A stretch of DNA of 33,876 nt from Candidatus Parcubacteria bacterium (GTDB lineage Bacteria; Patescibacteriota; Minisyncoccia; Phycocordibacterales; CALRHW01). Location: NCBI GenBank assembly GCA_009691505.1, contig SICJ01000003.1, positions 1 to 33,876 on the forward strand. Direction: 5' to 3'. A model generated the notes under the pieces. It saw nothing but the letters and a program-made list of their open reading frames with translations, was not told where the DNA came from and made no database searches. Positions 1 through 33,876 of this stretch are shown here, one piece after another (the stretch's first letter is position 1; every line of letters begins with the position of its first letter). The translations under genes were made by a program, and so were the position numbers.

Positions 1-39
1 GCGCATACTAAAACGGGTGGCTTTAAAATATCCTTATTA

Positions 40-1452
40 TTACTTCAAAATCGAAATCCCCAACTCCTTCATGTGCTTCGCGTCAATCTCTGATGGAGCT
101 TTCATCATTAGGTCGCGACCTTCGCCGGTTTTTGGGAATGCGATAACTTCGCGAATATTTGGCTCGTTCTGCAAAATCATAACGATACGATCAATGCCAG
201 GAGCAAAGCCACCGTGCGGAGGAGTACCAAAACGAAACGCCTCAAGCATGTGCGCAAACTTTTTCTGTTGCTCTTCTTCGCTCACACCAAGCAATTCGAA
301 AACTTTCTTTTGCATATCTGCTTTGTGAATACGAATACTACCGGAGCTGAGCTCAAAGCCGTTGAGCACAAGGTCGTATGAGTTGGCGCGGATAGAATAA
401 ATGTCGTCGCTGTGCTTTCCGCCGCTTTCTGCTGCCATAAATTTATCCACGTCTTCGTCTTTTATAGAACAAAATGGATGATGCGCCGCTGTGATATTTC
501 CCTCTTTATCTTTTTCAAACATTGGAAAATCTAGAATCCAAGCAAAAGCCAATTCGTTTTCGTCGGCCTTGTCTTTTCGCAAGTCGGGCTTGTCGGTACC
601 GTATTTTTCTAACGACTCAGCGTATGTAATGCGAGGAAAAGGTGTTTGTGATATTTTTTTGTGCGGATAAAGCTCGGCAATTAGCTGCACGAACATTTTT
701 TCTGTGTACTGCAAAATATCTTCTTGTGTTACGAAAGACATTTCAAAGTCTAGCTGTGTAAACTCTGGCTGTCGGTCGCCACGAGTGTCTTCGTCGCGGA
801 AACATCGAGCAATCTGAAAATATCTTTCAAAACCTGCGACCATAGAAAGCTGTTTAAATTGTTGCGGAGATTGTGGAAGCACATAAAATTTTCCATTTTC
901 AAGACGAGACGGCACAACGTATTCGCGTGAACCTTCTGGTGTGCCTTTCATCATTATTGGCGTTTCAATTTCCACGAAATCATTGTCGTGCATATATTTG
1001 CGGAAAAAAGTGATGATTTTGTCGCGCATTCGGATGTTTTTCTGGAGGCGTGGACGGCGTAGGTCTAGATAACGGTATGTAAGGCGCGTTTCCTCGTTTA
1101 TGTCTCTACCGTCGTTTCCTACGTCAAATGGAGGTGTTTGAGCCTCGTTTAAGACCTTTATTGCCGTGATTTCTATCTCCAAAGTGCCGTTTGGTTCATC
1201 GGCCTTAATCATTTTTTCTGGGCGAGGGTTTACTTTACCCGTGACTTCAATCACCCATTCTGGACGAACGGTATTGGCAAGCGCGTGGGCGTCTGCGTGA
1301 GATGGAAGCGCAACCATTTGCACCTTGCCAGACATGTCGCGAAGGTCTATGAAAATGAGCTTGCCGTGATCACGCCGAATGTCCACCCATCCTTTTATGA
1401 GGACTTCTTTACCGATATTGTCTGCGAGGTTTTTTATGAGAGTTCGTTCCAT
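40..1452 (-). CDS. aspS: Aspartyl-tRNA synthetase, short form lacking the GAD insertion domain
   Basis: OB-fold start (GWVDIRRDHGKLIFIDLRD), class II motifs (LPQSPQQFKQL, YFQIARCFRDED..DRQPEFTQLD, PPHGGFAPGIDR). DKPDLR joins almost directly to WILDFP. Confidence 0.97.
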   Translation of the reverse strand: MERTLIKNLADNIGKEVLIKGWVDIRRDHGKLIFIDLRDMSGKVQMVALPSHADAHALANTVRPEWVIEVTGKVNPRPEKMIKADEPNGTLEIEITAIKVLNEAQTPPFDVGNDGRDINEETRLTYRYLDLRRPRLQKNIRMRDKIITFFRKYMHDNDFVEIETPIMMKGTPEGSREYVVPSRLENGKFYVLPQSPQQFKQLSMVAGFERYFQIARCFRDEDTRGDRQPEFTQLDFEMSFVTQEDILQYTEKMFVQLIAELYPHKKISQTPFPRITYAESLEKYGTDKPDLRKDKADENELAFAWILDFPMFEKDKEGNITAAHHPFCSIKDEDVDKFMAAESGGKHSDDIYSIRANSYDLVLNGFELSSGSIRIHKADMQKKVFELLGVSEEEQQKKFAHMLEAFRFGTPPHGGFAPGIDRIVMILQNEPNIREVIAFPKTGEGRDLMMKAPSEIDAKHMKELGISILK

Positions 1453-1480
1453 GTTGTTAATTTTAAATTTTGGGCGCGAT

Positions 1481-2500
1481 TTATTGATTAAATGTTAAAC
1501 CGACTTTTTTGCGCACTTCTTCCATCTTTTTCTCTGCTTTCATGTGAGCCTTTTTTCCGCCAGCTGTGAGTAAGTCAATTACATATTCTGGGTCGCTTGC
1601 GATTTTCTCGCGCTCTGCTCGAAGTGGCGCGATGAATGCAGAAATTTTGTGAGCGAGGATTTCTTTTGATTCTTTGTAACCAATGCCACCTTTTTCATAA
1701 CGCGCTTTTAAATCTAGGAAATCTGCATCTGTGCCATTATTTGAAAATAATTTATGAAGCGCAAACACCTTACACTCGTCGGAATTTTTTGGTTCGTCTA
1801 CACCTTTTGAATCTGTTGGGATTTTCATGACGGCTTTGAGCACTTCTTCGTCGCTCGCAAAAAGCCCGATAGTGTTGTTGTAACTTTTACTCATTTTTTG
1901 TCCGTCTGTGCCAGGCACGACAGCAACATCTTTTCTAATTAATGGCTCAGGCATTGTAAAAGTCTCACCGAAAATGCGGTTGAATTTTTCTGCTGTGTCA
2001 CGCGCGATTTCAATGTGCTGTTTTTGATCCATTCCGACAGGCACAATGTCTGCGCCGGGAAGCAAAATATCCGCCGACATCAAAATAGGATAATCAAACA
2101 CGCCGACGTTCGTCTCTTTTTCTTTTACTTGTGAATCTTTGAAAGCGTGCGCTCGTGACAAATACGGCATCGTGGTGATGCAATTAAAAATCCATGCAAG
2201 CTCTGCAACTTGTGGAGTGTCAGACTGTTTGTATAAAGTGACTTTTTTTGGATCTAGGCCGATAGCGAGATAGTCTATTGCGAGGTCTAGAGTTGCTTGC
2301 GAAAGCTCAGTTCCGCTCCAATTTTCTGCCGGGTTACCTGAAGCTACGGAAGTGAGTGCGTGTAAATCTGCAATAAAAATAGAGCAGTCATACTCGTCCT
2401 GCATGTCCACCATTTGCTTCATAGCGCCAAAATAGTTGCCAATATGTGGTCGGCCTGTCGGTTTTACACCCGATACCAGTATTTTTTTTCCTGTTCTCAT
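1481..2500 (-). CDS. trpS: Tryptophanyl-tRNA synthetase
   Basis: SGVKPTGRPHIGNYFGA (HIGH-like), VPVGMDQKQHIE, KMSKS. Confidence 0.97.
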   Translation of the reverse strand: MRTGKKILVSGVKPTGRPHIGNYFGAMKQMVDMQDEYDCSIFIADLHALTSVASGNPAENWSGTELSQATLDLAIDYLAIGLDPKKVTLYKQSDTPQVAELAWIFNCITTMPYLSRAHAFKDSQVKEKETNVGVFDYPILMSADILLPGADIVPVGMDQKQHIEIARDTAEKFNRIFGETFTMPEPLIRKDVAVVPGTDGQKMSKSYNNTIGLFASDEEVLKAVMKIPTDSKGVDEPKNSDECKVFALHKLFSNNGTDADFLDLKARYEKGGIGYKESKEILAHKISAFIAPLRAEREKIASDPEYVIDLLTAGGKKAHMKAEKKMEEVRKKVGLTFNQ

Positions 2501-2549
2501 GTTTGAAATAATAGCAGAATAAAAGGCTTTTTCAAAATCTAGGATTGCA

Positions 2550-3635
2550 CTAGATCCCCTCTTTTTTCAATTGCTCAATTATCTTTTTCGCCTCTTTAGA
2601 AATTTTGCGAGGGAGTTCAATATTTATTTTTATGAGCAAGTCTCCACGAGTTTTTTTATCTACAGGCACGCCCTTTCCTTTTACGCGTAAAATCTCACCA
2701 AAAGAAACATTTTCTGGAATACTTACTTTTATTTCGCCATCAAGCGTAGAAATATTTTGCACTCCACCCAAAAGCGCGTCGGAAAGTTTTATATTTAAAT
2801 CCATTATAAGATTTTGTCCGTCTTTACGAAATGTTGTGTGACGCTTTACATGAATTTTTACATATAAGTCGCCAGAAACTCCGCCGGAGACAGCTTCGCC
2901 TGCGCCAGTCATGCGAATCATTTCGCCATTATCAATACCTGTCGGAATTTTTAGTGAGATTTCTTCTTCTTTTTTGAGCACGCCGAGTCCGCGACATTCA
3001 CGGCACTTTTCTTTTGGAGTTGTGCCACGTCCATTACATAATTCACAAATGCGTTCGGTTGCGATAGAACCAAGTATGGTGCGTTTTACTTCGCGAATTT
3101 TTCCTTTTCCGTTGCAAGTTTTGCAAGTAACATATTCTGTGCTCGGCTCGCCACCTTCGCCTTTACAATGTGAGCACTTTGAAGTTTTTGTGAGTAAAAT
3201 TTTTCTTTCAACTCCAAAAATTGATTCTGAAAACGATAGTTCTATGTCAATGGAAATGTCGCGACCGCGTTTTGCTTGTTGTCTTTGTCCGCCACCAAAA
3301 ATGTCGCCAAAAATGTCCCCAAAATCAAAACCTTGACCGCCCTGTGTAAATTGAGAAAAATCAAAACCGCCAAAGCCTTGACCTCCAAACGGACCGCCTT
3401 GACCGCCAGTACTAGGACCACCAGAACCGAAAGTCTGTCCGTAAGTATCATATTCTTGACGTTTTTTGTCATCAGATAGGACTCCATACGCTTCGCTCGC
3501 TTCTTTAAATTTTGTCTCATTACCACCTTCTTTGTCTGGATGATATTGATGCGCGAGCTTTCTAAACGCTTTTTTGATATCGTTGCTTGATGCGTTTTTT
3601 TTGACACCTAGTGTTTCGTAAAAGTCTTTCGCCAT
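2550..3635 (-). CDS. dnaJ: Chaperone DnaJ
   Basis: J domain with HPD, G/F-rich linker, four CxxCxGxG zinc-finger repeats. Start placed at [10 protein letters not shown] (3635) because the longer ORF overlaps the 3' end of dnaK. Confidence 0.97.
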
Positions 3636-3660
3636 TTTTTGTTTTCTTTTTATTCTCGTC

Positions 3661-5613
3661 TTATTTTTGTTCGTCTGTCTTTGCGTCTGTTTTTGTGTCT
3701 GCCTTTGTTTCGGTATCTTCCTTCTTTTCTTCATAATTTACATCTCGCACTTTTTCTTCACCTGTCGCACCCGCATCTGCTCCTGCATCTCCCGCCGGCG
3801 CGCCTGCAGGAGCATTTTTACTCATATATTCGCCGATTTTTTGCATTTCAGTAGAAAGTTCTGTCGTTGCTTTCATTATTGCCTCACGCTCTGTGCCGTC
3901 TTTTATTTTTTTTACTGCTTCAATTTTCTCATTTACCCCAGCTTTTATTTCTGGAGTAACTTTGTCGCCATTATCACGGATAGATTTTTCTGCAGTATAC
4001 ACCATTTGCTCGGCAATATTTTTTGTCTCCACCATATCTTTTTTCTTTGCGTCTTCTGCGCTGTGCATTTCTGCGTCTTTTTGCATTTTAGCTATATCTT
4101 CTTTTGAAAGACCGGAGCTCGCTTCAATACGGATAGACTGCTCTTTTCCGCTAGTTTTATCTTTTGCTTTTACGCTCAAAATACCGTTTGCATCTATATC
4201 AAAAGTCACTTCCACTTGCGGTACTCCACGAGGGGCTGTAGGGATTCCGTCCAAAATAAATTTTCCGAGACTTTTGTTGTCGCTCGCCATTGGTCGCTCG
4301 CCTTGCACAATGTGAATTTCTACAGAAGTCTGATTGTCAGCTGCAGTGGAATATGTTTGAGATTTTGAAACTGGAATAGTTGTGTTTTTTGGAATAAGAA
4401 TATTAGCCACACTTCCCATAGTTTCTATACCGAGCGAAAGCGGAATAACGTCAAGGAGTAAAATATCTTTTACATCACCAGAAATAATTCCGCCTTGAAT
4501 AGCTGCGCCGAGCGCCACCACTTCGTCAGGATTAATAGATTGATTTGGCTCTTTTCCAAAAAGTGCCTTCACAGCTTCTTTAATTTTTGGCATTCTGGTC
4601 TGTCCACCCACTAGGATCACTTCATTGATGTCTGAGATTTTAAAAGGTGAAGCCTCCATCGCGCGCTTTGTAATCATAATTGCACGGTCAATAAACTCGC
4701 TAGCGAGCTCTTCTAGTTTTGCGCGAGTCATTTTCATTACAAAATGTTTTGGTCCTGACGCATCAGAAGTAATGAACGGAATATTTATTTCTGTTTCGGT
4801 CGCAGTAGAAAGCTCGTGTTTTGCTTTTTCTGCAGCTTCGTCTAGTCGTTGTAGAGCAAACGCGTCTTTTATTAGATCAATTCCGCTTTCTTTTTTAAAT
4901 TCACCTGCTAAATAATGGATTATTTTTTGATCAATATCTTTTCCACCGAGATGGCTGTCGCCGTCTGTAGATTTTACTTCTACAACATCTACAAAAACTT
5001 CAAGCACAGAAATATCAAAAGTTCCTCCTCCAAAATCAAAAACAACTATTTTTTCTTCTTTCTTTTTATTAAATCCATAAGCGAGAGCGGCGGCCGTAGG
5101 CTCGTTGATTATTCGTTTTACGTCCAAACCTGCGATTTTCCCTGCGTCTTTTGTGGCTTTTCTTTGTGCGTCATTGAAATATGCGGGCACGGTGATTATC
5201 GCTTCAGTTATTTTCTCGCCTAGCTTTACTTCAGCGTCGGCTTTGAGTTTTTGGAGAATCATCGCAGAAATTTCTTCTGGACGATAATCCTTGTCGCCCA
5301 TTTTTACCATTACTCCGCCGTCTGAAGACGAGCTAATGTCATAAGGCACTGTTGCTTTGTCTTTTTGCACTGCAGGATCTTCGTAAGTGTGCCCGATAAA
5401 TCGCTTGATACCAAAAATAGTATTTTTTGGATTGGTAACAGCTTGGCGTTTTGCGAGAAGTCCCACTGTGCGTTCATTATTTTTAGACAAAGCAATAATA
5501 GAAGGCGTGGTCCGTGCCCCTTCTATATTTTCGAGAATCTTTGGTCCGTCGGCTTCCATTATTGCGACCGCACTGTTTGTTGTTCCCAAATCAATTCCTA
5601 TTACTTTTGCCAT
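3661..5613 (-). CDS. dnaK: Chaperone DnaK (Hsp70)
   Basis: [55 protein letters not shown]. Confidence 0.98.
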
Positions 5614-5694
5614 AATTTTTTGTTTGTTAAATTTTTGATAAAGTCTTCCTAAATTTTTTGTCGCGGAAAGCGATTTTTCATTTTTCTGTAATTT

Positions 5695-6291
5695 TTACGA
5701 AACACTTTTACTTATTTTCACTTTTGCTGACCGTATTGGTTTATCATTAAGACTATACCCTTTTTGTAAAACTTGAAACACTTTACCATCTTCATCTACA
5801 TTTTTCGTCTCCACCGTGTCTAATGCTTCATGAAACTGGGGGTCAAAATCCTGCCCCAGAGGGTCAAATTGTTTCAGTCCGTTTTTTTGAAGAATGTCTA
5901 GAAGTTGTGAATAAATGTATTCCACCCCGATCCGCCATTCTTTTGGCGATTTCTCCCAAGCTTCTTTATTTTGCATTGCCATATCAAAACTATCTAACAC
6001 TGGAATGATTTCTGTGATCAGGTTTTTATTTGCAAATTTTACAAGGTTTGAATACATTTCCTCATCACGTTTTCTTGTGTTGATAAAATCTGCTTTCGCT
6101 CTCTGCCAGCCGTCCAGATATTCTGCTTTATCTTTTAGTGCAACAGCAATTTTTTCTTTTAATTTTTGAATCGCGATTTTTGGATCTTTTTCGGTATAAT
6201 CCGCGTCAATATCTACGTCTTTTTCAAAAACGATTTCCTCGTCTACGATTTCGTCGTTTTCAGTTTTTGTGTCTTGATTTTTATCCTTCAT
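5695..6291 (-). CDS. grpE: Nucleotide exchange factor GrpE
   Basis: RAKADFIN, FDPQFHEA, LQKGY motifs; directly upstream of dnaK. Confidence 0.96.
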   Translation of the reverse strand: MKDKNQDTKTENDEIVDEEIVFEKDVDIDADYTEKDPKIAIQKLKEKIAVALKDKAEYLDGWQRAKADFINTRKRDEEMYSNLVKFANKNLITEIIPVLDSFDMAMQNKEAWEKSPKEWRIGVEYIYSQLLDILQKNGLKQFDPLGQDFDPQFHEALDTVETKNVDEDGKVFQVLQKGYSLNDKPIRSAKVKISKSVS

Positions 6292-6347
6292 GATTTAAAT
6301 AGATTATCAGATTCAAAAGACTTGAGGAAATAAGTTTTTAAAAACTT

Positions 6348-6755
6348 TTAGCGCTTTGACCACTGAGGAGCTTTACGCGCTTTCTTGAGTCCAAACTTAC
6401 GTCGTTCTTTTGCTCGCGCATCTCGTTTTAGTAAACCTGAAGATTTTAGTTTTTTACGAAGTTCTAAATCGTGCTCTACAAGACCTCTAGAAATACCGTG
6501 TCGCAGAGCTTGTACTTGAGAGCTGATGCCTCCACCTCGTATTACTGCTGTTACTTTAAATTTTATCGGAGTGGCTGAAATTGAAAATGCTTCAAGTCCA
6601 ACAATCTGTAATGCTTTTGTAGGAAAATATTCTTCGTATTCTCTATCATTTACCACGATAGAAGTTTTGGATGCTTCTGTCATACGCACGCGAGCTACAG
6701 ATGTTTTTCGTCTGCCGATAGTTTCTATGTATTTTTTGTTTTCTCCTGTATTCAT
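6348..6755 (-). CDS. rpsI: 30S ribosomal protein S9
   Basis: GRRKTSVARV, GGGISSQ, ERRKFGLKKARKAPQWSKR. ATG at 6755, just after the rplM stop, preferred over the upstream alternative start. Confidence 0.96.
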   Translation of the reverse strand: MNTGENKKYIETIGRRKTSVARVRMTEASKTSIVVNDREYEEYFPTKALQIVGLEAFSISATPIKFKVTAVIRGGGISSQVQALRHGISRGLVEHDLELRKKLKSSGLLKRDARAKERRKFGLKKARKAPQWSKR

Positions 6756-6756
6756 A

Positions 6757-7101
6757 TTATTCGGTAACAATTAAATTTTTGATTATCTTTGCGCGAAGCT
6801 TGTTTATCGGCAACATTCCATATACAGCATCTATGAAAAGATAACTATAACCTTTTTTTGCTAAAAATTGCTCGGCTGTTTTTGTCTTGAGTCCTCCGGG
6901 ATAACCAGAATACGTAATGTATTCTTTTTCACGGAGTTTTTTTGCGTCAAATATTACCTTTGAAGCATTCACAATGTGAACCTTTACGTTTTCTACAACG
7001 TTTGGTGCGTAGTGAGTTGTTTGTTTTCCCATGAGAATTTTCGCAGCTTCACTAGCTACTCTTCCCAACTTTTTATCTTGTGCGTCTATTGTGTGTTTCA
7101 T
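6757..7101 (-). CDS. rplM: 50S ribosomal protein L13 (short form)
   Basis: IDAQDKKLGRVAS, YSGYPGGLK, AVYGMLP; rplM-rpsI gene order. Confidence 0.95.
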   Translation of the reverse strand: MKHTIDAQDKKLGRVASEAAKILMGKQTTHYAPNVVENVKVHIVNASKVIFDAKKLREKEYITYSGYPGGLKTKTAEQFLAKKGYSYLFIDAVYGMLPINKLRAKIIKNLIVTE

Positions 7102-7107
7102 AAATTT

Positions 7108-7455
7108 TTATACAAATTCTATTACGGCCATAGGCGCGCGGTCGCTTACTCTGTTTCCAAGCTTTATAATGCGTGTGTATCCACCTTTTCTTTCTTTATA
7201 TTTTGGTCCAAGCACATCTACAAGCTTTTTTGTAGCGATGTCACCTATTCTACTTGAAAGTAAACGGCGAGACGCTACTGAATTTGTCTTGCCTTGTGTA
7301 ACCATTTTTTCTACAACAGGACGAATAGCTTTTGCTTTTGTTTCTGTTGTTTTAATTTTCTCGTTTATTATAAGGGAAAGTACTAGAGATGCAACAAGAG
7401 CATTTCTTTGATTTTTTTCTCGGCCGAATTTCTTTTTTGAGCTGTGGTGTCGCAT
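7108..7455 (-). CDS. rplQ: 50S ribosomal protein L17
   Basis: MRH..KFGR, IKTTETKAK, GGYTRIIK; follows rpoA. Confidence 0.97.
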   Translation of the reverse strand: MRHHSSKKKFGREKNQRNALVASLVLSLIINEKIKTTETKAKAIRPVVEKMVTQGKTNSVASRRLLSSRIGDIATKKLVDVLGPKYKERKGGYTRIIKLGNRVSDRAPMAVIEFV

Positions 7456-7470
7456 ATTATTACTTTAGAT

Positions 7471-8427
7471 TTACTTTAGAGTAACGCCAATATCCTTTAA
7501 CATTTTTTTAATCTCTGTAACACCTTTTGTGCCAAGACCCTCTATTTCTGTAACGTCTTTTTCTTTCTTTCGCACAAGTCCGCCGACAGTTCGAATATTT
7601 GCAGAAGTCAAAGCGTTCATTGTGCGAGCTGAAAGGTTTAGAGATTCTATTCTAGTTTTCAAAAATTCTGGATCAAGGTCTTTTTTATCATCACCTTCAC
7701 CTTCGCTCTCTTTTTGTATTTCAGGCATTTCCTCTTCTTTAAAACCGATAATCGCCTTTAGCTGATTGATAGTTATTTCAATAGCTTTTGAAAGAGCATC
7801 GTGAGGAAGCATCGTGCCGTCTGTTTCTATAGAAATACGAAGACGATTGAAATCTGTTCTGTCACCGACGCGCATATTTTCAACTTCGTAACTCACTCTT
7901 TTGATAGGAGAAAAAACTGCATCAAGAGCAATACTACCGATGTCTACACGATTTTTTTGGATAACTTCTTTTGAAACATAGCCAAGACCTTTTTCTACCA
8001 GAAGCTCAATGTTGAGCTCAGCATTTTTGTCTGTAATAGTAGCAATAACAAAGTCAGGGTTGAGTACTGAAATCTGTCCAGTCGCTTTAATATCTTTTGC
8101 TGTGACTTCTTGCACGCCTTTTACTTTTAGAGTCAAAGTCTGTGGCTCGTCAGAGTGCATAGCGATGCGCACCTTTTTTAGATTGAGCAAAATTGTGATG
8201 ACGTCTTCTTTTATTCCATCAAGAACAGAAAACTCGTGACTTACGTCATTTATTTTTACAGAAGTAATGGCCGCACCAGGAAGAGATGACAAAATTATTC
8301 TACGTAGAGAGTTGCCGAGAGTGTGGCCGTATCCAGGATAAAGTCCGTCTATTTCATAAATCGCCGAAAAATTATCTTCGGATACAATCTTTGGCTTTGA
8401 AGGCAATACAATGCTGTGATGAACCAT
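7471..8427 (-). CDS. rpoA: RNA polymerase alpha subunit
   Basis: GYGHTLGNSLRRIILSSLPG, VENMRVGDRTDFNRL, alpha-CTD (LSARTMNAL). Confidence 0.98.
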   Translation of the reverse strand: MVHHSIVLPSKPKIVSEDNFSAIYEIDGLYPGYGHTLGNSLRRIILSSLPGAAITSVKINDVSHEFSVLDGIKEDVITILLNLKKVRIAMHSDEPQTLTLKVKGVQEVTAKDIKATGQISVLNPDFVIATITDKNAELNIELLVEKGLGYVSKEVIQKNRVDIGSIALDAVFSPIKRVSYEVENMRVGDRTDFNRLRISIETDGTMLPHDALSKAIEITINQLKAIIGFKEEEMPEIQKESEGEGDDKKDLDPEFLKTRIESLNLSARTMNALTSANIRTVGGLVRKKEKDVTEIEGLGTKGVTEIKKMLKDIGVTLK

Positions 8428-8451
8428 AATGATTTTATTATTTATTAAAAA

Positions 8452-9069
8452 TTATCTACTATAAAATTCTATAACTGAATTTAAATCAAACAAAAGTTCC
8501 CCTTGATCCATTTTTGGCATACCTTGAACTTCTATTTGCTTCTTGCTTGCGTCTACTTTGAGCCATGAAGGCGCTGTTTTTGCCTGTAGACGCTCTTCTA
8601 GACCCACAAACAAGGTTTTCTTCATACTGCCGTCTCTGAGCGTAATAACGTCTCCCACAGACACACTAAAAGACGGAATATTTACGATACGTCCGTTTAC
8701 TTTTATATGATTGTGCGAAACTATCTGACGAGCGAGTGGTCGAGTATGTCCAAAACCTCCACGAAGCACGGCGTTGTCTAAACGTCGCTCTAGAAGCTCG
8801 TAGAGTCCGCCGACTTTATTTGTGCCCTGTGCTGCGAGAGATTTTTTAACGTAATTTGAAAATTGTTTTTCTGTAAGTAAATACGTGAAGCGCGCTTTTT
8901 GCTTCTCATTCATTTGAACACCGAAATCTGTCTTTTGCTTTGGCCCACGTCCTTTTCCGACAGTTTTTGTTTTGCGTGTTTGAGACAGAGCGTATTTCTG
9001 AGTTTGAGTTTTCTCAAACACGGGTGCGCCGAGTCGTCTTGCTATTTTGTATCTTGGTCCGATAATCAT
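8452..9069 (-). CDS. rpsD: 30S ribosomal protein S4 (no zinc-ribbon cysteines)
   Basis: GPRYKIARRLG, EKQKAR, LERRLDN, ARQIVSHNH, IEFYSR. Confidence 0.97.
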   Translation of the reverse strand: MIIGPRYKIARRLGAPVFEKTQTQKYALSQTRKTKTVGKGRGPKQKTDFGVQMNEKQKARFTYLLTEKQFSNYVKKSLAAQGTNKVGGLYELLERRLDNAVLRGGFGHTRPLARQIVSHNHIKVNGRIVNIPSFSVSVGDVITLRDGSMKKTLFVGLEERLQAKTAPSWLKVDASKKQIEVQGMPKMDQGELLFDLNSVIEFYSR

Positions 9070-9098
9070 ACCTTTTGTTATTACTGTAATTTATAATA

Positions 9099-9533
9099 TT
9101 AAACTCTACGTGGCTTCGGCGGTTTTGGTCCGTTGTGCGGAACAGGCGTCACGTCTTTTATTGATGAAATTGTAATTCCCTTTGCAATAAAACCTCGTAT
9201 CGCAGATTCTCGACCAGAACCTACTCCTTTTACTACAACAGCGACTTCTTTTATGCCGATAATCTGCGCTTTTGCATTTAAAGTTTCGCCGATTTTTGCC
9301 GCCGCAAAGGGTGTCCCCTTTTTTGCGCCACGGAAACCAAGCGAACCACTTGAAGACCAGCACAAAGTGTTGCCTTTTACGTCTGTGAGAACAACCTTTG
9401 TATTATTGTATGTTGATTGCACATACAAAATACCGGTTTCTATTTTCTTTTTTGAAGACGCTACTACCGCTGATTTTTCTTCAGTATTAGCTACTTCTGT
9501 TTCTCCTTTTTTTACGATTCGTTTCTTTCCCAT
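9099..9533 (-). CDS. rpsK: 30S ribosomal protein S11
   Basis: STYNNT, GFRGAKKGTPFAA, DVTPVPHNG. Confidence 0.98.
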   Translation of the reverse strand: MGKKRIVKKGETEVANTEEKSAVVASSKKKIETGILYVQSTYNNTKVVLTDVKGNTLCWSSSGSLGFRGAKKGTPFAAAKIGETLNAKAQIIGIKEVAVVVKGVGSGRESAIRGFIAKGITISSIKDVTPVPHNGPKPPKPRRV

Positions 9534-9538
9534 TTTAA

Positions 9539-9919
9539 TTATTTTTTATCTACCGCACGTTTTCCACTTCCCATCGTCTTGCGAACGTTTCCGCGACGTG
9601 TGCGGGAATTGGTTTTTGTGCGCTGACCTTTTGAAGGAAGTCCGCGAGCGTGTCGTGTGCCTCTGTATGTTTTTATATCTTTTAGACGCTTTATGTTGCC
9701 GGCGACTTCTCGTTTTAGATCACCTTCAATTTTAAAGCGTTCTATAATACCTCGGATTTTGTTTTCATCTTCTACTGAGAGGTCTTTTGGTTTTTTACCA
9801 AATTCTATCTTTGCTTCTGTTAAAATCTTGTGTGCGAGAGGTCGTCCAATACCATAGAGCGTTGTAAGCCCAATTTCTAATCTTTTTCCTTCTGGAATTG
9901 TAATACCTAAAATTCTCAT
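9539..9919 (-). CDS. rpsM: 30S ribosomal protein S13
   Basis: LTTLYGIG, IEGDLKRE, YRGTRHARGLP..GQRTKTNSRTR. Confidence 0.98.
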   Translation of the reverse strand: MRILGITIPEGKRLEIGLTTLYGIGRPLAHKILTEAKIEFGKKPKDLSVEDENKIRGIIERFKIEGDLKREVAGNIKRLKDIKTYRGTRHARGLPSKGQRTKTNSRTRRGNVRKTMGSGKRAVDKK

Positions 9920-9933
9920 AAATTATTTATATA

Positions 9934-10050
9934 TTATCCTTGTCGCTGTTTATGGCGTGGGTTACTTTTACATATCACATAGACGTATCCTTTTCTTCGG
10001 ACTACACCACATTTAGAACAGATTTTTTTTACTGATGATCTTACTTTCAT
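9934..10050 (-). CDS. rpmJ: 50S ribosomal protein L36 (zinc-ribbon form), missing from the ORF track
   Basis: Manual translation gives [38 protein letters not shown] (38 aa), located between infA and rpsM. Confidence 0.97.
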
Positions 10051-10066
10051 TATTCAAATTTAACCC

Positions 10067-10285
10067 TTATAAACGTTTCACTATTCTGCCCTTACCGCCA
10101 TATTGATCTAGCTCCACAATAACTTTATCTCCGATAAGTACGCGAATTCTGTGAAGTCGCATCTTACCCGCAAGGTATGTAAGCAACTCATCTTCTTGGC
10201 CTTCCAATTTAACCTTAAAAAAGGTATTTGGCAAGGCTTCCGTGACAATTCCGTTCAGTTGACTCTTTTCTTTGTTATTATCCAT
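10067..10285 (-). CDS. infA: Translation initiation factor IF-1
   Basis: GIVTEALPNTFFKVKL, YLAGKMR, GDKVIVEL, KGRIV. ATG at 10285. Confidence 0.96.
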   Translation of the reverse strand: MDNNKEKSQLNGIVTEALPNTFFKVKLEGQEDELLTYLAGKMRLHRIRVLIGDKVIVELDQYGGKGRIVKRL

Positions 10286-10307
10286 TACAATATAAGCAAT
10301 GCGGAAC

Positions 10308-10335
10308 ATTCTAGCAAAATACGGAATTTAGTCAA
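10308..10335 (-). promoter_or_regulatory. Putative sigma70 promoter of the infA-rpmJ-rpsM operon
   Basis: Minus strand reads TTGACT-16 nt-TAGAAT with a TG extension, about 22 nt upstream of the infA ATG. Confidence 0.6.
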
Positions 10336-10343
10336 CCCCCGTA

Positions 10344-11681
10344 TCATTGCGTTGTTACTTTAAAACTAATTTTACTCGTTTTGCTCGGAAAAGACATGTT
10401 CCAAAAAGGCGTAATGTTTGCTTTGGCACTTGCGATGGCAGGATACGAAGAAATGACTGAGCCGAGCTCTTTTTTTGATTTTCCCACCAAATTTTTCTTT
10501 ATTTGTTCTTGATCAAAAATCCATACAAAGTGTGCTTGTCCTTTTAAAATAAAAGGTATGTCTTTGTCGCCAGAAATAGGCAAGGCTACATTTGGTGGTA
10601 AGACAAATTCTAAGTCTGAAAGATTTGAAACATACACCTCACCTTCTTTTGAAGACAGTTTTGTGTTTGAAGCGAGCTCTCTATTTAAAACATTTTCATC
10701 TAAAATAATTCCGCTTATTGTTCCTTTTTGATTTACCGTAACAGAAGTGTCTTTAGTGTCTGTCTGAGGTGCTGATTCAAATGTAAAAAAAGTTGCGTTT
10801 GGATAAAGAATAAAGTTGTCTGGGATTTGCGATTTTACTTCTATTATAAGCTGGTCTTTTAATTGTGCTTTTAATTCGTCCTCTGTTTTTGAAAGTGTAC
10901 TTGATGTTATTTTTTTAACTTTCCCAGAAAAACCTCCTTGCATCGGCGTGTCGGAACGAGCAAAAATATTGGTAAATTTTGGATCACCTTTAAATCCCGG
11001 TATGGTGAAGTCAGAAAGTGGAATGTTATAATCTGTGCCCGCTTTTTCCGCGGTAACTGTTGCGGTGATGCTTCCTGCTACTATTTCGCCAGCTTTTGTG
11101 CTGTAACCGGGGACAATCACTGCACTGTCTATTTTATATATGAGTCCAGACGAAGTCTGAAAACGCGTTCCAGTGATAAGTCTTTGAGTTGTTTTACTAT
11201 TTTTATTAAAAATAACTATTCTTCCGCTCGCTTTTTTATCTATTTGCTCTTCATCTTTTGCTTCTACCGTTTTTCCTAGAACTTTTGAAAGTGTAACTGT
11301 TTGAAAACCAAGATCGAGCGACTCTGGAGATTTTTTTGCCACAAGTGGCGCTTTTATATCTACTGTTTGCGTTTTTGTTGTGATTTCAACCTCTGCACTT
11401 ACAAAAAGAAAGGAGAAAACAAAACCGACAACAAGTAGACACAGCACACCCGTAATCCAAACACTTTTGTGTGGAAACTTACCTTGGGTTTTTTGAGACG
11501 GAGAAAAATAATTGTCATGCGCTGGTTCTATATTTTTTTTCAGCGGTTTTCTACTATCAAGTACAATAATGTCTTCTGTAGAAGTGTGCGTACCCCCACC
11601 GCGTCTTTTCCTAGATAGTGGAATATTTCTTATTGATTTATTTTCTGGAGGTAAAACATCTTGTAAAATTTTCTTTGCCAT
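10344..11681 (-). CDS. Single-pass membrane protein with a baseplate-J-like beta-rich domain
   Basis: Disordered N-terminus, one TM helix (WITGVLCLLVVGFVFSFLFV), then GTRFQTSSGLIY...ITATVTAEKAGTDYNI, resembling the baseplate J/gp47 barrel motif. Confidence 0.65.
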   Translation of the reverse strand: MAKKILQDVLPPENKSIRNIPLSRKRRGGGTHTSTEDIIVLDSRKPLKKNIEPAHDNYFSPSQKTQGKFPHKSVWITGVLCLLVVGFVFSFLFVSAEVEITTKTQTVDIKAPLVAKKSPESLDLGFQTVTLSKVLGKTVEAKDEEQIDKKASGRIVIFNKNSKTTQRLITGTRFQTSSGLIYKIDSAVIVPGYSTKAGEIVAGSITATVTAEKAGTDYNIPLSDFTIPGFKGDPKFTNIFARSDTPMQGGFSGKVKKITSSTLSKTEDELKAQLKDQLIIEVKSQIPDNFILYPNATFFTFESAPQTDTKDTSVTVNQKGTISGIILDENVLNRELASNTKLSSKEGEVYVSNLSDLEFVLPPNVALPISGDKDIPFILKGQAHFVWIFDQEQIKKNLVGKSKKELGSVISSYPAIASAKANITPFWNMSFPSKTSKISFKVTTQ

Positions 11682-11721
11682 ATTAAATATTAGTATACAC
11701 TAAAAAATATTATTTGAAATA

Positions 11722-12936
11722 TTATTCATTGAACAACTTGTTGAAAAAGATACTTTCAAGCGCGAGAAACGGATCTCTGTCAGACTGCGCGTCAAACTCT
11801 ACAAACTGCGAAAGTTTTTCTTCATCTAAAAGAACCACTGGTATCGCTTGAAAATCTGCACTATTTTTTTGAGCGAGAGAAAGATTTTTTTTTATGGTGG
11901 AAATAAAAAGTGGCGCGACGTCGCTATCTACTGTGACAAATATTTTAGACGGTGTAGAACCTTTTGCAACATCTGAAAACGCTTTGAAAAAAAGGTCGCT
12001 CCATTCTCTAGAAACTCTTGCGCTCGCACTAGCCACAGATTTTGCACTTGCTTCTTCTATATGTCCGCGCGAATTCATTTTTATATAAGACAAAGCAATC
12101 TCTGGTAATACTTTGAGTTCTTCCGCTACTTGTTTTATAAGATGATTACGACCAAAAGGAAAAGATGTCGTTTCCATCAGTACGTGTTTTTCTACAGATG
12201 AAATGTCGGTGACTTCAGAGGAAATATCCATAAATACGTAGTCAGATTCATTTGAAAAAATATCACCAATAACGCTGTATTCTACTAAAGAAAAAGAAAA
12301 AAGTGCCAGATTTTTTGAATAAAAATATTTTCCAACGATATGCTCTATAGAAGTAGCGATTTCTTTTGAAATAAAACTAAGGAAAATCGCCAGCTCTATT
12401 TGGCGAGCGTTCTTTTGATATGGGTCTGTGGTATTGTAACCGTTTAATTTTGTCTGGATAATCCTTTTTTCCAAAATTTCAATATCTTTTTTTGACAGAG
12501 CACCTATTTTTCTCTCAGTAACTTCTTTTGTAAAAAGATCCACTTCGTGTTTAAGGAGAGAATCTATAAAATTTCTATTTATGAAAATAGGCTCATTATT
12601 TTCTATTTTAAGTATTTTTGTTTTTGAGATATACCAAGGTGAAGACAATACACAAAAAGTCTGTCTAACTTTTTCCTTTTCCAAGCCAAGCTTACGCATG
12701 TGTTCAAGTCCTTCTTTGGCAACACAAGCGAGTGTTTCTTCTAAAATTTTTAAAGCTAATGCAGATAATTTATTTTTAAATACTTTTTCTGAGATTGCGA
12801 GCGGAAGCCTTTTTGAGTAAATAAGTCTAGGAGCATTATTTGTTTTAAAAAGCACAAGAGCGGCAGCGACGCTTCCGTTGCCAAAATCAATAACCAAATT
12901 TACTTCTTGTTCTAATTTTTCTTTAAAAAAAGACAT
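11722..12936 (-). CDS. Divergent FtsA/PilM-like actin-fold protein
   Basis: N-terminal VIDFGNGSV phosphate-1-like motif and a second degenerate motif FMDISSEVTDIS followed by FPFGRNHLIKQVA. Confidence 0.65.
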   Translation of the reverse strand: MSFFKEKLEQEVNLVIDFGNGSVAAALVLFKTNNAPRLIYSKRLPLAISEKVFKNKLSALALKILEETLACVAKEGLEHMRKLGLEKEKVRQTFCVLSSPWYISKTKILKIENNEPIFINRNFIDSLLKHEVDLFTKEVTERKIGALSKKDIEILEKRIIQTKLNGYNTTDPYQKNARQIELAIFLSFISKEIATSIEHIVGKYFYSKNLALFSFSLVEYSVIGDIFSNESDYVFMDISSEVTDISSVEKHVLMETTSFPFGRNHLIKQVAEELKVLPEIALSYIKMNSRGHIEEASAKSVASASARVSREWSDLFFKAFSDVAKGSTPSKIFVTVDSDVAPLFISTIKKNLSLAQKNSADFQAIPVVLLDEEKLSQFVEFDAQSDRDPFLALESIFFNKLFNE

Positions 12937-12952
12937 TGCTCTTTTATTATAC

Positions 12953-14746
12953 CTAAATGATTGCTTTTATTCTACGTACTCCTGCGGAAACTGCTTCTTC
13001 TTTTATTATTTTAAAGTGCCCAAGCTCTGAGGTATTTTGCACGTGCGGTCCGCCACAAAATTCTTTTGAATAAGCATTCTCTAACTCGTCGCCGATGAAA
13101 TAAATACTTACTTCGTCGCCGTATTTTTCGCCAAAAAGATGTCGCGCGCCGGTTTTTTCTGCTTGTGCTTTTGGTAGCACGACTTTATTTACTGGGATTT
13201 TTGCGCTTATTTTTTCATTTACAATATCTTCCACTTTCGTTTTTTCTTCGTCTGTCATTTTTTGCGTATGAGAAAAATCAAAACGTAAACGCTCTGGCGT
13301 TATATTTGAACCTTTTTGCTCTACATGCTCGCCGAGTACATCATGAAGTGCTTGATGAAGAAGATGAGTCGCTGTATGAAGTCGCACCGACATTTCGTCT
13401 GTACTAGCAAGTCCACCCTTAAATTTTTGCTCAGCTCCTGCGCGAGAAAGATTTTGATGATTTTTTTGTTCTTCTAAAAATTCGCCAATATTTACTGACA
13501 TATTATTTTCACGAGCAAAATCTATAGTCATTTCAATCGGAAAACCCATTACAGAAGAAAGGTGGAAAGCGTCTTTTCCAGAAATCTCTTTTTTAAAAGT
13601 AGCGAGAATTTTTAATCCTTGAGGAAATATTTTTTTAAACTTTTCTACTTCTTCATTTATCGTCTTTTCTATCGTTTCAACTTTATTTTGAATTTCGGGA
13701 TACGTTTGAATATATGTTTCCGCTACAGACGCAACAAAATCATGCACGACCTCAGGAGAAATATCTTTTTTGTCAGTATGGAAAATCGCTCGACGAAGAA
13801 GTCGCCTGAGCACGTATCCTCTGTCTGTGTTGGACGGGACAACTCCATCACCTATAATAAAAATAGAAGTGCGGACATGGTCGGTGATTATTTTTTGCGA
13901 TTTATTTTCGCTTGCAATTTTGCCCGCAAGTTTCATCAAGTCCGCAAATAAATCTATCTCAAAAAAGTCGCGGGTATTTTGCATTACCATTGAAAGTCGC
14001 TCCAAGCCCGCGCCAGTGTCCACGTTTCTCTGCGAAAGTTTACCGACCACTTTTCCATCGCGCTTTTCATATTCCATAAAAACGTCATTCCATATTTCCA
14101 CAATCTGTTGTGATTTATTTTCAACTAAAAAATCTGTTTTGGACATTCCGTCGGTCAAAGTGCCTGTTAAATCATAAAACATTTCTGTATCTGGACCACA
14201 AGGGCCATTGTCACCAGCGCTCCACCAATTGTCCTCAGCGGACATAAAATAAATTCTCTCGCCTGCGACGCCAGCCTGCGCAAAAATATTTTTCCAAATC
14301 TCAAAAGACTCATCATCACGCGGGGCATTATCATCACCCTCAAAAACAGTAACGTAAAGTCGGCGTGGATCTAAACCAAGCCCGCTTTCTTTTGATGTTA
14401 AAAATTCAAAACTCCATTCTATCGCCTCTTTTTTGAAATAATCTCCGAAAGACCAATTGCCGAGCATTTCAAAAAAAGTAGCGTGTGTGTTGTCACCCAC
14501 GTCATCTATATCTACAGTCCGCAAACATTTTTGAACACTTGCGACACGAGTGCCAGATGGATGTTTTTTGCCTAAAAGATAAGGAATGAGCGGTTGCATT
14601 CCAGCGGAATTAAAAAGAGTTGCATCTGTGACACCTTTTTCGTCAGACGTGACAATAGAAACAGAGGGCAAAATAGCGTGCTTTTTACTCTCAAAAAACT
14701 CTTTAAATTTACGACGGATTTCCTGTGCTGTCATTTGTGATTGCAT
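12953..14746 (-). CDS. alaS: Alanyl-tRNA synthetase, short form (editing domain kept, C-Ala domain absent)
   Basis: LFNSAGMQPL, HATFFEMLGNWSFGDYFK, NVDTGAGLER, editing motifs HTATHLLH and CGGPH. The protein ends right after GVRRIKA. Confidence 0.97.
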   Translation of the reverse strand: MQSQMTAQEIRRKFKEFFESKKHAILPSVSIVTSDEKGVTDATLFNSAGMQPLIPYLLGKKHPSGTRVASVQKCLRTVDIDDVGDNTHATFFEMLGNWSFGDYFKKEAIEWSFEFLTSKESGLGLDPRRLYVTVFEGDDNAPRDDESFEIWKNIFAQAGVAGERIYFMSAEDNWWSAGDNGPCGPDTEMFYDLTGTLTDGMSKTDFLVENKSQQIVEIWNDVFMEYEKRDGKVVGKLSQRNVDTGAGLERLSMVMQNTRDFFEIDLFADLMKLAGKIASENKSQKIITDHVRTSIFIIGDGVVPSNTDRGYVLRRLLRRAIFHTDKKDISPEVVHDFVASVAETYIQTYPEIQNKVETIEKTINEEVEKFKKIFPQGLKILATFKKEISGKDAFHLSSVMGFPIEMTIDFARENNMSVNIGEFLEEQKNHQNLSRAGAEQKFKGGLASTDEMSVRLHTATHLLHQALHDVLGEHVEQKGSNITPERLRFDFSHTQKMTDEEKTKVEDIVNEKISAKIPVNKVVLPKAQAEKTGARHLFGEKYGDEVSIYFIGDELENAYSKEFCGGPHVQNTSELGHFKIIKEEAVSAGVRRIKAII

Positions 14747-14786
14747 AAAGTTTACTATATCGTTTTTTGCGTCTATTTACAAAAAA

Positions 14787-15638
14787 TTACAAAAGACTTA
14801 TTTCTGTTATGACCTCATCTTTTTCTGTTTGACTCAAACCCATGTCGTCCAGAAGCTCTTTTTTTTCAAGTAAGGTTTTACAAAGCACTACGTTTTGAGA
14901 AATAAGTGTTTTTATGTGTGATTGGCTGAGCGTTTTTAAGCAAGTGATAGGATGAAGCTCCGAATCTTCTATCATGTTTTGCAAATTGCCTTTGAATGGA
15001 TAATTCCAGCCCACCATGTGAATACCGTTGCACATTCCATATTGAATAGCAGTGTTTGTAAATTTTGTATTTGTAATGAGCCAGCCTTCGTCTAATTTTC
15101 GCGGCGTGCCGTACTGCGTAAATTCTTTTCCTGAAAGATCTTCAAATCGCGCTTTTACATAAAGTGCTACTTTTAAATCACTCCGCGAGCCGGGCTCGTT
15201 GTGAAATTTTGCTTCACACATTATGAGTTTATTTTCATTGTATGCAACGACATCTACTTCATGCTCTACACAATTACCCATAATATGCTGATTAGTAAGT
15301 ACGCTATATCCCTTACTTTTAAAAATTTCGGCGATGAAATCTTCAAACGGAAACCCTGTCGGGCCAAGATCCATTATTGCTCGCTTTAGTGAATAGCGTA
15401 TCGCAGTTGGTCTTTCAAATTTTTTAAGTAAAGTAAAAGCGTGAGAATATATTTGCGTGGTACTCATTCCTTCGGCAACCTCGCCCTCTATGTGTTTTGT
15501 TATGAGTTCTCCTGTGTGAGCTGACGCGCCAGATTTTATAAGCGATTGTAAAAGTTTTTCTCTATTGAAATCTTCTTTTTTGCCGTCAGATTTTATTATT
15601 TTAATTTTAGGTATTTTGTCTTCCATTTTGTTTTCCAT
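14787..15638 (-). CDS. ATP-cone domain fused to an Mrr-like PD-(D/E)xK restriction-endonuclease fold
   Basis: N-terminal IIKSDGKKEDFNREKLLQSL (ATP cone), then FEDFIAEIFKSKGY, HEVDVVA, CEAKFH, LITNTKFT. Confidence 0.8.
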   Translation of the reverse strand: MENKMEDKIPKIKIIKSDGKKEDFNREKLLQSLIKSGASAHTGELITKHIEGEVAEGMSTTQIYSHAFTLLKKFERPTAIRYSLKRAIMDLGPTGFPFEDFIAEIFKSKGYSVLTNQHIMGNCVEHEVDVVAYNENKLIMCEAKFHNEPGSRSDLKVALYVKARFEDLSGKEFTQYGTPRKLDEGWLITNTKFTNTAIQYGMCNGIHMVGWNYPFKGNLQNMIEDSELHPITCLKTLSQSHIKTLISQNVVLCKTLLEKKELLDDMGLSQTEKDEVITEISLL

Positions 15639-15642
15639 TTTT

Positions 15643-16629
15643 TTAATTTAAATATAATGCCCGATTTTTTTTGTGTTCGTCAAACGTGGTCGCATAATAT
15701 ATTATACCGTCTTTACCAGAAAGAAAATAAAAATAAGGTGTATCTTTTGGACTAAGTGCAGCTAAAAGCGAGTCAAAACCCGGATTTGAAATCGGTGTCG
15801 GCGGAAAACCTTTATATTTGTAGGTATTATATGGAGAGTCTATCTCAAGGTCGGACAGAGTGAGCTCTTCGGTTGTTTTGCCGTTTATATATTGAAAGGT
15901 TACATCCACCTGAAGTGGCATACCGATCTTTATTCTTTTCCACAAAATTCCAGATATGATTTCACGCGTTTCCGTGGTACGCGCCTCTTCTTCAAGAATA
16001 GAAGCCATGGTGACTATCTCATCAAGCGGTTTGCCAAAAGTTTTTATCTTTTCATTTAGCTTTGCGATTTTTTTATCAAAATTTTTTTCCATTAAACTTA
16101 ACACGTCACTTTCGGTTGCATTTTGAAGAAAAAAGTATGTATCAGGAAAAAGATAGCCCTCTTTTGCTAGTGCTAAAAAGTTTTCTGAATTAAATTTGAT
16201 GAGCTCTTTTTCAAAAAGCGACGCCATCTCAAAAATATTTAACCCCTCAAAAATAGTGATTTTTATTGGCAGTAAGCCGTACTCTGCTTTGGTCAAGCGA
16301 CTTGCCACTCCATAAGCACTTATTGGTTTTTCAAAAGAATAATCCCCTGCTTTGATGCCATTTTCGCGTCCAAGCATTATTACTAGATTTTTAAATAAAA
16401 AAGGTGAACTAATAATATGTGCATCTGTAAGTGAGTTTGCTACAGATGAGACAGATTGACCTTTTTCTACTGAAAAAATAATCTCCGACGGAAAAGTGCT
16501 AGGTGCTCGCCATAAAAAAAGATGCACATAAGGTACAGTAAAAATTAAAATAAATATAAAACACCTAGAAAAAACAGGATGGGTCTCTAAAAATATAAAG
16601 AAACGTGATTTGGGTAATTTGGGTTCCAT
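15643..16629 (-). CDS. mltG: Endolytic transglycosylase MltG (YceG family)
   Basis: TM anchor, EGYLFPDTY, MASILEEE, PLQVD, SPYNTY..GFPPTPISNPG. Confidence 0.93.
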   Translation of the reverse strand: MEPKLPKSRFFIFLETHPVFSRCFIFILIFTVPYVHLFLWRAPSTFPSEIIFSVEKGQSVSSVANSLTDAHIISSPFLFKNLVIMLGRENGIKAGDYSFEKPISAYGVASRLTKAEYGLLPIKITIFEGLNIFEMASLFEKELIKFNSENFLALAKEGYLFPDTYFFLQNATESDVLSLMEKNFDKKIAKLNEKIKTFGKPLDEIVTMASILEEEARTTETREIISGILWKRIKIGMPLQVDVTFQYINGKTTEELTLSDLEIDSPYNTYKYKGFPPTPISNPGFDSLLAALSPKDTPYFYFLSGKDGIIYYATTFDEHKKNRALYLN

Positions 16630-16638
16630 GTCTGTATT

Positions 16639-17910
16639 TTAAACAGGAAGATTTGGTGGTGCTTCGCCTTTCTTTGACATAGATTTTTGAAGAGTCGGAG
16701 TGGAAGCGACACTTCCAGGAAAATGAAATATGGTCGCAAGCTCTTCTGTATTCATAATTATAGTTTTTTGTAAATAATTTTTATATGGAGTATGAAAAAA
16801 TGAACGACGTTTATAGGCATCAAGCATTTTTACCTCGCGGTCAGTTCTCTTTATTCTTCTTCCAATACCACCGAGACCAATCCAGTCCTGCCAAGGATAA
16901 TCAAAATCAGTAAATTTCCCCAGTTTAAAACCATTTAAAGTTTCAGAACCATATTGTTTAAAACTCCCAATAAGCCCAGTGATACCGATACCGTCAAAAG
17001 CTTCTGGTTTTGCAATATAAAATCCTCGTATCCCCACCTCAAACGGAAGTTTGGACATACAACGTTCCAGAGCATTTATCACCTCATCTTCTTGTTTTGT
17101 GGGTCTACGAAATTTTGCGCCTGTCTCGTCGTCTCCACCTTCAGCTTTTAGTTTATTAATAAGTTTTTTTACTTCAGCTTCTCCAGCGTCTTTCCAAAAT
17201 GGTTTTTTATATAAGCGACCGTCCTCAAGCCCTTCCTTTTTATGACCTTGAATAAGAATCTGAATCCATACTTGCTCACCCTTTTTAAGTGATCCTAAAA
17301 ATTCAAGTACAGACGTCATAGGATCAATCTTAAACTCTTCGTCTGGATTTTTATCTAAACCATAATCAACATAAGTTTTAATAGGATAGACATCTGGTTT
17401 TGTAAATTTAAAATATGTCGCCCAAAAAGGTGGTGGGTCTGAAGATTTCAACTTTCCAGGATGAAACACCGTTTTTGTGTAGTCTTCTGATTCGTGAATT
17501 TCTACTCCGGGATATTGAGCGTAGACTTGTGATTCTAGTAAACGTCTGTATTTTGGTCTTGTCCAAATATAAAACTTTACTTGCCCCTCTATAGACACGA
17601 GCTCTAGAGAAAACCATGGCTTCGTTTTCCCTCTCATATAAGTATCAAGATATGAATTTGAACCCTTTTGCCACAACGCCGTCAAAACAAGCTCCATAGC
17701 AAGTGGTGATTTTGTAATTTCTTTTGGGAGCTTCATTTCAAGGAGCACTCCTCCTTCTTTGTTAATATTTTTAGTAACAATATAATCCAACCAAATATTA
17801 AGAAAAGCGATAAATAAAAGTATTGGAAACCATAAAGGTAAATATGTATACAGAATATGTAATACTGTTCCGAGTATGTCAGAATTTAAATCAGAAAAAA
17901 AACTGTTCAT
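16639..17910 (-). CDS. Membrane-anchored hypothetical protein
   Basis: 423-aa ORF with an N-terminal TM segment. The SLELVS, YAQYPGVEI..EDY and EELATIFHFP motifs resemble CPR proteins similar to the N-terminal part of coupling-protein-like ATPases. No P-loop is present. Confidence 0.7.
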   Translation of the reverse strand: MNSFFSDLNSDILGTVLHILYTYLPLWFPILLFIAFLNIWLDYIVTKNINKEGGVLLEMKLPKEITKSPLAMELVLTALWQKGSNSYLDTYMRGKTKPWFSLELVSIEGQVKFYIWTRPKYRRLLESQVYAQYPGVEIHESEDYTKTVFHPGKLKSSDPPPFWATYFKFTKPDVYPIKTYVDYGLDKNPDEEFKIDPMTSVLEFLGSLKKGEQVWIQILIQGHKKEGLEDGRLYKKPFWKDAGEAEVKKLINKLKAEGGDDETGAKFRRPTKQEDEVINALERCMSKLPFEVGIRGFYIAKPEAFDGIGITGLIGSFKQYGSETLNGFKLGKFTDFDYPWQDWIGLGGIGRRIKRTDREVKMLDAYKRRSFFHTPYKNYLQKTIIMNTEELATIFHFPGSVASTPTLQKSMSKKGEAPPNLPV

Positions 17911-17953
17911 TGCCTATTATTTTAGCACAATTTAAAAAAGAAGTGGATAACCA

Positions 17954-18070
17954 CGTAACAAATAAAAATAACCTTTAGAAAGACTCGCACAGGCGCGTCG
18001 GCGCCGAGCGGAGCAGAAATCTGAGCAGGGATTTACGCGTGCTTTCCAAAGGTTGTTTTTATTTGTTACG
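17954..18070. other. 117-nt structured element (29-bp terminal inverted repeat around a GC-rich core); ncRNA, MITE or complex terminator
   Basis: cgtaacaaataaaaataacctttagaaag (17954-17982) is the reverse complement of ctttccaaaggttgtttttatttgttacg (18042-18070) at 27 of 29 positions. Confidence 0.65.
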
Positions 18071-19106
18071 CAATACCATACTTATTTTGCTTGTCTTTTT
18101 TGAAATGTTTTGGATTTTGTAGGTTTACGAGAATCGTGTTTTCTTTTACATATCTTTCTTTTAAAACTCTATCTATCACCTGCTCTTTTGTAAGCGGACC
18201 TTCTTTTTCTAAAATTTTTCGTATGACATCTTTTACTACACCACTCATATATCCCCATTCTGCAAGAGCATAAAGACCTCTTCCTACAAGCACAAATCGT
18301 GGGTCTTTTATGAGCTCGTTGTGAGTCGTCGCTACGTGAGCTTTCTTTTCGAAAATCTTTTCAATTGAGCTGGCAACTTCGCGGAAATGTATTGGTGAAC
18401 CATGTTTACGAATAACAAGAAAAGCATAATCACGCATACCTTTCGCGTTGATGTTTGAAGATTTTGATTTTCCCCATTCACCTAGAGAATTTTTACCAAT
18501 CTTTTTTGAAAGTGAAAGCCAACGTCGCACAACTTCGTCATTTTTATAATCTTCTGATACTTCTTTTAGATGGTCAAGAAACGCAGAAATCATATCGCCT
18601 TCTGGCACGATATCGTCATCTTTTAGATTTGAGTAAAGTTTTCGTAGAGATTCATGCACGCGGTCGGCGAGTTTTCCATCAATATACCATCGATGTTTAA
18701 ACTCATCATCTTCTTTTTCTTTTTTAAATTCTTCACCGACAACGAGCAGGAAAAGTGCGTTATTTTGTGTAGTTTTATCTTTTGAAATGTGATTTAAAAT
18801 ATCCTGTTCTCCGATAACACTTCCCAATTTTGAAATATAAGCTTTTAAATCATCAAAGGCTTTTTTTTCTTTTGCATACTCTTTTGATTTTCTAATATTT
18901 GCGAGCGAATAGTTTTCAATCTGACGCACTCGCTCACGAGTAATACCGTATTTTTTTCCGATAGATTCAAGAGTCATTTTGTTTTGATTTGTACCCAAAC
19001 CATAACGACTCACGATGACATCTTTTGCACGGTTTGCTAAAACAGAAAGCAATCTTTTTGTTACTTGCTTTGGGTTAACCAAAATTCCTTTAGTGTTTTC
19101 TGTCAT
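18066..19106 (-). CDS. Protein with a sigma-70 region-4 HTH at the N-terminus and winged-HTH (HARE-HTH / RNAP-delta-like) domains at the C-terminus
   Basis: VIVSRYGL...MTLESIGKKYGITRERVRQIE (sigma-4). AFLVIRKHGSPIHFREVA...HNELIKDPRFVLVGRGLYALAEW. No sigma region 2. Confidence 0.8.
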   Translation of the reverse strand: MTENTKGILVNPKQVTKRLLSVLANRAKDVIVSRYGLGTNQNKMTLESIGKKYGITRERVRQIENYSLANIRKSKEYAKEKKAFDDLKAYISKLGSVIGEQDILNHISKDKTTQNNALFLLVVGEEFKKEKEDDEFKHRWYIDGKLADRVHESLRKLYSNLKDDDIVPEGDMISAFLDHLKEVSEDYKNDEVVRRWLSLSKKIGKNSLGEWGKSKSSNINAKGMRDYAFLVIRKHGSPIHFREVASSIEKIFEKKAHVATTHNELIKDPRFVLVGRGLYALAEWGYMSGVVKDVIRKILEKEGPLTKEQVIDRVLKERYVKENTILVNLQNPKHFKKDKQNKYGIA

Positions 19107-19200
19107 ATTTTTATTGTGATTTCTAAATATTATTTATACTACTCATTTGTATCACTATTATTAATTCAAGTCAACAAACTTGTCAAGCCCACAGAAAAAC

Positions 19201-21087
19201 CTACAGCACAATATTGATAAGTCTGTGTTTTACATATATGGTTTTTTGCACTTTTTTACCATCGGTCCATTTTTTTACCTCAATTAAAGTCAGCGCCCTA
19301 GCTGTTATTTCGCTCTCTGAAGTAGTTTTTGTAATTTTAAAAGTGGCTCTAGTCTTGCCGTTTATCTGCACGACAATAGTCGCTGTATCATTTTCAAGTA
19401 AAGTCGTATCTGGTTTTGGCCATGGTTCTGTATGTATTGATTTTTTGTGTTTTAGCAACGACCAAAGCTCGTCTGTAATGTGTGGCGCAAAAGGAGCGAG
19501 GAGTTGAAGCAATATTTCAAAAGATTTTTGTGAGATTTTTGTTTGCTTTTCAAACTCATTTGAAAGAATCATCAGCGCAGATACAGCTGTGTTGAATTCC
19601 ATTTTTTCAATATGTGCTGACACTTTTGTAATAGTTTGGTGAATGTTTTTATTAAAACTATTTTCTGCTTTTTCTTGAGCAAAATTTACATCTACTTTTT
19701 GAAAAAGTTTCCATACTCGCTCAAGAAATCGTCGAGAACCGATAATAGAATCAGAACTCCAAGCTATTGCCTGGTCAAAAGGCCCCATAAACATTTCGTA
19801 CACACGCAAAGTATCTGCACCAAAAGTAGCAACGATAGCATCTGGATTTATCACATTTCCGCGAGACTTTGACATCTTTTCTCCACCTTCAGCGAGAATA
19901 AGCCCTTGTGTGGTGCGTTTTTTATATGGTTCACTTGTTGGTACTAAACCGATATCAAAAAGAAATTCATTCCAAAAACGTGAATAAAGTAAGTGAAGCG
20001 TTGCGTGTTCCATTCCTCCGTTATACCAGTCCACCTGCATCCAATATTTCAATTTTTCTGTGGACGCAAAAACTTTTTTGTTTTTAGGGTCAACGTAACG
20101 CAAAAAATACCAGCTTGAACCAGCCCAGTTTGGCATAGTGTCCGTTTCACGCTTTGCTTTTCCAGCACATTGCGGACATCTTACATTTACCCATTTTGAA
20201 ATATTTGCAAGTGGTGATTCGCCAGTATCGGTCGGCACATAATTTTTTACATTTGGAAGTTTTACTGGTAAATCTTTTTCAGGCACAGCTACTGTGCCAC
20301 ATTTTTCACAGTGAATAAGTGGAATCGGCTCTCCCCAATATCGCTGCCGAGAAAAAATCCAATCATGAATCTTGAAAGTCGTTACCTTTTTCCCGTCTAC
20401 AATTTCCTCTTTTTTCCCAATCCAGTGTTTTTGCGCAAGTTTTATTTGCTCAACAAAATCTACATTCGCGAGGTCACGGTCTAGCTTGTCAGCGTATTTT
20501 GTAATGGCGAGCATCCACTGTTCTTTTTCTTTTTGTTCAACGCGAGTACCACAACGTTCACAACAGCCGTCTATCACTTCTTCATTTGCCAAACCTATTT
20601 TATCTTTTGGACACCAATTGATAGCCATCTTTTTTTTGTAAGCAAGTCCGTGTTTAAAAAATTGCAAAAAAAGCCACTGTGTCCAGCGATAATACTCTGG
20701 GTCTGTGGTATTTATTTCTCGCGACCAATCAAAAGAAAAACCAAATGATTTTAACTGCTTGCGAAATGTGTCAGTGTTTTTTTTAGTTACAATTTTTGGT
20801 GCAATACCTGTTTTAATCGCATAATTTTCAGTCGGTAGACCAAAAGCGTCCCAACCGATAGGATAAAGCACGTTGTAGCCCTCTGCCCGTCGTTTTCGCG
20901 AGATTATATCCATAGCAATGATACTTCTTGCGTGACCCACATGTAGACCGTCACCAGATGGATATGGAAACTCTATAAGAGAGTAAAATTTTGGTTTCGC
21001 AGAAAAATCTTCCGCATGATTTAGACCTTTTTTCTCCCAAAAATTTTGCCACTTCTTTTCTATTTTCTTGTGGTCGTAAGGCTTCAT
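19201..21087 (-). CDS. leuS: Leucyl-tRNA synthetase lacking the CP1 editing domain
   Basis: FPYPSGDGLHVGH, GWDAFGLPTEN, DWIFSRQRYWGEPIP, RETDTMPNWAGSSWY, KMSKS. Only 628 aa. Confidence 0.97.
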   Translation of the reverse strand: MKPYDHKKIEKKWQNFWEKKGLNHAEDFSAKPKFYSLIEFPYPSGDGLHVGHARSIIAMDIISRKRRAEGYNVLYPIGWDAFGLPTENYAIKTGIAPKIVTKKNTDTFRKQLKSFGFSFDWSREINTTDPEYYRWTQWLFLQFFKHGLAYKKKMAINWCPKDKIGLANEEVIDGCCERCGTRVEQKEKEQWMLAITKYADKLDRDLANVDFVEQIKLAQKHWIGKKEEIVDGKKVTTFKIHDWIFSRQRYWGEPIPLIHCEKCGTVAVPEKDLPVKLPNVKNYVPTDTGESPLANISKWVNVRCPQCAGKAKRETDTMPNWAGSSWYFLRYVDPKNKKVFASTEKLKYWMQVDWYNGGMEHATLHLLYSRFWNEFLFDIGLVPTSEPYKKRTTQGLILAEGGEKMSKSRGNVINPDAIVATFGADTLRVYEMFMGPFDQAIAWSSDSIIGSRRFLERVWKLFQKVDVNFAQEKAENSFNKNIHQTITKVSAHIEKMEFNTAVSALMILSNEFEKQTKISQKSFEILLQLLAPFAPHITDELWSLLKHKKSIHTEPWPKPDTTLLENDTATIVVQINGKTRATFKITKTTSESEITARALTLIEVKKWTDGKKVQKTIYVKHRLINIVL

Positions 21088-21095
21088 TTTTAATA

Positions 21096-22025
21096 TTAGT
21101 TTCTTTTTGGAGTTGGTGGATAAAGCTCTGCATCTATTGTCCTTTTAAAACAAGTTTGCCCGACAGCATGTGACCAGTTTTCATTTTCACTTCCCACGCC
21201 GATTGGTTTTGCATAATTCATTCCAGATGAATTGTTAGAATTACTATTTACATTAAAATCTGCACACAATTCAAAACCCATTTCACTAATTTTTTTGTAT
21301 TCGTAAGAAAGGCCATTTTGAGAATCAACAGGAATAACGAAACCAGAAATTGGGTCTCGCAGGTCGGTTAGAGTTTCTGGCAAAGCTCCTTTTTGTTGGA
21401 AATAATTTACCAATTGCCACTGGATAGTCTGCAAATCCGCGAGCTTTTGTGCATCAAAACGCATTAGACGCTGAGTCACAGGTGAACCCATAATCATAAA
21501 TCCGCTCACGATAGAAGCGAGCACCATGAGTCCAGTGATAGACGCAAGCAAGGTGCGCCGACTTTTTTGAATCACGGCGACACTTTTTAAATCATGAATA
21601 TAATAAATAAATATTAAACCGACGACGACGAGCACCGCCACCACTTTGAAAATAAAACGACTCGCTATCTCTCCGCCTAAAACGGTGTTGATGAGTACAA
21701 TAAGATCAATAATGATTGTAACTCCCGCCAAAAAAAGTGTGAAATATGTGAGCCATTTTCTAATTCCTAAATTTCTTTTTTCTGGACTCAAAACATAATC
21801 TCTATTGGTAGTTCTGGAAAGAAAAATGTAGAGAGGAAAAATAATAATAAGACACGCAATAGCCCATCTAATAACCGCTGAATATGGGTCAACGTAAAAA
21901 TTTAAGTTGTCAGGAAACGCGTTGTTTATAATATTAAAAACCAAAGTAAGTAAACTGACGGTACTTATATAAAGACTAATAATAACGCCCAAGTGCAAAA
22001 AGAAATCTTTTGGTGATGTTTTCAT
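21096..22025 (-). CDS. Multi-pass membrane protein (DUF5671-like) with a C-terminal pilin-like soluble domain
   Basis: About five TM helices, IRKWLTYFTLF motif, then RFDAQKLADLQTIQ..LVNY..LP, YEY, FELCADF and a C-terminal Cys. Confidence 0.75.
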   Translation of the reverse strand: MKTSPKDFFLHLGVIISLYISTVSLLTLVFNIINNAFPDNLNFYVDPYSAVIRWAIACLIIIFPLYIFLSRTTNRDYVLSPEKRNLGIRKWLTYFTLFLAGVTIIIDLIVLINTVLGGEIASRFIFKVVAVLVVVGLIFIYYIHDLKSVAVIQKSRRTLLASITGLMVLASIVSGFMIMGSPVTQRLMRFDAQKLADLQTIQWQLVNYFQQKGALPETLTDLRDPISGFVIPVDSQNGLSYEYKKISEMGFELCADFNVNSNSNNSSGMNYAKPIGVGSENENWSHAVGQTCFKRTIDAELYPPTPKRN

Positions 22026-22070
22026 AATACTGTCTATAATATCACAGATTTTTGCTCAAAAATACAAAAG

Positions 22071-22103
22071 AAAAAGCCCCGAGCGTGTAACGCTCGGGGC
22101 TTT
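22071..22103 (-). terminator. Intrinsic terminator, probably bidirectional
   Basis: AAAGCCCCGAGCG-TGTAA-CGCTCGGGGCTTT perfect stem with a U-tract on the minus strand, downstream of the 22128-22712 gene. Confidence 0.85.
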
Positions 22104-22127
22104 ATTTCAACTCATCATTCAAAAAAT

Positions 22128-22712
22128 CTACAGTGAATTCGGTGGCAAGAAAATGTCATACCCCATCTTTTCCACCACTGAAGCCTCCAGATCAGAGATA
22201 ATGTTGAAAATGGGGTCACCCTTCTTAAACTTTCTCTTTTCGGAAACTTTCAGGTAGAAAATTTTAACAACACCATCTACCACCCCTCCGCGCGCCTTGA
22301 TGCAGATAACAACAGACCTGATGTTCAAATGAGCACTTAGTACGTGCTCGTTAGGACTTTTTTCTTTCTTCACCACAGGCCCGCCAGTTTGGTCACTGTA
22401 AAAAATACGAGTGAACGGAAATTCTGCATCCACATGCCAGTAAACACGATATTCCACTGTTTCGTCCAATGACGACTCAAGTGGACCGTCTTCCTTACGG
22501 AACTCTAAAGATTCGGAAGCTGCTTCCAAATCAAGAGTCTCCCAAGGTTTAAAAGCGATGTGGTGAATGTTTCCAAGTGCCGAAGGACACAAAAAGTGCC
22601 CAATAACATTCGGCCACTGCTTGGCCGTATGGAGCGAACCCCACAAATCACGCAAAATCCTTGGCAACCAATGGTGTTGCTCAACAAGAGCCCAAAACTT
22701 TTCTGGCTTCAT
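22128..22712 (-). CDS. Hypothetical protein
   Basis: Long ORF; ATG at 22712 (MKPEKFW) preceded by GAAAGG. Has its own promoter-like and terminator signals. Confidence 0.65.
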   Translation of the reverse strand: MKPEKFWALVEQHHWLPRILRDLWGSLHTAKQWPNVIGHFLCPSALGNIHHIAFKPWETLDLEAASESLEFRKEDGPLESSLDETVEYRVYWHVDAEFPFTRIFYSDQTGGPVVKKEKSPNEHVLSAHLNIRSVVICIKARGGVVDGVVKIFYLKVSEKRKFKKGDPIFNIISDLEASVVEKMGYDIFLPPNSL

Positions 22713-22785
22713 ATAGAAACCTTTCTGCCTTATAGGCAATTCAAAGGACAAGACTTGAGTCAGCACAATACTGACTTCTAAAAAC

Positions 22786-22813
22786 ATAATACATTAAAGT
22801 GAAATAATGTCAA
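22786..22813 (-). promoter_or_regulatory. Putative sigma70 promoter
   Basis: TTGACA-16 nt-TATTAT on the minus strand, upstream of the 22712 ATG. Confidence 0.5.
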
Positions 22814-22849
22814 GACACACAGGTAATGTGCACACGCGAGGGCAAATTT

Positions 22850-23992
22850 CTAAATCCTAAACTCCACCACGTCTCCATCTTTCACAATGTATTCTTTTCC
22901 TTCGGTGCGGAGGAGGCCTTTTTCGCGGGCGAGCGCAAGCGAGCCCGCTCCTAAAAGCGCGTCGCAAGCTATCACTTCCGCACGAATAAATTTATCTTTA
23001 AAATCTGTGTGGATCGCAGTTCCGGCAATCGGCGCAGTTGAGTTGCGTAAAATCGTCCACGCACGCGACTCGTCTTCGCCAGTTGTAAAATATGTAATGA
23101 GGTCCAAAAGTTCATAACCTTTTGTAATCAAATTATTTATTCCGTCGTCTTCCCCGCCGAGTTCTTTTCGGAAAGTTTCTTTTTCGGTTGCAGTTAAATC
23201 TTTCAGCTCTTGCTCAATTCCCGCATCCACAATTACATAAAGTGACTTCGTATCACTAAAAAATTTCAGTAATTTCGTAAATCGCTCGTCCTGCTTGCCG
23301 TTTACGTCTGGCTTTCCGTCCGCGCCGATTTTTTCATCCAAATTCCTCGCTCCACCTTTTTTATTTAAAACATAAAGAATCGGCTTCATTGTAAGGAGCT
23401 GAAGTCCTTTTATATACGGCAACTCAAGCTCGTTTAAAGTAGCCTCTTGTGCGAGTCGCCCAGCGAGAAGCAACGTGTGCACTTTTTCCAAAGCTCCGTG
23501 CTCAATCACCGCTTCTTTCGTCCCCTTTTTCATTTCTCTATCTACGTTGCCAAGACGTTTTTTTACAGTATCAGTGTCCGCCAAAATAAGTTCTAGATTT
23601 ATAATCTCCACATCATGAAGCGGATCTATTTTTCCGTCCACATGTATCACATTGTCATCTTCAAAAATCCTCACCACTTCCGCGATAGCGTGCACCTCGC
23701 GAATATTACTCAAAAATTTATTTCCCAAACCTTCACCTTCCGATGCGCCTTTTACGATACCAGCAATGTCTACAAATTCTATCGCGGCGGGAATTGTTTT
23801 TGCGGATTTACTAAATTCTGAAAGTTTCCAAAGCCTGTCATCTGGCACAGCCACAACACCCACAGACGGATCAATGGTGCAGAAAGGATAATTCTCCGCT
23901 GGAACGGATTTTTTAGTGAGAGCGTTAAATAATGTGGATTTGCCAACATTTGGGAGACCGACGATGCCGATTGATAGTTTTGTACTTGACAT
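22850..23992 (-). CDS. ychF: Ribosome-associated ATPase YchF (Obg family); N-terminus supplied by the integrated element
   Basis: GIVGLPNVGKSTLFNALT, NYPFCTIDP, DIAGIVKGAS.GEGLGNKFL, TGS domain (EGKEYIVKDGD). Confidence 0.97.
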   Translation of the reverse strand: MSSTKLSIGIVGLPNVGKSTLFNALTKKSVPAENYPFCTIDPSVGVVAVPDDRLWKLSEFSKSAKTIPAAIEFVDIAGIVKGASEGEGLGNKFLSNIREVHAIAEVVRIFEDDNVIHVDGKIDPLHDVEIINLELILADTDTVKKRLGNVDREMKKGTKEAVIEHGALEKVHTLLLAGRLAQEATLNELELPYIKGLQLLTMKPILYVLNKKGGARNLDEKIGADGKPDVNGKQDERFTKLLKFFSDTKSLYVIVDAGIEQELKDLTATEKETFRKELGGEDDGINNLITKGYELLDLITYFTTGEDESRAWTILRNSTAPIAGTAIHTDFKDKFIRAEVIACDALLGAGSLALAREKGLLRTEGKEYIVKDGDVVEFRI

Positions 23993-24426
23993 GATAATTT
24001 GATGCTACTGGAATATAACCATAGATTTGTAATTGCTCTTTATTAGCTACAATCTTGTCTAGAACATTCATCATAATGCCTTTTTTTACCACAAAACTCA
24101 AGTTATTAATCTCATTCTTCACCTCCTCAGTAAACTTATCAATTTCATTTTGATTAGGGAGATTTGTTTCTGTCCGTAATATTTCCTGTTTAGCGTCAGA
24201 AATTTGGAATTCTAATGCCGACATCTTTTCCTTAATCGGATCTACATACTCTTTGAGCTGGTTAATTGTAAAAACTCCTGAACCGTAAGCTTTATTGTAT
24301 CTATCTTCTTGTGTCTTAAGATTACTTATTTCCTTTTGGAGAAATGGAGTGTCACTCGCGGAAACTGTGTTTTTTAAATTCTTGCTATTAATCCAGCGAT
24401 CTAATTGTTTTCTCATTTATACTCAT
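23925..24426 (-). pseudogene. C-terminal remnant of a large serine recombinase/integrase
   Basis: Coiled coil (LQKEISNLKTQEDRYNKAYGSGVFTINQLKE) and LSFVVKKGIMMNVLDKIV..LQIYG, typical of large serine recombinase C-termini. Runs across the att site into ychF. No catalytic YxRVS domain. Confidence 0.75.
23957..23978. repeat. att site (ychF-proximal copy)
   Basis: accgacgatgccgattgatagt, matching 26529-26550 at 19 of 22 positions. Confidence 0.8.
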
Positions 24427-24477
24427 AACATTATTATAACACACTTTTATGTAATTTCAGTTTATATTTTAGTAATC

Positions 24478-24978
24478 TTAATCCTTATTTACAATCATTT
24501 CCTTCACTTTTTTCTTATAATCCTCAAAGCTTTCCATGTTCATTTCTTTTCTACGTTTTTCAATGTTTGACTCATCTTCAAGATCAAAAAAGGTAACATT
24601 TTTATGTTCAATTCTATATTGTGTCCCATATAATTGCAGTTGTTTATTTAAAATTCTTACTCTATCAATCAAATATGCTAAATCACTTTTTATAATTTCT
24701 TTATCAGTTTTATTATTAAATAAATCTATTGTCTCCTGAAGATACGCTGTCTCACCTGAGTGTTGAATTACTAAAAAGGCCGCTCTGTAAGCTTTCTCAG
24801 AGGAAACATTTATAAAAGGAAAACCATTTTCTTTGATGAATTGTTTAATGAATATAAAATTATCTTTTTGGATCTGTACCAGATTATCTTCAGATATCTT
24901 ATCTTCTCTAAATAATTTTATATTTGTTTGGTCCTTGTCCAGCAGCGATTCAAGCTGTGAAATTAAAATTTGATTCAT
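24478..24978 (-). CDS. DUF6624-like protein
   Basis: DQ.., IKENGFP, AAFLVIQHS, LAYLIDRV..QLYGTQY, RRKEMNM motif pattern. Very AT-rich coding sequence. Confidence 0.75.
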   Translation of the reverse strand: MNQILISQLESLLDKDQTNIKLFREDKISEDNLVQIQKDNFIFIKQFIKENGFPFINVSSEKAYRAAFLVIQHSGETAYLQETIDLFNNKTDKEIIKSDLAYLIDRVRILNKQLQLYGTQYRIEHKNVTFFDLEDESNIEKRRKEMNMESFEDYKKKVKEMIVNKD

Positions 24979-25001
24979 ACTACTACTATATTATAAAAAT
25001 T

Positions 25002-25039
25002 AAAAAAAGTAGACCCCCCGAGAAAATCTCAAGGGGGTC
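25002..25039 (-). terminator. Intrinsic terminator of the ATP-grasp/precursor operon
   Basis: Minus strand GACCCCCTTGAGA-TTT-TCTCGGGGGGTC followed by TACTTTTTTT. Confidence 0.85.
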
Positions 25040-25063
25040 ATGAAGGGTTGAAGCGCGGCGTGC

Positions 25064-25256
25064 TCAGATAGTATCCGAGTCGCTCGAGCCTTGATCCAGG
25101 GTGTCAGTTTCCGCGACGATGTCGGGGGTACGGTTGATCGATCACTTGGACGCCGTGAACTCTCTCAGCGTGCAAAAAGGTGATCGGCTCACCGGAGGCA
25201 CTTTTCTGGGTTATCTGGCCCTTTTTTTTGGGTGGGTCTAGGACTGCAGCATTCAT
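25064..25256 (-). pseudogene. Graspetide (ATP-grasp RiPP) precursor peptide, frameshifted by a GATC duplication at 25136-25143
   Basis: AAAGGAGG RBS and ATG at 25256. As given, it reads 50 aa and stops at 25104. Removing one GATC gives MNAAVLDPPKKKGQITQKSASGEPITFLHAERVHGVQVINRTPDIVAETDTLDQGSSDSDTI* (62 aa), ending just before the terminator. Confidence 0.75.
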
Positions 25257-25312
25257 GGGGACATGCCTCCTTTCAATTGTGTTAGTTGTTGTACTTACCC
25301 GTAATTAATGTA

Positions 25313-26293
25313 TCAACTTGCTAAGAATTTTGCAAGAGCTGTCGATATGGGTAATCCAGCCACCAATTCAGATGGCCCCCACTGTCCTTGGGGGTTTACT
25401 TCAAAGAAACAGTATTCTCCTGCTTCCGTGATGCAGAGATCTGCCACACCGAACCTCAATCCAAGACCTTGAACCACTTTTATCAGTTTTCTTTGAACGT
25501 CAACTGGTAGCTCGTATGGCTTGTAAATCCTTTCGAGCTTGTGGTTTCTCCAATCAAGGTTGTCGTCACCTGCTCCCAAATCCCTTTCGTGAGTAATTGA
25601 GACAGTAAAGACTTCATCGCCCACAATCGTTGATCTGAGATCGACTTTGTTGAGGATTGCTTCTTGGAAAATCACAGGGCAGACTTTCACTTGTTCAACC
25701 ACCTTAAGGATGGTTTCCTCATCAATGACCCGAGTATAGATTGTTCGGTTTCCTCCCTCTTTTTCGTTTGCACGATAGAGACAAGTTCCGACCGGCTTCA
25801 TAATCATACTCATGCCATGATTATTCCGAATGAATATTGACACACTAAGCGGATCATTCGAGATTACGGTCTTTGGAATCCTCAAACCACAATCCTGCGC
25901 GACCTTAAGCTGTAGGGGTTTGCTGTTTGCAATTCTGGTGCTGTCTGGGTCTGAGACCCACTTAACATCAGACGGCAAAAGGTAGAAAAGAGACCGCACA
26001 AACATGTCGGATTCCATCCGAATGTATTGACTGAGTGAGTCCTGTGCTTCTTTCTTGAATTTTCCCATAGGTCTGCGCCACCAAACTGATTTGACATTGT
26101 CTTGATTGAAAGCTCCCGTTCTTTGCTCAAAAAGAAACGAAAGTTCTGATGAGTAGCCAATGGTCCCGTAGCATTCCTTCGGAAACAGACTTAGATCGAG
26201 AAGAGAATATGTTTCCCCAATCTCATCAAGTCTTTTCATCAAAAGTTTGGACGTGCCATCCTCAGAATGAGATATAACTAGTATTTGTTTCAT
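25313..26293 (-). CDS. MvdC/MvdD-like ATP-grasp RiPP macrocyclase (graspetide synthetase)
   Basis: ILVISHSED, VKSVWWRRP, ANSKPLQLKVAQDCGLRIPKTVISND, IMKPV, PVIFQE, DLRSTIVGDEVF, DWR, LGLRFGVADL, FFEVNPQGQW. AAGGAG RBS. Confidence 0.88.
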   Translation of the reverse strand: MKQILVISHSEDGTSKLLMKRLDEIGETYSLLDLSLFPKECYGTIGYSSELSFLFEQRTGAFNQDNVKSVWWRRPMGKFKKEAQDSLSQYIRMESDMFVRSLFYLLPSDVKWVSDPDSTRIANSKPLQLKVAQDCGLRIPKTVISNDPLSVSIFIRNNHGMSMIMKPVGTCLYRANEKEGGNRTIYTRVIDEETILKVVEQVKVCPVIFQEAILNKVDLRSTIVGDEVFTVSITHERDLGAGDDNLDWRNHKLERIYKPYELPVDVQRKLIKVVQGLGLRFGVADLCITEAGEYCFFEVNPQGQWGPSELVAGLPISTALAKFLAS

Positions 26294-26327
26294 TTAAATT
26301 CTCCTTGTTGTTGATGTTCTTCTGACC

Positions 26328-26359
26328 TTGACACTATATAATTATTGTTCTGATGTCAA
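26328..26359 (-). promoter_or_regulatory. Putative promoter of the ATP-grasp operon
   Basis: Minus strand TTGACA followed by TATAGT (15-nt spacer) or TAGTGT (17-nt spacer). The whole site is bracketed by the inverted pair TTGACA...TGTCAA. Confidence 0.45.
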
Positions 26360-26480
26360 ATGAGTTCAAATTAAATCTGTGCGGAAACTTTATATCGGTA
26401 TTATTAAAAGATTATTCAAATCAGGTATCTCCCCCCTTTTTTTTATGGATTTCCAAATAGCTTTTGAGGTGGTGGAAGTT

Positions 26481-26555
26481 TTATGACAAAACTAAATGGA
26501 ACAAGTTTGGCAAAATGTCGGTTTGTGAACCAACTATGCCGATGGATAGTGACAT
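26481..26555 (-). pseudogene. Displaced original 5' end of ychF, containing the distal att site (26529-26550)
   Basis: Translates to MSLSIGIVG|SQTDILPNLFHLVLS*. The first nine residues are a canonical YchF N-terminus, then similarity stops abruptly. Confidence 0.85.
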
Positions 26556-26586
26556 AATTTTAATTTAAATTCAGTGTTCCTTACTA

Positions 26587-27426
26587 TTACATAATGTACA
26601 TATCCTGTCCAAAATTGCCCGTGCCTACGTACTCCGCTTCGCCACGCAAAATTTTCTCAAACGGCTGGCAGGCAAAACATCCCTGCGCGCCTTGCGGACA
26701 CTCGAAAACTTTTTCTTCGCGGGCTTTTTTTATTTGTTTTGCGATGGCAAGGACTTTTTCGCGAGCGACCTCAATATCAGGCAAGGGCTTTACAACAGGC
26801 TCGTCATCTCTATCCAAATACCAATACAAAGCGCCAGTCACTTTACGATTTTGCAAAGCATCTAAAAGTAACAAATAAATCGGAAGTTGAAGCGAGTCTT
26901 GTGTTTCCTCGTGTTTGCCTGTTTTAAAATCAAAAATTTTTACGCTGTCGTCTGCCTCAATATATTCTAGCCAGTCTATGTATCCGCACAAAATAATATT
27001 TTCTTCTTCGGAAAGAAAAAAGTTTGGAGGCATTCCGTTGTGGCCTTCTTTTAGACGAACCGTCTTTTTGAAAATTGGGCCGGGATTTTTTATTACGTGT
27101 TTTATCATTGTAAGTCCACGTTCTTTTGCCGTAGCTTCTTCTTCGCTCGTTTTAAATCCACCAATTTTGCCAGATATTTTTTTCCACGCAATTTCAAAAT
27201 CTGCGACCAAGTCGTGCTTTAAGCGCTCCTCCAACGGAATATTTTTTAGCGGTTCAATAGTATTGTGCACCGCACTGCCGAGCGACATTGCCGAAGATAC
27301 CATGCCGATTTTTTTGCCAGATTTTGGATCTTTATAAACATTCCGCAAAAAATACGAACGCGGACATTTCAAAAAATCCCCGATGGACGAGTGCGAAACC
27401 CACACTGATTTGTATTTATCGGGCAT
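26587..27426 (-). CDS. PD-(D/E)xK nuclease, RecB/Cas4/AddB-like
   Basis: SHSSIGDFLKCPRSY, LGSAVH, GYID, IFDFKTG, QLPIY, C-terminal C-x6-C-x2-C. Confidence 0.88.
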   Translation of the reverse strand: MPDKYKSVWVSHSSIGDFLKCPRSYFLRNVYKDPKSGKKIGMVSSAMSLGSAVHNTIEPLKNIPLEERLKHDLVADFEIAWKKISGKIGGFKTSEEEATAKERGLTMIKHVIKNPGPIFKKTVRLKEGHNGMPPNFFLSEEENIILCGYIDWLEYIEADDSVKIFDFKTGKHEETQDSLQLPIYLLLLDALQNRKVTGALYWYLDRDDEPVVKPLPDIEVAREKVLAIAKQIKKAREEKVFECPQGAQGCFACQPFEKILRGEAEYVGTGNFGQDMYIM

Positions 27427-27440
27427 GTTTTTTAGTTAAA

Positions 27441-29111
27441 TTATCGTTCTGCGGTTTTTCCGTCTTGCACGCTTTGTGCGACTAAGTTTGTAAAAAATTT
27501 CCATATTATATACATTGCTTCAGTATCAAGTTTACAATATTCAAGCATTTCTTGCTTCTTTTTTTCCACCGCCGAGCCGACGATTTCGCCTTTCAAAATC
27601 TTCCGATAGGCCTCTATCGCGTCCGTGCCAGATTTTACGGCGAGCACATTATAATCCAAAACATTTTTTGGAAGTGCGAGCAAATCTTTTATCACAGGCA
27701 AAACTTTTTTTATAGACGAGCTTCCTTTAAATCCGTGATGCACATAATGCTGATTGTCTACAATGTCCATCAAATCATAAGTGCGATTGATAACACTATG
27801 TAAAAATTCAAAACGCAGAGGCACAAGCTCGGCGAGCTCGCGGTTACGCGAATTCTCAAATTTTTTATACCAAGAAATAACACTCCCTGTCTCTCCGATA
27901 TTCGTGCACAGACTTTCTACAAGTCGCTCCGCCGGATCTCCATCAAGAATCAAACTTTCAAAATGCTTCGGCGGAAGTCCTGCCTTAAAATCTTCGGCGT
28001 TTAAAACGTGAAGGGAATATTGAAAAACGATGTGTTGATAAGGGTGGTATCCGTCAAAAAAAGGAATAGCATGCGGATAAGTTTCATAGTCCAAAAAATA
28101 AAGCGGAAATTGAAGAGAGCTCAGCTCAGCTTTGATTGCATAGATATCCCTAATCGGTTTTTTAGATTTGTGGACAGCAACCTGATTTTGCTTTCTAGGT
28201 TTGCTCGGTTTTTGTCCCTCTTTCGCTTCTTTTATTTTTGGCAACTGATCTTCACGCACTTTTTCAATATGTAAAATTCCTTCGTCCAACAACTCTTTCA
28301 ACAATTTTTTACTATTCCCAATTCTGTTGATGTCGTGAACGCTGTATTCTGGCACATCTTTGTTGATGTACGAAAAAGCTGTGCAATGTGAGCTTCTTCC
28401 TCGGTAGTAGCAAGGACACGGGCGAGTTGGCATTTCTGCAGGCGACAAAAGATGGTGGGCTTCCTCCATTTCAATTAAAACTCTGGGCATCAAATCATCT
28501 ATCGCTACTGTCTTGTCTTCGGTTATAAAAAGTTGATTTTCTGAAAAATCTAAATCGCCCGCTTTTTTATATTTTTTATTTAAACGAATTAAATATTTTT
28601 TATTTATCTTCACACCACAGTTTTCAAAAACATTTGCTTGAAAAGCTAGGTCGTATTCAAATTGTAATTCTCTGCCAGATGATTTTTTTGGCGCAGGCTT
28701 TTCGTTTTTTCCTTCTTCATCATCAGCCACTTCACTTTCCTCGTCCGCAGTCGTAGAAGACATTTTTATTTCGCACATATCATAAGCGTCTGCACTAGCA
28801 TTCCATACCAAAATATCTGTCGCCGCCAAATATTTTTCTGTCGCAAAAACCGCTTGAAAAATAACTGACGCTTTTTGTTCCACAAGGGTTTTTGTAAGTT
28901 CTTGCGCACCGTCACTTCTTTTTTCTACAAGATAACCGTCTGGGAACATTCCGCGAGCTATTTCTTCCACTTCATTTCCCATTACGGTAAGCGATTTTTC
29001 AAAATCAGAAACTTCAAATTTTGAATACTGCGACGGCTCGTGTATTTTTACCCATACATTTTGTGGGCAGTTACGATACAATATAAAATCAGTTTTTGTG
29101 AGAGGTTTCAT
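27441..29111 (-). CDS. DUF2779-type protein (N-terminal PD-(D/E)xK-like domain plus C-terminal RNase H/exonuclease-like domain)
   Basis: LTKTDFILYRNCP, TDIL..EIKMS, DLAFQ, FPLYFLDYET, FQYSLH, GSSSIKKVLP, LEYCKLDT. Confidence 0.82.
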   Translation of the reverse strand: MKPLTKTDFILYRNCPQNVWVKIHEPSQYSKFEVSDFEKSLTVMGNEVEEIARGMFPDGYLVEKRSDGAQELTKTLVEQKASVIFQAVFATEKYLAATDILVWNASADAYDMCEIKMSSTTADEESEVADDEEGKNEKPAPKKSSGRELQFEYDLAFQANVFENCGVKINKKYLIRLNKKYKKAGDLDFSENQLFITEDKTVAIDDLMPRVLIEMEEAHHLLSPAEMPTRPCPCYYRGRSSHCTAFSYINKDVPEYSVHDINRIGNSKKLLKELLDEGILHIEKVREDQLPKIKEAKEGQKPSKPRKQNQVAVHKSKKPIRDIYAIKAELSSLQFPLYFLDYETYPHAIPFFDGYHPYQHIVFQYSLHVLNAEDFKAGLPPKHFESLILDGDPAERLVESLCTNIGETGSVISWYKKFENSRNRELAELVPLRFEFLHSVINRTYDLMDIVDNQHYVHHGFKGSSSIKKVLPVIKDLLALPKNVLDYNVLAVKSGTDAIEAYRKILKGEIVGSAVEKKKQEMLEYCKLDTEAMYIIWKFFTNLVAQSVQDGKTAER

Positions 29112-29140
29112 ATCCTCTTATTTTGTTTTAATATTTAGAG

Positions 29141-29185
29141 AAAGTAAAGCACCGGATTGTTTGAAACAACCGATGCTTCATACTT
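29141..29185 (-). terminator. Probable intrinsic terminator
   Basis: Minus strand AAGCATCGGTTGTT-TCA-AACAATCCGGTGCTT followed by TACTTT, downstream of the 29235-29489 gene. Confidence 0.6.
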
Positions 29186-29234
29186 GGCGAGAAACATACG
29201 CCCATTTATAGAATCTTTTCATGTAGGGCACCCT

Positions 29235-29489
29235 TTATTGTCTCTCGAGCTTGAAATTTGCAAGCGCTTCGTCAGAAAGCTTGCGATTAATTTCATCACT
29301 AATTGCATAAGCAATGCGATGAACTTCAATCTTGGCTTTTATAACTGTGCGCTTTTCCAACAACTCCGGAGTCCAATCTTTTAGACCTCCGTAATTCTCA
29401 ATTGACCGCCTTGCTTCTTCACAAAGATTTACCAGCTCTAGATTCAGCTGGTACAATCTAGCAAGATGATCTTCACTAGATTTACTCAT
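29235..29489 (-). CDS. Small helical hypothetical protein
   Basis: 84-aa ORF with a near-perfect SD (AAAGGAGGTG, 29494-29503) and a downstream hairpin. Confidence 0.7.
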   Translation of the reverse strand: MSKSSEDHLARLYQLNLELVNLCEEARRSIENYGGLKDWTPELLEKRTVIKAKIEVHRIAYAISDEINRKLSDEALANFKLERQ

Positions 29490-29586
29490 TTTTCACCTCC
29501 TTTCTGTGGTAAAAATGGTGCGATTTAAAACATGAACACCATGTCTTTTCTGCCCCTTATAATAACATCTTTAAAATGAAGGGCAA

Positions 29587-29811
29587 CTAGAAAGCTCTTT
29601 TGATTTCGTCTTGATATTTTCGCATTACTTCCATACTAGCTGACGTTTGACTCTTGCCATGTTTCATTAGTTGTTGCACTTCTGCGCCGATTTTTTGAAA
29701 TAAGTCTGGATTTTTTTCAATAATCTCAATCATTCTGTCTTGTTGAGCTTCAGGTACATCTTTCATTTTTGCCCGAAGCATCTTTTTCATGAAATAACTT
29801 TTTATAGACAT
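29587..29811 (-). CDS. Small hypothetical protein
   Basis: 74-aa helical ORF (IIEKNPDLFQKIGAEVQQ) tightly coupled downstream of the ROK gene. Confidence 0.75.
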   Translation of the reverse strand: MSIKSYFMKKMLRAKMKDVPEAQQDRMIEIIEKNPDLFQKIGAEVQQLMKHGKSQTSASMEVMRKYQDEIKRAF

Positions 29812-29820
29812 GGTAATATT

Positions 29821-30642
29821 TTACTCTTTACTTTTTATAAATTCAAGTGCACCCCACACACCGCCAAGTGCTCCGAGCTCTGCTTTTTTAATAATCGGCA
29901 CTTTTGGAAAAATTTTCAAAATGTTTTTCAGATGAAACTCTACTCTGTCCACGGGTATCGCTGGATTTCCTACTATCATTGAACCCCCAAGCACAAGAAC
30001 GTCTGGCGACCAAAGTACTATTGTGTTGTGTAAACCATAAGCGAGTTTGAGCGAGAGTTCTTCCCACACTTTTGGATCGGTAATTTCTTTTGCTTTTTTA
30101 CCAAAACGTTTTTCAAGTGCAGTTCCAGAAACTGTTTGTTCTAAAGTAACATTTTCTCCACTTTCAAAAGAGAAAATTTCTTGTCCTGGTTCAAAACCCA
30201 CAGACTTTTCATCTAGCGCACCATCTACCACCCTCGCACCGCCTACGCCGGTGCTCACCGTAATATATTCCATAATAGAAAAACCTTTTCCTGCCCCGTA
30301 GTGCGCCTCACCGAGCGCCACAAGCGCAGCGTCATTTTCAAGAAAAACGGGGACGCCAAGCATTTTTTCTAAACGATCTTGAATTGGCTTGTGACACCAG
30401 TGTATTAAGTTTGGCGAAGATATTACCCGAGTTTGCTTTTCATCAAAAACCCCAGGCACGCCTCCGCCAGCACATTTTATATTTCCGACTGCGCCTAGAC
30501 GAGTCGCCACGGCAAAAATCGCATTTATCCCTTCCTCAAAATGTTGCGGTGTTGCAAAAACCACAGGCTCACTGATATTTTTTCCATCTTTACAAAAAGC
30601 GACTCGCGTATTTGTTCCTCCAATATCAAACAGTAAGTACAT
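29821..30642 (-). CDS. ROK-family sugar kinase (glucokinase-like)
   Basis: FDIGGTNTR, VFLENDA..ALGE, TVSTGVGG, VLVLGGS. The CxCG zinc motif is absent. Confidence 0.9.
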   Translation of the reverse strand: MYLLFDIGGTNTRVAFCKDGKNISEPVVFATPQHFEEGINAIFAVATRLGAVGNIKCAGGGVPGVFDEKQTRVISSPNLIHWCHKPIQDRLEKMLGVPVFLENDAALVALGEAHYGAGKGFSIMEYITVSTGVGGARVVDGALDEKSVGFEPGQEIFSFESGENVTLEQTVSGTALEKRFGKKAKEITDPKVWEELSLKLAYGLHNTIVLWSPDVLVLGGSMIVGNPAIPVDRVEFHLKNILKIFPKVPIIKKAELGALGGVWGALEFIKSKE

Positions 30643-30660
30643 TTTATGAAATTATTTTTA

Positions 30661-31623
30661 TTAAATGAGTTTTTTAAACTCTTCTATCATCGGCACTTTT
30701 TCTGCTTCTGTACCATACATTTGAGAAACATAAAATGCTGTCCAATCAGCCAAAAGCAAGTTGTTGAAAACATTTTCCCAAAAAGACACGCCTTTTATTT
30801 CTATTACAGTAACAGGAAATCCTCGCACCGAAAGCATTTCTTTTGTAATTTCCATCCGTTTTGTGATTTTTGGGTTGCTGGTTTCGTCTTTTAGGAAAAT
30901 AAAATGAAAATTGTTGCTTAGATTTTTTGTAGTTGGTATCACATCAAAACCAGTCATTTCGTTGTGATTTAGCTCTGGAAAAATATTATAAAAAGCAGGA
31001 ATCTTTCCTGTCTCATTAAATTTTATTTTCCAATTATATGCGAGCGTGACATTTGAACGTGAAGAATAAATGATAGGTGTCTTATCACGCAATTTTTCTG
31101 CTAAAGATTTTCCCGCTTCTTCTGTTTTAGAAGGATTAATATTAAAACCAAGCGCGTGCAAATCTGTGAGGAGTTTTTCATTATTTGTAATTTTTGCAAG
31201 CGCGACGAGAGAAAAACCCAAAGCGCTTCTCGGTTGTATTCCTACTTCTGGTAATTGTACGTAAGGGAGATTATTTTCTATGGCAAAATCTATAAGTGAA
31301 CCACCGAGTGCGATAACCGCAACTGCATATTTTTGTTCCAGTGCTTTTTGCGCAAAATCAATAACTTCTTCTGTGTTACCAGAATATGAACTTGCGATAA
31401 AAAGGCTTTTAGAAAACTTTTTATGAGAAAGAGCAGGTAAGCCATAATCACGATGAATGTATAGGTCTAAATCTGGATTATACATTTTAAGGAGCTCGGC
31501 TGCTAGATGCGATCCACCCATTCCACCAAAAACAAAACCTTCTCCAGATTTTAAATACTCAGAGTTTTTTATTTCTGGATTAAAATTAAACTGTGTGGCA
31601 AATGTTCTTATCGCTTCTTCCAT
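30661..31623 (-). CDS. Bifunctional phosphoglucose/phosphomannose isomerase (SIS domain)
   Basis: GMGGS, SSYSGNTEE, QPRSALG, WKIKFNETGK, FPELNHNE. Start at MEEAIR (31623). Confidence 0.92.
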   Translation of the reverse strand: MEEAIRTFATQFNFNPEIKNSEYLKSGEGFVFGGMGGSHLAAELLKMYNPDLDLYIHRDYGLPALSHKKFSKSLFIASSYSGNTEEVIDFAQKALEQKYAVAVIALGGSLIDFAIENNLPYVQLPEVGIQPRSALGFSLVALAKITNNEKLLTDLHALGFNINPSKTEEAGKSLAEKLRDKTPIIYSSRSNVTLAYNWKIKFNETGKIPAFYNIFPELNHNEMTGFDVIPTTKNLSNNFHFIFLKDETSNPKITKRMEITKEMLSVRGFPVTVIEIKGVSFWENVFNNLLLADWTAFYVSQMYGTEAEKVPMIEEFKKLI

Positions 31624-31642
31624 GGTTTTATTATAACAAATT

Positions 31643-32881
31643 TTAATGTTTGATTTTGTCGGCTTCTTCAATACGCTCGGACGCCAAAATATATGCTGCG
31701 TTTCGTAGCGTAGTTTTATATTTTTCTTTTATAACTACAATGTTATTCCATGCTGATACCATTAGATCGTCCAATTTTTTTAATACATCTTCTCTTTGCC
31801 ATTTTTCTGAGTTCATATTTTGATACCATTCAAAATAACTAGTCGCGACTCCGCCACTATTTGCAAGGATATCTGGAATAACGATGACTCCATTTTTTGC
31901 AAAAATTTCATCGGACTCAGGAGTCGTCGGACCGTTTGCCATTTCTACGATAATTTTTGCAGATATTTGTTCCGCATTTTCTGATGTCAGTACATTTTCA
32001 AGTGCGGACGGCACCAAAATATCCACCGAGAGTAAAAGCAACTCCGCATTTGTGATATTTTTTGTACCAGCCAAACCAGACAGAGTCCCGGTATTTTTTT
32101 TGTGAGCGAGCGCAAGAGCTAGGTCAATTCCATTTTCATTATAAACTCCACCTTTGCTATCAGAAAGAGCTACGACTTTTAAACCTTGCTTTATCACACT
32201 CTCTGCAAAATATGTAGCGACATTTCCGAAACCTTGAATAGCGACTGTCGCACCGACAGATATCAATCCTGTGTTTATTATTTCTCTCACCACCACTCCT
32301 CCGCCAAAACCCGTAGCTTCCATTCTACCTTCACTTCCGCCATTTGCAATGGCTTTTCCTGTAAATGTTGCAGGCGCCTTTTTGCCTGTGATTTTTTCAT
32401 ACTCATCTAGCATATAGCCCATTATTTTTTCGCCAGTGTTTACGTCTGGTGCAGGCACATCCATTTCAGGTCCAAGCACAGGATACATTTTTTTTATATA
32501 CCCGCGTGAAATATTTTCAATTTCTTTTTCAGACAAAATTTTAGGGTCCACAATCACGCCTCCTTTTCCTCCTCCGAAAGGCACGTTTACTACCGCACAT
32601 TTGAAAGTCATCCAAAAACTAAGTGCGCGCACTTCATCTAAATTTACGTCGTGATGAAAACGTATTCCTCCTTTATATGGTCCGCATGAATTATTGTGTT
32701 GACTTCTAAAACCTTGAAAAATATGTTGACTTCCGTTATCCATCGTTACAGGAATACTCACTTCTATGTATCTATCGGGAGTTTTCATTCTATCTAAAAA
32801 ATTTTGATCAAGCTCCGCTATCTTTCCTGCTTTTTCCAATTGGTCTATCGCATTTTTAAATGGGTTTGTTTGATTTTTCAT
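31643..32881 (-). CDS. gdhA: Glu/Leu/Phe/Val dehydrogenase (probable glutamate dehydrogenase)
   Basis: GPYKGGIRF, MTFKCA, PFGGGKGG, DVPAPDVNT, QGFGNV, EMANGPTT, PDILANSGGV. Confidence 0.92.
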   Translation of the reverse strand: MKNQTNPFKNAIDQLEKAGKIAELDQNFLDRMKTPDRYIEVSIPVTMDNGSQHIFQGFRSQHNNSCGPYKGGIRFHHDVNLDEVRALSFWMTFKCAVVNVPFGGGKGGVIVDPKILSEKEIENISRGYIKKMYPVLGPEMDVPAPDVNTGEKIMGYMLDEYEKITGKKAPATFTGKAIANGGSEGRMEATGFGGGVVVREIINTGLISVGATVAIQGFGNVATYFAESVIKQGLKVVALSDSKGGVYNENGIDLALALAHKKNTGTLSGLAGTKNITNAELLLLSVDILVPSALENVLTSENAEQISAKIIVEMANGPTTPESDEIFAKNGVIVIPDILANSGGVATSYFEWYQNMNSEKWQREDVLKKLDDLMVSAWNNIVVIKEKYKTTLRNAAYILASERIEEADKIKH

Positions 32882-32898
32882 TTGATAATTATATGTTA

Positions 32899-32928
32899 AA
32901 GGCGGGGGTCTTGGAAGACCCCCGCCTT
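32899..32928. terminator. Strong GC hairpin, probable terminator of the upstream small gene
   Basis: AAGGCGGGGGTCTT-GG-AAGACCCCCGCCTT perfect inverted repeat. Confidence 0.75.
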
Positions 32929-32960
32929 AATTCTTGTGTCCGAGTTAAACTCGGAAACTG

Positions 32961-33089
32961 CTAAAAATTCTCCTCATTTTGCCAATTTTGCCAATTTTGC
33001 CAATTTTTGTTGCGTTGGTTGAGAGCCTTTCGTTGCCCCCATCCCCAGTGAGAATTGCGTTTGTACCCTGGTTTTTTTACTCTTACCAT
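32961..33089 (-). CDS. Unannotated 42-aa basic Trp/Asn-rich peptide
   Basis: GGAGG at 33100-33104, ATG at 33089. Reads MVRVKKPGYKRNSHWGWGQRKALNQRNKNWQNWQNWQNEENF*. Two hairpins follow the stop. Confidence 0.55.
   Translation of the reverse strand: MVRVKKPGYKRNSHWGWGQRKALNQRNKNWQNWQNWQNEENF
32976..33007. repeat. 9-bp tandem repeat (attttgcca x3.5)
   Basis: Read directly; encodes NWQ repeats in frame on the minus strand. Confidence 0.9.
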
Positions 33090-33238
33090 TTTGGAATATC
33101 CTCCAACAATTGTGCGAGGAACGCCTAGAATAGGTACACCCTATTCAGAAAACAGCTCCATTCATAATCCTACACCTAACATTATAAAAATCAACACGTT
33201 ATCAACGCAACTGTGGATTACTTGAAGCGCATCATTTG

Positions 33239-33876
33239 TTATCTTTTTTCAAGTTTTATGTCCGCGGGAGCTTGTCTTTTTGGAGTTATTTTTTGATTTG
33301 TGATTGGCGTTGTGGTAGAAATTATTTTTTCAGCTTCAACTGCAGTAGATAATCCATTTTTGTAAAACATAAATGCTGTTCCATATTCTTCTATTATAAA
33401 CTGCGTATCTCCAGAATCAACAAATTTTGTCGCTTTATCAATAGTGTCTGAAGCGATAGCAATAGAAGTCGCGGAAACTTCTACATTTTTATCAATGCTC
33501 TGTTTTACTTTGTCAATTTTTGTAGTCGCATCTTTTCTTTTATCCTGTGCTGTTGCTTTTTTTATTTCATCATCGTCAAGTGTAGGAATTTTTGCTTCTA
33601 CTTCTTCACGAGCTTGCGTTGTCGTGGTTATGCTTGCTTCAACAGAATCGAGGAGATTACTCAGCTCTGTTTGACTGTCCGCCATCTTTTCGTTTGCTAT
33701 TTTTTCATCTGTAGCTGAAATTGTTTCTTCTGCCGTCACGGTTTCGCTCGTAGTGACATCTATTTTTGTGAGATCGTCTGATACAGAAATAACCGCCACA
33801 CCTTTTTCCTCTATATCACTTTCAATAGATGTAACTGTGGGTGCAACTGTGGGTGCAACTGTGGGTGCAACTGTGG
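33239..33876 (-). CDS. Partial (5'-truncated) Thr/Glu-rich coiled-coil protein, possibly surface-exposed
   Basis: The frame stays open to the window edge (TVAPTVAPTVAPTVTSIESDIEEKGVAVIS...), so the true start lies outside the window. Confidence 0.75.
   Translation of the reverse strand, partial: TVAPTVAPTVAPTVTSIESDIEEKGVAVISVSDDLTKIDVTTSETVTAEETISATDEKIANEKMADSQTELSNLLDSVEASITTTTQAREEVEAKIPTLDDDEIKKATAQDKRKDATTKIDKVKQSIDKNVEVSATSIAIASDTIDKATKFVDSGDTQFIIEEYGTAFMFYKNGLSTAVEAEKIISTTTPITNQKITPKRQAPADIKLEKR
33833..33876. repeat. 12-bp coding tandem repeat (aactgtgggtgc x3.7, PTVA repeats) running off the window end
   Basis: Read directly. Confidence 0.9.

Follow-up and report, generated by a model that had tools for sequence, protein, structure and literature searches.

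A decayed island in the first codons of ychF of a Parcubacteria genome, very probably the remnant of a large serine recombinase element

The window analysed here, a stretch of 33,876 nucleotides from a Candidatus Parcubacteria bacterium (contig SICJ01000003.1), contains an island of 2,572 bp, measured from centre to centre (23968-26540), between an orphan native ychF start and the working ychF gene. The island is very probably (about 0.9) the decayed remnant of an integrative element that was moved by a large serine recombinase (LSR) into the start of ychF, a housekeeping GTPase gene. By sequence comparison it is assigned to a widespread family of serine-recombinase islands using the same ychF site. 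The reading of the island in the earlier note was essentially right, and corrections were needed for the crossover point, the truncation of the recombinase and the cutting of the recombinase gene itself.

Junctions of the island and the chimeric start of ychF

All features described below lie on the minus strand. The orphan start, ATG TCA CTA TCC ATC GGC ATA GTT GG (MSLSIGIVG, 26529-26555), was found 31 nt past the stop of a PD-(D/E)XK (Cas4-like) nuclease gene (26587-27426; PF12705, E 1.5e-21), which belongs to the flank, outside the island and upstream of the orphan. This placement confirmed the earlier note, as did a comparison of the two copies of the start (23957-23978 and 26529-26550), for which a match at 19 of 22 nt with differences at third codon positions had been claimed. 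The copies were identical at 19/22 nt and the three mismatches (TCC/TCA, ATA/ATC and GTT/GTC) were each at a third codon position. The window had no further copy with 3 or fewer mismatches, and the mean over 100 shuffles was 0.00.

The working ychF gene (22850-23992) is intact and encodes 380 aa (TIGR00092, E 1.8e-122; Pfam YchF-GTPase_C and MMR_HSR1), with a chimeric start. It begins MSSTKLSIGIVG, from 23992; codons 1-8 (MSSTKLSI) are island DNA and the native gene runs from Gly9 on. The start codon and these eight codons sit within the P arm of attR, in agreement with the proposal that translation of ychF now starts from element DNA. The gene overlaps the last 68 nt of a 163-aa ORF (23925-24416). 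Just 5' of this ORF and of ychF, a consensus scan detected a promoter-like site (24433-24460; CTGAAA-16-TATAAT with TG upstream, 10/12 matches), a pattern match only, which probably drives ychF.

When 13 attR sites were aligned on their GG, the attR hybrid site was placed at 23943-23992, with the P arm at 23969-23992, a central GG at 23967-23968 and the B' arm at 23943-23966. The P arm opens with ATGTC, the new ychF start codon. The attL hybrid site (26515-26564) was placed by the GG-anchored alignment and by the first 20 nt of the orphan, which are identical to the genuine ychF start of G003, a member of the same genus. It comprises the B arm at 26541-26564, which includes the orphan native ATG (26553-26555), the central GG at 26539-26540 and the P' arm at 26515-26538, ending GACAT. 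Both junctions of the window have an 8-nt core in common, ATCGGCAT, and public unitigs break at its edges, at 23971 (attR) and 26536 (attL).

The earlier note had proposed a search for an empty site in relatives. Four members of the genus (G001, G002, G003 and G007) had no match to the recombinase tail and carried a native start, which read MSLSIGIVG in G002, MSLSVGIVG in G001, SLSIGIVG past its ATG in G003 and MALSVGIVG in G007. These relatives had the native copy only, so that both copies were not seen in genomes free of the cargo, and the view of ychF as the attB target was upheld.

Recombinase relic, crossover point and related elements

The 163-aa ORF (23925-24416) was identified as the relic of an LSR gene, comprising the coiled-coil and C-terminal part. 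It matched the phrog_95 integrase profile (E 4e-7, positions 452-561 of 651) and aligned to residues ~386-546 of ~550-aa LSRs with Resolvase, Recombinase and Zn_ribbon_recom domains. When nine LSR frames were used as tblastn queries, matches with 29-51% identity (E 1e-42 to 4e-15) were obtained at this ORF, and the recombinase homology presumed by the earlier note is thus present. The same nine queries gave nothing below E 0.5 in the window for LSR residues 1-385, and no recombinase domain was found in the window by Pfam. The window copy is therefore a truncated, catalytically dead relic of the LSR family and not a working member, and, with the catalytic part gone, the island is a relic as well. 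In the window, which has no catalytic domain, the proposed link to LSRs comes from the homology of the coiled-coil tail and from the relatives.

The final 22 codons of the relic run through ychF DNA in a different frame. When the recombinase frame was read across attL, a displaced C-terminal tail was recognized at 26443-26544, ending in AKLVPFSFVIKLPPPQKLFGNP and a stop, so that the last 31 codons of the recombinase are now at the far junction. The motif of this tail, IPFxFxIKLPPP, is found after attP where the recombinase gene is unrecombined, and after attL in 11 other elements. Because attP lies inside the LSR gene, the recombinase gene itself appears to have been cut by integration, which moved these 31 codons to the far junction.

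The earlier note had described a dyad, ACTAT-N8-AT(A/C)GT, centred on a TC that was taken as the crossover dinucleotide. The dyad was indeed found in both copies, but it was not the best centre of symmetry across the family. The attP form is ATGTC-N19-GG-N19-GACAT, about 50 bp long and dyad-symmetric. Symmetry of reconstructed attP sites was 78/144 at GG compared to 32-44 at eight other shifts (6/6 elements), and that of natural attP sites, over the inner 19 nt per arm, was 103/171 at GG compared to 36-58 elsewhere (9/9). The peak is thus two bases to the right of TC. In 5 of 13 attL/attR pairs both bases beside GG differ, leaving GG as the sole common central sequence; since the junctions were anchored on the Gly-codon GG, its identity in 13/13 pairs is true by construction and only the adjacent mismatches are informative. 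Later mutations could have blurred the junctions, and the 8-nt core of the window by itself would also allow a TC crossover. The family as a whole points to a crossover at the glycine-codon GG (Gly6) and not at TC.

In a survey of 401 genomes of the order, 19 had the recombinase tail, and these included nine full-length open frames of 489-572 aa and seven clear relics. The tail adjoined ychF in 16 of the 18 non-window loci of the order, while one tail-bearing locus (L031) had no ychF beside it. The wider survey of ychF-adjacent recombinases, as suggested by the earlier note, showed the LSR end running into ychF in 64 of 80 related loci, or 64 of 74 informative ones, as 6 of the remaining 16 stop at a contig end. 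A free attP, in which the P arm runs through GG directly into the P' arm at the 3' end of the LSR gene, was present in 9 of the 10 informative loci without ychF, where the recombinase frame continues for 13-48 codons beyond; the other locus (L088) had neither ychF nor a strict attP. Twelve elements, of 2,572-17,631 bp, were delimited at their far junction, where the P' motif comes after an orphan native start. Four annotated full-size elements had Resolvase, Recombinase and Zn-ribbon domains, and their cargo was unrelated among them. Some records labelled Gammaproteobacteria, Bacteroidota and Omnitrophota, on short contigs with a Patescibacteria-like ychF, may be binning errors.

The history of the island may be reconstructed as follows. 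A ~50-bp attP in the 3' part of the element's own recombinase gene would have recombined with attB, the first codons of ychF, by a crossover at the GG of the Gly6 codon, with catalysis presumably by the LSR. The native start (MSLSI plus GG) would thereby have been left orphaned 2.57 kb upstream, joined to the last 31 codons of the recombinase (attL), and the P arm, a mimic of the ychF start, would have supplied the present start codon of ychF and its eight new codons (attR), with the recombinase frame now stopping inside ychF. Loss of the first ~385 codons of the recombinase, including the catalytic, recombinase and zinc-ribbon domains, would have come later, and a frameshift would have arisen in a graspetide precursor gene of the cargo; the order of these decay events is likewise conjectural. 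This decay leaves the island unable to move by itself. The recombinase 3' end most likely persists because ychF now takes its start codon from it, and probably its promoter as well.

Alternative explanations and a sister genome

Another genome, G004, has the same orphan, flanks and both junction types as the window genome (G000), with an unrelated interior. Flank identity was 93% at the nucleotide level over 26504-28926 and 86.6% over 22851-24104, and the nuclease was 99% identical. The recombinase tails of the two genomes were 45% identical over 74 aa, and the interior cargo of G004 was a secreted-protein gene. Together with the unrelated cargo of the four annotated elements, this agrees with the suggestion that the site is a cargo hotspot.

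These data could also mean that the island is not fully dead and that, attL and attR being intact, a related LSR with a directionality factor acts in trans to excise or exchange it, making the site a platform for cassette exchange. Such exchange would explain near-identical flanks with different interiors in G000 and G004. In run X1, flank-identical contigs were at a depth of 13.3-14, compared to 6-7.9 for island contigs, and a 52-nt unitig (depth 3.6) mapped to 23942-23978 with 1 mismatch and 15 unaligned letters; known by its alignment alone, the unitig agrees in length and position with an empty-attB junction as calculated for a k=31 graph. However, contig depth gives a poor estimate of the share of cells, X1 may itself be the source sample, no joints were reported when contigs and unitigs of the sequencing runs were placed on the locus, and the relic was the sole match to a full-length LSR query in G000, which is 93.6% complete. 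The island ends of G000 and G004 are, moreover, far more diverged than their flanks, as seen from the tail and nuclease identities, which fits two separate integrations, and an ancestral empty allele or independent integrations account for the same data without excision. We therefore consider exchange in trans unlikely, and a decayed LSR element remains the preferred reading.

As a tentative extension of that reading, integration at ychF may act as a ratchet. Once element DNA had come to carry the ychF start codon, and probably its promoter, the recombinase 3' end could no longer be lost and would survive as a fossil; among the 19 tail hits of the order, seven were clear relics and nine full-length frames. 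The hybrid sites could be reused by relatives arriving later, making the ychF start a one-slot, integron-like platform on which cargo is swapped and the ends persist. Such turnover would include what looks like an empty-site allele in the same water samples.

Direct repeats left by tyrosine recombinases are typical of most gene-restoring islands. The duplicated ychF start might accordingly be the repeat of a tyrosine-recombinase island or prophage, with the 163-aa ORF unrelated to the event. The imperfect 19/22 repeat at both ends resembles a tyrosine-integrase core, and a defective pneumococcal prophage with a tyrosine integrase just upstream of ychF is described in the available parts of two papers (PMC6375853, PMC8637289). 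This origin was rejected as very improbable, being contradicted by four results: no tyrosine integrase (Phage_integrase) was matched in the island by Pfam, junctions with GG alone in common in 5 of 13 family elements fit a 2-bp serine crossover and not a 6-8-bp overlap, the LSR gene is next to ychF at most of the related loci, and an intact attP lies inside the LSR gene.

An assembly chimera or local duplication of the ychF 5' end, without a mobile element, is scarcely credible: although the assembly behind the window is of metagenome type, in 24 contigs, and the same locus in G004 is split over two contigs, the island and its two junctions are spanned without differences by contigs of four runs from three studies (attR by X3 record 17, attL by X2 record 16 and X3 record 23), the same architecture is present in dozens of genomes, and relatives carry the empty site.

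Related systems and the graspetide cargo

LSR-encoding elements and prophages include phiC31, Bxb1, A118, TP901-1, SPbeta and SCCmec/Ccr. The present family resembles LSR elements generally in the Resolvase/Recombinase/Zn-ribbon domains and coiled-coil tail of its full-length members, the ~50-bp dyad attP, the 2-bp crossover without a long direct repeat and the protein-coding target. It differs in its target, at the very 5' end of an essential-type gene to which the element gives a start codon and eight codons, and in the position of attP within the recombinase gene, while the window copy has lost the whole catalytic part. SXT, as reportedly found by Hochhut and Waldor in 1999, gives prfC a new 5' end and promoter, and Int of Myxococcus phage Mx8 is a tyrosine-type integrase.

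LSR-encoding pipolins integrated at ychF in Actinomycetota have been published (PMC11551731, available text), so the general idea of LSR integration at this gene is not new. According to that text, these pipolins are also LSR-borne islands at ychF with variable, often defence-related cargo; their host phylum differs. No family-B DNA polymerase domain was found in Pfam matches for 64 ORFs of four full-size elements and the window island genes. SXT/R391 elements, integrated at the prfC 5' end, are comparable as insertions into the 5' end of a gene, but in the passages available (PMC2791158) SXT is a ~100-kb conjugative element with a tyrosine recombinase and nearly identical attP and attB. In Mx8, as far as the available text describes it (PMC6070905), attP is also within the integrase coding sequence and integration creates a new integrase 3' end; its target is not ychF, whereas here the enzyme is an LSR and the displaced tail is left at attL. 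Pneumococcal PPH005, located between dnaN and ychF (PMC6375853, PMC8637289, in part), likewise has an integrase gene beside ychF and an altered driver of ychF expression, but its integrase is of the tyrosine type, its direct repeats are 14 bp long and it lies in the promoter region, not in coding sequence.

The family offers a well-defined natural integration system (a known recombinase, an attP of ~50 bp and an attB in ychF) for Patescibacteria, which are almost without genetic tools. Its attB falls within the segment from the ychF start to the P-loop, which is among the best conserved in this universal gene and probably accounts for the wide range of hosts. A mimic of the start inside its own recombinase gene would let the element insert into an essential-type gene, at its 5' end, without loss of that gene. 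The window adds an end stage, a dead 2.6-kb remnant on whose DNA the host gene still depends.

The cargo is a three-gene graspetide cassette consisting of an ATP-grasp gene, a precursor gene and a DUF6624 gene. The first (25313-26293) encodes a peptide maturase of 326 aa of the microviridin/graspetide type (PF21068, MvdD pre-ATP-grasp, E 1.9e-8; 34.8 bits against a cut-off of 27), which also matched TIGR04187, TIGR04185 and TIGR04184 with E 1.8e-58 to 1.4e-49, under the curated cut-offs. The DUF6624 gene (24478-24978, 166 aa; PF20329, E 1.3e-11) is third, and 9 of 11 related loci have a homologue downstream of their ATP-grasp gene. DUF6624 is found together with graspetide groups 18, 20, 23 and 42 in the available part of PMC13097080. 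The clusters described there resemble the window in having an ATP-grasp maturase, a short precursor and DUF6624 side by side; in the window, a relic island carries the cassette as cargo, with a frameshift in the precursor gene.

Three-frame translation showed that the precursor gene (25064-25256) is split by this frameshift. The leader ORF (25104-25256) contains EPITFLHAE, and the core, which ends DIVAETDTLDQGSSDSDTI before a stop, lies in a different open frame (25064-25141); the two frames overlap at a C5 run (25124-25128). No single frame of the window precursor thus joins the leader to a core rich in Thr/Ser plus Asp/Glu; the two parts are in different frames. Contigs of runs X1, X2 and X4 showed no indel at this locus. 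An intact one-frame precursor with the same leader and core was present downstream of the ATP-grasp gene in six other loci (L127-L130, L132 and L133). The gene order of the cassette is conserved in related Patescibacteria, and its presence as island cargo in tiny genomes points to a movable RiPP cassette. A terminator-like hairpin of 10 pairs, 6 of them G-C, followed by a T run, was located after the precursor gene (25014-25036).

Duplicated ychF start and recombinase relic

All features at this locus of the window lie on the minus strand. From high to low coordinates they are the genes for a DUF2779 protein (27441-29111) and a PD-(D/E)XK/Cas4-like nuclease (26587-27426), an orphan ATG opening the peptide MSLSIGIVG (26529-26555), the gene for an ATP-grasp enzyme (25313-26293), a 50-aa ORF (25104-25256), a terminator-like hairpin (25014-25036), the gene for a DUF6624 protein (24478-24978), a 163-aa ORF (23925-24416) and ychF (22850-23992), which starts MSSTKLSIGIVG. 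The two ychF-start copies (23957-23978 and 26529-26550) were identical at 19/22 nt, and all three mismatches were third codon positions. No further copy was found in the window (mean of 0.00 in 100 shuffles), nor was a second orphan start or an intact attP. The duplication of the ychF start into an orphan and a working copy, as described in the earlier note, was thus confirmed.

By Pfam, no recombinase domain was detected in the 163-aa ORF. In PHROGs it matched phrog_95 'integrase' (E 4e-7) over profile positions 452-561 of 651, and it aligned with residues ~386-546 of full-length large serine recombinases (LSRs) at 29-51% identity, which upholds its reading as a recombinase homologue. Matches to the ORF were found in 19/401 genomes of the order, nine of them in open frames of 489-572 aa, and Resolvase, Recombinase and Zn_ribbon_recom domains were present in all four annotated full-length LSRs. 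Seven of the 19 were clear relics of 63-163 aa (the window's own genome G000, its sister genome G004, and G379, G141, G343, G238 and G254); weak tail matches in G108, G026 and G154, which had stops or covered the ychF-overlapping part only, were left out of this count. When the window was searched with nine LSR frames by tblastn, nothing below E 0.5 was obtained for LSR residues 1-385. An LSR acting in trans from elsewhere in G000 was also considered and rejected, as the relic was the sole match to a full-length LSR query in the 466-kb assembly (93.6% complete). Since residues 1-385 are missing and the assembly holds no other LSR match, the island is predicted to be immobile by itself.

The association of this LSR family with ychF was widespread. 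In the 401-genome search, ychF began where the tail match ended in 16 of the 18 loci outside the window; the two exceptions were L025, where the contig ends, and L031, where ychF was not seen. Seven full-length LSRs, used as queries on named genomes, gave 80 loci (47-100% identity), partly overlapping those of the 401-genome search. In 64 of these 80, ychF started no more than ~70 nt before the end of the LSR gene, and six of the other 16 reached a contig end. The record titles covered many Patescibacteria lineages, including Paceibacterota, Nomurabacteria, Wolfebacteria, Gracilibacteria and Levybacteria, and a few short contigs bore labels of other phyla, all labels being taken from the records as given. 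Most LSR-linked ychF starts had the form MS-x-x-x-L-(S/A/T)-(I/V)-GIVG, which exceeds the native MSLSIGIVG by three residues; MSSLSIGIVG, a shorter form, was also seen. At loci L019/L046, L047, L102, L105, L106, L108 and L121, two stretches of the window's YchF protein, residues 1-135/139 and 284-380, were the only parts matched, and some 120-130 nt separated the matches, so these loci seem to encode a short YchF that would be without most of the central helical domain.

An empty site was found in relatives. Within the same genus, ychF starts MSLSIGIVGLPNVG in G002, MSLSVGIVG in G001 and MALSVGIVG in G007, and the start in G003 is identical to the orphan start over its first 20 nt; no match to the 163-aa ORF was found in any of these four genomes. 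These genomes also lack the nuclease gene. Together with the window finding, these native starts and the position of ychF at the LSR end in 64/80 loci bear out ychF as the attB target. The DUF2779 and nuclease genes (26587-29111) were not found in six of the seven other genus genomes, including those with an empty site. In G001 and G002 the gene next to ychF on its upstream side encodes ~100 aa and, by eye, is similar to the 84-aa ORF of the window (29235-29489). Because of this adjacency and the absence of the pair from six of seven genomes, the DUF2779-nuclease pair has the look of an earlier, second insertion next to the ychF site; no second orphan start was found.

The reading of the island as an integrated element is supported and the finding is real: the island is a decayed member of a family of LSR elements. 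LSR use of ychF is already published: in Actinomycetota, pipolins that encode an LSR integrate at ychF (PMC11551731). In pneumococci, a defective prophage bearing a tyrosine integrase occupies the promoter region of ychF (PMC6375853 and PMC8637289). No description of an LSR family at ychF in Patescibacteria or the candidate phyla radiation was found in the literature, supplements aside.

The attP site and the crossover

At the far end of 12 elements, the window's included, an orphan native start (M-x-L-S-I-G) was followed by the conserved motif of the P' arm, GAACACAAC.CGACAT. Six more matches to the orphan-start pattern were without this motif and were taken as chance. Ten informative LSR loci, labelled Bacteroidota, Verrucomicrobiota, Alphaproteobacteria or Omnitrophota, had no ychF. 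Nine of these carried P arm, GG and P' arm as one uninterrupted sequence at the 3' end of the LSR gene (ATGTC-N19-GG-N19-GACAT), and the P arm of this free attP still encoded a ychF-like start.

Symmetry peaked at GG, with 103/171 matching inner-arm positions in the natural attP (9/9 sites; 36-58 at other shifts) and 78/144 in the reconstructed attP (6/6 sites; 32-44 at other shifts). In five of 13 pairs of hybrid junctions (attL on the orphan-start side, attR on the side of the working ychF), both bases flanking GG differed, leaving GG as the sole common central sequence; identity at GG itself is given by construction, since the junctions were anchored there. Because symmetry peaks at GG and no other central sequence is common in these five pairs, we infer that the crossover would be at codon positions 1 and 2 of Gly6, window positions 23967-23968 and 26539-26540. 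The earlier note had placed it at a TC within a dyad. The inner dyad does exist in the window, but TC is neither the symmetry centre of the family nor a shared dinucleotide: attL and attR agreed at this position in five of 13 pairs and differed in eight, and as a centre TC scored 44/144 in the reconstructed attP and 54/171 in the natural one.

In the free form, the LSR frame continues 13-48 codons past the centre with the motif IPFxFxIKLPPP.., often ending QKLFGNP. This motif also follows attL in integrated elements, the window copy lying at 26443-26544 with the end ..AKLVPFSFVIKLPPPQKLFGNP, whereas the integrated-form frame ends in out-of-frame ychF DNA with a 68-nt overlap. Judged from these frames, integration of the element splits the LSR gene that it carries. 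A precedent for an attP within the integrase gene is published for Mx8 (in the available part of PMC6070905), and the Patescibacteria LSR elements are like Mx8 in having attP inside the recombinase gene.

Unrecombined LSR-plus-attP modules were observed at L058, L060, L066, L070, L081, L082, L111, L117 and L118, on contigs that range from 85 kb to 2.25 Mb and carry the labels Omnitrophota, Bacteroidota, Verrucomicrobiota, Bradyrhizobium or Alphaproteobacteria. They sit in those contigs without having used their own attP; the three annotated ones (L066, L081, L117) lie amid mobile-element genes for an IS110 transposase, a type IV coupling protein and ArdC.

Cargo, sister genome and sequencing runs

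The centre-to-centre sizes of the 12 elements were 2,572, 5,696, 8,183, 9,413, 9,953, 10,628, 11,114, 11,210, 14,227, 16,549, 16,970 and 17,631 bp. Cargo was unrelated among the four annotated elements. The G202 element carries restriction-modification and helicase genes; that of G092 copper ATPases, Dsb proteins, sortase, FtsW and a tyrosine integrase; that of G045 DUF2726, Schlafen-type, nuclease and AAA_25 genes; and that of G385 a second serine recombinase, ParB, a reverse transcriptase with bAvd and a glycosyltransferase. The reverse transcriptase and bAvd-like accessory gene of G385 (L039, about 12648-14029) form the signature of a diversity-generating retroelement, and G092 (L040, about 7133-13357) holds a copper-resistance block with two P-type ATPases, a cupredoxin and DsbD-like genes.

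The sister genome G004 is 99% identical to the window in the nuclease and 95% in ychF, and has the same orphan start, with divergence right past GG (after ATCGGCA). The LSR tail ahead of its ychF, which starts MSYSVLQIGIVG, is shorter than that of the window and differs from it (45% identity over 74 aa). DNA homology was limited to 26504-28926 and 22851-24104; the G004 interior is unrelated to that of the window and holds a secreted-protein gene interrupted by a contig gap. This different interior and the unrelated cargo of the four annotated elements agree with the view of the ychF start as a cargo hotspot.

The island was present in four freshwater metagenome runs from three studies, in contigs spanning both junctions. 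Their alignment to the window showed no joints, indels or variant letters and, being of contigs, is silent on excision; island stretches lacking coverage in X3 and X4 were given no weight. No RNA run carrying the sequence was among the sequencing runs listed. Run X1 may be the source sample; in it, unitigs broke exactly at the shared-core edges (23971 and 26536), and flank depth was about twice the island depth. A 52-nt unitig (depth 3.6) aligned at 23942-23978, leaving 15 letters unaligned and one mismatched. Its length and position equal the calculated geometry of an empty attB junction in a k=31 graph; by this geometry it gives a hint of such a junction, and the island may be present in only part of the population.

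Graspetide cassette and ychF expression

By its sequence, the ATP-grasp enzyme of the window is a graspetide-type maturase. Homologues occurred in 32/401 genomes of the order, G000 counted, and none was found in the six other genus members. The 50-aa ORF had no Pfam or NCBIfam match and was recognised as a precursor leader from the neighbours of ATP-grasp homologues: downstream of ATP-grasp in L127-L133 lies a short precursor with the leader PITFLHAE and the core ..DT..SGDSDT(I/N), the L131 ORF as listed being core only. A DUF6624 gene lay downstream of ATP-grasp in 9/11 related loci, and the available part of PMC13097080 reports co-occurrence of DUF6624 with several graspetide groups. Maturase, precursor and DUF6624 (window 24478-26293; L127-L133, L136 and L137) form a conserved three-gene cassette scattered through the order; neither ychF nor an LSR tail was found beside the related ATP-grasp loci. 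Nothing on graspetides in Patescibacteria was found in the literature.

The window precursor gene (25064-25256) is split by a frameshift into a leader (25104-25256, ..EPITFLHAE..) and a core (25064-25141, ..DTLDQGSSDSDTI), whose frames overlap at a C5 run (25124-25128). In relatives, leader and core share one ORF of 46-53 aa (L127-L130, L132) or a longer one (L133). The sequence of the frameshift site was unchanged in contigs of three runs. The G+C content was 0.27-0.34 in the LSR relic and DUF6624 and 0.43-0.50 in ATP-grasp and precursor; that of the flanking DNA was about 0.40-0.46.

Pattern matching placed a promoter-like site, which has an extended -10, at 24433-24460, just 5' of the relic ORF. 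This site and the terminator-like hairpin after the precursor gene are compatible with ychF being transcribed from island DNA, and do not demonstrate it.
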